Source: an uncultured Verrucomicrobiae bacterium
GTDB taxonomy: Bacteria; Verrucomicrobiota; Verrucomicrobiia; Palsa-1439
Direction of reading: 5' to 3'
DNA: 64,000 nt
Assembly: GCA_963812605.1 (NCBI GenBank)
Contig: CAWEWF010000014.1
Coordinates: 352,001-416,000 of the forward strand
Part shown: in pieces, positions 1 to 64,000 of the stretch
How the letters are laid out: every line of letters starts with the position of its first letter
How positions within the stretch are numbered: the stretch's first letter is position 1
Program-made: the position numbers and the translations under genes
Notes under the pieces: generated by a model
Databases searched by the model: none
Seen by the model: the letters and a program-made list of their open reading frames with translations, nothing else
Told to the model about the DNA's origin: nothing

Positions 1-207
1 ACCAACGTTCTGTTCGGCAGCAATCGCATTTTGAATATAGAAATTGGTCCAGTTAAGTCCTTGGTACCCGTTTATAAGTTTGGGCGATGCAGGGTAGGAG
101 ACTGGTATATCGTCGAAGGTGATAACGGTTTGCGAATGGGTGGAAACGGCTGAAAACACTAGCAATGTGAGAACAGAGAGCGGCAGTAGAAACGATTTGG
201 CCTTCAT
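1..207 (-). CDS. Secreted protein, N-terminal part (runs off window edge); resembles PEP-CTERM exoproteins
   Basis: Hand translation from ATG 207: MKAKSFLLPLSVLTLLVFSAVSTHSQ-TVITFDDIP...NGYQGLNWTNFY; signal peptide; open to position 1. Not in ORF track because it is truncated. Confidence 0.7.
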   Translation of the reverse strand, partial: MKAKSFLLPLSVLTLLVFSAVSTHSQTVITFDDIPVSYPASPKLINGYQGLNWTNFYIQNAIAAEQNVG

Positions 208-318
208 GTGTGGCGCGCTTATCATTGAAGGATTGTAACGAGAAACAGTGTACAAGTCGAGCTATTTCCAGCTCCCCGTCGAACCGTTCATGTAGTGCTC
301 CCCGTGAATGGAAAAGAA

Positions 319-363
319 AATAGGGGTCAGGTCTCAAAAGAGAGAATAGGGGTCACGTCTCAA
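319..363. repeat. Tandem REP-like repeat AATAGGGGTCA(G/C)GTCTCAA x2
   Basis: Copies at 319-337 and 345-363, 18/19 identical; the second copy ends in the IS target TCAA. Confidence 0.8.
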
Positions 364-1896
364 GGGCCTGTTGCCCAAATGACTTTCTCCTTCCGGTTTT
401 TAAGGGGATGGGGTAGAAAGAATGTCGAGGAGGATACGTCGGCATGATGGGCAGCCAACAACCGCAGAAGGAGTTGTTCAGTTACCAGATTGACCTGGAT
501 CAGCGGGTGCGGCCTGAGAATCCGTTGCGGCGTATCCGAGAGGGGATCGACTTCGATTTCGTACGGGCCGAGGTGGCGGAGCGGTACGGCACGAACGGCA
601 ACGAGTCGGTCGACCCGGCGGTGATTCTGAAGATGATGTTTCTGTTGTTCTGGGACAATGTCGCCAGCGAACGAGAGCTGATGCGCATCATCCCGGAGCG
701 ACTGGATTACTTGTGGTTCCTAGGGTACGAACTGGATGCGGTGATTCCGCATCACAGTGTGTTGTCGAAAGCCCGGGCACGCTGGGGAACGGAGGCCTTT
801 GAGAAGTTCTTTGTGCGCACGGTGGGTCAATGCGTGGCCGTCGGACTGGTGGACGGGACGAAGATTCACGTCGACAGCAGCCTCAATGAGGCCAACGCTT
901 CCTGCGATTCTGTCGTGACCGGCGCTCCCGCATTGATCACGGCCTTGAAGGCAGCGTATCAGGCCACGGCAAGCAAACTCGATGAGGTCACCACCCCGGC
1001 CAGTTACGAAGCGGTCAATGACCGGGTCGTCTCCACGACCGATCCGGATGCGACCGTTGTACGCAAAGGCACCCAACCGCCACGCCCTCGCTACCACCAT
1101 CACCGCGCCGTCGATGATGCCCACGGGGTGATCACGGCGGTGGAAACCACTACCGGCAGCATCGCGGAAAACAAACGCCTCCTGCCACTGGTCGAACAAC
1201 ACGACACCAACACCGGACAACGGGCCCAGACCGCCGTGGCCGACTCCAAGTACGGCACCACCGAAAACTTCGTGGCCTGTCAGCAACGCGCCATCCGTAC
1301 GCACCTGGGGGACGCCCGCGCCAAACAACATCATGCCCGCAGTGACGGCATCTTCCCGGACAGCGCCTTCACCTACGATCCGCGCACCAACACCTACCGC
1401 TGTCCGGCCGGCCAGACGATGAAACCCCGCCGATTGCATCCGCTCAAGCGCACGTGGGAATATCAATTACCCAAAGCCGTCTGCGCAGCCTGTGCGTTGC
1501 GCGCCCAGTGCACCCGCGCGGTGACGTACGGACGCACGATTCACCGGCACCAACAGCAGGCCCTGTTGGACCGCGCTCGCCAACAGGCGCACAGCGCCGC
1601 CTCGCGGCGCGACCGCCGCCGCCGACAACACCTGGCCGAAGTTAGTTTCGCCGATGCCGCCAACCATCACGGTTTCAAACGCGCTCGCTGGCGGCGACTC
1701 TGGCGGGTGCAGATTCAGGACTGGTTGATCGCCGCCATCCAGAACGTGAAGATTCTCCTCAAGCACTGGTGGACCCCACCCACCGCCGTAACGGTCACGC
1801 TGATCGTCACACTTCTGGTGTCCTTTACCATCCGATGACCAGAGCGTTCACCAACCAACCGCTTTCCCAGAAAACAACCCTTTGGGCAACGGGCCC
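364..1896 (+). mobile_element. IS1182-family insertion sequence, 1533 bp
   Basis: Terminal IRs GGGCCTGTTGCCCAAA (364-379) and TTTGGGCAACGGGCCC (1881-1896), 15/16 match; 4-bp direct repeat TCAA at 360-363 and 1897-1900; single transposase ORF. Confidence 0.92.
444..1838 (+). CDS. IS1182-family DDE transposase
   Basis: 464 aa; DUF772-like N-terminus (SVDPAVILKM, SERELM, WFLG), HVDSS, TTDPDA, ADSKYG, CPAGQ..CAACALRAQC, E..FA..H.GF.RARWR. Confidence 0.93.
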   Translation: MMGSQQPQKELFSYQIDLDQRVRPENPLRRIREGIDFDFVRAEVAERYGTNGNESVDPAVILKMMFLLFWDNVASERELMRIIPERLDYLWFLGYELDAVIPHHSVLSKARARWGTEAFEKFFVRTVGQCVAVGLVDGTKIHVDSSLNEANASCDSVVTGAPALITALKAAYQATASKLDEVTTPASYEAVNDRVVSTTDPDATVVRKGTQPPRPRYHHHRAVDDAHGVITAVETTTGSIAENKRLLPLVEQHDTNTGQRAQTAVADSKYGTTENFVACQQRAIRTHLGDARAKQHHARSDGIFPDSAFTYDPRTNTYRCPAGQTMKPRRLHPLKRTWEYQLPKAVCAACALRAQCTRAVTYGRTIHRHQQQALLDRARQQAHSAASRRDRRRRQHLAEVSFADAANHHGFKRARWRRLWRVQIQDWLIAAIQNVKILLKHWWTPPTAVTVTLIVTLLVSFTIR

Positions 1897-1918
1897 TCAA
1901 CATCGGACAAATTGGTTG

Positions 1919-2062
1919 ATGCGGGATAGGGCGATCGGTTTCACCTTCGAGTTTGTGCCGGAGCCTTCCCCGCTGCTGCTTACGGTCGTCGGTGCCCTGC
2001 TGCTGTGGCCGCTCCTCAAACGCAAGCGTGCGTCTGCTTCTCGCGAGGCACCCACCCCTTAA
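1919..2062 (+). pseudogene. Orphan PEP-CTERM sorting tail (gene remnant)
   Basis: FTFEF-VPEPS-PLLLTVVGALLLWPLL-KRKRA: PEP motif, TM helix and basic cluster, with no signal peptide or body upstream. Confidence 0.7.
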
Positions 2063-2470
2063 TCCCCTCCGAGGAGGGGAACGGACTTCACCCGGTGCCT
2101 TGACGGAGCGAGCCGGCTAGAATTTGCGTGACGCCGACAACGGCAGGCGGGCCGTTGCGACCGCAGCACGACGAGGTTGCGTTTCGTCTGACTCAGCTTG
2201 CCCTACAAGCTTTGGATATCGTAAAGCGATAATCCTGCTCGACAAGGGGCGGTGGGGTTGATATGGTGCGCATAGTTCTTTGAGAAGATGGTCAGGAGAA
2301 GGCGCTGATCTCGTGCGGACCGCGGTCGGCGCCCTTGGTTGCGCCGTCAGCAAACACTCGGCGCGTATCAGTTGCACCAGAAACATCGCTGGTGCGTCTC
2401 GCTTCGCTCGGCTTGCCGCAGACGACAGCGGCGTCTCGCAGGCTCGGCTCCATCCGACTCGGCTACAGCG
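2050..2470. repeat. Cluster of REP-like palindromes
   Basis: ACCCACCCCTTAATCCCCTCCGAGGAGGGGAAC (2050-2082; similar copy 9706-9735) and two units ending in CTACA (reverse GTAG type) near 2176-2207 and 2392-2467. Confidence 0.6.
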
Positions 2471-2502
2471 GGGGAGATGGTTCCCAAACATGTGTTTCTG
2501 CG

Positions 2503-2617
2503 AAACGAACCCATTTTGCTGCCGTGCCGTTTTTGGCCCATCCTTCCGAAGGGCAGGGACTTAGGACCCGGAAGTTCAATTGTTTGAATGGCTTCGTTTT
2601 CGGAAAACGAACCCATT
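2503..2617. repeat. AAACGAACCCATT repeat (2 direct copies, 1 inverted)
   Basis: 2503-2516 and 2605-2618 direct; AATGGCTTCGTTTTC (2587-2601) pairs with GAAAACGAACCCATT (2603-2617), 14/15. Confidence 0.7.
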
Positions 2618-2711
2618 TGCGGCCTTGGCTTGTGAGTTTATTGATCAAGATGTTGGCGATTTGGGACGCTGGTGCTGTGAAATCGCGCCTGGCGACGCTG
2701 AAAAATTCTTG

Positions 2712-2739
2712 TTGCCAATTGGAAGGTTTTGCGTATAGT
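2712..2739 (+). promoter_or_regulatory. Sigma70-type promoter for RRM gene
   Basis: TTGCCA-16 nt-TATAGT, about 145 nt upstream of the start. Confidence 0.55.
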
Positions 2740-2886
2740 TTTTTCAGCTAGCATATGGAAGAAGAGCGCAGTGAGATTGGTGGAATGTCAGTCACGCCTT
2801 GTTTGCCTGGTGGCAGTCCGAAACCCGACGAGCGGGAACAGTCACTGAAGCCTCCTACCGCAGCAGAAGGAAATTACTAAACCCTT

Positions 2887-3255
2887 ATGGCAACCAAGCT
2901 GTTCGTGGGCAACCTGTCGTTTAACACGACCGAAGGCGATATTCTCGACCTGTTCAAGCAGGCGGGCAATGTCACGAGTTGCGAGCTCATCATGGACAAA
3001 TTTACGGGCAAGTCCCGCGGATTTGCGTTCGTGCAGATGGGCACGCAAGAAGAAGCCAACAAAGCCGTCACTGATTTTAACGGCAAGGAACTGGACGGCC
3101 GCGCACTCACCGTCAACGAAGCCCGTCCCCGTGAGGAACGTCCCCGCGGCGACTTTGGCGGCGGCGGTGGCGGTGGATTCGGCGGTGGCGGTCGTGGCGG
3201 TGGTGGCGGCGGCGGGAAACGTGACTTTGGTGGCGGCGGTCGCGGTCGTCGCTAG
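2887..3255 (+). CDS. RRM RNA-binding protein with Gly-rich tail
   Basis: RNP2 KLFVGNL, RNP1 [26 protein letters not shown] tail. Confidence 0.95.
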
Positions 3256-3287
3256 CACTGGCACAACCGTAAGAGAATAATTACGCG

Positions 3288-3322
3288 AAGGGCGCCTTGC
3301 GCAAGCGAGGCGCCCTTTTTTC
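3288..3322 (+). terminator. Intrinsic terminator
   Basis: AAGGGCGCCTTGC-GCAA-GCGAGGCGCCCTT followed by a T run. Confidence 0.85.
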
Positions 3323-3417
3323 TTCCCGTTCCGGCGCGCCGCGGATCTGACGAGCACGAAGTCGGCGGGGCGTGATTGCGCTTCCCGCATTTCTTTTTTC
3401 TGCGTCGCGAATGTGGT

Positions 3418-4086
3418 TTACAGCAGGTCCAAAACTTCTTCGGGTCGCGCCACGATATGCTCGGCGCCGTTCTCGACCAACTCTTGCCGGTCGCGAAATC
3501 CCCAGAGTACACCGACCGCGTGCATGCCGGCGGCGCGGGCGGTGTGCATGTCGGTGTTTGTGTCGCCGAGGTAGAGCCATTGCGCGGGCGGCACGCCGAG
3601 TTCCTGCGCGATTTGCAATGCGGCGGTCGGATCCGGTTTCAACGGCACATCGGGGAGTTGGCCGCGCACGATGGCGAAGGGGGACGGATTGAAGTAGTGC
3701 GCGATCATGCGTTTCGTGAAGACGTTCGGTTTATTGGAAAGCACCGCCAGTTTGAGACGGCGTTCGTTGAGGGCGGAAATCAGTTCGGGAATACCCGGAT
3801 AAAGCTGCGTCATATCAAAACAATGCGCGTCGTAGCGCTCCCGCATGAGGCGCAGGGCTTCATCCACCAGGTTCTGCTTGTCCGCGGGCAGGGCGCGGGC
3901 GCACAGCGCGCGCGCGCCGTCGCCAACGAAGTAGCGATACCTTTCCAGCGGATGCGTGGCGCAACCGAGTTGTGTCAGCGCCCAATTGGTGGCGTTGGCC
4001 AAATCGGCGAGCGAGTCGGCCAGCGTCCCGTCGAGATCGAAGAGAATGGCGCGGATATCGGGTTTCACGGGGACGATGGTACTCAA
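3418..4086 (-). CDS. HAD-family hydrolase (phosphoglycolate phosphatase-like)
   Basis: FDLDGTL, LSNK, KPDP, YLGDTNTD, GVLWGF motifs. Confidence 0.92.
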   Translation of the reverse strand: MSTIVPVKPDIRAILFDLDGTLADSLADLANATNWALTQLGCATHPLERYRYFVGDGARALCARALPADKQNLVDEALRLMRERYDAHCFDMTQLYPGIPELISALNERRLKLAVLSNKPNVFTKRMIAHYFNPSPFAIVRGQLPDVPLKPDPTAALQIAQELGVPPAQWLYLGDTNTDMHTARAAGMHAVGVLWGFRDRQELVENGAEHIVARPEEVLDLL

Positions 4087-4170
4087 GGACGCGGTATGGG
4101 GCGATTTTTTTGTTGTTGTGACGGCTGCGCGCTTGTTACGGTCGGCGTCATCAACAAAGGAGAACGAGAC

Positions 4171-4959
4171 ATGAAGTTATTGCGGGTTTGTACATTGATG
4201 GTGGCGGCGGCGTGCCTGGCGACCCCGGTGGTCTTCGGACAACGGATGTTTGGCGGGCGCGATTTCGGCAACGGCCAGATGGCGAAAATTTTCGGGAAGA
4301 ACCAGACGTTCACGGCCACGGCGGAAGTGACGATCGAGGACAAATCGCGCCCCGAGCCGATGCAGATGGAATCGTCCTATGCGGTCCTCCAGGGTAATGT
4401 GCGCACGGAGACGGACATGACTTCCGCGAAAGGCATAATCATGTCGCCCCAGGTCCTCGCCCAGATGAAGCAGATGGGCATGGATCGCACGATCAGCATT
4501 TATCGGGGCGACAAGAAGGTGGCGTACCTGATCTATCCGGGGCTTAAGGCGTACTGCCAAATCACTCCGTCAGACTTGCAGCCGACGGACAAGACCGAGG
4601 CGAAGGAGCCGAAGATTGAGAAGACCCCGATCGGCAAGGAAACCGTGGATGGTCATCCCTGCGTCAAGAACAAGGTCACGATTACCAGCGATGACGGCAA
4701 AGAGCATGAGATTATCGTGTGGAATGCCACCGATATGAATGACTTCCCGCTCAAGAGCGAAATGCAGAACGGGGGCGCGACCATCACGACCCACTTCCGC
4801 GACATCAAGATGTCGGCGCCTGACGCCGCGCTTTTCGATCCGCCAACCGACTACAAGCTGTACGGCAGCATGCAGGAAATGATGATGGCCAACATGCAGC
4901 AACTGATGCCGCCGCGCAGTGGCTCGCCTCCCCAGGGTGGCGGCAACGGCGGCAACTAG
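4171..4959 (+). CDS. Secreted DUF4412-like protein
   Basis: SD AAGGAG; signal peptide MKLLRVCTLMVAAACLA; GKETVDGHPC, W.A.D...FP, PDAALFDPP.DY. Confidence 0.75.
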   Translation: MKLLRVCTLMVAAACLATPVVFGQRMFGGRDFGNGQMAKIFGKNQTFTATAEVTIEDKSRPEPMQMESSYAVLQGNVRTETDMTSAKGIIMSPQVLAQMKQMGMDRTISIYRGDKKVAYLIYPGLKAYCQITPSDLQPTDKTEAKEPKIEKTPIGKETVDGHPCVKNKVTITSDDGKEHEIIVWNATDMNDFPLKSEMQNGGATITTHFRDIKMSAPDAALFDPPTDYKLYGSMQEMMMANMQQLMPPRSGSPPQGGGNGGN

Positions 4960-4974
4960 GCCGTCAGCAACGCG

Positions 4975-6564
4975 CTACGGGGCGGATGGCGCTGGCAATG
5001 GAATCGTGAGCGGGCGTTTCCAATAGAAGTTTTCTTGAGCGGCGAGCGCGCGGAGCAGGTCCTTGTACTCCCGCAGCCGCTGGTCGCTTACGCCACGCGC
5101 TTTCAGATCGGCGACATACGCCAGGCTGTCCAGGTCATTGCGGTGGCGGATCAGATCGCTGTTGAACACGCCCATTTGATGTCCCAGGAAATACTGCGCC
5201 ATCTCACGGGTCCAGGCCCCGGAGGTCGGTTCGGTGGCCTGATACATCGTGAAATAGTCCAGTCGATTCACCTGGTACTGCAGATAGGTCGAATAGCCCA
5301 ATCCCATCACGGTCACTGCGATCAACGCCCACTTGATTCGATTAAGCGGCGTGCTGGCGAGCCATTCCATGTATAACAGGAAAGGGAGCGACAGCACGGG
5401 CAGCATGAAAATCACCAGCCGGGGACCGTAGCTCCATTCGCCACGCCATACGGGTGTTTTGGTCAAGACGAAGAACAGCGCAGATGGCAGCAAGAAGAGG
5501 ACGACGGCGTCCAGTTTGTAGCGGCGATAAAACTCCCGGAGTCCCAGCAGGCCGAACATGAGAATGGGGAAATGCAGGAACATGCTTCCTTGCGGGTCGA
5601 AGAATATCCCCCAGATTCCATCCTGCCAGCGCCCGGTCGGCCAGTGGTCAGCGGCGCGCCACTGGTGGTAGCCGGTCAGCCACGGGGATCCGAATTTCAC
5701 CTGATTGACCCAGGCGAGAGCCGCGAGCATCGCGGCGACGGGCATCAGTAAGTAAACTCCCTGGCGCAAGAGGATCCGCGAGCGTTGTTTCGCTTCCAAT
5801 ACGGCGGTCGCGTAGATTACGGCAAGCCAGATCGTCGGAATAAGCAGTCCGAAGAGAACCCGCGTGAAGAGCAGCGCCGCCACAAACAGCCACGCCAGCA
5901 ACAGGGCCAGCCGGGATTTCCCGTCTGGTTGCCCTGGCGAACTTCGCAGCCCGCGCAGGTAGATCATGAGGAAGTAGAAAGTCGCCGTGAAATCCAAAAC
6001 CTCGACGATCTCGGAGGTTTGGGCCCGCTGATAGTACCAAAAGAACGTCGCATAGAATGTTGACAGCACGTACACGATTCGGATCCAGGAGCGTTGCGTG
6101 TACCAGCCGGTAATCCGATACAGCAACGCGCAGATCACCAGGCTCAGAAGAATGTTGTACAGATTGAAAATCAAGAGATCGGGAAATTCGCCCTGGTGGG
6201 GAAGACGGCCGGTCAGCAACTGCTCCGCTTTCATCGGTGGCAGCGCCATCAGCGAGTTCATGAAGCCATACTTGCTGTACCACTGTCCGTTTTGGGGATT
6301 GAATACGAAATACTGGCCGCGCTCCCCTGACTGCTCGGCGGAATGCGCGTCCACGTGCAAGGTACCGCTGCGCAAGAGGCTGAGTGTTTCCTGACGCCAC
6401 GCATAGGGGTCGCCGGGAAACCAAAGCGCGGGCATGGCGGCGAAGTTGATGGCGAAAACCGTCAGGAGCAACGCGAACGGGATCATCCAGCGGCGGGGTA
6501 GGGGCGCCGTTCCTTCCACCAGCGAACTGGTGGTATCGGGGCGATCAAAGGCTGGTTTTTCCAT
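4975..6564 (-). CDS. Polytopic membrane protein, probable GT-C glycosyltransferase
   Basis: 529 aa, many TM segments, YSKYG, FGSPWLTGY, W.G.W.YGPR. Confidence 0.65.
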   Translation of the reverse strand: MEKPAFDRPDTTSSLVEGTAPLPRRWMIPFALLLTVFAINFAAMPALWFPGDPYAWRQETLSLLRSGTLHVDAHSAEQSGERGQYFVFNPQNGQWYSKYGFMNSLMALPPMKAEQLLTGRLPHQGEFPDLLIFNLYNILLSLVICALLYRITGWYTQRSWIRIVYVLSTFYATFFWYYQRAQTSEIVEVLDFTATFYFLMIYLRGLRSSPGQPDGKSRLALLLAWLFVAALLFTRVLFGLLIPTIWLAVIYATAVLEAKQRSRILLRQGVYLLMPVAAMLAALAWVNQVKFGSPWLTGYHQWRAADHWPTGRWQDGIWGIFFDPQGSMFLHFPILMFGLLGLREFYRRYKLDAVVLFLLPSALFFVLTKTPVWRGEWSYGPRLVIFMLPVLSLPFLLYMEWLASTPLNRIKWALIAVTVMGLGYSTYLQYQVNRLDYFTMYQATEPTSGAWTREMAQYFLGHQMGVFNSDLIRHRNDLDSLAYVADLKARGVSDQRLREYKDLLRALAAQENFYWKRPLTIPLPAPSAP

Positions 6565-6690
6565 GGCGTCCGTTGCCGGGCTTTCAGCTTAACGCAGAGG
6601 GGACGCGCGTAACAACCCGGAAACCCCGTTTTCGCGCACGGGCAAATGTCTTGATTCTCATCCGCGTTTCAACACAATCAGTTTCCCGAT

Positions 6691-8055
6691 ATGAGCAAAT
6701 CGAGTCAACGAACCTGGGGCGGCCGCTTTTCGACCGGGCCCGCAGCAGCCGTCAAGGCTTACACGGAGAGCGTCAGCTTCGATTGGCGATTGTACAAGCA
6801 GGACATCGCCGGCTCCATCGCGCACGCGAAAGGGCTGGCAAAAGTCGGCCTGATCACGAAAGCCGAGGCGTGGAAGATCGAGCACGGCTTGCGCGCTATT
6901 GAACGCGAGATCGATTCGGGCAAGTTCCAGTGGGATTGCGACTGCGAAGATGTTCACATGAACATCGAAGCGGCGCTGATTCGCAAGATTGGTGCCGCGG
7001 GCAAGAAGCTGCACACGGGTCGCAGCCGCAATGACCAGATTGCGACGGACATGCGCCTCTGGCTGATGTCGGCGATCCGCAGTGCCGATCACGAAATCCA
7101 ACACTTGCAGGGCGCGCTTGTCGCCTTCGCGGAGAAGGAGTGCGACACGGTCATTCCCGGCTATACGCATTTGCAGCGGGCCCAGCCGGTGTTGCTCGCG
7201 CACCACCTTCTCGCCTACGTGGAGATGTTGGAACGCGACGCCGGACGTTTTGCCGATTGCGCCAAGCGCGCGAATGTCTGCCCGCTCGGGTCCGGCGCGA
7301 TTGCCGGCAGCACGCTCAAACTCGACCGCGATTACGTCGCCAAGCTGCTGGGCTTCGCGGGTGTCACGCAAAATTCGATGGACGCTGTGGGCGACCGCGA
7401 TTTCATCGTGGAATTTCACGCGGCGGCGGCGCTCACGGGCGCGCATTTATCGCGGTTGGCGGAAGACCTGATTCTCTGGTCGAGCGCGGAGTTCGGATTC
7501 ATCACGATTGCCGACGCCTACACGACCGGTTCATCGCTTATGCCGCAGAAGAAGAATCCTGATATCGCCGAGTTGGCGCGCGGCAAGACGGCGCGACTTT
7601 ACGGCAACCTGGTGCAGGCGTTGACGCTCCTGAAATCGCTGCCGTTGACCTATAACCGCGACTTGCAGGAGGACAAGCAGCCGCTGTTCAAGTCGGCTGA
7701 TATTTTACTCTCCACGCTGCATATCGTGGCGGAAATGCTGCAGCACATTCATGTCAATCACGTCAAATGCGAAGCCGCCGCGAGCGACCCGATGATGCTC
7801 GCGACCGACCTTGTCGATTTTCTAGTAGAGGAGGGGATGCCGTTCCGCGAAGCCCATCACGCCGTCGGCACGCTCTGCGCCGAGGCGGAAAAGACGCACA
7901 TCTCGTTGCCCAAACTCGCGGCCAAGAAGTACGGCCTCGCCGCCGGCAAAGTATTCGATGTCCGCCGCGCGCTAGCGGCCCGCACTGCTATCGGCGCGCC
8001 GTCGCCGCACAATGTGGCGGCACAGATCAAGCGGTGGAAGAAATTGCTGAAGTAA
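6691..8055 (+). CDS. argH: Argininosuccinate lyase
   Basis: WGGRF, EDVHMNIE, HTGRSRNDQ, PGYTHLQRAQP, GSSLMPQKKNPD. Confidence 0.98.
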   Translation: MSKSSQRTWGGRFSTGPAAAVKAYTESVSFDWRLYKQDIAGSIAHAKGLAKVGLITKAEAWKIEHGLRAIEREIDSGKFQWDCDCEDVHMNIEAALIRKIGAAGKKLHTGRSRNDQIATDMRLWLMSAIRSADHEIQHLQGALVAFAEKECDTVIPGYTHLQRAQPVLLAHHLLAYVEMLERDAGRFADCAKRANVCPLGSGAIAGSTLKLDRDYVAKLLGFAGVTQNSMDAVGDRDFIVEFHAAAALTGAHLSRLAEDLILWSSAEFGFITIADAYTTGSSLMPQKKNPDIAELARGKTARLYGNLVQALTLLKSLPLTYNRDLQEDKQPLFKSADILLSTLHIVAEMLQHIHVNHVKCEAAASDPMMLATDLVDFLVEEGMPFREAHHAVGTLCAEAEKTHISLPKLAAKKYGLAAGKVFDVRRALAARTAIGAPSPHNVAAQIKRWKKLLK

Positions 8056-8080
8056 TCCCCGTCACACGAAGAGGGTGGCC

Positions 8081-8449
8081 ATGGTGGATCTGGGAGCATT
8101 CAACAATCTCCAACTGGTTGGCGGATTCAGGATTGCCGAGATCCGTCTCACTGACGAGCCACTGGTGGACGCACTCGGACGTGAAGCTGCCGCGCAGACG
8201 AGAATCACGGGCACGGAGTTCCGTCTTCAGATCCGCTCCCAGCTTGTCGCTGAAGAATTGTCTGTGACGCTGTACCACGAGATCCTGGAGGCTGCGGCGG
8301 TCGGTAGTTTGCATCCACCGGAGAGCATTGCCAGTTTTACGGAGGCGGATTTTGAGCAGGCAGCCCGTAGGATGCACAATTCGCTCGGAGAAGCGTCTCC
8401 CGAAAACGTAAACCGCATGTTGCAATTCTATGATTTTGGTGGAAAATAG
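8081..8449 (+). CDS. Hypothetical protein with HExxE motif
   Basis: SD GAGGG; 122 aa; SVTLYHEILEAA. Confidence 0.7.
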   Translation: MVDLGAFNNLQLVGGFRIAEIRLTDEPLVDALGREAAAQTRITGTEFRLQIRSQLVAEELSVTLYHEILEAAAVGSLHPPESIASFTEADFEQAARRMHNSLGEASPENVNRMLQFYDFGGK

Positions 8450-8453
8450 AGCT

Positions 8454-8651
8454 ATGGCAGACGGCGACAAAATTGAAGTGGAACTGATCAAATTGGTCAG
8501 TGGTGAACGTCTTCTTCGACTCTCAGAAGCACGGTCGGGATTGTCGCTAGAAAAGAAACTCGACCCGAGCCAACCAGTAGTTCGTCAGAAGAAACAGCTT
8601 CTCGGTGTGTTTGAGGCAGCGCTCGCACGAGCACAGTTTACCCCTGCCTGA
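8454..8651 (+). CDS. Small hypothetical protein, coupled to upstream gene
   Basis: 65 aa MADGDKIEVELIKLVSGERLLRL..., starts 4 nt after the previous stop. Confidence 0.65.
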   Translation: MADGDKIEVELIKLVSGERLLRLSEARSGLSLEKKLDPSQPVVRQKKQLLGVFEAALARAQFTPA

Positions 8652-8984
8652 CCACCTTTCCCCATGTCCAGAGTACTGACTTGATCCCAATGACTGGGTT
8701 GACCCCAATAATGCATACGGTTAAGGTGGGCGTGGCATACGGGATTAAGAAGGCCAGAGGGAAGGAATGAACACGAACGTGGAAACATTTCACTACTACG
8801 CTACTGCCAGTCACAGTAGCGGGATCGGTCATCTTTTTGCGTATTTATTCTTCTGCCTGCTACTACTTTCCCCTGTAATTCTTTGCGTGATTGTGTGGAA
8901 GGTCTGGAAGAAAATTTGAAATTCGGGGACTACCGGCTATTCAGTATGCTTGCCAAACTTGCTTGGGATTGCTAATAGCTGACT

Positions 8985-9479
8985 GTGAAACGCGCGGTCT
9001 TGATTGCACTGACGTTGGTTTGCTCGGCGCAAGTTTCTTACGCTTGGCTCGACGCGACGGAAAAACAGTGCGAAACGCGTTATGGAAAGCCACAGCCTGC
9101 GGATACGGCAACCCCCGGGTCCGATAAGACAATCGGGTACTGGAAGGATGATGTGCACGTAACTGCGGACTTTGTAAAAGGAAAGTGTTTACGCATATCG
9201 TACGTCTGTAGAGATCCGGTAACTCAGGGTCAAATAGATACATTCTTTAAAGCAAACGGCGGTACTACGGCTTGGGCGCATTTCAAGGGAGGCGGAGAAG
9301 GGGAGTATGTACGTCACGATGGCTTGGCAAAGGCCACCGTCATGATCGGATATGGAGGAGGCGTATTGTTTAGCTACTTTTGCTGGGATAAAGCGCACGA
9401 CCAGGCCGTCAAAGATGCAGAAACCGCAAAGCAAGCGGTGGAGAAAGAACGCCTCAAGAAGTTTAACCACGATTTTTGA
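8985..9479 (+). CDS. Secreted hypothetical protein
   Basis: Signal peptide MKRAVLIALTLVCSAQVSYA; lower-GC region. Confidence 0.7.
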   Translation: MKRAVLIALTLVCSAQVSYAWLDATEKQCETRYGKPQPADTATPGSDKTIGYWKDDVHVTADFVKGKCLRISYVCRDPVTQGQIDTFFKANGGTTAWAHFKGGGEGEYVRHDGLAKATVMIGYGGGVLFSYFCWDKAHDQAVKDAETAKQAVEKERLKKFNHDF

Positions 9480-9705
9480 CACGAGCGGGACCCGGCGCAC
9501 TCGAGATGATACCACTTTTATCCTCTTCCTCGCAAATTGATCTCCAGATAGATCAATGTTTACAGGCGTCCGGTAGAAGAGCTTCCAAACTCTCAAAAAG
9601 CTTCCAAACTGTGCTCATGCGGTTTTGGGATGTTGGGTAGGATTGGGGTATGAGAAGGGGGAAGGGCGGAGGAGGATCGGAAACTAGAGATTTGAGAGCA
9701 AAAAT

Positions 9706-9931
9706 ACCCACCCCTACCCCTCCAAGGAGGGGAACAATTTGTATAGGCCACGGTACAACATTACGCCGACGCGGGCGGTGATTGTGGTGGGGGATGACGG
9801 GAAGCGCGACGAAAAGGTGAGACCGGAGTGCTTTGGGAACGACCGGAGCACGACAGAGATCCTTCGCTTCGCTCAGGATGACAGGCTTGGGGAATTAGGG
9901 CGGAGACGGAAGGCGGTGCCTTCCCCCTACA
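9706..9931. repeat. REP-like palindromes of three types
   Basis: 9706-9735 CCCCTCCAAGGAGGGG type; 9856-9883 GAGATCCTTCGCTTCGCTCAGGATGACA; about 9908-9931 GGAAGGCGGTGCCTTCCCCCTACA (reverse GTAG type). Confidence 0.65.
9742..9810 (+). pseudogene. Fragment of SRAP (SOS response-associated peptidase) gene
   Basis: YRPRYNITPTRAVIVV resembles SRAP PRYNIAPTQ.V.VV; no MCGR start and no remainder; flanked by REP-like units. Confidence 0.5.
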
Positions 9932-9997
9932 ATTTGGAGACGGCAAGCGACGGCACAGGCGCACATGCCCGGCAACAGGTTTTGGGGCAACTTTTGC

Positions 9998-10294
9998 CTA
10001 CTGGTCGAAGGAGGCGAGGACTGAGTCAAATTCGCTGGTGCGGAAGGCGCGGAGGATCTGGGTTTTGAAGTGGCCCACGGAGGAGGTGCTGGCAGAGAAG
10101 GCGGCGATGGCTTCTTCGCTGGGGGCTTCGGCGAGGATGACGCCGTCGTATTGGCCCATGGTCCAGAGGAACTCGATGATCCGGATACCGAATTGGCCTG
10201 CCGCTTCCTTGGCGGCAGCAGCCCGTTTAATCGTATCCACAACGTTGCGGATTCCTTTGTCGGTGTATTGAAACAGCAAGACGTAGCCAGCCAT
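9998..10294 (-). CDS. GYD domain protein
   Basis: 98 aa; YTDKGI, WTMGQYDGV, TQILRAF. Confidence 0.85.
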   Translation of the reverse strand: MAGYVLLFQYTDKGIRNVVDTIKRAAAAKEAAGQFGIRIIEFLWTMGQYDGVILAEAPSEEAIAAFSASTSSVGHFKTQILRAFRTSEFDSVLASFDQ

Positions 10295-10408
10295 GGGTCA
10301 CGCTCCTTTGAGGTTAAGCTGAAATTTTCCCACAATCGGGGGTTGGTGTGCAACTATTTTTTACGATGGGGTTTATTTACGGGGGCGGGTAGAATCGTGC
10401 GCATCTTT

Positions 10409-11206
10409 ATGCTTCTCAGCGTAGAAATCGGCGGGACCAAGTTGCAAGTTGGCGTGTGCGACCGTAAGGGGAGCATCGTGCAACTGGTACGTGTCGCCGT
10501 GGTGCGACGCGACGGGGCGCGCGGGATTCTCAAGCAACTGGAAATAGTGATTCCTCCATTGCTCGCCGCGCATCGAGTGAAGGCGATCGGGGTTGGCTTT
10601 GGTGGGCCGGTTGATTCCTCGCACGGGCAGATCGTCCGCTCGTTTCATATCAAGGGTTGGGACGGGTTTCCCTTGCGGCGGTGGTTTGTGCAACGCTTCA
10701 AACTTCCGACGATCATCGAGAATGATACGAACGCGGCGGGGCTGGCGGAGGCGCTGATCGGTGCGGGTAAGGGGAGACGGGCTGTGTTATACTCGAATGT
10801 CGGCACCGGGATTGGCGGCGGGTTTGTGGTTGACGGGGTCATCCGCAATGGGCGCTTCGGAGCGACAGAAATCGGCCATATGCGATTCTTCGTCGGCGGT
10901 CGGTGGCGCATCCTGGAAGAATTGTCGTCGGGTTTGTCCATCGAGCGCGGCAAGACCACGCTGGCGCAATCGGCGAAGTATTATGGAGTCGCTCTTGCCA
11001 ATGCGATCACGTTGCTCAATCCGGACATTGTCGTAGTCGGTGGCGGCGTAGCGCGGGCCGGGGAGAAATTCCTGGGACCCGTGCGAGAGATCGCCAGACG
11101 TTTGGTATTTGAACCGTACCGACGGAATTTTCAGGTCGTCCCGGCGAAGCTGGGAGATACGGTGGTGGTTGTGGGTGCGGCGTTATTGGCTGCGCGCGGG
11201 ATTTGA
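10409..11206 (+). CDS. ROK-family sugar kinase
   Basis: EIGGTK, GVGFGGP, ENDTNAAGLAE, GTGIGGG, EIGH. Confidence 0.92.
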   Translation: MLLSVEIGGTKLQVGVCDRKGSIVQLVRVAVVRRDGARGILKQLEIVIPPLLAAHRVKAIGVGFGGPVDSSHGQIVRSFHIKGWDGFPLRRWFVQRFKLPTIIENDTNAAGLAEALIGAGKGRRAVLYSNVGTGIGGGFVVDGVIRNGRFGATEIGHMRFFVGGRWRILEELSSGLSIERGKTTLAQSAKYYGVALANAITLLNPDIVVVGGGVARAGEKFLGPVREIARRLVFEPYRRNFQVVPAKLGDTVVVVGAALLAARGI

Positions 11207-11209
11207 ACG

Positions 11210-12016
11210 ATGCGATACCTTGTTTTTGGGGATGTTCATGGGAACGTGGTGGCACTGGACGCGGTGCTGGAGGCGGGACGCGCCCGCGGGGTGGAGGCGT
11301 ATCTCTTTGTTGGGGACCTTGTCGGTTATGGCCCAAACCCGCTGGAATGCCTGGAACGGCTTTTGCCGCTGGCACAGCGCGGCAGCATGGCGTGGGTGTT
11401 GGGGAACCATGAATTGGTGGTTCGCGGGGATTTCGAGCCGGCGGGTTACAGCGCGGAAGCCCTCCAGACGCTCGAGTGGACGAGGAAACTATTCGAGTCC
11501 AATCCGGTGGCCAAGAATTTCCTGGCGTCGGGCCATCTGACGTCGGTCGCGAATGATGTGATTTGGTTGACGCACGATTCGCTGGCGGATCCGAGCAGCG
11601 GAGGCTATCACCGCTGGCCGCAGAACTCGAAAAGTGAGTTGGCCTGCCTGCGGTACAATAAGGGTCGCGTCTGTTTCTACGGGCACACCCATAAGATGCG
11701 GGCGGAACTGACCGAGGGAGAGAAGGCGGTCGTGCTGGTGCCGATGACCACTCACCAAACCGAGGGGATCGATGCGCATCCGATTCATTTGCGGCCGGGC
11801 GACCTGGGTTGGATCGGCACGGGCTCGGTAGGTTTTCCGACCAATCCCCAACGCCGTCCCGAGTTTCTGATCCTCGATGAAACGGACGGCAAGGACTGGC
11901 ACGTTGAGAAGTATGACGTGGCCTATGATCGCGAGCAAGCGCGTGAGCGGGTCCGCGTGGGGCTGGGAAGCGATTGCAGCAAGGAAGTCGTGGAGCGAAT
12001 CGTGCGCTGGCTCTAG
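11210..12016 (+). CDS. Metallophosphoesterase
   Basis: DVHGN, GDLVGYGP, GNHE, GHTH, GSVG. Confidence 0.9.
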   Translation: MRYLVFGDVHGNVVALDAVLEAGRARGVEAYLFVGDLVGYGPNPLECLERLLPLAQRGSMAWVLGNHELVVRGDFEPAGYSAEALQTLEWTRKLFESNPVAKNFLASGHLTSVANDVIWLTHDSLADPSSGGYHRWPQNSKSELACLRYNKGRVCFYGHTHKMRAELTEGEKAVVLVPMTTHQTEGIDAHPIHLRPGDLGWIGTGSVGFPTNPQRRPEFLILDETDGKDWHVEKYDVAYDREQARERVRVGLGSDCSKEVVERIVRWL

Positions 12017-12055
12017 TTCAGGCGAATTCCGCCGGGCGCGGCCGCGTGAAGCTGC

Positions 12056-12472
12056 TTAGTCGAGCAGTTGCTTGAGGCAGTTGATGAGGTGCTGAATGGG
12101 GAAGGGCTTGACGAGATATTTGGAGTCGGTCTGCGTCAGGAACAAATTGATCTTTGCTTCCGCGGCGAAGCCCGTAATGAAAATGAAACGGTCCGCCAGA
12201 ATGGGGCGCAGTTCGCGGGCTTGGAGGTAGAATTCATCGCCGCGCAACTTCGGCATCATAACGTCACAGACCACAGCGTCATACTCGTTGGCCTTCACTT
12301 TGACGAGGGCTTCCTCGCCGTCGTGGGCGACATCGACCAGGAAGTTCTCGTCCGCCAAGATCCATTGGAGGGCGGTGGCCAACTGTTTGTCGTCATCGAC
12401 GAGCAGGAGCGCTTTGAATTCGATGGTGTCGGAAGGCCGCACCGCCAAATCAGGCTGATTGTGAAGGTCCAT
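12056..12472 (-). CDS. Single-domain response regulator
   Basis: LLVDDD, CDVMMP, ITGF, KPF. Confidence 0.9.
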   Translation of the reverse strand: MDLHNQPDLAVRPSDTIEFKALLLVDDDKQLATALQWILADENFLVDVAHDGEEALVKVKANEYDAVVCDVMMPKLRGDEFYLQARELRPILADRFIFITGFAAEAKINLFLTQTDSKYLVKPFPIQHLINCLKQLLD

Positions 12473-12753
12473 AAGTTGGACTAGTTGAAAAGCAACTGAA
12501 GTGCCAATCATTGGCGCTCGTATGTGCGAGGGGCATCGCGATCAGGGCATAAAAATGGCGTATTTGCACCAAATTCGTAAAAATGAGTGGGGCCATGAAC
12601 GATTTTGTTGTGGTGATAAAAAGAGGGAATTTTAGAAGCGGGTTTTTATCCGCAAAAATGCGTGGTTTTGCGCCGTAACGTTTGTTGGCCCAGTGGAATA
12701 CGAGCTTGAGTGAATGTGGCTCTGACGTGGTGAGATTGGCTCCAATTCCGGCG

Positions 12754-12781
12754 TTGACAAGGTCGGCGCTTTTTCTATACT
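12754..12781 (+). promoter_or_regulatory. Sigma70 promoter of cold-shock gene
   Basis: TTGACA-16 nt-TATACT, about 97 nt before the ATG. Confidence 0.75.
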
Positions 12782-12878
12782 TCGCCTGAAGTCTTCGGAA
12801 ATGCACCGCCGGTCCGAAGGTTTTGGAACGGCGCTCTGCCATACGGGACTGAACGAAGAAAGGCGAATGGAGAAGCAT

Positions 12879-13079
12879 ATGGCATCTGGCAAAGTGAAGT
12901 GGTTCGATACGAAAAAGGGTTTCGGGTTCATTCAACAGGAAGGCGGGGCGGATGTGTTCGTGCATTACACGAGCATTTCCGGTAACGGCTTCAAAAATTT
13001 GGAGGAAGGCCAGGCGGTCGAATTTGAGTTGGTCGATTCGCCGAAGGGTCCCAAGGCATCGAACGTAATCGCAAAGTAG
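12879..13079 (+). CDS. Cold-shock protein (CspA family)
   Basis: GKVKWFD.KKGFGFI, DVFVHY, GFKNL.EGQ; SD GGAG. Confidence 0.97.
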
Positions 13080-13094
13080 GCAATATTCCCAAAC

Positions 13095-13137
13095 AAGAAC
13101 CCCCGGCAACACGGGTTGCGCGGGGGTTCTTCTTTTT
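13095..13137 (+). terminator. Intrinsic terminator
   Basis: AAGAACCCCCG...CGGGGGTTCTT then CTTTTT. Confidence 0.85.
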
Positions 13138-13160
13138 GCGTGAGGTCACTCTCGCTCCGG

Positions 13161-14108
13161 TCATGCCTTGCCAGGATTTGTGAAATAGGTCGAAAACCGG
13201 CCCTTCTTCAAGCGCCGGAACTCGTCCGATTGTTCGCGTTTGGTTTGCCGATAATCTCGCACGCCGCTGCTGTCGCATCCCAACAAAAGCGCGTGGGCCT
13301 TGTAAACCCGGGGCCGACCGATGACGCGGACTTTGCCAGGTTGCGGCGCGGGTCGTTTATCCAGCACAAGGAAACTCAAGGGCAGGCTGCGAAGATCCAC
13401 GCCAGCGATTTTCGCGAACCGCGCCCAATGGCCATCCATAAACACCTCGGGCGGGGACGGAGCGAAGTGGTGGCACCAATGCCGCTCATTCTCCGGCGTC
13501 AACATGCCGCACGCAGCCTGATGCGTACAGGGCGATACGACCTGGAACATGCTCCGCAGCCGTTCCCTGACCGCAATCAACTTACGGCTCGCGTCGTAAG
13601 TCCCAGGTTCGACCCAAATTACTGACGTCGCGTGAGTGGCCAAGACGAGCAGTTCATCGAGTTGAGCGTCGGCGAATTCGGTGAGCACGTGGCTGATCAG
13701 AAGCGTGCCGGACATGCGTTCGGGTGGTCGTTCCAGCCACACCTTGATATCTGGAAAAACCTCGCGCGCTTTGTGCGCGGCGAATTCCATGGCCAAGGGC
13801 GAGCGGTCCCAAAAGTGATACGTAGTTGAGGAATCCGGCCCGAAATGCTCCAGAAACGAGCGCGTGGCGATTCCGCTGCCACAACCCCAGTCGATGACTT
13901 CACCCGCAGTTGCTGGCGGCGACCAGCCGCGTTGCTTCAATTCATTGAGGACGTAGTCCCACTTCCAACGAATCCGCTGGCCGAACGTCTGGTCGTAACT
14001 TTCCAGGTCGCTCTCGGCGTGCCAGTAATCCTTCGCGCCAGCGGTGCCATCAAGAAACGCCGTGCGCAGTCGCTCCAGCGCCTTCCAGTCAACTTTCTCC
14101 CAGTCCAT
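13161..14108 (-). CDS. Rsm22-like SAM methyltransferase
   Basis: DWGCGSG, SHVLTE, VEPGT, SPCTH..C..WCHH. Confidence 0.8.
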   Translation of the reverse strand: MDWEKVDWKALERLRTAFLDGTAGAKDYWHAESDLESYDQTFGQRIRWKWDYVLNELKQRGWSPPATAGEVIDWGCGSGIATRSFLEHFGPDSSTTYHFWDRSPLAMEFAAHKAREVFPDIKVWLERPPERMSGTLLISHVLTEFADAQLDELLVLATHATSVIWVEPGTYDASRKLIAVRERLRSMFQVVSPCTHQAACGMLTPENERHWCHHFAPSPPEVFMDGHWARFAKIAGVDLRSLPLSFLVLDKRPAPQPGKVRVIGRPRVYKAHALLLGCDSSGVRDYRQTKREQSDEFRRLKKGRFSTYFTNPGKA

Positions 14109-15285
14109 GTGTTAGCAGCGAATCCAAAGAGTGGTGTTTGATTCCGAAGAATTCCTTGAACCGATCGATCCGGTCGCGAGCGGCTGTTGACGTGAACGGC
14201 TCCGCGCGCCGCACCGCAGCAATCATCAGGTTCTTGGGCGTATGTTCGGTCGACACGAATTCAATCATCTTCGTTTGGTACCCGGCCCATTCCAGGAACA
14301 GCGCGCGCAGGCCGTCGGTGGACCATTCCGCCATGCGTTCAGCCATCAGGCCGTGTTCCAGCACCGGCGCCAGCGGCGCGGGACGGCCCATCTGCGGACG
14401 CACTTCCTGGTGACAGCATGGCGCTACAATAATTAGCTGTGCACCCAACTCGATGCCACGGCGGATCGCATTGTCCGTGGCTGTGTCGCACGCGTGCAGG
14501 GCAATCAGCGCATCGATTTTCGGCAAGGTGACGCTTTCAATCGTGCCTGCCATGAATTCCAAACCTTCCGCGCTGATCTTTCGGGCGAGCGCGTTGGCCG
14601 ACCCGACAAGCTCCGGCCGCGCCTCCACGCCAATTACCCGGACCGGTCGTTTCCAAAAACGCGCGAACAAGTGCCACAAACCAAACGTCAAATAGCCCTT
14701 GCCGCAGCCCATGTCCGCAATAGTTAGCCTGTCACGGCTCTCCGTCCATCCGCAATCCTTCGCGAGGTGCGTAAAAATCTCCAGGTAATGGTTGATCTGC
14801 GCGTATTTGTCCGCCATCGCGGGACGCACCTGCCCTCGGTCATTGACCACCCCCAATCCGTCGAGCCAATCGCGCGCTGAATCGTCCAGGATTGTTTCCC
14901 GCGGACGATCGTGCGCGCGTGAAGGCGCTGCCGTTGAAGACGGTTTGTGAGTCGTCAGTTTCGCGACGCCCGACCCGGTCACGAATAGTTGCCAGTCCCG
15001 CTTCGTGGTGCTGAGGAGTGCGCTGCGAAAATGCGCGCTGACCTGTTCCTTCGCCCAACCGGCCACTTCGCCCACCGGTAAGTTCTTGGTGACGTCGTGG
15101 GTTGCGTGCCGATAGGTGAGCGAGAGATGCGGACCGCCCTTCAACGTGACCAATCTTCCCAGTACCTTCTCCGGCGCGCCTTCTCCTTGGACTGGCCCGG
15201 AAAATACAAGTCGCACAAACGTGCCATCCTGCAGGCTGGTCGCCAGCCGTTGCGCAAATTCATCGTCAGGATTCGCTTTGGCCAT
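14089..15285 (-). CDS. SAM-dependent methyltransferase (Methyltransf_32-like)
   Basis: K..QINHY, DMGCGKGYLTF, ALHACDTATD, APCCH, EHTPKN. Confidence 0.88.
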   Translation of the reverse strand: MAKANPDDEFAQRLATSLQDGTFVRLVFSGPVQGEGAPEKVLGRLVTLKGGPHLSLTYRHATHDVTKNLPVGEVAGWAKEQVSAHFRSALLSTTKRDWQLFVTGSGVAKLTTHKPSSTAAPSRAHDRPRETILDDSARDWLDGLGVVNDRGQVRPAMADKYAQINHYLEIFTHLAKDCGWTESRDRLTIADMGCGKGYLTFGLWHLFARFWKRPVRVIGVEARPELVGSANALARKISAEGLEFMAGTIESVTLPKIDALIALHACDTATDNAIRRGIELGAQLIIVAPCCHQEVRPQMGRPAPLAPVLEHGLMAERMAEWSTDGLRALFLEWAGYQTKMIEFVSTEHTPKNLMIAAVRRAEPFTSTAARDRIDRFKEFFGIKHHSLDSLLTHGLGES

Positions 15286-15336
15286 GCTGCCAATTGTAGC
15301 CGCAAAGTGCGATTATGGCGACTTGCTCCGTCTTAG

Positions 15337-15789
15337 CTATTTGACCTGCGACGTGCAGTGCGGGCAGCGTGTGGCTTTGAGCGGAATGTCCAACAGACAG
15401 TACTCACATAATTTGGTGGACGGCGCAGGCGTGGGGTCCGCGGCTTGTTTGTGCTGCAAGGTGTTCATGGCTTTGATGACCAAAAAAATGCACAGCGCCA
15501 CGATAAGAAAGTCGATCACCGTATTGATAAATGAGCCGTACGCGATTACTGCCACGCCGGCCGCTTTGGCGTCGGCCAGCGATTTGTATGGCCCCTTGCT
15601 GCTATCGAGGTTAATGAACAAGTCGCTGAAATTAACGTTGCCCATCGCTTTGCCAATCGGCGGCATGATGATGTCGTTGACCGCCGAGGTGACGATCTTG
15701 CCAAAGGCGCCGCCGATGATCACACCGACCGCCAGGTCGACCACGCTGCCGCGCATCGCAAATTCCTTGAACTCTTTGATCATTCCCAT
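15337..15789 (-). CDS. mscL: Large-conductance mechanosensitive channel
   Basis: [33 protein letters not shown]; C-terminal C..C...CPHC. Confidence 0.96.
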
Positions 15790-15940
15790 GACGGTGTCTC
15801 CTTTTCCGTTGGTATTATCGTTTGTGTCGGTTTGTTTGATTCTGCCCGCAGTAGCCTCACCAGATGAACCACGAGGGTGTTGTACCGAATCTTCGTCCGA
15901 AAGGCAACCGAAGAGGGTTTTGCGAAGAGGCCTTGTAAAG

Positions 15941-16336
15941 TTACTTCGGCCCGGGCATCGGCACCGCGCGCTTCACCAGTTGAACAGCGAAACCCCACGG
16001 GTCGCGAAGCATGGCGAGGTTATCACCGAGGGGATTGGTGTCCACTTCGCCTTCGGCGGTTGCTCCGGCCAATAACAATCGTGCGCGGGTCGCTCGTACG
16101 TCGTCCACGGCGAATGCGAGGTGCATCACCAATGGATCCATTTTAGCGTACGCGGGCACTGGCGCTTTCGCGTTGTAGTAAATCTCAATCATCGACTGGT
16201 TTTCCGCGTCGACAAGAAAATGCGCATGCCACGGCGGGCCGGATACTCGCACCACGCGCATCTGCAAGTGTTCGGTATACCAATGCGCCATGGCAACGGG
16301 CTCGGCGACGTTGAAGCCCACATGCTCAATTCTCAT
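15941..16336 (-). CDS. VOC/glyoxalase family protein
   Basis: [21 protein letters not shown]. Confidence 0.88.
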
Positions 16337-16663
16337 ATCGGTGGACGCAGGCATAACCGATGGCGGGATAAAGGGGAAGCCGCAAGTTGTAGCGGTCAAT
16401 CCCATTGCTCCGGCAGAGCATTAGCGGCGGCGGAAGCCTTCGCGAAGGCGGATGTCAAAGAACCGGCCAAGCATAACCGCCTTGTCGCGCCTCGTCCCCG
16501 TAAAAGTATTGATTATCGATATAGGAGCGAAATCTATTTCTGGCCTGCCGCCTTGCTTTGTCGAGGCGTCCATCGCGTAACGCCAGATCAGGACATTCCC
16601 CAAACCTGCGTTGGGCTTGCCAACGGTATGCGACTTCTGGGAGTATCAGCCACGCTGGAGCCG

Positions 16664-19088
16664 ATGGACTATCACCTGCATCAACAGGGTCAGACTGTAG
16701 GCGCTTTCCCGCTGGAGGAGTTGTGTCGTCGTCGTAAAGCCGGGGAGTTGACAGGTTCAGAGCTGGTCTGGTGCCAGGGCATGGCCGAATGGCAGCCGCT
16801 CGATACCGTATTGCAGCGGGAAATGCCGGGGGCTGGCCCTGCGCCAACTCCGCTTCCAAAATCAGAATCGAACCTGATTCCGACGTTGATGATGATCGGG
16901 GTCGTTCTCGGGGGCGTGGTTATCCTGGCGGTATTTGGATTCCTGATCTTGTATCGCGTCCACGGCCTTTCACCCGCCGTGCGGCAAGCGGTCGCGGCTG
17001 TGGAACGGCCGGGGAGGGCATCATCGGCTTTGGAGGAAGCCAGCAAGCCCGTCCGGTGGACCACCAATACCCTGACGGCGGCGAAGATGGCGGTAAAGAA
17101 GAAGGAGTTTCGCATCCGCCAGTACCTGGAGCCCTACGAGAAGTACGGCGACCGCAATTCGGCGTATGACGCAGAAGCCTTGCAAATGATCAAGACCTGG
17201 ATTGATACTGGTTTTGGAGGCCCGCTCCAAACAAACAATCAATCGGTTGTGGAGATGTGCGACAAACTGGCGGCCAACCCCGCGTGCGACGATCCGCTGG
17301 TATTATCACTGACCGGTGCCAATGAGATCGAGATGCAGGAAGCGGTGCGACGATTTGACCGCGCGCTGAAAGGCTATGAGCATTCCCATTACAAGGCGTA
17401 TCCCCGGTTTTACGCAACCGTGATGCTGGCTACCGATTTGGCCAATTTGCATCGCGACTCACACCGTGTGGCCGAACTGGATTATTCGGCGAAACGATTG
17501 CTCAAGGACGCCTTGCAGGACGGCAGTATCCAGCCGGAGGATCAAGCGGAATTTGCGGATATCCTGATCGGGGGCTGGGGGAATGGATTTATCGAGCGCA
17601 GCGGGGCGGCGCTTCCGTCGATTGTCGAAACTGCCGGAGGAGATCGCTTCCAATGGTTGGCGCTCATGCTCGAAGGCGAATACGAAATCGAGGCCGCATG
17701 GAAGGCGCGTGGACACGGTTTTGCGGACACGGTGACTCAGGAAGGCTGGAAGGATTTTCACGACCACATAGAGAAGGCTCGCGCAAGCATCTCCAAAGCT
17801 TGGGAGCTCCGGCCCGATCTTCCTTACGCCGCCAGCCAAATGATGAGCGTTTGCCAGGGCGACTCCGGAATCAAGGAGATGCGCTTGTGGTTCGATCGCA
17901 CGGTCGCCCTTCAGATTGACTTTTTTGGGGCTTGGAACAGCCTCCGTATGGGACTTCGCCCACGCTGGTACGGGGATCTTGATTCCATGCTGGCCCTAGG
18001 GGTCGCTGCCGCCAATACCCGGCGCTATGATACGGACGTTCCTCGCAAGCTCTTTGACTCGATTTCTGATGTGGAGACCGATCTCGAATTACCGCCCGGT
18101 CAGCACATCTACGGGCGCGAGGATATCTGGCCGCATCTGCAGGAGATGTATGAAGGCTATATTGCGGAGCCTTCACGGGCCAAAGAGCACGATGGGTGGC
18201 GGAGCGCCTACTCCATTGTTGCGTACCTCGCCGGGAAATACGATGTGGCCCGAACGCAATTGCAAGCGATTAACTGGCAGCCGGTGCCGGGAAATTTCCC
18301 GGGCTGGGGCCGTGACATGGTGCTCATGCCTTTGGAAGTGGCCGCTCGCACCAGTCCGGTGGGAAAACAGATTGAGGCTGCCGAATCCGCGAGCCACAAC
18401 GGAAACATCGAGGAAGCGTTGCGGATTTACACGGAATTGAACTCCGCGACAAACACCGACGAACGAACACAATCGTTCGTGCATGAGCGATTGAACACGT
18501 TGACGACGGAACAGCGCTTGCAGTCGGGCAAGTGGGTTGATTTTCTCCCAACAGGAGAGGGTCTGACCGGTTGGACGGTTGGACGCGGGCACTGCACGGC
18601 AATGCCGGACGGCTCGCTGGTGGTTCGATCCGACCAGAATGGGCACATTGTTTACTCGCGCGCGCGGGTTGGTACCGAGTTTGAAGTGCGCGGCACATTC
18701 GAGGTTGTGCAAAGCTCGACGAACGTCCTTTCAGGCTGGCGTGGTCATGGGGCTGCCGCAGTTCGGGTATCTCGGATGGTATGGTTTTCGCATCAAGCGG
18801 AATAGGGATGAAGGCGATGTTGCCAGCTTCGCGGCAGGCTGGAGCACGAGACAAATTTCCAAGCCAGTCACGCTCAACAGTGAGACCAATACGTTCTATC
18901 TTCGCTTTCAAAACGGCTTGGTCAGCGCCACCGTAAACGACGAGCCGATCATCAAGGACATAAAGCTACCCGAAATCCCCGGTGTCCCTACGAACGAAAT
19001 GCTCGTGGGACTGGGCGCGTACAATGATACGAATGATACCGTGATCCGCTATCGCAACGTGCAGATCCGGAGTCTCGCGACACGCTAG
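16664..19088 (+). CDS. GYF_2 domain + TM + DUF4034-like large protein; frameshift near 18725
   Basis: N-terminal G.F.LEEL...LVWCQGMAEWQPL; TM helix; AWKARG.GFA.TV...GW..F; C-terminus continues in ORF 18579-19088 (FQAGVVMG...). Confidence 0.7.
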
Positions 19089-19444
19089 CGCGATTCCTGG
19101 CTCGGCTGTTTGGTGATCTTTCCCCAGACAGCGATGGAGGCGACGACCAGCACCCAGAACGGAAACACGGCGATGCCCGGGATCGCTTCGGCGATCAACC
19201 CGGGGAGGATCAGCCATTGCCGGCCGAGGATGAGGAAGAGGAGAAAGGCCGTGACCACGTCGAGCAGCCATTGCAACGGCGGCGCAAAAGCGACGGCCAC
19301 CGCGCAGATATCCGAAATCGCCGCGACCGCGAACGCGAGCACGAGCCGCTTCTTCCGGTAACCGGACTGTGGCGACTCAATCCGTGGAGGGGTTTCTATC
19401 GGTCGCGGCGCTTCCTCCTTCGGCAATAATTCCCAGTCGGGCAT
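19085..19444 (-). CDS. Small membrane hypothetical protein
   Basis: LAFAVAAISD, LLDVVTA, E.IPG...FPFW; three hydrophobic segments. Confidence 0.7.
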   Translation of the reverse strand: MPDWELLPKEEAPRPIETPPRIESPQSGYRKKRLVLAFAVAAISDICAVAVAFAPPLQWLLDVVTAFLLFLILGRQWLILPGLIAEAIPGIAVFPFWVLVVASIAVWGKITKQPSQESR

Positions 19445-19461
19445 GCAGACATCTCCGTATT

Positions 19462-19484
19462 GTAGGGCAGGCGCTCCGCCTGCC
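19462..19484 (+). repeat. GTAG-type REP
   Basis: GTAG-GGCAGGCG-CTC-CGCCTGCC. Confidence 0.65.
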
Positions 19485-19621
19485 ATTCCGGGTTGTGCGA
19501 GGGTCTTCCGATCCCGCACTGTTTTCGACCGAAGGTCTCCAGTGAACGGCGCGGTCAGGGAGCCGAGTTCGACGAGACCTGCGGAGCAGAAACCGGCGCC
19601 GAACATCCTTTTTCCCCGTGC

Positions 19622-20086
19622 CTAATTCACGCCCAGCAGTTCGACTTCGAATACCAGCGTGGCATTCGGGGGGATCACGCCGCCCGCGCCCCTTGCGCCG
19701 TAACCCAGATCGGACGGAATGGTGAGCTTGCGAATGCCGCCCACCTTCATTCCCGCAACGCCCTGGTCCCAGCCTTTGATGACCTGGCCGCCACCTAGTT
19801 GGAAGGTGAACGGCTGTCCGCGGTCCTTGGACGAATCAAACTTTGTGCCGTCGGTGAGCCAGCCCGTATAATGGACCGTCACGCGCTTCCCGGCAACGGC
19901 TTCGTCACCTGTCCCGATTTTAGAATCTTCCTTTTGCAATTCAGTCACAGTAGCTCCTGGTTGTGCGGGCGCAACGACGGCCCGCGGTGATGCCGCCGGT
20001 GCGTTCGAATCGGGTGCCTCCTGCTTCTCGCACGCCGAAGCGAGGACGATGAGACAAAGGGCCAATGAATAAAGGGCTCGATCCAT
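19622..20086 (-). CDS. FKBP-type PPIase, lipoprotein
   Basis: LASAC lipobox; [36 protein letters not shown]. Confidence 0.95.
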
Positions 20087-20088
20087 TC

Positions 20089-20670
20089 CTAATTCACTCC
20101 CAGCAGTTCCACCTCAAACACCAGCGTGGCATTGTGGGGAATCACGCCACCCGCGCCGCTGACGACGCCGTAGCCCAGCTCGGGTGGAATGGTCAGTTTG
20201 CGAATGCCGCCCACCTTCATTCCCACAATACCCTGGTCCCACCCCTCGATGACCTGGCCGCCGCCCAGTTGGAAGGTGAACGGCTGTCCGCGGTCCCTGG
20301 ACGAGTCAAACTTTTTGCCGTTAGTGAGCCAGCCCGTGTACTGGACTGACACAAGCTTGCCCGTCGTGGCCTCGTCACCCGTGCCAACTTTGGTATCTTC
20401 AATTTTCAACCCGGTCACAGCAGCTTCTGGTGGAGTGGGCGTAGCTGCCACCGGTTGAGTGGACGCAACGGTCGTGGGTTGAGCTGATGTAGCAGCGGTA
20501 GCTGGTTGCGCCGCCGAGGTAGTTGTAGCCGCAGGCGGTGACTGCGGCCCCGCCGTTTCGGCCTGTTTGGGCGCATCGCTCTGCGAGCAAGCCGTCGCGA
20601 GCACGACCAGCACAAGAACGAATGCATACGCGACGACAAATCGACGCAACATCAAGGATGCGTTCTTCAT
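20089..20670 (-). CDS. FKBP-type PPIase, lipoprotein (tandem paralog)
   Basis: LATAC lipobox; Ala/Thr/Pro linker; [28 protein letters not shown]. Confidence 0.95.
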
Positions 20671-20801
20671 GGTCATGCGTGGAAGTCTAATGACCGCGAA
20701 CGGCGATTGCAAGTGTGGTGGCGCTTGCCACAGCTCCAGCCCGAACTTGCTACAGGAGAATCAATCCCATAGAATTGTACCGATATGCGAGAGGAGGCGT
20801 T

Positions 20802-21227
20802 ATGGTCGTTTATCGACTTGTAAACTCCGGACACGATCCTATTGGAGCTGGTCAACCTCTGACGCGCCCAAGTGATCACAGCAACCAGAAACTCGGTCCC
20901 GGAATGTACTTTGCTATGGATGAAGCTGCCGCGCTTCAATTCTCCAAGACGCGGCATGGTCACACGTATACGCATCTTTTGTCGTGTGATCTGGTTGGGC
21001 TGACCTCTAACGATTTTGTTGATATCGAGATTCCTGAGAATGCGCGTGCAATTCGTGAATCGCCACATGGCAAAAAATCTCACAGCGAGCGGTATTACAA
21101 CTATTGCTTGTCTAATGGCTTTAAGGGCATCATCTGGCACGCGCGAGCTGGGTGGGTTGAATTGGTGCTTTTTGAACCGTTCGTTGCGGGGAAGGTAATC
21201 ATCAAAGAAGCGAAGGCGTTGGATTGA
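20802..21227 (+). CDS. Putative ADP-ribosyltransferase-fold protein
   Basis: SD GAGGAGG; 141 aa; VYR, LGPGMYFA, GFKGII, VELVLFEP. Gene call solid, function inferred. Confidence 0.55.
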   Translation: MVVYRLVNSGHDPIGAGQPLTRPSDHSNQKLGPGMYFAMDEAAALQFSKTRHGHTYTHLLSCDLVGLTSNDFVDIEIPENARAIRESPHGKKSHSERYYNYCLSNGFKGIIWHARAGWVELVLFEPFVAGKVIIKEAKALD

Positions 21228-21228
21228 C

Positions 21229-22053
21229 ATGAACCAGAAGGAAGTATTCAAGAAGGTCAAACGAGCGACTGTCGCGCTCGGTTTGGTGGATTTCGACAAC
21301 AAGAAGCGCCCTTATGAGATTATTGGCAGTGGTTTCTGCATCGATGCCTCCGGCATAATTGTGACTTGTGCTCACGTTATAAATGCATTTATGGCCAAAT
21401 CAATTCCAGAGCAGATTGCACAGGCCGAAGCTGATCCACGTAACAAGGGCAAAGCTGACAAGATGGGTGTGGTAGAAGGCGCATACTTCTATGCAGTTTT
21501 TTATGCGCCCGAGGAATCCTCAACACGGCTAATCACTTTCCCGACACCGATGGAATGCTGTGTGGCGAACGCCAATAGAGACATTGGGCTGGTCAAGGTA
21601 TCCAGCAAACACGAGTATTTTCAATCGGGCTTCCCGTTTCTTGAAGTGGAGGATTACGAGAATCTGGACGAAGGATTAGAAATCGGCATTTGTGGATTCC
21701 CACTGGGAACGCATCTGATGGATGAGCTCGGGACGGTTACGAGTTCCTTCACGAAGGGAATGATAAGCTCGATAATTCCGTCGCCAGGAGTGCCGGTTAC
21801 CAATTTGGGTGGTTTTCAATTGGACGTCACGGCTACTCACGGGAACAGCGGCGGACCTGTCTTTTCAGTGGAAAGCGGAAAGGTTTTTGGAATCCTTTCG
21901 CAGGGCGTGGGGAATCTCGCAGGGCAGATTGTTCCGGGATTTGTCAAAGCCGAACCCGTGTATCCAGTTTTGGACGCGGTCGCGCGACTTAAATCAGAGG
22001 ATGAGGCTCAATTCGACCAAATGGCCAAAGACTTTCTCAAACTTGGTGCGTAG
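21229..22053 (+). CDS. Cytoplasmic trypsin-like serine protease
   Basis: GSGFCI, TCAHVI, RDIGL, GFPLG, GNSGGP; no signal peptide. Confidence 0.9.
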   Translation: MNQKEVFKKVKRATVALGLVDFDNKKRPYEIIGSGFCIDASGIIVTCAHVINAFMAKSIPEQIAQAEADPRNKGKADKMGVVEGAYFYAVFYAPEESSTRLITFPTPMECCVANANRDIGLVKVSSKHEYFQSGFPFLEVEDYENLDEGLEIGICGFPLGTHLMDELGTVTSSFTKGMISSIIPSPGVPVTNLGGFQLDVTATHGNSGGPVFSVESGKVFGILSQGVGNLAGQIVPGFVKAEPVYPVLDAVARLKSEDEAQFDQMAKDFLKLGA

Positions 22054-22091
22054 AGGTCGGTGACCGCCGGCTCACTCTAGACGATCTTCAT
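22053..22091 (-). pseudogene. ParE/RelE-type toxin remnant
   Basis: ATG overlaps the upstream TGA (ATGA); reads MKIV*SEPAVTDL, like MKIVWSxxAxxDL with TGG->TAG, then runs into the protease gene. Confidence 0.6.
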
Positions 22092-22300
22092 TTCACGAAC
22101 CGACGCTTTACCTCCTCGTGAGCAACCACCCGGCCTTTATTCGCGGCCTGCTTCGCGTTAGCGATCTTCGTCCGAACGTACAACGCTTCTTCTCGGTCAA
22201 GCATCCGGGCAGCTTCGGCAACGATCTCCATTCGGGCTCCTTCGGACAAGTTGCCGCCGCCCAATCTTTCTGCGTTCTTAGTGTTGGCCCTCTTGCTCAC
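22088..22300 (-). CDS. Putative type II antitoxin
   Basis: 70 aa ending LYVRTKI...GRVVAHEEVKRRF, a typical tail of antitoxins upstream of ParE/RelE. Confidence 0.6.
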   Translation of the reverse strand: MSKRANTKNAERLGGGNLSEGARMEIVAEAARMLDREEALYVRTKIANAKQAANKGRVVAHEEVKRRFVK

Positions 22301-22550
22301 TGCGAAAAGACTAAGCGAAACAAGTCAGTTAATCAAGTTGTCAGGCAAGAGGTGATCGCAAATTGCGACCACCTACCGGGCGGCAAGGCGGAAGCAGAAG
22401 AAAGAGAGCAACCGCCGTCGTCGGGACCAGGCTCGCCGAATCGTCAAGCAGGAGACTGCGACACCGGCGTCCCCCTGATGCCTAGTACTAGTAGGCAACA
22501 AACTGTCTCACCGTACGTCGACGCATAAAATCAGCTGTCAGTGAAGCAAT

Positions 22551-22573
22551 GATACATGGTAGTACCATGTATC
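22551..22573. promoter_or_regulatory. Perfect operator-like palindrome
   Basis: GATACATGGTA-G-TACCATGTATC, 11-bp arms, no T tail. Confidence 0.45.
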
Positions 22574-22661
22574 GCATAGTCAGTCAGGAAGGTCGTCATT
22601 CTGAGATCGTCGAGCAATTCCGAGATGGGGCACGACGCGGCTCTTGCAGCGACACTTGTCC

Positions 22662-25600
22662 TTACTCCTGTAAGTCGCTCACATCACCCACACCAAAATA
22701 CGCGCAATCCGGATGATGAAAAACCAGCGCGCTCACGCTGGCCTCCGGGTCCATCATGAAGCCTTCGGTCAATTGCACGCCAATCTCCTCCGGCTTTAGC
22801 AGTTTCCAGATCCCGGCTTGGTCTTCCAACGCGGGACAGGCGGGGTAGCCGAAGCTGTAGCGCCGGCCTTGGTATTTGGTCGTGAAACGGTTGATCATCG
22901 TCATATCGGTGGGATCGGGGAAACCCCAGTCCTCGCGGATGCGGCGATGCAGCCACTCGGCGCAGCCTTCGGCGGTCTCGATGGCGAGCGCTTGTAGCGC
23001 GTGCGATTTCAGGTATTCGCCCTTCGCCTTGTATTCCTCGGCGCGTTGGCGGATTCCCGTGCCCGCGCCAACGACGAAGAGAGCGACGCTGTCAGCCCGT
23101 TTCTCGCCGGAGGCCCGTTATACGAAGGCATAACATAGTCGGACAGGCACAAGCCATCGGGCTTGCGCTGGCGGTGGAAGCGGAAGGTGTGTATTGGCGC
23201 GGGCGTCTCGCCCGTGATTGTCTTCAATCGACCGGCGGGCGGGACGCCCGCCCTCACTGATGAATACAGCTTGATTGAATTCCCATCCGCTTCCGCCTCG
23301 AAAAACTGCCACACGGCTTTCACCTTCATGAACTTGGCGGCTTCGGCTTGAACGTCCTCGACGAGGTTGTGCAGCTCCAGCGCTTTCGGGTCGCGGGCGG
23401 CGAGCGCTTTCTCGTAGTTGGATTTGAAACCGAGATGGCGGACGTAGAGCATCTGCGGGTTGATGTATTCCCAAATCTCGCGAAGTTGCGGCACATCGCG
23501 CACCTTGCGCTCGGGGTAGGGCGCCGGCAACGGCGGCACGATGCGCACGCGTGAACTGCGCTTGGTCGTCTCGGGATATTCCTCCACCTTTTCCACCACG
23601 GCGGCGACGGCGACGGGCTTGTGTTCCGTCATCACCTTGTCGCGCTCGGCGGGGTCCATCAATCGGTTCATGATCGACAGGCCCGTCATCGCGTCTTTGC
23701 AGTACACCACGACGCGCTCGTAGCTCGGCGAAATCCGGCTGCGCGTGAACTTGTCGCTCAACGCCGCGCCACCCACCAGCAACGGCACGGTGATGCCCGC
23801 GTTTTTGAGGTCACCCGCGGTGATGACCATTTGCTGCGCGCTTTTTACCAACAGGCCCGACAAACCGATGGCGTCAGGCTTGTGCTCGCGATAGGCCTTG
23901 ATCAGTTCTTCGGGCGCTATCTTGATGCCGAGATTGATGACGTTGAAGCCGTTGTTCGAGAGAATAATCTCGACGAGGTTCTTGCCGATGTCATGCACGT
24001 CGCCCTTGACGGTGGCGAGCAGGACCTTGCCCTTCGTCGAGTCGGCTTTCTTCTCCATGAATTGTTCGAGGTGCGCGACGGCGGCCTTCATCGCCTCGGC
24101 GCTTTGCAGCACTTCCGCGACGATCAACTCGTTGGCGTTGAACAGGCGGCCGACCTCCTTCATCCCGTCCATGAGCGGGCCGTTGATGATGTCCAGCGGC
24201 GCGGCTTCCTTGAGTTTCAAATCGAGATCGGGAATGAGCCCTTCCTTCGAGCCTTCGAGAATGTAATTCGCCAGCCGTCCGTCGAGCGGCAGATCGGAGG
24301 TCTTTTTCTTCACGCGGCTCTCGGCGGTGCGGAAATGCTCATTGATCGCCGCGATGTGATGCTGGTTGATCGCCGCGCGCTGTTCCTTGGTCTGCTCGCG
24401 GTAATCACGCGGCGTGTCGAGACCTTCAAATGGGTAATTCCACAACAGATCCTCGACGAACTTCCGTTCCTTTTCGGGGATGGTGGCGTAGCGTTCGAGT
24501 TTTTCGGCGTTGACGATGGCGAGATCGAGCCCCGCCTTGGTCGCGTGATAGAGGAACACGGAATTGATGACCTCGCGCGCCGCGGGCGGCAGACCGAAGC
24601 TGACGTTGCTCACACCGAGAATGGTTTTGCAGCGCGGCAACGCGGCCTTGATCAGCCGCACGCCCTCGATGGTCTCGACGGCGCTGCCGATGTAGTTCTC
24701 GTCGCCGGTGGCGCAGGGAAACACGAGCGGGTCGAAAATGATGTCTTCCTCGGCGATGCCGTGGGCGACGCAATAATCGCGGGCACGCTGGGCGATGGCG
24801 AGTTTGCGTTCGCGCGTGATGGCCTGCGCCTGCTGCTTGTCCTCGTCAATCGAGCCGATGACGATTGCCGCGCCGAATTTCTTCACCAGCGGCAACACCT
24901 TGTGGAATTTTTCCTCGCCGTCCTCGAAGTTGATGGAGTTGATGATGCTCTTGCCGAGGCAATACGTCAGCGCCCGCTCGACCGACTTGTAATTCGTCGA
25001 GTCGATCATGAACGGCACTTTGACCTTGTGAATGACCTTCTCGTAAAAGCGGTCGATGTCCGTCAATTCGTCGCGGTCGGTGTTTTCGAGGTTGATGTCG
25101 ATGATATGCGCGCCGCTCTTGACCTGGGCGCGCGCGATCTCCGTCGCTTCCTCGAATTTTTCGTCGGTAATCAACCTCTTGAACGCGCGCGAGCCGACTT
25201 CGTTGGTGCGTTCGCCAACGATGAGCGGACGGTTGTCGTCGGTCGCTTCGACGAGTTCGATGCCGCTGTACCATGATTTGCGTTGCGCGCGGAACTTGCG
25301 CGGGTCCTTGCCCTCGACCATCTGCGCGATGGCTTTGATGTGCGCCGGCGTCGTGCCGCAACACCCGCCGACGATATTGAGCCAGCCGTTTTTGACAAAG
25401 CGCTCGATGGCCGACGCGAGCGAGGTCGGTGTTTCGAGATACAGGCCGTCGTCATTGGGCAACCCGGCATTTGGGTAACACGAAACGCGCGTGTTGGCCA
25501 TTTGACTGATCGTGCGGAGGTGGTCCGTCATGAATTCCGGACCCGTCGCGCAGTTCAACCCGATGCTGAGCAAATCAACATGCTGAAGCGAGGCGACGAG

Positions 25601-26257
25601 TGCATCCGCCGCTTGTCCGGCAAGCATGGTCCCAGTCGGCTCGATCGTGCCCGAAACCATAATCGGCAGTTGGTAGCCCAATTCATCGAATGCTTTCTGG
25701 ATGCCGATGAGAGCGGCCTTAATGTTTCGCGTATCCTGGCAGGTCTCAACGAGCAGAATGTCCGCGCCGCCCTCGGCGAGCCCACGAACCTGCTGGTAGA
25801 AATTCTCGATCAACCCATCGAATGTCACGCCACCCGTGACGGTGATGGCTTTTGTGGTCGGCCCGATGGATGCGGCAACGAAACGCGGTTTGTTCGGCGT
25901 GGAAAATTCCGCGGCAGCCTGGCGAGCGATTTTGGCGGCGGCGACATTGATCTCGTGACATTTGTCCGCAAGATTGTACTCCGCAAGGACCAGCGGCGTG
26001 CTGCCAAAGGTGTCGGTTTCAACAATGTCCGCGCCGGACGCATAATATTCGCGGTGAATGTTGCGAATAATGTCTGGACGCCTGAGCACGAGTATTTCGT
26101 TACAACCTTGCAAGGCAGGGCCGCCGAAGTCGTCCTCGGTAAGCAGTCCGGTTTTCTCTCGCTCCTGGATCATCGTCCCCATCGCGCCGTCGAGCACGAG
26201 GATGCGTTCATCCAGCAACGACTTCAGCAGTTTGGTTCTATCCGTGCGTTCGCTCAT
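22662..26257 (-). CDS. metH: Cobalamin-dependent methionine synthase; frameshift near 23100
   Basis: LDGAMGTMIQ, GLNCATGP, GGCCGTTP, GERTN, GDVHDIGKN, SGLL; C-terminus RYSFGYPACP...PEASVSA in another frame. Confidence 0.95.
23194..23257. repeat. REP doublet inserted in-frame in metH
   Basis: Hairpins GCGGGCG-TCT-CGCCCGT (23199-23215) and GGCGGGCG-GGA-CGCCCGCC (23234-23252), read as VRAGVPPA..TGETPAP. Confidence 0.6.
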
Positions 26258-26334
26258 GTGAAAACCAAGGGCGATACATTAGCAGCCGGGCTGCCGCAAA
26301 ACAAGCGGCGGCCCGGACTGCGTTTGCGGTTCGT

Positions 26335-26526
26335 TCAGATCTGGAAGTCCAACGGGAAATCCAGTGTTTCGGCCAATTCCTCAAGGCGGCCCGCGCCTTG
26401 TTGCTCCATAAAAGTGGCTCTGAGGGACGTGGCCGTTGGCTTTGAAGCGTCGTCTGCGGGTGTCGAAGTGCGGCTGGTTTCGTGTTGGACGACTGCGACT
26501 GTTGGTTGTGTTGCTGTAACGTACAT
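26335..26526 (-). CDS. 63-aa small protein ending LDFPLDFQI, downstream of SAM riboswitch
   Basis: SD AAAGGA about 10 nt before the ATG; fills the gap between the riboswitch terminator and metH. Confidence 0.6.
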   Translation of the reverse strand: MYVTATQPTVAVVQHETSRTSTPADDASKPTATSLRATFMEQQGAGRLEELAETLDFPLDFQI

Positions 26527-26560
26527 GATGCGTAATTCCTTTCGGTTCACGCATCAGGAC

Positions 26561-26598
26561 AAACAAAAACCGCGTCTCGCATCAAGCGAAGCGCGGTT
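26561..26598 (-). terminator. Riboswitch expression-platform terminator
   Basis: AACCGCGCTTCGC-TTGAT-GCGAGACGCGGTT followed by TTTGTTT. Confidence 0.8.
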
Positions 26599-26600
26599 GC

Positions 26601-26736
26601 GCGGAGCTTATTGTTCGAACGGCCATTTGCCGCTCGCACATCGTTCAAGGCTGACTGCCCTGAGCAAGCCACCGTAGGCGCTCCCGCCTCGGTTGGCAGG
26701 CCCCAATCCATATCGGGGTCATTCCTGATGCTGCCC
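26601..26736 (-). ncRNA. SAM riboswitch, SAM-I/IV variant
   Basis: P1 GCATC/GATGT; AUCAGGAA core; P2 CCCCGAT/ATTGGGG; P3 GCCAACC...GGTGGC; P4 TCAGGGC/GCCTTGA; P5 GAGCGGC/GCCGTTC; PK-2 GGAGC/GCTCC; upstream of metH. Confidence 0.8.
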
Positions 26737-26738
26737 GA

Positions 26739-26766
26739 AGTATACGGATTTCCGTCCGATTTGCAA
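26739..26766 (-). promoter_or_regulatory. Sigma70 promoter of riboswitch transcript
   Basis: TTGCAA-16 nt-TATACT placing +1 at the start of P1. Confidence 0.75.
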
Positions 26767-26811
26767 GCAAAACTTGCGGAGGACAATAATTGCGTGGAAA
26801 ATGAAGAAGTC

Positions 26812-27439
26812 ATGAGAGCGACCATCTTCGTAACCGCGATACTTCTGAGCGTGTGCGTCTGGGCGCGCGGAGAAGGGAAGGAGGCAGCCATGCCACAATT
26901 CACATTGACCAGTCCGAGCTTTCGAAACAGCCAACCGATACCCGCCAAGCATTCGTGCGAGGGTGGAGATGTGTCGCCTGAACTCAAATGGGAAGGCGCA
27001 CCGGCGGGAACAAAGAGCTTTGCGCTGATCTGCGACGATCCCGATGCGCCGGGCGGAACGTGGGTGCATTGGTTGATTTACAATACTCCAGGGGACACGA
27101 CAGAACTGCCGCTTGGGATTCGGATGAAAGATGATGTTGTCGTGGCAGCTTGGTCACCATCTCAAGAAACCGGCAGGATGGCAGGTCCTTGCCGTCTCCG
27201 GACTGCTGTCGGAAAGCTGCCGGGTGCCAAGCAGGGTGTCAACGATTTCGGGAAGGTGGGCTACGGCGGTCCGTGTCCGCCGCGGGGGCACGGCGTGCAC
27301 CATTATCATTTTCGGTCTGTATGCATTGGATACGGAACTAAAGCTGGCGCCGCGCGTGACGCGTCAGCAACTTGATGCCGCGATGAAGGGACATATCATC
27401 GCGGAAACGGAGCTGGTTGGAACGTTTCAGCGGGAGTGA
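26812..27439 (+). CDS. YbhB/YbcL (PEBP) family protein; frameshift near 27312
   Basis: Signal peptide, SPEL.W, DDPDAP, WVHW, YGGPCPP.G..HHYHF, then LYALD in another frame. Confidence 0.88.
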
Positions 27440-28136
27440 AGGGCGTTTGTCTGCTTCTGCAATTCGGTGCGGATGGTCGTGAGGATTTCGTAGTAGCGCC
27501 AGGCGGCGGGAGCGTCGGATTCTTGATGATGATCGGGCTTCAATATCGAGATCGCCTGTCGCCAGCAAAACTTTCTGCACTTCGGGATTCTGTCGAACCT
27601 TTTCGCGGGTCGCTTCCACGATCAATTTGTAGTGCTCGTCTGACGTTGCGGACCTAGGTTCCATACGCTTGCCTTCAAAAGTGATCCACGTAATGCCCAT
27701 CTTTTTCATGTTCGCGTCGGCCGCCGAGCCCGCATGTTTCGCGTCGAATGCCGTGAGTTGCCCGACCTCTTCACGCGTGAATTTCCATTCCAACCCCGGA
27801 AAGGTTGCACGCGGATCGTTGGCGTCCTCGGGATATTTCATCATTTGCCAGAATCCCTCGAGGCTGGCATATCTCTTTCCGTGAAAGGTGAACGGCGTCG
27901 GCGCGAAATTGGAGAGCAGGCCGAGTTCGTTGCGCTTTGAGAGAATCACTTCGCCGGGGCCGGCTTCTTGCGGCAGGATTTCCCACGCTGGCGCGCCATT
28001 CGTCGGCACCGGAGTCCACCAATGCGCCGGGTACTTCGTGATCGCGGGCGATCGTCGGGGAATCCGCAAAGGCGCCCACTGCAAACAACGTTAGAAGCAG
28101 ACAACATCCCGCGCAAATACCCGTCTCGGTTGGCAT
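27427..28136 (-). CDS. NADAR-like protein with signal peptide; frameshifts near 28045 and 27548
   Basis: LSNF...F.FHG..Y.SLEGFWQMMK, KVRQNP....LLATG; N-terminal CCLLLTLFAVGAFA; reconstructed end ILKPDHH...EIL..IR.EL. Confidence 0.65.
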
Positions 28137-28230
28137 GAATTGACTATCGGATACGATGCGCGAAACCACAAGATTGTCTTGTTGTCTTGCAGCGGGAATC
28201 GCGCAGGCTTATCGTGGCGCGCAATCGTAG

Positions 28231-29219
28231 ATGAGTACCACGCAAGCTGAATTGATCGGTCCGTTGCTGCGCAGACGTGTCGCGCTCGTTTTATCTCACG
28301 TTGCGCGTGTTGCCGAAGGAGATTCGACCGCAGATTTCGCTCGCCTACCTGTTGGCGCGGGCGACCGACACGATTGCGGACACGAAAGCGGTGCCGCGCG
28401 CGAAGCGCATCAATGCGCTGCAACAGCTTCAGAATCTCACCCATCTGCCGGAATTGGGTGAGATCGCGGGCCAACAAACTTCTGCCGGCGAAAAACAACT
28501 GCTGAAACGGTTGGAGGATTGCGTTGGGGCGCTGGGACAGTTGGAGGAAGCGGATGGCCACCGAATCCGGGAATTGCTGAGAATTATTGTCGGCGGCCAG
28601 ATCTTCGATCTCCAACGTTTTCCCGGCGAGTCGGAGAAACACATCGTCGCACTTGCCGACGACGATGAGTTGGATCGTTACACCTACATGGTGGCGGGAT
28701 GTGTTGGGGAATTCTGGACAAAGATGTGTGTCGCGCATCTTCCTGCGGTCAGCGATTGGAATATAGAGGAAATGTCTGCCCTGGGGGTGCGTTTTGGCAA
28801 GGGGTTGCAACTCGTGAACGTGTTGCGCGACATCCCGAAAGACCTGCGCATCGGTCGCTGTTATCTTCCGGTGAGTTGGCCGGCCGGATTGCTGGATCCC
28901 CATTACTTTGAGACAATTCGTCCGATCTACATGCGGTGGCTGGATGCGGCGGTAGCGCATCTGGATGCCGGCTGGCAGTACACCATGCGGATCCCGCGTT
29001 CTGAGGTCCGATTGCGGCTGGCGTGCACCTGGCCGATTTGGATCGGTTTGATGACCATTGCACGATTGCGCACTGAGAATCCGCTCGACCCAGTGCGCCG
29101 CGTCAAGATTTCGCGCAGTCAGGTTTACGGCGTGATCCTCCGGTCGTCACTGACGAGTCGCGGCGACACAGCGTTGAACCGAGCGCCAGCGCAGCCTTCG
29201 CGTCGCCGCGGCAGGTTAG
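28231..29219 (+). CDS. Squalene/phytoene synthase family; frameshifts near 28275 and 29186
   Basis: VSRSFYL, YLLARATDTIAD, YTYMVAGCVGEFW, GLQLVNVLRDIPKD, GRCYLP. Confidence 0.88.
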
Positions 29220-29222
29220 CAC

Positions 29223-29250
29223 TTGAAAAACCCCCAGCTTGGCCTAGGAT
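29223..29250 (+). promoter_or_regulatory. Promoter of dapA operon, near-leaderless
   Basis: TTGAAA-16 nt-TAGGAT, ATG 9 nt downstream. Confidence 0.55.
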
Positions 29251-29259
29251 AACCCCGCT

Positions 29260-30148
29260 ATGTTTACGGGTACTCATACGGCCTTAATCACGCCGTTCAC
29301 CAAAGACGGGAAGATCGACGAGCCGCGGCTGCGACAGCTTGTCGAACAGCAGATCGCCGCCGGCATCGATGGTCTCGTTCCCTTGCGGGACGACGGGCGA
29401 ATCGCCCACGTTAGACCACGAGGAACACAACCACGTCATCGAACTCGTCGTGAAGTTTGCGGCGAAACGCTGTGCGGTCATTGCGGGTACCGGATCGAAC
29501 TCGACCGCCGAGGCGATTTTCATGACGCAATACGCCAAGAAAGTCGGGGCGGACGCGTCGCTGCAGGTCGCGCCGTATTACAACAAACCGACACAGGCGG
29601 GACTCTACGCCCACTTTCGCGCGATTGCGGAGCAGGCGGACATTCCGCTCATCCTGTACAACATTCCCGGACGCTGCGGCGTGGACATCGCGAACGACAC
29701 GATTGCGCGGCTGCGAAGTGATTTGCCGAAGCATATCGTCGGATTGAAAGAGGCGACAGGCATCGTGGATCGCGTCAGCCAATTGCGTACACTTGTTGAC
29801 CGTGATTTTTGCATTCTTTCGGGAGATGATTCCCTAACGCTGCCGTTGATGAGCGTGGGAGCGGTGGGCGTGATCAGCGTGGCTTCGAACATGATCCCGC
29901 GTGAGGTCACGGAGATGACGCATGCCGCGTTGAAGGGGGATTTTGAACGGGCTGGTCGCATCCACACGAAACTGTTTCCGCTCTTCAAAGACCTGTTTTG
30001 CGAAACGAGCCCAATTCCACTCAAGGCCGCCATGGCCATGATGGGCCTGTGCGAAGAAACATATCGGCTGCCGCTGGTGCCCATGGGCGACGCGAATCGC
30101 GCGCAATTGAAGAAGACGCTGTTGGCTCTCGGCTTGGTGAAAGCGTGA
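29260..30148 (+). CDS. dapA: 4-hydroxy-tetrahydrodipicolinate synthase; frameshift near 29382
   Basis: TALITPF, CGTTGESPTL, PYYNKP, YNIPGR, GLKEATG, LSGDD. Confidence 0.95.
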
Positions 30149-30826
30149 GCCCCGTCAAAGTCATCATCTGCGGCGCCAAAGGCCGCATGGGACGTTCGCT
30201 CATCACTTGCGCGGCGGAAGATCCAGAACTGCAAGTCGTTGCCGAGATTGATCAAGGCGACGATCTCGCGAGGGTCATCGCGCGGCGCAGATGCGATTAT
30301 CGACTTTTCCGTGCGTGAGGCAACCGCTGCGGTCGCCAAACTGGCCGCGGACCATAAGAAGGCGCTCGTGATCGGCACCACGGGTCATGGCGATGATGAG
30401 AAGAAGATGTTGCTTGGTGTGTTGAAAGCGATTCCCGTCGTCTGGTCGGCCAACTTCAGCACAGGCGTGAACACATTGTTTTGGATGACGCAAAAAGTGG
30501 CGGAAATCGTTGGCAACGAATGGGAGGTCGAAGTTGTCGAAACCCATCACACCGCCAAGAAAGACGCCCCGAGCGGCACGGCGAAGCGTTTGCAGGAAAT
30601 CCTGAAACAGGTCCGCGGCAGGGATGTGCCCGCTCATGCGTTGCGCATCGGGGATGCCATCGGCGATCACACGGTCATGTTCGGTACGCCAGGCGAACGC
30701 CTTGAATTGACGCATCGTGCCAGCAGTCGTGAGACGTTTGCGCGCGGGGCGCTCCGCGCCGCGAAATGGGCCGTCAAACAAAAACCCGGCCTCTACGACA
30801 TGCAGGACGTGTTGGGGCTTCGCTAA
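30145..30826 (+). CDS. dapB: 4-hydroxy-tetrahydrodipicolinate reductase; frameshift near 30283
   Basis: GAKGRMG, IIDFS, IGTTG, ANFSTGVN, ETHH..KKDAPSGTA, FARGA. Confidence 0.95.
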
Positions 30827-30828
30827 CC

Positions 30829-31293
30829 GTGAAACGAGAACTGATCCTTGGTTGCCTGGTGATCGGTGTTTTCTCGTCGTGCTCGCAGCTGGGGAGAAGC
30901 GAAATGCCCTCGTCCAGCCCGCGCGCCTCGGAAATACGGACGGCCCTGAATCGGTCCGTCATTCCAGAAGTCGACCTGGAAAATGTGAAGGCCGAGGATG
31001 CCCTGAAATATTGGGACGAAACCAGTACCTCGTATGATCCCCGGCATTTCAAGTTCATGCACGTCATCTCGTACCCGATGACGTACTCAGTGCAACCGAC
31101 AGCAACGGGCGCGACCCGCAGCGTGCCAGCGGTTGTTCCCACGCCAGCGCTGCACAAAGTAACCGTGCACCGCAAGAACATCACCGCGAAGCGATTGTTG
31201 GACGAGATTTGCCAGCAAGCCAATCTGGTGTGGACCATCATGGGACGGGAGATTGTCGTTAAGCCCAAGCCGCCTGCCGGCGCGCAACCATGA
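30829..31293 (+). CDS. Hypothetical lipoprotein (secretin/TonB N-domain-like)
   Basis: VFSSC lipobox; IPEVDL.NV...DAL, LLDEICQQANL.W. Confidence 0.6.
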   Translation: MKRELILGCLVIGVFSSCSQLGRSEMPSSSPRASEIRTALNRSVIPEVDLENVKAEDALKYWDETSTSYDPRHFKFMHVISYPMTYSVQPTATGATRSVPAVVPTPALHKVTVHRKNITAKRLLDEICQQANLVWTIMGREIVVKPKPPAGAQP

Positions 31294-31790
31294 AGGTCGG
31301 ACTGGCTTTCGGCTCGAACCTTGGCGACCGGCTGAAGTATTTGCAGCAGGCCAAAGCGTATGCATTGAGCCTGTCGCCGGATGGATGGCATGTCGCCTCA
31401 CCGTTGTACGAAACGGAACCGCTCAATTGCCCGCCAAATTCACCAAAGTTTCTCAATGCCGTGATGGAAATCGAATTTGCAGGCACGCCGAAGGCATTGT
31501 TGGAAAAGATCCAGGCGTACGAAGTCGCGCACGGACGCGACCGCGACCTGCCGAAAAACGCCGCGCGCACGATCGATATCGATATTCTCTACTTCGGCGA
31601 GGAGGAAATCCGTGAGCAGGAATTGATGGTGCCGCATCCGCGGATGGCGGAGCGGCGGTTCGTGCTTCTGCCGCTTTCGAAGATCCGTCCCCACCTGATT
31701 GTGAAGGGCACCGGCAAGACGGTGCGGACGCTCTTACGGGAGTTGCCGGGAGGGAAGGGAGAGGTTAAATTCGTGCAACAGGATTGGTGA
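31290..31790 (+). CDS. folK: HPPK pyrophosphokinase
   Basis: GSNLGDR, YETEP, FLNAV, RTIDIDIL, PHPRM.ERRFVL.PL. Confidence 0.96.
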   Translation: MKVGLAFGSNLGDRLKYLQQAKAYALSLSPDGWHVASPLYETEPLNCPPNSPKFLNAVMEIEFAGTPKALLEKIQAYEVAHGRDRDLPKNAARTIDIDILYFGEEEIREQELMVPHPRMAERRFVLLPLSKIRPHLIVKGTGKTVRTLLRELPGGKGEVKFVQQDW

Positions 31791-31797
31791 ACGCATC

Positions 31798-32598
31798 ATG
31801 AACGAGCGTAAAATCAACATCCACAGTTTGCGTGCAATGAAGCAACGCGGCGAAAAGATTGCGGCGCTGACCGCTTATGATTTCTTCACGGCGAAAATCA
31901 TGGACGAAGTGGGAGTCCATCTTATCCTGGTTGGCGATTCAGTCGGCATGGCGGTGCTGGGCTATGAGAATACGTTGCCGGTCACGATGGAAGACATGAT
32001 TCATCACACGAAAGCGGTGGCGCGGGCCAGGCCAAATGCCCTGGTCGTCGCGGACATGCCGTTTCTGAGTTACGCGAATGTCGACGCGGCGCTGGAGAAT
32101 GCTGGGCGCCTGATTCAAGCCGGCGCCGAAGCGGTAAAGATGGAAGGCGGCGAGTCGGTTGCCGAACAAGCCCGAGCGCTCGTGGCTTCGGGCATTCCCG
32201 TGCTCGGTCACATCGGTTTGCTGCCGCAATCCATTCTCGAAACGGGCGGCTACAAAATACAGGGGCGCACGCCCCAATCGGCGGAAAGGCTTTTGCGTGA
32301 TGCCCAGGCGCTGGAAAAAGCGGGCGCGTTCGCGATGGTTGTCGAGGGGACAGTCGCCAACCTGGTGGAACAGGTGACGAAGTCGGTGAGCGTGCCAACG
32401 ATTGGGATTGGTGCGGGGGCGCATTGCGACGGGCAAATCCTGGTGAGTAACGACATGCTCGGGCTCTTCACCTGGTTCACGCCGAAACACGTGAAGCGTT
32501 ACGCGAACCTGGCCGAGGAGATGCGCAAGGCGTTTGCGGCGTACAAACACAACGTCGAATCCGGCCAGTTCCCCGAAGCCGGGCAGAGTTTCCAATAA
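31798..32598 (+). CDS. panB: Ketopantoate hydroxymethyltransferase
   Basis: LTAYD, LVGDS, DMPF, VKMEGG, GHIGL.PQ, IGIGAG..CDGQILV. Confidence 0.97.
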   Translation: MNERKINIHSLRAMKQRGEKIAALTAYDFFTAKIMDEVGVHLILVGDSVGMAVLGYENTLPVTMEDMIHHTKAVARARPNALVVADMPFLSYANVDAALENAGRLIQAGAEAVKMEGGESVAEQARALVASGIPVLGHIGLLPQSILETGGYKIQGRTPQSAERLLRDAQALEKAGAFAMVVEGTVANLVEQVTKSVSVPTIGIGAGAHCDGQILVSNDMLGLFTWFTPKHVKRYANLAEEMRKAFAAYKHNVESGQFPEAGQSFQ

Positions 32599-32675
32599 AC
32601 GCATCTAAAACTCCTCCACGTACGAGCTGACCATCTCGGTTGGTGAATCGGATTAGACGGACGCATTCATCGCCG

Positions 32676-33923
32676 TTAAAACTCAAACTCCAGTCCCGTG
32701 AACCGCTTCTCGATTTCCCCGACCACGCGCCGTTCATCGGTGATTCCCTTCGCGACGAAAGTCACGGAGAAACGCAAGTAGGGCCCGGCATCGTCCCAGG
32801 GCACCGTCGAAATCAGTTTCTGCGTGATCAACCATTGCGACACATCTTCCGCGGACTGGAATACCGTGCGGTTGCCATCGCCATCGGCGACCGCTTTCGG
32901 CGCGCGCACGTAAAGAAAGAACGAGCCGTGCGGTTTCGTGGCGTCAAAACCAGATTTACGGAGGCACGCGACCAGCAAATCCATGCGGCGGGAATACTTG
33001 GCAGCGATCTTGGCGGTAATATCGGGATGCGCCAGCGTCGCCGCGCAAGCCTTCTGGATCGCCAAAAACTGCCCGCTGTCGCTGTTGTCTTTCACATTGC
33101 CGTAGGCCGAAACGAGCAGGGGATTGCCGCAGACAAACCCGAGCCGCCATCCCGTCATGTTAAAGGCTTTGCTCATCGAGTGCAGTTCGATGGCGACTTC
33201 CCTTGCGCCGGGCACGGAGAGAATCGACAGCGGCTTGCCTTCAAAAACGAGCGCGCCGTACGCCGCGTCGGAAATAATGACAAGCTTGTTCTTGTGCGCG
33301 AAATCAACGACTCGCGCGAAGAATTCCGTCGTCGCGCTCGCGCCGGTCGGATTGTTCGGGTAATTCAGGACGATGGCCTTGGCGCGCTTGAGCACGTCGC
33401 GCGGGATCGAGTCCAGATCGGGAAGAAAATCGTTCTCCGCCGTCAGCTTCAGGTTGTGGACCTCACCGCCGTACCATTGCGCGTGCGTGCCGAATACCGG
33501 ATAACCCGGCACCGTCATGATTGCCACGTCGCCGGGATTGATCAACGTCGCCGGCAAGACCGACAACGCGGCTTTGCTGCCGATGCTGTGCGTGATCTCC
33601 GACTCGGGATCGAGTCCCGCCACCCCGAACACGCGCTCCATCCATTGCGCCGCGGCGCGCCGGAACTCGGGCCCGCCATTGTCGGCGTAGCCGCGGTTTT
33701 CGGGTTTCTGCGCTTCCTCGCACAGCGCGCGCACGCTGAGCGGGAACGCCATTTCGTCCGGCTCGCCCACGCCGAGGTCGATCAACTCGCCATGCGGATG
33801 CGCCTCCAGCGCCGCGCGTTTCGCCCGCTTGATCTTCTCAAATTTATAGATGGCCGTGCCCTTGCCGAACGTCTTCCCCCCGATGCGTTCCGCCAGGAGC
33901 TGCTGAATGTACGATTCCGTCAT
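32676..33923 (-). CDS. dapL: LL-diaminopimelate aminotransferase (class I PLP)
   Basis: YKFEKIKR, GVGEPD, NYPNNPTG, DAAY, SMSK.FNMTGWR, DSGQF; next to dapAB. Confidence 0.8.
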   Translation of the reverse strand: MTESYIQQLLAERIGGKTFGKGTAIYKFEKIKRAKRAALEAHPHGELIDLGVGEPDEMAFPLSVRALCEEAQKPENRGYADNGGPEFRRAAAQWMERVFGVAGLDPESEITHSIGSKAALSVLPATLINPGDVAIMTVPGYPVFGTHAQWYGGEVHNLKLTAENDFLPDLDSIPRDVLKRAKAIVLNYPNNPTGASATTEFFARVVDFAHKNKLVIISDAAYGALVFEGKPLSILSVPGAREVAIELHSMSKAFNMTGWRLGFVCGNPLLVSAYGNVKDNSDSGQFLAIQKACAATLAHPDITAKIAAKYSRRMDLLVACLRKSGFDATKPHGSFFLYVRAPKAVADGDGNRTVFQSAEDVSQWLITQKLISTVPWDDAGPYLRFSVTFVAKGITDERRVVGEIEKRFTGLEFEF

Positions 33924-34123
33924 AAAGCACGATTACCTACGATGTTTAGTCAGCACAATGGAGCATTATACCCGAAAATTGTCCTGTCGTCCTCTCTAAT
34001 GCCGGCATGCGTTTTCTAAGGGTTTTTCCGCCGGTTGGATTCTCGTCGATGCCGCCGGTTTCTGTCCGGTTGTCTGGTTTCCGGCCACGGGGATGCAACA
34101 GTGGCGCGGGACGCAGGCGGCGG

Positions 34124-34450
34124 TCACGGTCTAAGGATTGCCGCTATCGCCCACGAGACTATCCAAAACACCAGCGCCCAAAGAGCGCCGCAAATGGAAA
34201 ACTTCGCCACGATGTCGAAGGCGTTGCCCCACGAGATGCGGACATCATGCACAATCACCGTTGCGTTGCCGCCAGCCTTGGACTTCCAATCCTCGCGTAC
34301 TAACGGCCTTGCGTAACCTTCAATGGGTGCGGGCGGAATCAGGACTTGCCCGTGGCAGCGGGGGCAGTCAATCACGGCACCGGATTGCGCCGCGTCAATG
34401 CTCATTTGCTGACCGCATTTCTCGCAGGAAAAGTCGATCTTGTCCGCCAC
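34124..34450 (-). CDS. Zn-ribbon + TM hypothetical protein
   Basis: SD GGAGG, GTG start; FSCEKCGQ...CPRC; C-terminal TM. Confidence 0.7.
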   Translation of the reverse strand: MADKIDFSCEKCGQQMSIDAAQSGAVIDCPRCHGQVLIPPAPIEGYARPLVREDWKSKAGGNATVIVHDVRISWGNAFDIVAKFSICGALWALVFWIVSWAIAAILRP

Positions 34451-34802
34451 CGGAAACCTCCCCGGAACGGGCGGCGGATGCCAGCCTAAAAAGCAACGGG
34501 CGGGACGCAGTGACCTCCGTTTAGGTCTGCGCCCGGTCGCCGTGCCGATGCCAGCAACCAAGCAACGGCAAAAGTGAAGCCCGACGGGGGCGTGACATTC
34601 CGCACGCGAGCCGCAAGGTTGCCAGAACCAAACAAACCTTGTGCTCATTCAGTCCTCGAACGGATCGGTAATGCCCCGATCGCAACGCTGGTTGTCACTT
34701 TAGGCGCAGGCACTGCGGTTCATTAATCAAGCGTCGAACCTTAACCGTTTCTGATTTTATCCGTGACGCAGTCACCGACGGGCGCTATTTTGCCCGCAAC
34801 CC

Positions 34803-35678
34803 ATGGAGATCATCCGAACCGTACGGGAAATGCAGGCGGCATCGACTGCCATGAAGCGGGCGGGGCGGCGCGTGGCGTTTGTGCCGACGATGGGGGCGTT
34901 GCACGAAGGGCACGTTGCGCTGATGCGGCGGGCGCGGGAGCAGGGGGCGGCGGTCGTGGTCAGCGTGTACGTGAACCCGACGCAGTTTGGGCCGCGCGAG
35001 GATTTCGTGCATTACCCGCGCGATCTGGAGGCCGATGCACGATTGTGCGAGCGCGAAGAGGTGGAGGTCGTCTTCGCGCCTTCCGACGATGAGATGTATC
35101 CTGGCGTCACTGCGGTCGATGAAGATGCCAATGACGGATTATTGTATTTTACCTATGTCGAAGAAAGCCTTCTCTCGCGACGATTGGAAGGGGAGCGGCG
35201 TCCGGGTCATTTTCGCGGCGTATGCACCGTGGTGGCGAAGCTTTTCAATATCGTTCAGCCCGACCGTGCGCTCTTTGGCGAGAAGGATTACCAGCAACTG
35301 AAGATTGTTCAACGAATGGTACGCGACCTTCGGTTTGCGATTGAAGTGGTCGGCGTCCCGACGGTTCGTGAAACCGATGGCCTCGCCCTGAGCAGTCGCA
35401 ATCAACGGCTTTCGGGAGGCGAGCGCGCCGAAGCCACCGTGCTCTGGAAAGCGCTCAACATCGCGCGAGATCTTTTCCAGGATGGTGAACGCAACGTGCA
35501 CCGACTCGCAGCCGCCATGTCGCGCACCGTGCAGTTGGCGCCCTCCGCGCGCCTTGACTACGCGCAGATCGTCGACGCCGAATCACTCGAACCCGTCAAC
35601 GATGTCCAACACGCCAACATCGCCCTCATCGCCGCATATGTCGGCAAGACCCGGCTCATCGATAATTTGGTTCTGTAG
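34803..35678 (+). CDS. panC: Pantothenate synthetase
   Basis: VPTMGALHEGH, VNPTQF, RPGHF.GV, FGEKDYQQ, LALSSRN, RLIDN. Confidence 0.97.
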   Translation: MEIIRTVREMQAASTAMKRAGRRVAFVPTMGALHEGHVALMRRAREQGAAVVVSVYVNPTQFGPREDFVHYPRDLEADARLCEREEVEVVFAPSDDEMYPGVTAVDEDANDGLLYFTYVEESLLSRRLEGERRPGHFRGVCTVVAKLFNIVQPDRALFGEKDYQQLKIVQRMVRDLRFAIEVVGVPTVRETDGLALSSRNQRLSGGERAEATVLWKALNIARDLFQDGERNVHRLAAAMSRTVQLAPSARLDYAQIVDAESLEPVNDVQHANIALIAAYVGKTRLIDNLVL

Positions 35679-35691
35679 ACTTGCCGTCGAT

Positions 35692-36041
35692 CCCCTCACC
35701 TTCATCCTCTCCCCCGGAGGGGAGAGGAAAACGCTGCGACGACGGCAAGCGGGACGCTCGCCCTACCCGGAAGGGAGAGGAAAAGGCTAACCCGCTTTCA
35801 TAGTCCCCTCGTCCTTGGAGAAAAGGCCATGGTGAGGGGCCGCGGTCAGCGCCGGCGGCTACAGTGTCCTCCTCTCCCCTTGGGGGAGAGGGTTGGGTGA
35901 GGGGTGTCGTCGTTCCTCAGCGCAATCGTAAAGCCACAACTATTAGCTAACACTAAGAATCATCCCACAAATGGTGGGACAGGCCTCCGTGCCTGTCAAA
36001 ATCCGTCCACACAGGCCCCGAAAGCTTTCGGGGTGCCACTA
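35692..36041. repeat. Mixed REP cluster between convergent genes
   Basis: CCCCTCACC..CCTCTCCC..GGGGAGAGG units in both orientations; GGCAAGCGGGACGCTCGCCCTAC; CCGCGGTCAGCGCCGGCGGCTACA; GTGGGACAGGCCTCCGTGCCTGTC; CCCCGAAAGCTTTCGGGG (36016-36033). Confidence 0.8.
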
Positions 36042-36046
36042 AAGGT

Positions 36047-37036
36047 TTAGAAGACCACTTCTACGGGTACCAGCACAATTTTGCCGTAGGCGCCGGGCTG
36101 CATGAGTAATTCATGGGCGCGGGGCGCGTCTTTGAGCGGAAGCTCCTGGTTGATGACCGGCTTCAAGGAGCCGTTGGCCAGACCGGCCACCAAGGCGGCG
36201 TGGATGCTGGCGAGCTCGGTTTCGGAAGCGTTGGGTATCATCATGCCGAGGATCACCGCGTCCCGTTGCATGGTGGCGCGCGGATTGAACTCAAGCGCGC
36301 CGCGGTTGCCGATGATGACGATGCGACCATGGGGCGCGAGGACGGTGAGGTCCTTGACGAGATTGACGTTCGCCATCATTTCTAAAATCACTTCCGGACC
36401 GCGACCATCGGTGAGGGCTGTCAGCTGCGCCAGATAATCCGGAGCATGATGGTCAAGGACCTGGGAAGCGCCCTGTTGTTTCACCACATCTTGCCCGCGT
36501 CCACTGCTTGCCGTGCCAATGACACGCAACCCGCGCGCGACAGCCAATTGTACCGCCGCGATACCGACGCCGCCACTGGCGCCGTGAATAAAGACGGTCT
36601 CGCCGGGAATAGCCCGAGCTTTTTGGAAAAGCGCGCGATAGGCCGTGCTGTAAGGCGTCCCAATGGCCGCGCCCTGGGTGAAGGTGGCGTTTTCGGACAA
36701 GGAATGGACCTGCGATGTGTTACAGACCGCGAGCTGGGCGTACGCGCCTTCACGAATGCCGCTGGCGGTCCCAAAGACGTACACCCGGTCGCCGGCCTTC
36801 CATTCTTTTACGCCATCCCCGACCGCTTCCACGACGCCCGCGCCATCCGAGCCGGGTGTGAAAGGTAGTGTGGGATTGATCGCGTAAGTGCCGGCGCGAA
36901 CGTAGGCATCGAGAGGATTCACGCCGACGGCGTGCAGACGAACCAAGACGTGCCCGGGACCCGGCTTCGGGTCGGGCACTTCCTCCAGCTTCATGACCTC
37001 GGGCCCGCCAACCTGGTGAACGCGGATCGCCTGCAT
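36047..37036 (-). CDS. NADPH:quinone oxidoreductase (zeta-crystallin/MDR)
   Basis: GGPEV, GVNPLD, PGSDGAG, HGASGGVG, GKIVL. Confidence 0.92.
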   Translation of the reverse strand: MQAIRVHQVGGPEVMKLEEVPDPKPGPGHVLVRLHAVGVNPLDAYVRAGTYAINPTLPFTPGSDGAGVVEAVGDGVKEWKAGDRVYVFGTASGIREGAYAQLAVCNTSQVHSLSENATFTQGAAIGTPYSTAYRALFQKARAIPGETVFIHGASGGVGIAAVQLAVARGLRVIGTASSGRGQDVVKQQGASQVLDHHAPDYLAQLTALTDGRGPEVILEMMANVNLVKDLTVLAPHGRIVIIGNRGALEFNPRATMQRDAVILGMMIPNASETELASIHAALVAGLANGSLKPVINQELPLKDAPRAHELLMQPGAYGKIVLVPVEVVF

Positions 37037-37041
37037 CGTCT

Positions 37042-38070
37042 TCAGTCTTTCCGTTTGGAGTCTTGCGGGACGATTTCCACGTCGAGCTTTTGCGCACGAC
37101 GCAGAACCGTCAAGCGACTCTTCGCGCCGATTTTCTCCATCGCCAACAGCCGATGCAGGTCATCAATGGTCGCGATGGGTTTGTCTTCCAACGCAACGAT
37201 CACGTCGCCTTCTTCCAGTTTGGCTGCCGCAGCGGGACTGTCCTTTTCAACAGAGATGACCAGGACGCCGGTCGGCTTCGCCAATTGGTGAAAGCGCACG
37301 AGCCGGCGATGCAGGTCGATGTTCTGGCCCGCAACGCCGAGATAGGCGCGATGAATCTCCCCATCGCGCATGAGGAAGCCGAGAACATACTTTGCGGTAT
37401 CCACGGAAACGGCAAAGCAGAGACCCTGCGCGGGCAGGATCACGGCGGTATTCACGCCAATGACCTCGCCGCGCGAATTCACCAACGGTCCGCCGGAATT
37501 GCCCGGATTGAGCGCCGCGTCCGTTTGGATCATGTTGTCGATGAGCCGTCCCGATTGCGAGCGAAAGGATCGTCCCAATGCACTGACGATTCCCGCCGTG
37601 ACCGTGCACTGGAAACCGTAAGGATTGCCGATGGCGATGGCGACCTGTCCGACGCGCAAGGAAGCGGAACTGCCGAGCGTCACCGGCGCGAGATCGGGCG
37701 CATCGATGCGGACCACTGCGAGGTCGGTGTCGGGATCATCACCGATCAAAGTGCCATCGACGGTGCGACCATCCGTCAGGGCGACTTCCAAGCGCGCCGC
37801 GTCATGCACGACGTGGCTGTTTGTGAGAGTGAAGCCGTCCGGGGTGAAGATAAAGCCAGAGCCACTGCCGGCTCGCGCCAGTCGTCCATTACGGCCACGC
37901 TGCTGCACGTCGATTTTCACGACCGCAGGGCTTACCTCCTCCGCCGTCGCCGCCACGGCATGGGAATAGGCATCCAGAAATTCAGCATCTGAACCTCCGA
38001 GCGGCGATGCCGCTTGTAACTCGGGGTCAGCCTGGGCCTGGTCGAACATAAACTCAAAGCGAGGTTTCAT
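37042..38070 (-). CDS. HtrA-like (S1C) protease with PDZ domain
   Basis: GSGSGF, TNSHVV, TDLAV, QTDAALNPGNSGGPL, PDZ. Confidence 0.93.
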   Translation of the reverse strand: MKPRFEFMFDQAQADPELQAASPLGGSDAEFLDAYSHAVAATAEEVSPAVVKIDVQQRGRNGRLARAGSGSGFIFTPDGFTLTNSHVVHDAARLEVALTDGRTVDGTLIGDDPDTDLAVVRIDAPDLAPVTLGSSASLRVGQVAIAIGNPYGFQCTVTAGIVSALGRSFRSQSGRLIDNMIQTDAALNPGNSGGPLVNSRGEVIGVNTAVILPAQGLCFAVSVDTAKYVLGFLMRDGEIHRAYLGVAGQNIDLHRRLVRFHQLAKPTGVLVISVEKDSPAAAAKLEEGDVIVALEDKPIATIDDLHRLLAMEKIGAKSRLTVLRRAQKLDVEIVPQDSKRKD

Positions 38071-38140
38071 TTTGGTTCCTACCGCATATTGGTGTAGTAA
38101 TGATGCCCAAAGTAGGCGATAGATTCGGTTTGGGCAAGTC

Positions 38141-39748
38141 ATGGCGGGCGATTCACAACGCAAATACGATTTTCTGGTCATCGGCAGCGGCATTGCGGGG
38201 CTGACGTACGCCTTGAAAGTGGCGGCGCTCGGTACGGTCGCGATTATCACCAAAAAGCAGCGCGCGGACAGCAATACGAACTATGCCCAAGGGGGCATCG
38301 CCGCCGTGATGGCTAAGGACGACTCGCTGGAGTTGCACGTGCGCGATACCCTCGAAGCGGGGGCCGGCCTGTGCAAGGAAGACGTGGTCCGCACCATCGT
38401 CAGCGAAGGGCCGGCGCTGGTCCGCGAGTTGATCGATTTCGGCGTGAAATTCACCGAGAAAGAGAACCAACGCGGCCAGTATGATCTGGGACGCGAAGGC
38501 GGGCACACGCGGCGGCGTATCCTGCACGCCGGCGACATTACCGGGCGTGAGATCGAGCGGGCATTGCTCGCACAAGTAGCCCGGCACCAGAACATCACCG
38601 TCCTTGAGGAATCGCTGGCGGTCGACCTCATCACGACCCAGAAGTTGGGGGTGAGCGGTCTGAACCAGTGCCTTGGTTGCTACGCCCTGGACAAAAAACG
38701 GGGCGTGGTCGAGGTGTTCACCGCCAAGATCACGCTGCTGGCGACCGGCGGTTCGGGCAAGGTGTACCTCTACACGACCAATCCCGACATCGCGAGTGGC
38801 GACGGCGTGGCCATGGCGTACCGTGCTGGGGTAAGCGTTTCGGACATGGAGTTCATCCAGTTCCATCCCACCTGTCTTTACGATCCCAAGGCGAAATCGT
38901 TTCTCATCAGCGAAGCGGTGCGCGGGGAAGGGGCTGTCTTGCGGGGCAATGATGGCGAAGCATTCATGAAACGCTATCACGCAATGGCCGATCTCGCGCC
39001 ACGCGACATCGTCGCCCGCGCCATCGACGCCGAGATGAAAAAATCGGGCGCGGACTGCGTTTTCCTCGACATCACGCAAAAAGATCCGGAGTTCGTGAAG
39101 AAACGGTTCCCAAACATTTACGCCAAATGCCTCGAGTACGGCTATGACATGACGAAGCGGCCGCTCCCAGTTGTGCCCGCCACGCATTACCAATGCGGCG
39201 GCGTGGTGACGAACGTCGATGGCGAAACCGAATTGGTGGGACTGCTCGCGGCAGGGGAAGTAGGCTGCACCGGTCTGCACGGCGCCAATCGTTTGGCGAG
39301 CAATTCGCTCCTGGAAGCGCTGGTCGTGGGCCACCGTGCGGCGGAAGTCGCCCTGCGCCAGCACGCGGTTCTGGAGACCCCGCGCACCGCGCCGCTTCCG
39401 TGGGAAAGCGGCGACGCGGCGGACGCCGATGAGCTGGTGGTTGTCACGCACAACTGGGGGGAGATTCGGCGTCTCATGTGGGATTACGTCGGCATCGTGC
39501 GCACGGACAAGCGGCTGTTGCGAGCGCGTTCCCGCATCCAGAACTTGCAGCGCGAGATCAATCAATTCTATTGGGACTACAAGGTGACACCCGACCTGAT
39601 CGAGTTGCGCAACCTGGCGCTGGTCGCCGAATTGATCATCGAGAGCGCGCTACAGCGCAAAGAATCCCGCGGTCTCCACTACACCCTCGATTACCCGGAG
39701 TGCGACAACGTGAACTGGAAACGCGATTCGGTCCTGCGCAAGGCTTGA
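38141..39748 (+). CDS. nadB: L-aspartate oxidase
   Basis: [56 protein letters not shown]. Confidence 0.96.
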
Positions 39749-39769
39749 ATCCGTGTTCTTTTTTGTTGG

Positions 39770-41980
39770 TTAGGGGGAAAGCGGCACTGCCGAGAAACCG
39801 TAGGACGAGATCTCAGCTTCCACTCCCGCGGGCATCGCGATGATAAACGTCTCCGCATAGTATCGATTCGTTTGCCACCGTGCAATGGGCCAGACACCTT
39901 GTCCGAGCGGTTGGAATTCCGTTGTATAGTTTTCACCGTTCGCAGGATTGCTTCCCAGATGAGCGACACAACGCACGGCGACATCGATATTGGTTTGCCG
40001 GGCGATGGCAAAAAATGCCGTCATGCCAACGCGATCCATCCCGGCTTCCGGCAGCCCCGGCAGCGCGCCTTGTGTAATCCCGACAACGTGGACGCCGTTG
40101 CCCAAATCCATCGGTGAAGGGATGGTGGCCGCGGGCAATTTGTCTCGTTCGACGAGTTTCTGCGCGTCCAATGTCGCGCCGGAGCGCGCGTAAAGCAGCA
40201 ATCCATCCTCGACCGCCGCCAGATGGAGACGCGGGTTGGCTTCAACCTCATGCTGGGTATCGCGGAGTCCCTGCAGCCAGGTAAGCTCGTCCGTTGCGCC
40301 CCGCCAGGAATCGCGCAAATCAAGAAGCGCGTAGTCGATCTCGTTGGGCACGGGACGGTCGAGATAGAGGTGATGTTGCTTGATAAAATGCGCGGCGACG
40401 CGCTGCGTGGCGAACAACGAGCCGTGCGGATCGATTTGCTCGCCGAAACGCTGGACGAGCCCAAGGCGTCCCGGCCAGAGATTGATCGTCAGCGTATCTT
40501 TGCTCCAGAAGGCGTTTCCGAAAAAGATGGACAGCATGGCGCCCGAGGCAATAATTCCCCACAGCACCGCTTGGCGGGCCCGGGTTTCGGTGTGCTGCAG
40601 GGAGGACACCAATGCCCAAAACACGACCGGCAAAAGGGCCGCCTGATAGTGATAGCAGATACTCTTCAGTGTTGGATTCAAACAGTCGAACAGGAACGTG
40701 AGGGAGCCGACAAACAGGATCGACGGCCTTCGCAACGGATAGAACAGCAGGGGCGCCAGGAGCGCGACTGCGAAATAGAACGAACGCGCTTCGAAAAGCC
40801 TTCCCCAAAATACGCGAGGTCTGGTCATGGGCGAGAGGAAGATTTCCCAGGTGGTATTGCCCAAATCCGAAAAAAACCGCAACTGCACGTAATTCCCCAA
40901 TTTCATCGAGGGAATGACGAAGGTGGTTACGAGTAGAAAAAATCCGAAGGCAAACACGGTCAGCGCAACGCCGGCGGCCCGCCGGCGCTCGAAGAAGGCC
41001 AAATAAAGACCGAACATCCCGATGGGGATGGCGGCTTCCTCCTTGATCAGCATTGCCCAGATGGCCATTGCCAATGCCCAGCGAGGGCGTCCGCTCAACC
41101 AGCAGGCCAGCGCCACAAAGTACAGCGGCAGGCAAATGTTCCCGAAGTGAAATCCATACGACGCGTTGTAAATGTATTGTGAGGTTGACGGATACACGAG
41201 CCACGCAATCACCAGCAAGACCGCGGCAGTCTTCTCCTGGAAAACCTGGCGGCCGATCCAATAAAGCGGCAGACTCACGCCAAGGATGCAAACAATCTGC
41301 AGCGCAATGATCATTTTCAGGCTCGGCCAGAGCAACCAAAGTGGCGTGAACACCACCAGGCCGGGAAAAAAATGGTCCCAAAACATGGTTTTTGTGGGAT
41401 TGACGCCCAGGAACAATTCATGGGGATTGCAGATGGTGTTGTAGAACAAACTGGCGTGTTCGCCGCAGTCCGCATAACCCAAGGCCAGGTTGTTCCAGTA
41501 GTGCACCTGTTGCCAGAAATAAAAGACGGCCAGCAGTAGCACGCTGATCCACACGCCCGCGCCCAGAAACTTTGCCGCCCGGCTCGGGCGGCCTGTTCCC
41601 CATTTGGACCATGCTGCGATCGCGTAACCGAACACGGTGCAAAAAAGGAGCATGTCATAACACTGAAGTGAAACGCCGGCCGCAATTTTGATCAGGATGA
41701 AAGCCGAGACAACACTCAGGGGAATTGACGACCATAAGATCCGTCGCCACAGGACGCGCTGCCGGGGCAACCAAACCACACAGACAACCGCAGTCACGAG
41801 GCCCAGGGCGCACCAAACAAACTCGACTGTACCGCGAATGAGCGGCCGCGCGCTGTAGGTCTCGGGTGAATATCGATATCCCAACAGCAGCCAGAAAGCG
41901 GTTGTATTGGCGACCGTGATTGCGACGAGCCCGAACAGCCAGAAAAAAGAGGGGTTCGTTTTGCTGTGATCCGCTTGCAT
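39770..41980 (-). CDS. DUF2079-like membrane protein (GT-C)
   Basis: D.G...., DHF.P, GFH, KEE, YHYQA; many TMs. Confidence 0.7.
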   Translation of the reverse strand: MQADHSKTNPSFFWLFGLVAITVANTTAFWLLLGYRYSPETYSARPLIRGTVEFVWCALGLVTAVVCVVWLPRQRVLWRRILWSSIPLSVVSAFILIKIAAGVSLQCYDMLLFCTVFGYAIAAWSKWGTGRPSRAAKFLGAGVWISVLLLAVFYFWQQVHYWNNLALGYADCGEHASLFYNTICNPHELFLGVNPTKTMFWDHFFPGLVVFTPLWLLWPSLKMIIALQIVCILGVSLPLYWIGRQVFQEKTAAVLLVIAWLVYPSTSQYIYNASYGFHFGNICLPLYFVALACWLSGRPRWALAMAIWAMLIKEEAAIPIGMFGLYLAFFERRRAAGVALTVFAFGFFLLVTTFVIPSMKLGNYVQLRFFSDLGNTTWEIFLSPMTRPRVFWGRLFEARSFYFAVALLAPLLFYPLRRPSILFVGSLTFLFDCLNPTLKSICYHYQAALLPVVFWALVSSLQHTETRARQAVLWGIIASGAMLSIFFGNAFWSKDTLTINLWPGRLGLVQRFGEQIDPHGSLFATQRVAAHFIKQHHLYLDRPVPNEIDYALLDLRDSWRGATDELTWLQGLRDTQHEVEANPRLHLAAVEDGLLLYARSGATLDAQKLVERDKLPAATIPSPMDLGNGVHVVGITQGALPGLPEAGMDRVGMTAFFAIARQTNIDVAVRCVAHLGSNPANGENYTTEFQPLGQGVWPIARWQTNRYYAETFIIAMPAGVEAEISSYGFSAVPLSP

Positions 41981-42071
41981 GAAGTGGAGTTGAAGCTTAC
42001 GATTCCAGGGCCATCGACTTCAAGACTTGAAAACCCCGGCAGTGGCTGATAGTCTGCGGCCCGCTTGTGAA

Positions 42072-42148
42072 GGGCGTGTAGTTCAGTTGGCTAGAACGTT
42101 CGGATCACACCCGAAAGGTCACAGGTTCGAGTCCTGTCACGCCCACCA
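42072..42148 (+). tRNA. tRNA-Val(CAC)
   Basis: Acceptor GGGCGTG/CACGCCC, anticodon arm TTCGG-ATCACAC-CCGAA, T loop TTCGAGT, encoded CCA. Confidence 0.93.
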
Positions 42149-42155
42149 TTTTTCG

Positions 42156-43316
42156 ATGCGGCCACTTGCCTTACGACCGTTATGGATCTGTCTCCTCGTC
42201 GCGCTCGCTGCGCGCCTGGTGTTTGCCTTCGGCTTGTTTCCAATCCTGCAACAACGCTGGCACCTGCGGGAAGACGGCGACGGTTATGGTTCGATCGCGC
42301 AAACGATCCGCGAGGGACACTATGACGACGTCACCCGTGGCCCCGTCTATCCCGTGTTCCTGGCGGTGGCGGGTTCGCCGGCGATGGCGAAGTTTTTACA
42401 GGCGCTGTTGGACACCGTGACGTGCGGCCTGGTGTTTTTGCTGGCGCACCGAAATTGGAAGGCAGCAGCCTTGTGGGCAATTTACCCCTTCGCGATCTGG
42501 CGCGTGGCGTTTATCGGCAAGGAAGTCGTGGCGACGACATTGTTGGTGAGTTACGTGGCCTTGCAATTGGTGGCCCTGCGCAATGGCAAGACCTGGGCGT
42601 GGCTGGCGGCTGGTGGTTTCCTCGCCTTGGTGAACTTGTGCAAACCCACATTACTGGCATGGCCGCTTGTCGTCCTGGCGCTGGTGTTCCTGCATCGCGT
42701 GCCGCTCGCCCGCGTCGCCGCGTTGTTGGCCGGCATGGTCGTCCTGATTGCTCCGTGGACCTGGCGCAACGAGATCGTGACGCACGGCGCCTTTCTTCCT
42801 GTCGCCACTGAGCAAGGTGGTGTCACGACGTTTATCGGGAATTATCAGCCGACACTCGGGCTGTGGGAGGGACCGGGCAAAGCGATGTGGGTGCAGGCCG
42901 TGGAGGAGATAAAACTGCAACATCCCAGCGCGTCGGTTGTCGAACTTGACCATGTGTTCTATGCGGCCGCCTGGCAGCAGATCATCCGGGATCCGCTAAA
43001 GGCCGCGGAGATTTGCCTTCGCAAGTGCGGTCGCTTCTGGTTCCTCGCAGCGAAACGGCGGGAAGAGTTTGGCTCGGTCCTCATCCAGCTCGCCTATTTG
43101 GCGGCGCTGGGAATTGGCTTGCGGCGGCGCTGGCCGTGGGATCTTGAGACGGTGCTGATGCTGGCGCTCATCGTGTATGTGATGCTGATCCACGCGTTGG
43201 CGTATGCGGACTTGAGATTCAGCTTGTACGTGATGCCCTTTGTCTGCGTGCTGGCCGGCGGACTGTTTCAAACCAGGGAACGCAACACGGAATTGACAGC
43301 CGTTGCGGCGCCCTGA
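42156..43316 (+). CDS. ArnT/GT39-like membrane glycosyltransferase
   Basis: DGDGY, RGPVYP.FLA, LCKP, IAPWTWRN, FIGN; many TMs. Confidence 0.75.
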   Translation: MRPLALRPLWICLLVALAARLVFAFGLFPILQQRWHLREDGDGYGSIAQTIREGHYDDVTRGPVYPVFLAVAGSPAMAKFLQALLDTVTCGLVFLLAHRNWKAAALWAIYPFAIWRVAFIGKEVVATTLLVSYVALQLVALRNGKTWAWLAAGGFLALVNLCKPTLLAWPLVVLALVFLHRVPLARVAALLAGMVVLIAPWTWRNEIVTHGAFLPVATEQGGVTTFIGNYQPTLGLWEGPGKAMWVQAVEEIKLQHPSASVVELDHVFYAAAWQQIIRDPLKAAEICLRKCGRFWFLAAKRREEFGSVLIQLAYLAALGIGLRRRWPWDLETVLMLALIVYVMLIHALAYADLRFSLYVMPFVCVLAGGLFQTRERNTELTAVAAP

Positions 43317-44305
43317 ACGGTGAAACTCTTTTCAACGGCTTCGCGTCCGGCGGCGCCGAACCGTTGTCGCTGGCCCGGATCGGCAATCAAGGTGCGCAGG
43401 GCAATTGTCCACTCTTCCGTGTTCCTTGCCAGAAAACCGTTCACGCCATGCGCGAGGATTTGGGCATTTACACCGACCGGGGACGCGACCACAGGGATAC
43501 CGCAGGCCATGTATTGAAGAATTTTCACGCCGCATTTGCCGTGCTCCCAGGGCGCGTCTGGCAAGGGTGCGATACCAACGCCGAATTGCGCCAACTCCTC
43601 CATTTCCGTTTCGAGCCGCCAGGGACGGAACTCGGTTGCGAAGCCAAGCTGCGTCGGATCGCCGGACGCGACGATGCGTGGTTTGATGCCCAGCGTCTCA
43701 AAAACCGCCTTTAAAGGTTTGAGATAAGGCAGGGTGGTGCGACTGCCGATCCAGCCGACCACATCCGAGTTTGCGGCGGATCTATAAGCCGCAAGGTCAA
43801 TCGAACTGGGCACGATGGTTACGCGACGATTGAAGCGGGTCGCGTAATCGGCCAGAAAATTGTTGCCCGCGATAACCGCCGCTGCACGTCGCAGGATATC
43901 TTGCACGGCAGCCTCACGGTGCAACGCACGCAACACCCGTGAACCCCCGACACGCGGCAACCAGATCGCGTCGTCGAAATCGAAGACGACCGGTTTGCGC
44001 GCGGCTATTTTTCGTTCAAAGCCGGAGTACAAACCCGGGAAGACCCCTTTTTGCACGAACACCGCATCAAATTCGTCCACACGCCGCAGGTCGTCACGCC
44101 GTTGTCGCCAGGCGGCCAAAAAAGCCGCGCGGCGGGAGGCGCGCCCTCTCGAATCGAGGTAGAGGCCGCGATAGAGCGCGTCGTCAATCGCGGGTGAGAC
44201 TTCGCCGGCGATGCCGAGCTTCTGCAACCAGGGCAGCAACTGATAAACGCGGTAGCGGCTGGAGGGACCAAGCGCGCTGGTTTGCGTGAGAAAAAGGACC
44301 TTCAC
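43268..44305 (-). CDS. GT4 glycosyltransferase
   Basis: SSRYRV, FDFDDAI, GWIGS, K..QYMACG.PVVASPVG. Confidence 0.9.
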   Translation of the reverse strand: MKVLFLTQTSALGPSSRYRVYQLLPWLQKLGIAGEVSPAIDDALYRGLYLDSRGRASRRAAFLAAWRQRRDDLRRVDEFDAVFVQKGVFPGLYSGFERKIAARKPVVFDFDDAIWLPRVGGSRVLRALHREAAVQDILRRAAAVIAGNNFLADYATRFNRRVTIVPSSIDLAAYRSAANSDVVGWIGSRTTLPYLKPLKAVFETLGIKPRIVASGDPTQLGFATEFRPWRLETEMEELAQFGVGIAPLPDAPWEHGKCGVKILQYMACGIPVVASPVGVNAQILAHGVNGFLARNTEEWTIALRTLIADPGQRQRFGAAGREAVEKSFTVQGAATAVNSVLRSLV

Positions 44306-45183
44306 AGTTTCCAGGCGTACTTGGCGATCGACCAGTAGTCACGCTGACCAAACATCACGCGAGTAAACGCGGCAACTTGGACAAAGAACCGCAGAACCGG
44401 CAGTTGCCAGGGGGGATAGTGTTTGCGATAGAAGGCAAACAGGCTGCGGTAGCGATGGCCGAGGGCATTGCGTGGATCGATCTTGCTGCTCTCGCCGCCA
44501 AGATGCGTGACGGTGGCGTTCGCGACAAACACGACGCGCCAGCCGGTTTGGTGCAGCCGTCGGCACAAATCCACTTCCTCGAAATAAAGGAAGAACCGCT
44601 CGTCGAGAAGGCCGATGTGTTCAAGCGCCTGGCGGCGCAGGAGCAGGCAGGAACCCATCAGTTGATCAACCTCGCGGGTTTCATCGTGTTCCCAGCCGTG
44701 CATTCGATACTTGGCCAGGCGTCGGCTGCGCGCAAACAAACGGCCCAGCCCCAGTTCGTCGCAAATCATCGCCCCGAGTGTTGGGAATCGGCGACAGGAC
44801 GGTTGCAGGGAGCCGTCGGTATTGAGCACGCGCGGCCCGCAAGCGCCGATGTCCGGCTGCGCCCGCATGGTGTCCGTAAGTTTTTGCAATGCCGCCCGCT
44901 TCAGCAGGGTGTCAGGGTTCAATAACAGGATGAAATCCGAGGCGGACGCCCGGATCCCCTGGTTGCAAGCCGCGGCAAAACCGTAGTTTCCGGTGTTTTG
45001 AAGAAGTTGGACCTCGGGAAAATCACGCGCGATCATCTCGGCCGTATCGTCGGTCGAGGCGTTATCGACGACGAAAATAGGCGGTGTGTCGCCTTCCGCA
45101 GTCAGTTTGAGCAGGCACGCCTGCAACGCCGGGCGGCAGTTGTAACTGACAATGACGATGGTGACCGGCAGGGCGTTGTTCAT
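44302..45183 (-). CDS. GT2 glycosyltransferase (WbbL-like)
   Basis: IVSYN, VDNAS.D, N.GFAAACNQG, LLNPD, FFLYFEEVDLC. Confidence 0.92.
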   Translation of the reverse strand: MNNALPVTIVIVSYNCRPALQACLLKLTAEGDTPPIFVVDNASTDDTAEMIARDFPEVQLLQNTGNYGFAAACNQGIRASASDFILLLNPDTLLKRAALQKLTDTMRAQPDIGACGPRVLNTDGSLQPSCRRFPTLGAMICDELGLGRLFARSRRLAKYRMHGWEHDETREVDQLMGSCLLLRRQALEHIGLLDERFFLYFEEVDLCRRLHQTGWRVVFVANATVTHLGGESSKIDPRNALGHRYRSLFAFYRKHYPPWQLPVLRFFVQVAAFTRVMFGQRDYWSIAKYAWKL

Positions 45184-46214
45184 GGTTTCCTTGCGTGTAG
45201 GACGCATTCTTCACCAGAAAATGGGTTCGCTGCATATGCCAGACGGGCGCGCAATTGCCACCAGAGCCCGACGCCTTGTATCCCGGGGCTATTGGCCGGC
45301 CGATTGTGCCGTAGGAACAAACTGCCCGCGGCGACGCTGAACGCATTGGCCGCGCTCGTCCGGCAGTGCACATCACGAAACCCGGCGCGTTCCGCTGCCT
45401 GGGTCAGTGTTCGGCGGCAGAATAGATGCAAATGACGGGGCGGATCGAGTGCCCGCCAATTCGCGCCAAAGCGACGGTGCAGGTAACTATCCACATTCGG
45501 CGTGACAACGATGAGGTCTCCCCCCGCACGAAGGAGTCGGTAGCTCTCGGTTAACAATCCAACCGGGTCAGGGACATGTTCGATGACATGATTCATTGCT
45601 ACTGCGTCGAAGCTGTTCTCGGTAAAGCCGGCGTCTTCCACCGGAGCGACCACGACGAGCAGATTATACGTCTTCCGCGCGACTTCCGCCGCGAGCGAAT
45701 CCACCTCCTGGCCGCACACGTCCCAACCGCGGTCTCGCAACCGGGCGAGCCTCGCGCCCGCGCCGCAGCCGATTTCCAGCAGTCGGCCGGCGGGTGTCTG
45801 GTCCAGATACAAGGATCGTGATCGTTCCCGTTCTCGATCGATCCCCATGAGAGACAATGCCGTGCGCAAGGCTACACGTTCGAGCCGGCGACGCACGCTG
45901 GGCGAAGACAACTCGTCGGTATGCGTGCAGTAGGTCTCATACGCTTTCGGTAGATCCTCCGCCAGGGGCATGGGATCGAGCCACCACAAACCGCAAGTGG
46001 AATTCAGGCAACGCTTGAAATTCCAACGGCCGGGCGCGCCAAAAAAACGGTCAGACAAATCAGTGTACATGTTCTTGCTTGCGCTTTCGCATAATGGGCA
46101 ACGGGTCAGGGAACGACTGCGGATTTCCCTCGGGTCGTTTGCGGCAGTCATTGTCGCCTGATCGCCCGCCGGCGAAATGGACGATCCCATTGCATCTACC
46201 GCTCCTTCCGCCAA
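45180..46214 (-). CDS. Class I SAM methyltransferase with N-terminal Zn ribbon
   Basis: CPLC, C...CG, LEIGCGAG, HVIEHV.DP, PRHL. Confidence 0.88.
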   Translation of the reverse strand: MAEGAVDAMGSSISPAGDQATMTAANDPREIRSRSLTRCPLCESASKNMYTDLSDRFFGAPGRWNFKRCLNSTCGLWWLDPMPLAEDLPKAYETYCTHTDELSSPSVRRRLERVALRTALSLMGIDRERERSRSLYLDQTPAGRLLEIGCGAGARLARLRDRGWDVCGQEVDSLAAEVARKTYNLLVVVAPVEDAGFTENSFDAVAMNHVIEHVPDPVGLLTESYRLLRAGGDLIVVTPNVDSYLHRRFGANWRALDPPRHLHLFCRRTLTQAAERAGFRDVHCRTSAANAFSVAAGSLFLRHNRPANSPGIQGVGLWWQLRARLAYAANPFSGEECVLHARKP

Positions 46215-47044
46215 AACGCGCCGGTCCAGTCGACATGCTGAAGCGGAACCTTGATTCCTTGTTGCTTGCGAAAATCATCGATGGCCAGTCGACAGCCGGG
46301 AAGCCCGTAATCGTCAATGACGCAGAACCCGCCGACGGATAATTTCGGATATAAATGGGTCAGTACGTCCATGGTGGATTGATACATATCACCATCCAGC
46401 CGCATTACCGAGAGCTTCTCGATGGGAGCGGTTGGCAATGTGTCCTTGAACCAGCCTTCCAGGAAGACGACCTGCTTGTCCAGGAGGCCGTATTTCGCGA
46501 AGTTGCGTTCGACTTCCTCCCGGGAAACAGCCAGATAGGAAACGGTGAAGAGTTTGTCCGGTCCGTCCTGTGGATACTTTTCCTTATCGGGCTTGGGCAG
46601 TCCTTTGAAGGAATCCGCCACGAAGACCCGCCGATCCGAAACCGCGTAGGCCAGCAGGATGGATCGCATAAAAATACAGGATCCTCCCCGCCAGACGCCG
46701 GTTTCAATCAGGTCCCCGGGAATTCCGTCGTGGAGCACGGTTTCAACGCAAAATTGAAGATTGTCCAGCCGCTTCTGGCCAACCATGGTGTCCGCGAGCA
46801 CCGGCCAAATCCGCCCTTCCTCCTTCGCGTTCTCGCTGGCGGGTCTTCGAACGACTTCCAATCCCGCCCAGCGGGCCAATTGGGCTGTTGCGTTAATCAT
46901 TGCGCGCACGACAAACGGGTACCGACGACGAAGATTCAACTCTTCGAGCGGGATTCCTGGATTCTTCCACAATGAAAAAGACAGGGTCTTTTTCATCAGA
47001 TCGAGATAGCGCTCCCGCAAATCGATCGTGTTCATATCAGTCAT
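46196..47044 (-). CDS. TylF/MycF/NovP-family O-methyltransferase
   Basis: TMVG..RL, IETGVWRGG, DSFKGLP, GWF.DTLP, RLDGDMY.ST, IDDY. Confidence 0.93.
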   Translation of the reverse strand: MTDMNTIDLRERYLDLMKKTLSFSLWKNPGIPLEELNLRRRYPFVVRAMINATAQLARWAGLEVVRRPASENAKEEGRIWPVLADTMVGQKRLDNLQFCVETVLHDGIPGDLIETGVWRGGSCIFMRSILLAYAVSDRRVFVADSFKGLPKPDKEKYPQDGPDKLFTVSYLAVSREEVERNFAKYGLLDKQVVFLEGWFKDTLPTAPIEKLSVMRLDGDMYQSTMDVLTHLYPKLSVGGFCVIDDYGLPGCRLAIDDFRKQQGIKVPLQHVDWTGAFWRKER

Positions 47045-47186
47045 GGGTTTTGTTTTTGCGCCATTCAATCGGGGCGTTATGAATACTACCCGACCAATTG
47101 GATCCCGTCCAGCGCTCGCCCAACGGGTAAATAGTTTGATTGACCCGTGTTCGCACCCTTTTGTATGGTACACGGGTGTTATCCTG

Positions 47187-48329
47187 ATGACGAGGCGAAT
47201 TTTATTCCTCTACTTGACGAAGCATTCGGGTCATTACTCGGCTGCGGTGGCGGTTGAATCGGCCATGCGCGGACTCGACGTGCCGCTGGAATCGATGTTG
47301 CTCGATTCCTTCAGCCATGCCAACCCTGTTCTCTCGAAAGTGACCTTGCGGGCGTACCTGGCGGCGCTGAAGACAGCGCCGGAAATCTGGGAGTGGATGT
47401 ACGACAACCCGGAGTTCAAGGTGCGCACGGCGAGAATCCGTGAATTGTTGAATCGCGGCAATTCGCGCAAGTTGCAAAAACTGCTGAAGGAATTCGCTCC
47501 GGATGCCATTGTATGTACGCAGGCGTTTGCCTGCGGAGTGATGGCCTCGTGGAAACGCGCCACGGGACACAAAAAACCTTTGCTCGTGGGTGTGCTGACC
47601 GACTTCGTGGCGCATCGTTACTGGGCGGACCCGAATGTCGATTTGTATGTGGCCCCCAGCGAAGAGACTCGCCAGAAATTGATCGGGCAGGGCGTGCTTC
47701 CCGAACGCGTAAAAGCCTTCGGCATCCCGACCAACGAGCGTTTCCAACAGCCGGTTGACAAGGCCACCGTGATCAAGAATCTCGGCCTGAAGCCGGACCT
47801 GCCGAAAATTCTCGTGATGGGCGGCAGCCTTGGCCTCGGGCCGATGAAATCGGTGATTCGCAAGCTGAACAAACTCCCGCAGCCGTTCGACATTATTGTT
47901 GTCACCGGCAAGAACGAGGAGCTTCAGGACCGGCTGGCGCGCAAAGGCCCCAAGCTGCGCCATACGACGAAGATTTTTGGGTTCGTCGAAAATATCAACG
48001 AGTTGATGGAAATCGCGGAGATGATCATTACCAAACCCGGCGGCATCACGACGGCCGAGGCGCTGGTGAAGAAGCTGCCGATGATCATCATCAACCCGAT
48101 TCCCGGACAGGAAGCGAAAAACACGGAATATCTGCTTTCGCAAAACGTCGCGGTGGAAGCGCAGGACGCCAACGACGTGATGTTGTTCGTCGATGAGTTT
48201 CTCCGCGATCCGCGCAAGCTCTGGACCATGCGCGAGGCCGCCGCAGCGCTGGGCCGTCCCCGGGCCTCCGATCGCGCGGCCCAGGAAATCCTGCAGCTTC
48301 TGGCCACAAAATCCGCTGTTGCCGCATGA
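47187..48329 (+). CDS. MGDG synthase/UgtP-like GT28 glycosyltransferase
   Basis: GH..AA, TDF..H..W, GIP, MGGSLG, TKPGGIT..EA, PIPGQE..N. Confidence 0.88.
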   Translation: MTRRILFLYLTKHSGHYSAAVAVESAMRGLDVPLESMLLDSFSHANPVLSKVTLRAYLAALKTAPEIWEWMYDNPEFKVRTARIRELLNRGNSRKLQKLLKEFAPDAIVCTQAFACGVMASWKRATGHKKPLLVGVLTDFVAHRYWADPNVDLYVAPSEETRQKLIGQGVLPERVKAFGIPTNERFQQPVDKATVIKNLGLKPDLPKILVMGGSLGLGPMKSVIRKLNKLPQPFDIIVVTGKNEELQDRLARKGPKLRHTTKIFGFVENINELMEIAEMIITKPGGITTAEALVKKLPMIIINPIPGQEAKNTEYLLSQNVAVEAQDANDVMLFVDEFLRDPRKLWTMREAAAALGRPRASDRAAQEILQLLATKSAVAA

Positions 48330-49318
48330 AGTACTACTGGCTCAAGCTCGCCGAAGTGCTGGCCCGGCTGCTACCACGCCGCCTGAGCTACGGTGTCGCC
48401 CGCCGCGTGGCGGACCTCTACGTCGTGTTCGATGAGCGCGGCCGCCAGTGCGTTATCTCCAACCTCAAGCAAATCCAGACGAGTAGCGGCGTGGCCTTGT
48501 CCCAGCGCGCCCTGCATTCCCTGGCGCGCGAGAACTTCTTGAACTTCGCCAAGTACCTTGTCGATTTTTTCAAGTTCCTCCGCTGTGACCGCCAGCGCAT
48601 GGACCGCGTTGTCCATTACGGCAATCTGCCGACCGTGCTGGACGGCTTGTTGCAGCAAGGCAAGGGGGTCCTCTTTGTCAGCGCGCATCTGGGCAACTGG
48701 GAACTGGGCGCCGCGGCGCTGGCCGCCCTGGGCTACAAGTTCAATGCCGTGGCGCTCTGGGTGCCCGATCCAAAGCTGAATAACCTTTACCAGCAATATC
48801 GCATGTCCCGCGGGATCCATCCGATTCCCTTTGGCCGCGCCGCCCGCGAGTGCATTGCGGCGCTGCGCCGCAACGAAATCGTGGGCGTGATCGGCGATCG
48901 CGACTTTTCGGCGGCGAATCGCACCGTCGAGTTTTTCGGTCGCCCGGCGCGGTTGCCAGAAGGCCCCGCCAAGCTCGCGCTGGCGACCGGGGCGCCGCTG
49001 TTGCCGACCTTCATGATTCGACTGCCCGACGACACGTTCGCGTATATTGTTGATGAACCCATCTGGGCTGATAAATCCCGGCACAGCGTGGACGACATCA
49101 TGCGGCAGGTTGCCGTGGCCCTGGAGCGCGTCATTCGCCAGCATAGTGAGCAATGGTTCCTTTTCCACGATCTCTGGGACATCGAATCCGACCGCGCGTT
49201 GGCGACGGCTACCGCTTTCGGTACGTCCGCGGCTGATCCCGTGGCTGTGAATCCTGGTCGTAGCGGAGCGGAAAGTGCTGAAAAGATCTCGCGACGACAG
49301 GACAAGACGGGCGCATGA
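48326..49318 (+). CDS. Lipid acyltransferase (LpxL/PatA-like)
   Basis: AHLGNWE, DRD, FFGRPA..P.GPA.LA, EQW. Confidence 0.88.
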   Translation: MKYYWLKLAEVLARLLPRRLSYGVARRVADLYVVFDERGRQCVISNLKQIQTSSGVALSQRALHSLARENFLNFAKYLVDFFKFLRCDRQRMDRVVHYGNLPTVLDGLLQQGKGVLFVSAHLGNWELGAAALAALGYKFNAVALWVPDPKLNNLYQQYRMSRGIHPIPFGRAARECIAALRRNEIVGVIGDRDFSAANRTVEFFGRPARLPEGPAKLALATGAPLLPTFMIRLPDDTFAYIVDEPIWADKSRHSVDDIMRQVAVALERVIRQHSEQWFLFHDLWDIESDRALATATAFGTSAADPVAVNPGRSGAESAEKISRRQDKTGA

Positions 49319-49986
49319 TCCGTCGGGTCATCGCGTTAATCCCCGCCCATAACGAAGCGGCACGGGTCGGTGAAGTTGTCGCCCGGGCGTGCCCGCACGT
49401 GGACGAAGTCATCGTAATCGATGACGGCTCGAACGATGGCACGGCAGCCGTCGCGGAAAAGGCCGGCGCGCGGATTCTCCACCACGAGCAGAACCGCGGG
49501 AAGGGCGGGGCGATTGCCACGGCCCTCGACTATTTCGGACGTTCGGAAGCCGAGTTTGCCGTGCTGCTTGATGCGGACGGCCAGCATGATCCGGCCGAAA
49601 TTACCAGGTTTGTTGAAATGGCGGGCCGCGAACAAGCAGATATTGTCATCGGCAATCGCATGGGCGATACCGCAGGTATGCCCATCGTGCGTCGACTCAC
49701 CAACCAGTTCACTTCATGGGTCACCAGCAAGTTGGCCCGCCAGCGCATTCCCGATAGTCAATGTGGCTATCGTTTGCTGCGACGAAGTGTTCTGAAGGAT
49801 TTGCGGCTCTCGACGGCGCGCTTCGAGACCGAAACCGAAATGCTCGTCCAGGCGGCCCGCGCCGGCCACCGCATCATCAGCATGCCGATCAGTACCATCT
49901 ACGAAAAAGGGCACGCCAGCCACATCCATCCGTTTCGCGACACGATACGGTTTTTCAAGTTTGTGCGGAAATACTGGAAAACCTGA
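49315..49986 (+). CDS. GT2 (DPM-synthase-like) glycosyltransferase
   Basis: PAHNE, DDGS.DGT, N.GKG.A, LDADGQH, DSQCGYR. Confidence 0.92.
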   Translation: MIRRVIALIPAHNEAARVGEVVARACPHVDEVIVIDDGSNDGTAAVAEKAGARILHHEQNRGKGGAIATALDYFGRSEAEFAVLLDADGQHDPAEITRFVEMAGREQADIVIGNRMGDTAGMPIVRRLTNQFTSWVTSKLARQRIPDSQCGYRLLRRSVLKDLRLSTARFETETEMLVQAARAGHRIISMPISTIYEKGHASHIHPFRDTIRFFKFVRKYWKT

Positions 49987-50143
49987 TGATTGAGCCGGTA
50001 GCCGCATGGATCTCATGGAAAGTAGGTGCTTGTCCTAGCCCCAGTCGAGCATAGCGCTGAAGAGATTAAACTTGTCATTCATAAGGAAGATGGCGTAGAA
50101 GACCCGCGGCTGGGTAAAAAACAGAACAAAGGGGAAGAATCTT

Positions 50144-52153
50144 ATGAAAATCACTCGAATTTTTGCGGTTATGACCTTGGCTGTGGCGGCAGGTGTTGGC
50201 GGCGCCTACGCGCAGACACTGACCACGCTCTACAGTTTCTGCAGCATTACCAACATTGGCGATATCTGTACTGATGGCAGTAATCCCAGTCACCTCATCC
50301 TGGGTAACGACGGCAATTTTTATGGTGCAACCTCATCCGGTGGCACCAATGACTTCGGGACGATATTCAAGCTCACGCCGGAGGGCACTTTGAGCACACT
50401 CCATCAATTTAGCGGAGATCTGGGCGTGGCCGACGGTACTTCTCCGTTCTTGAACCTGGAGAGTGGCGGTCTTTTTTACGGCGTGACGACTGCCGGGGGA
50501 ACGAACAATCATGGTACGATCTTCACCATCACGTCGGCAGGAACTTTCACCATCCTCCATCAGTTTAGCGGGACAAATGGCGTGGCCGACGGTTCCGGGC
50601 CGGAACTTCTTCTACCGTCTGGCTCCTCGTTTATCGGCAACACGGTATTAGGGGGGACGAACAACGACGGCACAATTTACACGATTACGCCCGCGGGAAC
50701 ACTCACTACCATCCGTCAGTTTAGCGGGACAAATGGCGTTGCCGACGGCTCGTTTCCCATAGTAACACTGGCGGACGGCGCTAATTTTATCGGCACGAGC
50801 TTCAACGGGGAAACGTTCACCACGGGCACGGTGTTCCAGATTACCGCCGGTGGCGTTCTCACACCGCTCCATACATTTGACGGCACGAACGGCAGCGAAC
50901 CTGTCATCCTTGCGAAGAACGGCGCGAATTTTATCGGCACCACCGCGAACGGGGGATCCAATGGCTTTGGCACGGCGTTCGAGATGACGCCGCAGGGGAC
51001 GCTGACCACGTTCTATCAGTTTAGCGGAACCAATGGCGTGATGGACGGTTCTACGCCTGGGTTGGAGCCCATTACCGATAGCGCAGGCGCCTATTACGGT
51101 GTAACGCAAGATGGGGGAACAAACAGTCAGGGGCTGATCTTCACCCTGACCACGTCAGGAACGCTGACGCATGTGTATGACTTCTGTAGCCTCACGAACT
51201 GCACGGATGGCACTGCACCAGACGGTTTTATATCGAGCGGCGGGGCTTTGTACGGCACGACGGATGACGGGGGAGCAAACGGCAGTGGCGGCACGGTCTT
51301 TAAACTCATTCCGGCCGGTGGCATTGGCGGCGGTGGCGGTGGTGGCGGTTGCACGTTTGAACTTGGCGCGAGCAGCGGCACGTTTACGGCGTCAGGCGGA
51401 AACGGTACCGTCAGCGTCATCGCGTCCAACGGCTGTACGTGGACAGCTACGAACAACGACAGCTTTATCACGATCACTTCTGGCAGCAGCGGCTCCGGCA
51501 ACGGAACGGTCCATTATACAGTCGCCGCTAATAGCAGCACCAATGCTCTCATCGGCACGATGACCATCGCAGGAAACACGTTCACGGTGAACCAAGCGGG
51601 AGCGGCGGTTCAGGGCGAGTGCACGTTTACGCTGAGCCCGACCAGCATCACACTGACAGACAAAGGCGGTAAGAAGAGCGTCAGCATTAAAGCCGTGGGC
51701 ACGAGCTGCATCTGGACGGCGGTCAGCAATGACGGTTTCATCACGATTATTGCCGGCACCAACGGCACGGGCAATGGCAAGGTTGAGTTCACTGTTGCCG
51801 GCAACACAAACACGACGGCCCTGGTCGGAACGATAACGATTGCCGGCCAGACGTTCACGGTCAATCAGGCTGCCGGGGGATGCACCTTCAAGCTGAGTCC
51901 CAAAGCCGGCAAGCTCAAGGCCACCGGCGGCACGAAGACGGTGAAGGTGACCCCGAACTTTAGCGATTGCACGTGGTCGGCGTTCAGCAATAGTGGGTTT
52001 ATCACGATCACCGGGGGGACGAACGGTGTTGGCAAGGGAACCGTCACTTACGTCGTATCGACCAATGCAACCAGCAACATCCTCACCGGCTCGATGACCA
52101 TTGCCGGGCACACATACACGGTGATAGAAGCAGCCGCGAAGCCGGCGCCTTAA
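50144..52153 (+). CDS. Surface protein: GloVer-type tandem repeats + three BACON-like domains
   Basis: Signal peptide; repeats YG.T..GG....GTIF.IT..GT.T.LH.F; Gly linker; 3x CTF.L....CTW.A.S...FITI..G..G.GNG.V.YTV..N. Confidence 0.85.
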   Translation: MKITRIFAVMTLAVAAGVGGAYAQTLTTLYSFCSITNIGDICTDGSNPSHLILGNDGNFYGATSSGGTNDFGTIFKLTPEGTLSTLHQFSGDLGVADGTSPFLNLESGGLFYGVTTAGGTNNHGTIFTITSAGTFTILHQFSGTNGVADGSGPELLLPSGSSFIGNTVLGGTNNDGTIYTITPAGTLTTIRQFSGTNGVADGSFPIVTLADGANFIGTSFNGETFTTGTVFQITAGGVLTPLHTFDGTNGSEPVILAKNGANFIGTTANGGSNGFGTAFEMTPQGTLTTFYQFSGTNGVMDGSTPGLEPITDSAGAYYGVTQDGGTNSQGLIFTLTTSGTLTHVYDFCSLTNCTDGTAPDGFISSGGALYGTTDDGGANGSGGTVFKLIPAGGIGGGGGGGGCTFELGASSGTFTASGGNGTVSVIASNGCTWTATNNDSFITITSGSSGSGNGTVHYTVAANSSTNALIGTMTIAGNTFTVNQAGAAVQGECTFTLSPTSITLTDKGGKKSVSIKAVGTSCIWTAVSNDGFITIIAGTNGTGNGKVEFTVAGNTNTTALVGTITIAGQTFTVNQAAGGCTFKLSPKAGKLKATGGTKTVKVTPNFSDCTWSAFSNSGFITITGGTNGVGKGTVTYVVSTNATSNILTGSMTIAGHTYTVIEAAAKPAP

Positions 52154-52244
52154 TCCCGCAAGATAGTTGACGGAACGAGCGGTTGCGAAAAGTGGAGTGG
52201 GCGAGGGCCCATTCTAACGCACAGGAGGTGTGTCTCCTGCGCGT

Positions 52245-52716
52245 TTATGGAGACTTGGCGCCCGAGGCGGTGGCTTTCTCGATCTGGGCTTTGATGTCCG
52301 GCGGTTCGGTGGCTGAGGCAATTACTTTGTCCTCGGAAAACACCTGGACGGAATAGCCCAGGGCTTTGCCGTCCGCGCTGTCAGTATCGAACTCGTACGT
52401 CTTGCCGATTTCGACGTCCACGGTCTTTTCTCCCTGGGGCGCGGTGTATTTTTTGTCCGGGGTTTGCGCCAGGGTTTTCCATTCTACGCGGAGGCTTTTC
52501 AACGGCTTGTTGCCGGCGTTTTGGATGCTGATGGTGTAATGAGCCGAGGCGGGATCCCCGCGCACGGCCATGGTCGAGTCGCCCTTCTTGTTATATTTCT
52601 GCACCTTCATCACCGAGAGGCGGACGAGTTGGACCTGGGCCTCGGACGACTGTGGTCGTAGACGCCAGGAACAAAGAAATCGCCCCGACTGCAAAACAAG
52701 TATTCATCGTTCTCAT
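52245..52716 (-). CDS. Secreted hypothetical protein; frameshift near 52650
   Basis: Signal peptide MRTMNTCFAVGAISLFLA joins EAQVQLVRL... in the adjacent frame. Confidence 0.6.
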
Positions 52717-52864
52717 AAGCTCACTCCGTCCAGCCTGTAAACCGATTCACTTATACGCTTGTCGAATTCTCGCCGACAAGTGTTTTCGATTATGCGGGAC
52801 TCACAGTGTTTCTCGAATACAGAAGCTTTCATTGGTTGCGGACTTGTAGTAAATAGGCGGTGTT

Positions 52865-53361
52865 ATGAAAAATCTATGTGCTTACCTCGTTCTTGCAAGC
52901 GCTACGGTCTTCTGGTCGGGCTGCGCCAATCAACACAGGCTGGTCCTCAATCCGGTTGGGCGGCTCCCCAAATCTCCGGTACCGGCGTCAACGGCACACT
53001 CGTGGTTTTCTCGGCGTATGCGGTTACATCGCCCGGCGTGGGTGACTTTGAGCACCGCCAGCATTATTCGGATTACAAAATCCTATCCGAGGACGGGAAA
53101 ATCCTCCAAACCGTCCATAACGATCGCGGTACCATGATGAAGGAAGCATCGCGAGTGCATTTGCCCGCCGGGAAGTACCGGATCGTCGCCAACGCCAATG
53201 GTTACGGAACCGTCATCGTGCCCGTGGTGATTGCCACGAACCAAACGACCCTGTTGCATCTTGAGGGCGGTTATTCCTGGCCGAGCGATGCGGCGCTCAA
53301 CCAGGCGAATTCCGTGCGCCTGCCCGACGGAGAAATTGTCGGCTGGCGAGCCACAGAGTAG
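52865..53361 (+). CDS. Hypothetical lipoprotein; frameshift near 52960
   Basis: FWSGC lipobox in ORF 52865; body (GTLVVFSAY, LPAGKY.IVA) in ORF ending 53361. Confidence 0.65.
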
Positions 53362-53476
53362 AATCTCCCGCACGGCAACGAGCTATGAAGTTGGGTGGGT
53401 TCGCGCGGCGGAAAAGCGCGCGATAATCTTCGGGGCTGACAAGCCCGGGGCGGTGTGCTACACGTAGCGGCCTTTT

Positions 53477-54121
53477 ATGCAATGGATTCACCAATTCGCC
53501 GATCTGTTCCTGCATCTGGACAAGCATCTGAATGACGCGATGCAGACGCATGGGACGGCCTGGACCTACACGATTTTGTTCCTCATCATTTTTTGTGAGA
53601 CGGGACTGGTAGTGACGCCGTTCTTGCCGGGCGATTCGCTCCTGTTTGCCGCGGGAGCGCTGGCGGCGGCGGCAGGCAGCCCGTTAAGCGTGGCGTGGCT
53701 GTGTGGATTGCTTTGCGCGGCTGCCATTGGGGGAAACACAGTGAATTACTCGGTCGGCCGGCTTTTTGGTGACAAGCTGGCGGCGAAGTTCCCGCGAATC
53801 GTGAAGAAGGAGTACCTCGACAAGACGCACGCCTTCTACGAAAAATATGGCGGCGAGACGATCATTATCACGCGGTTCGTGCCGATTGTGCGAACGTTCG
53901 CGCCGTTCGTGGCGGGCGTGGGGCACATGACGTACCTGAGGTTCAGCGCCTATAATTTTGTGGGGGGAGTCTTGTGGGTGGGGTTGCTGCTGTTTGGCGG
54001 TTACTGGTTCGGGCAATTGGAATTTGTGAAGGCGCACTTTGGCATTGTGGAAGTGGCGATCATTTTTATCTCGATCCTGCCGATGGTGATTGAGTACTTG
54101 CGTCACCGCCAGAAAGTGTGA
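53477..54121 (+). CDS. dedA: DedA family membrane protein
   Basis: FCETGLVVTPFLPGDSLLF, FYEKYG, RFVPIVRTFAPFVAG. Confidence 0.93.
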   Translation: MQWIHQFADLFLHLDKHLNDAMQTHGTAWTYTILFLIIFCETGLVVTPFLPGDSLLFAAGALAAAAGSPLSVAWLCGLLCAAAIGGNTVNYSVGRLFGDKLAAKFPRIVKKEYLDKTHAFYEKYGGETIIITRFVPIVRTFAPFVAGVGHMTYLRFSAYNFVGGVLWVGLLLFGGYWFGQLEFVKAHFGIVEVAIIFISILPMVIEYLRHRQKV

Positions 54122-54144
54122 TTAAGTAACGAGTCACCCACAGT

Positions 54145-54222
54145 CGGGACGTAGCGCAGTTTGGCTAGCGCGCTTGGTTCGGGACCAAGAGGTCGCGGGT
54201 TCAAATCCCGCCGTCCCGACCA
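54145..54222 (+). tRNA. tRNA-Pro(CGG)
   Basis: Acceptor CGGGACG/CGTCCCG, anticodon arm CTTGG-TTCGGGA-CCAAG, T loop TTCAAAT, encoded CCA. Confidence 0.95.
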
Positions 54223-54240
54223 TCTTCTCAAGATGGTCGA

Positions 54241-54510
54241 ATGCAGGATACCGCCGTATATGTGTATGTACTCTGTAGCGTAAATGACGACTGGTACTAC
54301 GTCGGCTGTTCGACCGACCCGCAACGCAGGTTCATCGAGCACAATTCCGGAAAGAGCAAATCCACGCGTCATCATCGGCCCTATCAGTTGGCCTACACGG
54401 AGCAATTTCCGAATTTGTCGGCTGCACGCAAGCGAGAGCAAGAGATCAAACGGAAGAAGAGCCGTCGGTATATTGACTGGCTGATTGCGGGGCGAATCGG
54501 AGCGGTGTGA
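54241..54510 (+). CDS. Small stand-alone GIY-YIG nuclease
   Basis: YVYVL, YYVG, RR..EHN.G.SKST...RP, A..RE..IK. Confidence 0.92.
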   Translation: MQDTAVYVYVLCSVNDDWYYVGCSTDPQRRFIEHNSGKSKSTRHHRPYQLAYTEQFPNLSAARKREQEIKRKKSRRYIDWLIAGRIGAV

Positions 54511-54515
54511 AGTTC

Positions 54516-54591
54516 GCGCGCCCCGAAAGCTTTCGGGGAGGTCGTCCCGACGGATGTCGGGACCGTCCCGACCATCTTCCCAAGATGGTCG
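54516..54591 (+). repeat. tRNA-Pro 3'-half copy with both arms replaced by palindromes
   Basis: GCGCG-[CCCCGAAAGCTTTCGGGG]-AGGTCG-[TCCCGACGGATGTCGGGA]-CCGTCCCGACCATCTTCCCAAGATGGTCG; last 29 nt are 28/29 identical to 54211-54239. Confidence 0.88.
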
Positions 54592-55419
54592 CTAGTGCGG
54601 GAGCCAAACGGGCTTGCCCTGGAATTTGAACCCTTTGTGTTCAAGTGCCTTGATCAATTTGCCAAGCCAGTGCAGCAACATGTCGAACCGCCGGAACAAG
54701 GCGTCTTCGGATTTGCGCTCGCTGTCGGCGCCACCGGAAAGGAGCGAGGTCGATCCGGTCTGCTGGACATGAATCCCGCGCGAGCGGCGTGAAAGTTCCG
54801 TTTTCCAGCGCTCCAGCGCCACCAGTCGCGCTTCGAGGGTGTAATCAACCGGCTTGATTTTTTTCAGCACTTCCTTGTCCGCCGTGGTCAACTGCCCGTG
54901 CTTGACGAACGTATCGACGATCACCGGACACAGGCGTTCCACCGCTTCGAGATGCTCGAACGCAGGCGGCACGGCGGCGGCCGGAGCTTCGGGAAGGGCT
55001 GCCGGCGGCGCGGACGGTGCGGCCATCTTGACCGGTTCAGGGGCGGGGCCAAACGATTTGATCAGGCCGGTGCTCGCACGATGTCCACCGACATGCAACA
55101 CCTTGACGGCGCCATGCTCGGCCTTCAATTCCAGGTCGATTTCCTCCGGCGTGGCGATGGTCAGCGTGAGTGTTTGGGCCGATGGATCGATGGTCGAGCG
55201 CAGCGATTTCGCCCGGAACAACTCTTGCAGGCCTTCGACGTTATGGGCATTCTGGAAGCCGATGATGTCGAGGTGGGTCATGGCGTCGACCACGAGCAAC
55301 ACGTCATCGCCGGGCGGTGTGAGGTGCACGTTGAGGGTATTGTGGATGGCCAGCGAAAGCTGGTCAAGATTCGGATGCTTCTGCCCGCCGCTGCCGAACA
55401 TTCCGCCGAATAGTGCCAT
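54592..55419 (-). CDS. Hypothetical protein
   Basis: 275 aa, SD GGAG, two regions joined by a Pro/Ala linker. Confidence 0.75.
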   Translation of the reverse strand: MALFGGMFGSGGQKHPNLDQLSLAIHNTLNVHLTPPGDDVLLVVDAMTHLDIIGFQNAHNVEGLQELFRAKSLRSTIDPSAQTLTLTIATPEEIDLELKAEHGAVKVLHVGGHRASTGLIKSFGPAPEPVKMAAPSAPPAALPEAPAAAVPPAFEHLEAVERLCPVIVDTFVKHGQLTTADKEVLKKIKPVDYTLEARLVALERWKTELSRRSRGIHVQQTGSTSLLSGGADSERKSEDALFRRFDMLLHWLGKLIKALEHKGFKFQGKPVWLPH

Positions 55420-55562
55420 AAATGCTCCTTCCGGGGTAACAAGCCTACTTTACCGCTAACGCCCGTTGCGAAGCAAGCTCACAATCGGATGGGTGGTATC
55501 CCATTACTCTGCCCTTCGCTTGACTGGGTTGCAGTTTGTCGATAGTCTGACAGCTTGAGTTT

Positions 55563-55838
55563 ATGCGGAAGCGTGCGACGGTCTTTTACACGGGCAGGGT
55601 GCAAGGGGTCGGGTTTCGTTACACCGCGCGCGAAATCGCTTGTGGATATGAACTGACGGGATATGTCCGTAACCTGGATGACGGGCGTGTGGAGCTGGTG
55701 GCCGAGGGCGTGGAGGAAGAGGTCAAGGCGTTCCTGCAAGCGGTGCATGCCAGCCAGCTTGGCAGCCACATTCGCAATACGGACGTGAATTGGAGAGAGG
55801 CCGCGGAAGAATTCCGCGGCTTCGACATACGATACTGA
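55563..55838 (+). CDS. acyP: Acylphosphatase
   Basis: GRVQGVGFR, GYVRNL.DG.VE..AEG. Confidence 0.93.
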   Translation: MRKRATVFYTGRVQGVGFRYTAREIACGYELTGYVRNLDDGRVELVAEGVEEEVKAFLQAVHASQLGSHIRNTDVNWREAAEEFRGFDIRY

Positions 55839-56702
55839 TGGACGCGATTCGAACAGAACAACTGACCAAGAAATACGATTTGGGCTGGCACAAGGGCCGG
55901 CTGCTGGCGCTGGACAAGCTCAACTTGCGCGTGCACGAGGGCGAAGTCTACGGCCTGCTCGGGCCCAACGGCTCGGGCAAGAGCACGACGCTGAAGCTGA
56001 TCCTCGACCTGATCTCGCCAACCGAGGGGAGCGCCTGGCTTTTTGACATCCCCTGCGACAAGGTGGTATCGCGGTTGCATGTTGGGTTTCTTCCCGAGAA
56101 CCCCTATTTCTATCGATACCTGACCGGCGCCGAGACGCTGGTGTTTTACGGGGAACTCTGCGGCATGGGAGGCGCGTCGCTGAAAAAGCGCATCGGGGAG
56201 TTGCTGGATCTGGTCGGCCTGGCTCGGGCCCGGGACCGTGCGACTCTCGGGCTATTCGAAGGGCATGTTGCAGCGCATCGGGTTGGCCCAGGCGCTCATT
56301 CACGATCCCAAGCTCCTGTTGCTTGACGAACCAACCGCCGGCGTGGATCCCATTGGCAGCCGGGACATTCGCGACCTGATTCTGCGGTTGAAGGGCATGG
56401 GCAAAACGGTTTTGCTCAGTTCCCATTTGCTCGCCCAGGTGCAGGACGTGTGTGACCGCATCGGTGTGCTGAACCTCGGACAGATGATCTTGGAAGGCGA
56501 TGTCCAGTCGCTCATCAGCGATCAACGGCGGCTGAGCATTACCGTGCAAGATTTGCCGGAGTCTGCTCGGGCGCGGGTCGAGGAGGCCGTGCGAACTGCT
56601 GGCGCGTCGATCGTGTCGGTGGAGCATCCGCAGACGACGCTGGAAACGTTGTTTCTGGAAGCACTCAAGAAAGATGAACGCGGGATGGGACATCATGACT
56701 GA
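55838..56702 (+). CDS. ABC transporter ATPase; frameshift near 56240
   Basis: GPNGSGKST; YSKGMLQR, LLDEP, SSH in next frame. Confidence 0.92.
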
Positions 56703-57609
56703 AGTTACTGCTGTCGCCGCACCATCGGTAAGCCACGAACACGAGCGGGTCGGGTTTTCCCTGAAACGCGTCAGCGTGATTGGCGTGAACACGTTGACCG
56801 AGGCGATCCGGCAGAAAGTGTTTATCTTTCTGCTGGTCATCGGTTTGGTGTTCATCGCGCTGGCGATTTTTTTCGCGCAGTACAATCTTGGTGAACAGGA
56901 GCAAATCAAGGTCATCAAGGATACTTGCCTCGGCGTCATTTCGGTCATCAGCACTTTGATTGCGATCGTAGGAACCGCGCAGTTGTTGCCGAGTGAGGTG
57001 GAGAACCGGACGATCTACACGATCCTGGCCAAACCGGTGCGGCGCTTCGAGTTTTTGCTCGGTAAGTTTTACGGCAGCGTGCTGCTGCTGGTGTTGAGCA
57101 TCGTGGCCATGTCTTTGATGTTCAGCGCGGTGCTGTGGGTCAAGGAACAGGGCATGATCCGCGAGTTGAGCCAGACCTACCTTGGCGAGACCCACGATGC
57201 CACCGAGGAAGCCAACCGGCAGATCCAGCAACTTAAAATTGCGGTGCTCGATATGAATTTGGTGAAGGCGGTGGTAGCGGACCTGGTGAAGGCGGTACTG
57301 GTGGCGTCGATTACATTGCTCGTGTCGACCTTCTCAACGTCCCTGGTCTTTAACGTGGCGGTGCCGTTTATGATTTACATTGCGGGAATGTTGCGCGGGA
57401 CGGCCGTCGAGATGTGGGGCAGCCATCGGCTGGCCATGGCGGTGCTGGCGATTGTACCGGACTTCGGATTGTTTAGCCTGGCTGACGACATCAATCTCGG
57501 TAATCTCGTGCCGTGGACGCACGTCAGCCAGCTCATCGTTTACGGACTCGGGCGAATGCTATTCATTGTCGTCGCTGCCCACCTGATTTTCAGCCGACGT
57601 GAGATTTAG
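56695..57609 (+). CDS. ABC-2 permease
   Basis: NT..EAIR.K, E.E.RTIYTILAKPV.R.EFLLGKF.G; about six TMs. Confidence 0.88.
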   Translation: MTEVTAVAAPSVSHEHERVGFSLKRVSVIGVNTLTEAIRQKVFIFLLVIGLVFIALAIFFAQYNLGEQEQIKVIKDTCLGVISVISTLIAIVGTAQLLPSEVENRTIYTILAKPVRRFEFLLGKFYGSVLLLVLSIVAMSLMFSAVLWVKEQGMIRELSQTYLGETHDATEEANRQIQQLKIAVLDMNLVKAVVADLVKAVLVASITLLVSTFSTSLVFNVAVPFMIYIAGMLRGTAVEMWGSHRLAMAVLAIVPDFGLFSLADDINLGNLVPWTHVSQLIVYGLGRMLFIVVAAHLIFSRREI

Positions 57610-57613
57610 GCGC

Positions 57614-58411
57614 ATGCGCAACAAAATCCTCAGTTTCATCCTTCTCGTGGCAATCGGTTTGGTCTTCTTGCCGCTGGAGAACTCTGTCCGCGCGGAGCGA
57701 AGGCTATTGAAGTATGGCGGGGCCCGGGTTTCGATCAAACTCCGTGATGCGATCGGCCAGAACCTCGCGATTGCGCTGCTCGCGGGAATGCGGGGTGTAG
57801 TCGCGGACTTTTTGTGGATCAACGGCCATGGTTACTGGGAAAAGAAAGAGTGGCTCCGCCAGTACGGCAACATCGAGGCCGTGGCTGCGCTGCAGCCGCA
57901 GGCCGTGATGTTTTGGGACCTTGGCCAATGGCACATGGCATGGAACATCGGCTACGGAGTGCTCTCCGACCCGAAAAACCGCACCAAGGCCGAAGGGATC
58001 AAACGCGAGCGTGAATGGCATGAAAAGGCCCGCGAGTTCCTGGAACGCGGCATCGAAAATATCCCGAATCGCTATGATCTGTATTTTACCATGGGCTGGT
58101 TGTATTACGAAAAACTGAGCAAGGACTGCGACAAACCGCCGTGCCAGGAGGCGTTCTGCAAGGCGGCCGAGTACTTCCGCAAGGCCGCCAGTTTTCCCGA
58201 TGCGCCGCAGTTCGTCGCGCGCTTTTACCCGCGCGCGCTGGAGAAGTGCGGCCAACCAATGGCGGCTTACGAAGAATGGAAGCGCCTGTGGTTCCTCGAC
58301 CACACAAAAGTCCAGCAGTCTTGGAGTGTCATCGAACGCGAAATCCGCGACCTGGAAACCCAATTGCATATTCCCGACGACCAGCGTTTATTTCCTCCAC
58401 CGCTACCATGA
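57614..58411 (+). CDS. Membrane-anchored TPR-like protein
   Basis: N-terminal TM, G.RG.VAD.LW, LQP, WHMAWNI, FLE.GI.N.P. Confidence 0.75.
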   Translation: MRNKILSFILLVAIGLVFLPLENSVRAERRLLKYGGARVSIKLRDAIGQNLAIALLAGMRGVVADFLWINGHGYWEKKEWLRQYGNIEAVAALQPQAVMFWDLGQWHMAWNIGYGVLSDPKNRTKAEGIKREREWHEKAREFLERGIENIPNRYDLYFTMGWLYYEKLSKDCDKPPCQEAFCKAAEYFRKAASFPDAPQFVARFYPRALEKCGQPMAAYEEWKRLWFLDHTKVQQSWSVIEREIRDLETQLHIPDDQRLFPPPLP

Positions 58412-59154
58412 CGACGGCCAAGACAGAACTCCGCTACGCCATCCTGAGCGATATCCATGGCAATCTCGAAGGACTCGAGGCTGTCCTGAAGGATGCGCAG
58501 GAGCAAAAATGCACGCATTACGTTTGCCTCGGTGACATCGTCGGATACGGCCCGAACCCCAAGGAATGCCTCGACATCATCCGCGGCCTCGATTGCCCCG
58601 TCATTATGGGTAATCACGACGAATACTGCGCGTCCGACCTGGATCTGGTGGGTTTCAATGCCATGGCCGCCGAGGCGATTCGCTGGACGCGCGGACAATT
58701 GAGCCCCGAGGACAAGACCTGGTTGCGCGACCTCAAATACGTGCGCAACATCGAGTCGTTTACCATCGTCCACGCGACTCTCGATTTGCCCGAGAGATGG
58801 GCCTACGTCTTCGACCGGCTTTCAGCCCAGGCGAGCTTCAACTACCAGCACACCCCGGTTTGTTTCAACGGTCACACACACGTACCGGTCGCATTCGTCC
58901 GCGGGCCGACCGGCCTCCAGGGCGGCCTCTATTCGAAAATCAAGATCGAGGTGGGCCGCAAATACTTTGTCAATGTCGGTTCCGTCGGCCAGCCGCGTGA
59001 CCGCAATCCCAAGTCCGCCTATGTCATCTTTGATCTCATTGCCAATATCATCGAATTGCGCCGGGTCGATTACGACATCGGGATGACGCAAAAGAAGATT
59101 CGCTCCGCCGGCCTGCCGGAGTCGCTGGCGGAACGCATCGAACACGGTCGTTGA
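58408..59154 (+). CDS. Metallophosphoesterase
   Basis: SDIHGN, GDIVGYGP, GNHD, GHTHVP, NVGSVGQPRD. Confidence 0.92.
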   Translation: MTTAKTELRYAILSDIHGNLEGLEAVLKDAQEQKCTHYVCLGDIVGYGPNPKECLDIIRGLDCPVIMGNHDEYCASDLDLVGFNAMAAEAIRWTRGQLSPEDKTWLRDLKYVRNIESFTIVHATLDLPERWAYVFDRLSAQASFNYQHTPVCFNGHTHVPVAFVRGPTGLQGGLYSKIKIEVGRKYFVNVGSVGQPRDRNPKSAYVIFDLIANIIELRRVDYDIGMTQKKIRSAGLPESLAERIEHGR

Positions 59155-59202
59155 AATAATTCGTGTTTCTTCGTGTGCCTCCGCGGTTTACTATCCGCCC
59201 GC

Positions 59203-60156
59203 ATGCGGATTCTCATCATCAAGCCCAGCTCGCTCGGCGACGTGGTCCACGCGCTGCCGACCGTCAACCTGATCCGCCGGAAATTTCCGGAAGCGCACAT
59301 CACGTGGCTGATTAACGAGTCTCTCACTTCGCTGCTCGAGCATTGTCCGGTCATTGACGAACTCCTGCCGTTCGAACGGCAGCGCTTCCGTTCGCCGTGG
59401 CAACTTCCGGCCTTCACTGCGTTCCTTGGCGCGCTGCGGGGCAAGCGCTTCGACGTGGTCGTTGATCTGCAGGGTCTGCTTCGAAGTGGTCTGATGAGTT
59501 GGGCGACCCGGGCGCCTCGCCGCATCGGCCTGGGCGATGCCCGCGAGGGTGCACGGTTCTTCTACAATGAAATCGTCAAAGTCCCGCGCATTCATGCCGT
59601 TGAGCGCTATCTTTGCGCCGCGCGACATCTTGGATGCGATTCAACTCCCATTGAATTTCCCCTGGGAGTCTCCTCGGACGTCAAATGCGAGGGCCTGATT
59701 GGGGTGAATCCATCGGCGCGTTGGGTCACCAAACTCTGGGGGAACGACAAGTTCGCCGAACTCATTCGCCGTCTGCCTCGCGAGCGCGTGGTGCTTACCG
59801 GTTCTGCCGGGGAACGCGAGGAAATCGAGAAGATCGCGCAAGGTTGCCGCAACTCCGCCGGGGAGACCGACCTCTTTCAACTTGCCGGACTTTATCGCCG
59901 TTGCGCCGTCGTCATTACGAATGATAGCGGCCCCATGCACGTGGCCGCAGCCGTCGGCACGCCTGTCGTCGGTATCTTTGGGGCGAGTGACCCGGCGCTC
60001 ACCGGGCCGTACGGCAAGGAGCATGTTGTCTTGCGCGCCGACATTCCTTGTTCTCCCTGCCTTAAGGACCAGTGCACGAACAAAGTCCGCATGGAGTGCA
60101 TGAAATTGGTGACGGTCGATCAGGTCTTGGCAGCAACCAAGGCTTTTCTTGCCTAG
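59203..60156 (+). CDS. GT9 LPS heptosyltransferase (WaaC/WaaF family)
   Basis: IIKPSSLGDVVH, DLQGL.RS, K.W, NDSGPMH.AAA, C.PC. Confidence 0.92.
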   Translation: MRILIIKPSSLGDVVHALPTVNLIRRKFPEAHITWLINESLTSLLEHCPVIDELLPFERQRFRSPWQLPAFTAFLGALRGKRFDVVVDLQGLLRSGLMSWATRAPRRIGLGDAREGARFFYNEIVKVPRIHAVERYLCAARHLGCDSTPIEFPLGVSSDVKCEGLIGVNPSARWVTKLWGNDKFAELIRRLPRERVVLTGSAGEREEIEKIAQGCRNSAGETDLFQLAGLYRRCAVVITNDSGPMHVAAAVGTPVVGIFGASDPALTGPYGKEHVVLRADIPCSPCLKDQCTNKVRMECMKLVTVDQVLAATKAFLA

Positions 60157-60187
60157 TGCAAACGTTCGCATTATTCTTCCACCCCTA

Positions 60188-62458
60188 ATGCGAACTTTCA
60201 CTCTCTCCGGAATTCTCGTCTCGTTTCTAACCGTGTCTGTCCCGGGATTTGCCCAAACACAAACTTCTCCCGCAAAGCCGGTCTCAAGTTCTTCGAAGCC
60301 AGCGACCACTACGCGCTGGAGCGGCATGACCGAGAAACGTTTGGACGAATTGCTTGGCCAGATGACTCTCAAGGAAAAAATCGGCCAATTGTCCCAGGGG
60401 CAGGTCTATCGCTCGGACTCGGAGGCATCCGTTCGCGAGGGCAGCATTGGTTCGGTGATCGCCGGGGCTCGCCCGATGAGCAATGATCTCCAGCACGTGG
60501 CGGTCGAACAATCCCGGTTGGGAATCCCGCTGTTGGTCGCCTACGACGTGATTCACGGGTATCGCACGATTTTTCCGATCCCGCTTGGACAAGCCGCGGC
60601 ATGGAACCCGAAACTGACCGAGGAGGCGGCCCGTATTGCCGCGCGCGAGGCGGCTTCCGAATGGATTCGTTGGACGTATGCGCCGATGGTCGATATCGCG
60701 CGCGACCCGCGTTGGGGACGGATCGCCGAGGGCGCTGGCGAAGACCCGTATCTTGACAGCACGCTCGGCGCGGCCATGGTGCGCGGCTTTCAGGGGAAGG
60801 ATCTCAGTGACCCGGAGCATATTGCCGCCTGCGCAAAGCATTATGCGGCGTATGGCGCCGCTGAAGGCGGTCGCGATTACAATACGGTGGATATGTCCGA
60901 GCGCACCTTGCGCGATGTTTATCTGCCTCCATTCGAAGCCTGCGTGAACGCGGGTGTGGCAACCATCATGAGCGCCTTTGAAGAACTCAATGGCGTACCG
61001 GTGGCGGGCAACGCATTCCTATTACGCCAGGTTTTGCGAGACGAATGGAAGTTCAAGGGCGTGGTCATTAGCGATGCCGATGCCGTTCATGAGTTGGTGA
61101 CGCATGGACTTTGCGCGGACGACAAGGACGCCGCACGGATGGCGTTCTTGGCGGGCGTGGATGTCGAGATGTTCACCTCCACCTATCGCTCGAATCTCGA
61201 AGCGCTGGTCACCGAGGGTAAGGTGCCAATGCAAGCCGTCGACGATTCGGTGCGCCGCGTCTTGCGGCTGAAATGGGAATTGGGTTTGTTCGATAAACCG
61301 TTTGCGCGACCGAACCCCGACGAGGTTTTGCTAAGCAAAGGGCATCTGGATGTCGCCCGCGAGTTTGCGCGAGAGAGCATGGTGTTGCTGAAAAATGAGA
61401 ACCGCACACTTCCGCTGTGGAAGGACGTACCGTCCATTGCCGTGATTGGCCCGCTCGCCGACAGCGGGCGGGATCAATTGGGTACCTGGCCTGGCCATGG
61501 CGACGGCAAAGAAGCGCGCACCGCCTTGCAAGCCATCCGTGACGCCGTCGGGAAGACCGCTCGCATCAACTACGCGGTCGGGGTTGAGAATTGCCTGAGC
61601 ACAAACTGCAGCGGAATCGACGAGGCTGTCCGCGCCGCGAAGGAGTCGGCGGTCGCCGTCATGTTTGTAGGGGAGAATGCCACCCAATCCGGTGAGGCGG
61701 CGAGTCGCGCCCATCTCAATCTTTCGAGCGCGCAATTGGATTTGATCAAGTCTGTGAAAGCCACCGGGACGCCATTAGTAATTGTACTGATGGCTGGGCG
61801 TCCGCTGGAGCTGGACGAGTTGCTCGACGCGGCGCCGGCGGTACTGATGGCTTGGGATCCGGGCACGATGGGCGGACCAGCCATCGCCGACGTGCTTTTT
61901 GGCGAATACTCACCGTCGGGAAAACTGCCGATTTCTTGGCCACGCACCACCGGCCAGGTGCCGATTTACTACAACCACAAGAGCACGGGCCGTCCGTGGT
62001 TGGATCCGCTGAGACTGCCCAGTGCGACCCGGCATGTGTACCTCTCCGGGTACAATGACCTGGTAGCTGCGCCCCTGTTTCCGTTCGGCTACGGCTTGAG
62101 TTACACGCAATTCGAGTACACCAACATTCGGGTCGATCCGCAACATATCAAGCTTGGCGAGTCGGTCCATGTCACGGCGCGTATCGCCAATACGGGTGGT
62201 CGGCCCGGCACTGAGGTGGCGCAACTCTATGTCCGCGATCTCGTGGCGAGCATTTCACGGCCCGTGCGGGAACTGAAGGGCTTTCAAAGAATCACCCTCG
62301 ATGAAGGCCAGAGCCAGGACGTGGAGTTTGTCCTATCCACCGATGCGCTCGCTTTCCATAACGGCGAGATGAAACGCGTGACCGAGCCGGGACGGTATCG
62401 CGTCTGGGTGAGCAGCGATTCCGCCAGCGGCCAACCCGTCGAGTTCGACGTTGAGTAA
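60188..62458 (+). CDS. GH3 beta-glucosidase (BglX-like)
   Basis: Signal peptide, MTL.EKIGQ, SRLGIP, RDPRWGR..E..GEDP, KHY, ISD, PFGYGLSYT, ELKGF. Confidence 0.93.
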   Translation: MRTFTLSGILVSFLTVSVPGFAQTQTSPAKPVSSSSKPATTTRWSGMTEKRLDELLGQMTLKEKIGQLSQGQVYRSDSEASVREGSIGSVIAGARPMSNDLQHVAVEQSRLGIPLLVAYDVIHGYRTIFPIPLGQAAAWNPKLTEEAARIAAREAASEWIRWTYAPMVDIARDPRWGRIAEGAGEDPYLDSTLGAAMVRGFQGKDLSDPEHIAACAKHYAAYGAAEGGRDYNTVDMSERTLRDVYLPPFEACVNAGVATIMSAFEELNGVPVAGNAFLLRQVLRDEWKFKGVVISDADAVHELVTHGLCADDKDAARMAFLAGVDVEMFTSTYRSNLEALVTEGKVPMQAVDDSVRRVLRLKWELGLFDKPFARPNPDEVLLSKGHLDVAREFARESMVLLKNENRTLPLWKDVPSIAVIGPLADSGRDQLGTWPGHGDGKEARTALQAIRDAVGKTARINYAVGVENCLSTNCSGIDEAVRAAKESAVAVMFVGENATQSGEAASRAHLNLSSAQLDLIKSVKATGTPLVIVLMAGRPLELDELLDAAPAVLMAWDPGTMGGPAIADVLFGEYSPSGKLPISWPRTTGQVPIYYNHKSTGRPWLDPLRLPSATRHVYLSGYNDLVAAPLFPFGYGLSYTQFEYTNIRVDPQHIKLGESVHVTARIANTGGRPGTEVAQLYVRDLVASISRPVRELKGFQRITLDEGQSQDVEFVLSTDALAFHNGEMKRVTEPGRYRVWVSSDSASGQPVEFDVE

Positions 62459-62538
62459 ACAGCCGCTTGCGAACAAATCGATCGTCCGATGTTCGGCTTG
62501 CGTGTTGCGCAGGCTTTCGTTACCGTTTCGCCGCATCC

Positions 62539-63570
62539 ATGACGGAACTCGAACAACAACTTCAGTCCGCCCGCGCCGAAGCAGAAGCCGCGCTCGCAGC
62601 GTGCTCCGAACTGCCCGCGCTCGACCAGATCAAGGCCAAATACCTTGGGCGTAGCGGCGTGGTGTCAGTCGCGCTGGAGCAACTGGGCAAGCTCCCGAGG
62701 GAAGAGAAGCCGCGCATCGGTAAACTCGCCAACGAGATCAAGAACACGTTGACCGCGGCAATCGCGGCGAAGCGCGAGGAATTGGAAGCGAAAGTTGTCG
62801 CGTCCGGTCCGGCGATCGACATGACGTTGCCGGGGCGGCGTCATCATCTCGGCCATCTGCATCCGCTGACGCAAGTCTTCGAGCAGGCGGTCGCGATATT
62901 TCGCCGCATGGGATTCGCGGTGGAGGATGGCCCGGAGATCGAAGACGAGTGGCATTGCTTCGACGCGTTGAACACGCCTGCGGACCATCCCGCGCGCGAC
63001 ATGCAGGACACGTTTTATATCGATCCGCAAGCGATGCCGCCGGACCCGAAGCTCGGCCGGTACTTGTTGCGCACGCACACTTCGCCGGTGCAAATTCGCA
63101 CGATGATGAAGCAAAAGCCGCCGATTCGCATCGTCGCGCCGGGGCGCGTGTTCCGCCGCGATGAACTCGACGCCACGCACAGCCCGACCTTCCACCAGAT
63201 CGAAGGCTTGTACGTCGACAAGAACGTTACCGTCGCCGACCTCAAGGGCACTGTGGAGTTCTTCTTCCAGCAACTGCTTGACCCCGAGACGAAGGTGCGG
63301 TTCCGTCCGCATTTCTTTCCTTATACCGAACCGAGCTTCGAGATCGACCTCAGCACGCCGCATTTCCGCGCCCGTGGCAAGGAATGGATTGAGATCGCCG
63401 GCTGCGGCATGGTTGACCCCAACGTCTTCAAAGCCGTCGGCTACCCCGACGACGAATACACCGGCTGGGCCTTCGGCTTCGGCATCGAACGCCTCGCCAT
63501 GATCATGTGGAGCATCAACGACATCCGTTTATTTACGGAAAATGATGTGAGATTCCTGGAGCAGTTTTGA
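62539..63570 (+). CDS. pheS: Phenylalanine-tRNA ligase alpha subunit
   Basis: HPARDMQDTFY, LRTHTSPVQ, DATHSPTFHQIEG, FPYTEPS, GCGMV, AFGFGIER. Confidence 0.98.
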   Translation: MTELEQQLQSARAEAEAALAACSELPALDQIKAKYLGRSGVVSVALEQLGKLPREEKPRIGKLANEIKNTLTAAIAAKREELEAKVVASGPAIDMTLPGRRHHLGHLHPLTQVFEQAVAIFRRMGFAVEDGPEIEDEWHCFDALNTPADHPARDMQDTFYIDPQAMPPDPKLGRYLLRTHTSPVQIRTMMKQKPPIRIVAPGRVFRRDELDATHSPTFHQIEGLYVDKNVTVADLKGTVEFFFQQLLDPETKVRFRPHFFPYTEPSFEIDLSTPHFRARGKEWIEIAGCGMVDPNVFKAVGYPDDEYTGWAFGFGIERLAMIMWSINDIRLFTENDVRFLEQF

Positions 63571-63636
63571 ACTCCGGGTTGTCAACCTGAACTGGTCGAC
63601 GCATGACAAAATCTCACTGGTGCTTTTGCGTTCGCG

Positions 63637-64000
63637 CTACATTCGCCGCGCGGGGGTCACCAACCTCGAACCAGGATCACGCAGGGCGGGTGGGGCGACG
63701 CGGCATCGCACCATATCCAGCAGCGTCCGCGCGATAATATCCCAGCGTCGCATGTGTGAGCTGCCGATGGTGCGCATTGAAAACGGGACCGCCACTTCAC
63801 GGATGGTGAAGCCCATGCGCCTGGCTTGCACGAACAACTCCGCGTCCACAAACGGGCTGCGGGAGCGCAACTCCAACAATTCCCAGACAGACCGGGGCAG
63901 CGCCTTGAGGCCGAAATTGATGTCGCGCAGCTTCAGGCCGAAGAGTGTGCGCACGAGAAAATTGTACGTCTTCGAGACCACTTTGGAACGCCAATTGGCG
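63637..64000 (-). CDS. GT2-like glycosyltransferase, C-terminal part (runs off window)
   Basis: S..YN.LVR.LFG...RDIN.G.K, DAEL, G.TI.EV.V....R..G.S. Confidence 0.8.
   Translation of the reverse strand, partial: ANWRSKVVSKTYNFLVRTLFGLKLRDINFGLKALPRSVWELLELRSRSPFVDAELFVQARRMGFTIREVAVPFSMRTIGSSHMRRWDIIARTLLDMVRCRVAPPALRDPGSRLVTPARRM

Follow-up and report, generated by a model that had tools for sequence, protein, structure and literature searches.

Directly behind the tRNA-Pro(CGG) gene of an uncultured Verrucomicrobiae bacterium lies a 352-bp insertion, which consists of the gene for a minimal GIY-YIG nuclease and a partial copy of the tRNA (54516-54591), where exactly the anticodon arm and the T arm have been swapped for 18-nt and 20-nt hairpins. 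The analysis supports that nuclease, palindromes and tRNA genes form a recurrent unit. On balance, the insertion probably belongs to a widespread and apparently selfish family of small resident cassettes, in which a minimal single-domain GIY-YIG gene is lodged in a tRNA transcription unit, and the package of nuclease and hairpin-patched tRNA copy looks like an undescribed kind of selfish DNA. All positions are those of the window, the whole stretch of 64,000 nt of DNA that was analysed (Table 1).

The insertion at tRNA-Pro(CGG)

Table 1. Features of the tRNA-Pro(CGG) locus and of its insertion, in positions of the window.
Feature	Position	Strand	Basis
tRNA-Pro(CGG), functional, host gene of the cassette	54145-54222	+	ARAGORN; Rfam RF00005, 69.4 bits
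Native trailer hairpin GACCATCTT-CTC-AAGATGGTC(G), takes in the tRNA 3' end	54218-54239	+	read from sequence
352-bp insertion: nuclease gene, hairpin-patched tRNA copy and duplicated trailer	54240-54591	+	empty-site comparison
Stand-alone minimal GIY-YIG nuclease gene, 89 aa	54241-54510	+	Pfam PF01541
GCGCGC, retained 3' strand of the D stem and position 26, left edge of the copy	54516-54521	+	left homology 7 nt
Hairpin 1, CCCCGAAAGCTTTCGGGG, replaces the anticodon arm	54521-54538	+	sequence read; arm-swap screen
AGGTC, retained variable loop	54539-54543	+	sequence read
Hairpin 2, GTCCCGAC-GGAT-GTCGGGAC, replaces the T arm	54544-54563	+	sequence read; arm-swap screen
Duplicated acceptor 3' strand, CCA and trailer hairpin	54564-54591	+	identity to 54212-54239

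The site is empty in three same-genus genomes (G009, G001 and G008), where the tRNA and its trailer abut the stop codon of the downstream gene, which identifies the nuclease gene together with the copy as an insertion of 352 bp. The insertion point lies directly behind the trailer hairpin and leaves intact the tRNA, whose sequence is kept in 14 same-genus genomes. The native trailer hairpin is older than the cassette, since the empty sites of G009 and G001 have an equivalent one behind the tRNA. Filled sites are found in the present genome (G000), in G012, in G017 and, in broken form, in G007, a presence/absence polymorphism at one locus among relatives such as characterizes free-standing homing endonucleases. 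Various other inserted elements occur downstream of tRNA-Pro(CGG) in relatives, with larger inserts in G014, G010, G015 and G006. No integrase was found within ~1 kb of the cassette, in agreement with what had been claimed from the sequence alone, its neighbours being a 275-aa ORF without family match and the gene of a VTT/DedA-domain protein. The 352-bp insert itself holds only the 89-aa ORF and no integrase, which is not the content of an integrative island. Another part of the genome has a tRNA-Pro(TGG) 5' fragment, at 67 kb from the intact gene.

The 89-aa ORF matches the Pfam GIY-YIG family (PF01541) with an E of 4.6e-15 and 56.1 bits (cut-off 22.6), and scored 55.6 bits in the whole-genome family search, while an NCBIfam search with the protein gave no match. 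The domain covers residues 7-75 and no second domain is present; the protein thus consists of the catalytic domain only and lacks the DNA-binding domain that is typical of homing endonucleases. Its closest solved structures are the UPF0213 proteins 1zg2 and 1ywl. Residues Y9, Y20, G22, R30, H34 and E66 are invariant among 14 aligned cassette nucleases (paralogues and orthologues), and are presumed to include the catalytic Tyr of the GIY motif, the Tyr of the YIG motif and the catalytic Arg, His and Glu. Comparison with the G012 orthologue gave a dN/dS of 0.10 at a dS of 0.87, which, together with the invariant catalytic residues, indicates that the protein is maintained. The nuclease is therefore under purifying selection.

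Both hairpins of the copy are recovered by an arm-swap screen that requires a perfect stem of at least 6 bp and 7-nt flanks matching the tRNA on both sides of the gap, and each of them stands for exactly one 17-nt arm (CTTGGTTCGGGACCAAG and GCGGGTTCAAATCCCGC). The 3' part of the copy reads CGTCCCGACCA (54564-54574), followed by the trailer TCTTCCCAAGATGGTCG (54575-54591), and is identical to 54212-54239 at 27 of 28 positions, or at 28 of 29 when the closing C is counted, the value given by the sequence-only reading. The layout described in that reading, a tRNA-Pro and a GIY-YIG ORF followed by a copy with both arms swapped, was likewise borne out by ARAGORN, Pfam, direct reading of the sequence and the arm-swap screen. 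The trailer differs between species, yet the duplicated 3' end and trailer are nearly identical inside this genome (27/28), which would be compatible with ongoing conversion. The palindromes beside the 89-aa gene (18 and 20 nt) all lie on its 3' side, the 5' side having the tRNA and the native trailer hairpin alone; in G012 and G017 the orthologous gene has the hairpin on either side.

The copy is not a tRNA: both loops are replaced, ARAGORN called no tRNA in it and an Rfam tRNA search found no match up to E 10. A full-length diverged tRNA overlapping the end of the ORF was also considered and rejected, since the copy resembles the 5' third of the tRNA no more than chance would allow, 373 of 2000 shuffles reaching the same score or better. 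The copy was also recovered in a 187-nt Logan contig of run X1, which spans 54443-54629 with 0 differences and thus gives the same copy from a second assembler, although X1 may be the source sample. Among the sequencing runs, the highest share of sampled words in any run was 0.21, and runs X21 and X22 and the RNA run X2 cover the tRNA alone, at reduced identity.

Recurrence of the unit and variation of its hairpins

All five small GIY-YIG genes of the genome come after a tRNA or a tRNA fragment, and of the 82 GIY-YIG matches in related Verrucomicrobia genomes (n=27), 59 lie no more than 250 nt from an ARAGORN tRNA of the same orientation, so that the suggested location of such genes beside tRNAs or their fragments was found in both sets. 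Seven of the remaining 23 matches have a fragment extending from the T loop to the CCA (background, 90 of 2000 random windows). In a sample of the phylum, the family occurs in 57 of 121 genomes and 16 of 29 loci adjoin a tRNA. A search of named genomes with the single nuclease protein gave 6 loci. Three of four loci in other phyla also adjoin a tRNA, and a Bacteroidota locus has a hairpin-patched copy of tRNA-Phe. Nuclease relatives with the same design stand beside more than 10 tRNA species, with several paralogous GIY-YIG copies per genome at different tRNAs, and at 10 loci, where the gene precedes the tRNA, its stop codon falls inside the real tRNA. Presence is patchy even within the genus, with any GIY-YIG match in 27 of 41 relatives, and decayed copies, as expected of selfish genes, are found truncated behind tRNA-Val in G000, truncated in G006 and broken in G007. 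The nuclease diverges among relatives about as much as the flanking genes, so the patchy presence is explained equally well by vertical inheritance and loss.

A separate clade is not associated with tRNAs. One of its members, at C6:329335-329550 of the same genome, is flanked by 36-nt hairpin repeats and is presumably nearer to the classical Ssn nucleases discussed below, to judge in part from typical cd10448 sequences.

Arm swaps were detected for 27 hairpins in 19 loci (23 anticodon arms and 4 T arms), each hairpin replacing a 17-nt arm or its inner 15 nt, although the screen detects only hairpins with flanks of tRNA sequence and the all-in-arm outcome is partly due to this design. On the 5' side of the hairpin, downstream copies retain no more than 6-13 nt, but on the other side they take in the 3' end of the tRNA and reach into the trailer. 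The cassettes orthologous to the present one in G012, G017 and G007 have the stem of hairpin 2 in place of the anticodon arm and not of the T arm, leaving T arm, acceptor 3' strand and CCA intact. The stem TCCCGA(C) is constant among the orthologous cassettes, with ATGC, TGCATG, ATCT and GGAT as loops. A possible origin of hairpin 2 as a permuted acceptor stem of tRNA-Pro, the ends of which do match CGTCCCGAC and GTCGGGA, was rejected because GTCCCGA...TCGGGAC replaces the T arm in copies of tRNA-Thr, which has another acceptor stem.

Co-variation of GIY-YIG clades with the palindrome, another expectation of the sequence-only reading, was recovered, as hairpin type and nuclease clade go together even where the partner tRNAs differ; the match between nuclease clade and tRNA partner is confounded by kinship. 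One clade, with Ala-CGC, Ala-GGC and Ser-CGA as partners, carries TSCGCC-N3-GGCGSA at the T-loop junction. The motif CCCGA-N6-TCGGG, which had been proposed as common to both hairpins, is indeed present in the two of them, but it is only a special case of the looser core YCCGA...TCGGR, and the hairpin of the clade just mentioned is a different one.

Hairpins of type 1 replace a Met anticodon arm and a Thr T arm in relatives. The 18-mer has 14 exact copies in this genome and from 0 to 30 in relatives, and its 18 loose matches are heterogeneous, ~10 of them inside a REP-like composite repeat. Of the solo copies compared with orthologous loci (n=3, with sites L140 and L141 left out), one is an old terminator, one lies in a coding region, and the third is a plain indel of 24 nt where the site has no structure. 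Hairpin 1 is a generic dispersed palindrome and, being found also in a terminator and in a coding region, is not necessarily the nuclease's own; as an element-specific palindrome it was rejected. The idea that the palindromes replace pre-existing hairpins is not supported by these three sites, and the plain indel is one of the outcomes that the sequence-only reading had named as refuting. Its broader proposal, a selfish system made of nuclease and palindrome, is partly supported, with the recurrent unit, the swaps in 19 loci, the link of hairpin type to nuclease clade and the insertion relative to empty sites on its side.

Proposed mechanism and alternatives

In such a selfish cassette, the palindromes may be the recognition hairpins of the nuclease itself, like the NTS/SRM hairpins of the Ssn nucleases. 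Nicks beside the hairpin would stimulate recombination of the tRNA-derived flanks with a tRNA gene, a homing-like process that would copy the cassette to the tRNA gene or keep it there, and that would also hold the duplicated 3' end similar to the real tRNA. The replacement of arms would prevent a second, competing tRNA and, moreover, would split the direct repeat into stretches too short for recombination to delete the cassette. Expression would probably take place through the tRNA promoter. The precise replacement of whole arms, however, is not accounted for by this model by itself.

An alternative, to which only a small probability can be given, is a new class of mobile elements, whose GIY-YIG enzyme would recognise the palindrome as an arm of a tRNA-shaped single-stranded DNA junction and nick at a fixed distance, after which host repair would copy both nuclease gene and palindrome to the corresponding arm position in a duplicate of the tRNA gene. 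If so, tRNA genes would be both address and scaffold, and the arm swap would be a footprint of the transfer instead of a later adaptation.

It is also rather unlikely that the patched copy acts as RNA, that is, as the tRNA-like 3' end of a nuclease mRNA co-transcribed with the tRNA, which would direct processing by RNase P/RNase Z or stabilise the message, any stable hairpin being enough to keep the fold and abolish decoding. The minimum-free-energy fold of 54494-54577 is a four-way, cloverleaf-like junction, but it is only weakly better than those of shuffled sequences (z -2.3, with 7 of 200 shuffles as good), and Rfam does not recognise the copy. The swaps do keep structure, a hairpin for an arm with the linkers retained, and the orthologous copies preserve T arm, acceptor 3' strand and CCA; here, however, the T arm, the main determinant for RNase P/Z, is itself replaced, the 5' third is not tRNA-like, and the 5' strand of the acceptor stem is missing from most downstream copies, which retain just 6-13 nt before the hairpin. 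The physical fusion of ORFs to tRNA sequence, including the 10 upstream-gene loci with a stop inside the real tRNA, would suit an RNA role, whereas hairpin 1 is a perfect 18-nt DNA palindrome even in its 'loop', which an RNA hairpin does not need.

Similarly modest are the chances that the nuclease is a domesticated host factor. Like Ssn in Neisseria, it would then cut hairpin-bearing single-stranded DNA (e.g. DNA that enters the cell by transformation or conjugation), and in this way would govern recombination at tRNA loci, which are hot spots of integration. Truncated or broken copies are frequent, presence is patchy among relatives (27/41) and in the phylum (57/121), and multiple paralogues occur per genome at different tRNAs, all of which speak against a host function. 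Purifying selection on the nuclease, the long-term occupation of the same locus in several species and the several different elements inserted after tRNA-Pro(CGG) in relatives would nevertheless agree with it, as would the precedent of Ssn modulating transformation, described in the accessible text of PMC11893778.

More doubtful still is the mechanism put forward by the sequence-only reading, in which the nuclease would cut stem-loops extruded by tRNA genes, as Slx1-like enzymes do with branched DNA, and repair would write the palindrome over the hairpin. The replaced stretch is an arm for 27 of 27 hairpins, partly by design of the screen, D, anticodon and T arms are all possible targets, and one hairpin type appears in different arms of different tRNAs; moreover, Slx1 is among the weak PDB matches of the 89-aa protein (E 0.24 and 0.8). 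This proposal is countered by the solo palindromes (a plain indel of 24 nt outside any structure, an old terminator and a stretch of coding sequence), by the real tRNA beside the nuclease, which retains all arms in every locus, and by the fact that no templating mechanism is known for such a swap. Finally, a scar of an integrase-borne island, with the tRNA 3'-end repeat as att site and the nuclease gene as leftover cargo, is very improbable, because the direct repeat of tRNA 3' end and trailer that brackets the insert, the larger inserts at the same tRNA in G014, G010, G015 and G006 and the fragment of tRNA-Pro(TGG) 67 kb from its intact gene are outweighed by an insert of just 352 bp without integrase, by the recurrence of gene and patched copy at many tRNAs, by arm-for-palindrome swaps that drift of an att scar does not produce, by the purifying selection on the nuclease and by the empty-site comparison, which contradicts it.

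If the reading as a selfish cassette holds, tRNA genes in several bacterial phyla would host a hitherto undescribed parasite of ~350 bp made of a nuclease and hairpins, which would account for many calls of a 'partial tRNA', for odd tRNAs that are mis-called and for contig breaks beside tRNA genes. Ssn-type hairpin-guided single-strand nucleases would gain a second, tRNA-lodged branch, with many natural enzyme/hairpin pairs of interest for single-stranded DNA tools. The precise swap of arm for hairpin would be a clue to target finding by an enzyme of 90 residues that has no DNA-binding domain, and the overlap of ORF and tRNA would suggest an unusual coupling of selfish-gene expression to tRNA processing.

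Comparison with known systems

No description of GIY-YIG genes with hairpin-patched tRNA copies was found in the open full texts of the literature, PMC9897764 included. Stand-alone minimal GIY-YIG proteins of prokaryotes, called 'Slx1-like' or UPF0213, have been described (Dunin-Horkawicz et al. 2006, PMC1564403; PDB 1zg2, 1ywl), but function, hairpins and a tRNA gene neighbourhood are all absent from the accessible part of that description, where 'tRNA' appears 3 times, for a methyltransferase fusion and in references. These proteins share with the 89-aa nuclease the minimal domain without extensions, and they are its best matches among solved structures (E 6e-9).

SegB of phage T4 is, according to the accessible text of PMC2330249, a free-standing GIY-YIG homing endonuclease in a tRNA gene cluster. 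Both systems have a GIY-YIG gene between or beside tRNA genes and outside introns, and the gene of SegB is preferentially inherited, together with its flanks, via recombination after cleavage. SegB, however, cuts the double-stranded DNA of the gene-less allele and is a phage enzyme, as opposed to a chromosomal one here, and hairpin-patched tRNA copies do not form part of its accessible description. SegB is moreover a longer protein, of >200 aa, with a DNA-binding part.

The IS200/IS605 and REP/RAYT systems combine a small nuclease gene with DNA hairpins, either subterminal or dispersed, which are recognised in single-stranded form, and this association of a small nuclease gene with DNA hairpins is what the cassette has in common with them. 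Their HUH/Y1 transposases make covalent intermediates and are able to rejoin DNA, an ability that a GIY-YIG hydrolase lacks, so any mobility of the cassette must use host recombination.

Both systems are cited in the discussion of the paper on the Ssn family of site-specific single-stranded DNA nucleases (Chenal et al. 2025, PMC11893778), which includes SsnA of Neisseria meningitidis (CDD cd10448) with its NTS/SRM hairpin repeats. Ssn is the closest described system, to judge from its published description. As far as the accessible text of that paper tells, Ssn nucleases bind a hairpin in single-stranded DNA and nick a few nt 5' of it, the sequence of the stem being essential and the identity of the loop not, and the orthologous cassettes obey the same rule of conserved stem and free loop. 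The likeness extends to a single-domain GIY-YIG protein without DNA-binding domain (~90-94 aa in Ssn, 89 aa here), to the GC-rich hairpin repeats of 18-30 nt that accompany the gene and may also be dispersed in the genome, and to a mobile-element-like layout, on which the Ssn authors remarked. Ssn genes are expected to have hairpin inverted repeats of 20-50 nt on either side, an arrangement seen here only in the orthologues of G012 and G017, as the two palindromes of the present locus both lie 3' of the gene. The published SRM motif, HGTCWYN(0-2)YYVSBRHN(0-5)WNVSBRGN(0-2)RNCYNB, was tried as the identity of the present hairpins and rejected: positions 54100-54650 contain 0 matches, the 81 cassette loci taken together have 1, and the whole genome has 31, compared with 38-45 after local shuffling. 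The term 'tRNA' appears 0 times in the accessible main text of the Ssn paper, whereas the genes described here reside within tRNA transcription units, and their hairpins, as a further difference from Ssn, lie inside partial tRNA copies, where they stand for tRNA arms.

A nuclease cassette behind tRNA-Pro(CGG)

The best reading of this locus is that of an Ssn-like nuclease cassette (a small GIY-YIG gene plus a partial, "patched" tRNA copy) that is resident and probably selfish. It would have tRNA genes as its home and would carry its lineage-specific hairpins in the disabled tRNA copy. The enzymology and mobility of the cassette, as well as the cause of the exact arm replacement, are what we infer here. 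In the genome of the uncultured Verrucomicrobiae bacterium (G000; 4.17 Mb in 15 contigs, ~58% G+C; the window is C14:352001-416000), the GIY-YIG ORF starts two bases past the trailer hairpin of the tRNA, and the patched copy begins five bases past its stop codon (Table). On re-reading, the strings and coordinates given by the sequence-only reading were correct, and its observation that two arms are swapped for hairpins is confirmed, each being an exact 17-nt replacement in our screen, and generalised beyond the locus. NCBIfam has no name for the 89-aa protein, whose closest solved structures are the UPF0213 proteins 1zg2 and 1ywl (E 6e-9). The patched copy gives no tRNA call by ARAGORN or Rfam and, in a similarity comparison, does not extend into the 5′ third of the tRNA. 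It is backed by a second assembly, since positions 54443-54629 recur with 0 differences as a separately assembled 187-nt contig of sequencing run X1, which may be the source sample.

Table. Features of the cassette locus (window positions) and sites of a composite repeat in the same genome
Feature	Position	Remarks
tRNA-Pro(CGG)	54145-54222	ARAGORN; Rfam 69.4 bits
Trailer hairpin GACCATCTT-CTC-AAGATGGTC	54218-54238	tRNA 3′ end included
GIY-YIG ORF, 89 aa	54241-54510	stand-alone domain; Pfam E 4.6e-15
Patched copy, left edge GCGCGC		directly 5′ of hairpin 1
Hairpin 1, CCCCGAAAGCTTTCGGGG	54521-54538	in anticodon-arm place; replaces one 17-nt arm exactly
AGGTC		between hairpins 1 and 2
Hairpin 2, GTCCCGAC-GGAT-GTCGGGAC	54544-54563	in T-arm place; replaces one 17-nt arm exactly
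CGTCCCGACCA, then second trailer	ends at 54591	3′ part of patched copy
Convergent 275-aa ORF	stop codon at 54592	directly behind second trailer
REP-/MITE-like composite repeat	~35950-36080 (C14:388017); C6:294258, C6:458756, C8:5671, C8:135466, C9:3448, C12:641, others	contigs of G000

The locus was compared among 14 same-genus genomes. In three of them (G009, G001 and G008) the site is empty, and one and the same downstream gene has its stop codon directly after the tRNA and trailer hairpin, so that 54240-54591 (352 bp: nuclease gene, patched copy and second trailer) is extra DNA; the trailer hairpin itself is native. Orthologous cassettes are present in G012 (84% protein identity) and G017 (73%), and in G007 with a broken gene. 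G005 and G013 keep tRNA-derived remnants only. In G006 (locus L035) the nuclease gene is N-terminally truncated and lies ~6 kb away from the tRNA; another insert of about that size stands between it and a patched copy that has degenerated. Seven other genomes carry unrelated inserts behind tRNA-Pro(CGG), a hot spot where the same unrelated element is found 3′ of the tRNA in L037, L039 and L044 (G014, G010 and G015).

The catalytic residues are invariant among the aligned cassette nucleases, and the G000 and G012 genes show a dN/dS of 0.10 (dS 0.87, 85 codons). Silent change between these two is near-saturated, yet the last 28 nt of the patched copy match the tRNA end and trailer of G000 at 27/28 positions. 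Trailer sequences differ among species, and the two trailers of G017 and of G007 are less alike than those of G000. The identity in G000 would fit either conversion between the copies or selection on them.

Hairpins in the place of tRNA arms

In the orthologous cassettes, TCCCGA(C)-loop-(G)TCGGGA takes the place of the anticodon arm, with varying loops (ATGC, TGCATG, ATCT). G012 and G007 retain a complete T arm, and that of G017 carries a 28-nt insert. In G000 the TCCCGA(C) stem lies in the T-arm position and another palindrome occupies the anticodon position. A second hairpin type, GGCGTT-N8-AACGCC, stands beside tRNA-Pro(CGG) in L036 (G013), L005 (G007) and L003 (G017), where it abuts the T loop's 3′ half (AATCCCGCCGTCCCGACCA); it shows a compensatory change in G007 (CCGTT...AACGG), lies within the patched copy's T loop in G017, and persists in G013 without a nuclease gene.

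Family loci were screened for perfect stems of at least 6 bp whose two 7-nt flanks each match the partner tRNA, allowing one mismatch at most and a spacing of 8-24 nt on the tRNA, a screen that sees only hairpins with tRNA-sequence flanks and is silent on other positions. It returned 27 hairpins in 19 loci, replacing the anticodon arm in 23 cases and the T arm in 4, with Met, Pro-CGG, Pro-TGG and Thr as partners. The stretch missing under the best placement is always either the 17-nt arm or the 15 nt inside it, although a few rows permit a longer alternative because their flanks repeat. D-arm replacements and T-loop junctions are also present by eye. In copies 3′ of the gene, 6-13 nt remain on the 5′ side of the hairpin, and on its other side the sequence continues past the tRNA 3′ end into the trailer. 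The hairpins share a stem core, YCCGA...TCGGR (TCCCGAC, TCCCGAG, CCCCGAC, CCCCGAA, CTCCGAA). One hairpin type can occupy different arms of different tRNAs: CCCCGAAAGCWTTCGGGG is found in the anticodon position of Pro (G000) and Met (G012) and in the T-arm position of Thr (G015).

The covariation of nuclease clade and palindrome, raised by the sequence-only reading, is borne out in part. A distinct clade carries GGGCTTG and then TSCGCC-N3-GGCGSA, fused to the T loop, across its partners Ala-CGC, Ala-GGC and Ser-CGA, where the hairpin goes with the nuclease rather than with the tRNA. On a 72-protein tree, 26 changes account for the partner labels versus 49.7 in shuffles, a contrast that kinship inflates. 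Another clade, with Ser-GGA/TGA, Val-GAC and Ala-GGC (Val_C14, Ser_C10 and C14_83k of G000; L014, L027, L071), shows a different architecture, in which gene and tRNA are 100-180 nt apart, without patched arms between them, and the spacer holds conserved modules, such as a hairpin containing the tRNA CCA end (for example GCCAGTCTTCGCTGGC) and CGCCGTAGCG-N-AGGCGG-like units.

Hairpin 1 is also dispersed. The genome has 33 occurrences of CCCGA-N6-TCGGG, compared with a median of 9 among 160 arms matched in G+C. The core of hairpin 1 has 18 loose matches, ~10 of which lie inside a REP-like composite repeat of ~90 nt. Numbers of the exact 18-mer are lineage-specific (14 in G000, 30 in G021, 8 in G022, 0 in many genomes), and its reversed control gave 0 in every genome searched. 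Three solo sites were set against five relatives: the first is an orthologous terminator with a drifting tip, the second a 24-nt presence/absence in an unstructured 5′ leader, and the third lies in coding sequence. The palindrome is therefore not cassette-specific and needs no pre-existing hairpin, contrary to the earlier proposal that palindromes replace such structures. A REP-/MITE-like composite repeat (~90 nt, at least 10 copies, of the form GGTGGGACAGGCCTCTGTGCCTGTCAAAA-N8-10-CACAGGCCCCGAAAGCTTTCGGGGTGCCACCAAAGGTTTATGAGACCACTT) makes CAGGC-N6-GCCTG the commonest palindrome of its class (86 copies).

Spread of the family and fusion to tRNA sequence

By tblastn, G000 contains five small GIY-YIG genes, each close behind the 3′ end of a tRNA or of a piece of one. 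These neighbours are Pro-CGG, Val-GAC (gene truncated), Ser-TGA, a 3′ fragment that is Ser-like, and a copy resembling tRNA-Pro(TGG) with TCCCGAGC-N8-GCTCGGGA as its anticodon arm. Contig C6 holds four Pro(TGG)-derived patched copies, in a second cassette at tRNA-Pro(TGG) (C6:99140-99720 and C6:166888-167054). A 5′ fragment of this tRNA (C6:99679-99720) ends in the anticodon loop, with the intact gene (C6:166888) 67 kb off, which suggests that a ~67-kb island has inserted at that loop. Another stand-alone GIY-YIG gene is present at C1:579552-579767, and ~18 tRNA genes within 6.6 kb (C14:750058-756692), including an 89-nt 'tRNA-Ile(tat)' call, resemble a phage- or island-borne cluster.

The family is present in 27/41 relatives. 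Their loci were fetched (2 of the 81 screened had no match to the four queries), and 82 matches were examined for tRNA neighbours. The expected vicinity of GIY-YIG genes and tRNA sequences holds across genomes: a co-oriented ARAGORN tRNA lies at most 250 nt away in 59/82, the only call on the opposite strand being a doubtful 'tRNA-???' beside two L082 matches, and 7 of the remaining 23 have a same-strand T-loop-to-CCA fragment (background, 90 of 2000 random windows). Most of the leftover matches form a separate clade of 105-120 aa with no tRNA nearby. Partners include Pro-CGG/TGG/GGG, Met, Thr-CGT, Gly-CCC, Ser-CGA/GGA/TGA/GCT, Ala-CGC/GGC, Val-GAC and Gln, and the gene may stand before or after the tRNA. 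At L108 (G092:C26:22081-25305), a tRNA-Lys(TTT) is followed by three tandem GIY-YIG genes ~364 nt apart. Of 121 genomes sampled evenly across the phylum, 57 have the family, with 16/29 best loci tRNA-adjacent and several others beginning less than 300 nt from a contig end. A single-protein query found four loci in other phyla, three of them tRNA-adjacent (two Patescibacteria and one Crocinitomicaceae); in the latter, hairpins interrupt a tRNA-Phe copy, one starting CTCCGAAAA.

Thr cassettes with the gene upstream consist of the native promoter, a patched 5′ copy, the ORF, the real tRNA and another copy, patched in both arms, and their ATG is supplied by the T loop of the patched 5′ copy (TTCGATG). 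In 10 gene-upstream loci the ORF ends within the real tRNA, at a TAG (positions 8-10 or 13-15) or a TGA (20-22); ORFs read into it at L058, L009, L017 and L060 (Thr), L006 and L008 (Gly), and L011, L029 and L007 (Ser). Several downstream-type loci stop at the TAG of a retained GGTAGAGC or GCTAGCGC. This overlap of ORF and tRNA suggests that both may be co-transcribed, and the arrangement of the upstream types suggests that RNase P processing would strip the stop codon from the mRNA.

Comparison with known systems

Phage T4 has a GIY-YIG homing enzyme, SegB, within a tRNA cluster (PMC2330249), but the cassette nuclease differs from it in build. Stand-alone bacterial GIY-YIG domains are listed, without tRNA context, in the accessible text of a 2006 superfamily survey (PMC1564403), and the available portion of a study of tRNA gene fragments in prokaryotes (PMC9897764) mentions neither hairpins nor nucleases. 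The non-tRNA clade is represented in G000 by a 113-aa gene (C6:329335-329550, minus strand) with a 36-nt direct repeat on both sides containing the hairpin CGAAGAA-N9-TTCTTCG, the classical repeat-gene-repeat layout described for Ssn. According to the consulted parts of PMC11893778, whose main text has no occurrence of tRNA, Ssn enzymes, single-domain GIY-YIG proteins of ~94 aa (SsnA of Neisseria meningitidis; CDD cd10448), bind their NTS/SRM hairpin repeat only when the DNA is single-stranded and cleave it a few nt upstream, the stem sequence being essential and the loop dispensable, and their genes are typically flanked by their repeats. Among the sources consulted, the Ssn family is the closest described system, and the same logic would fit the cassettes, but the published SRM motif does not match them, with 0 hits at the locus and 1 in 81 cassette loci.
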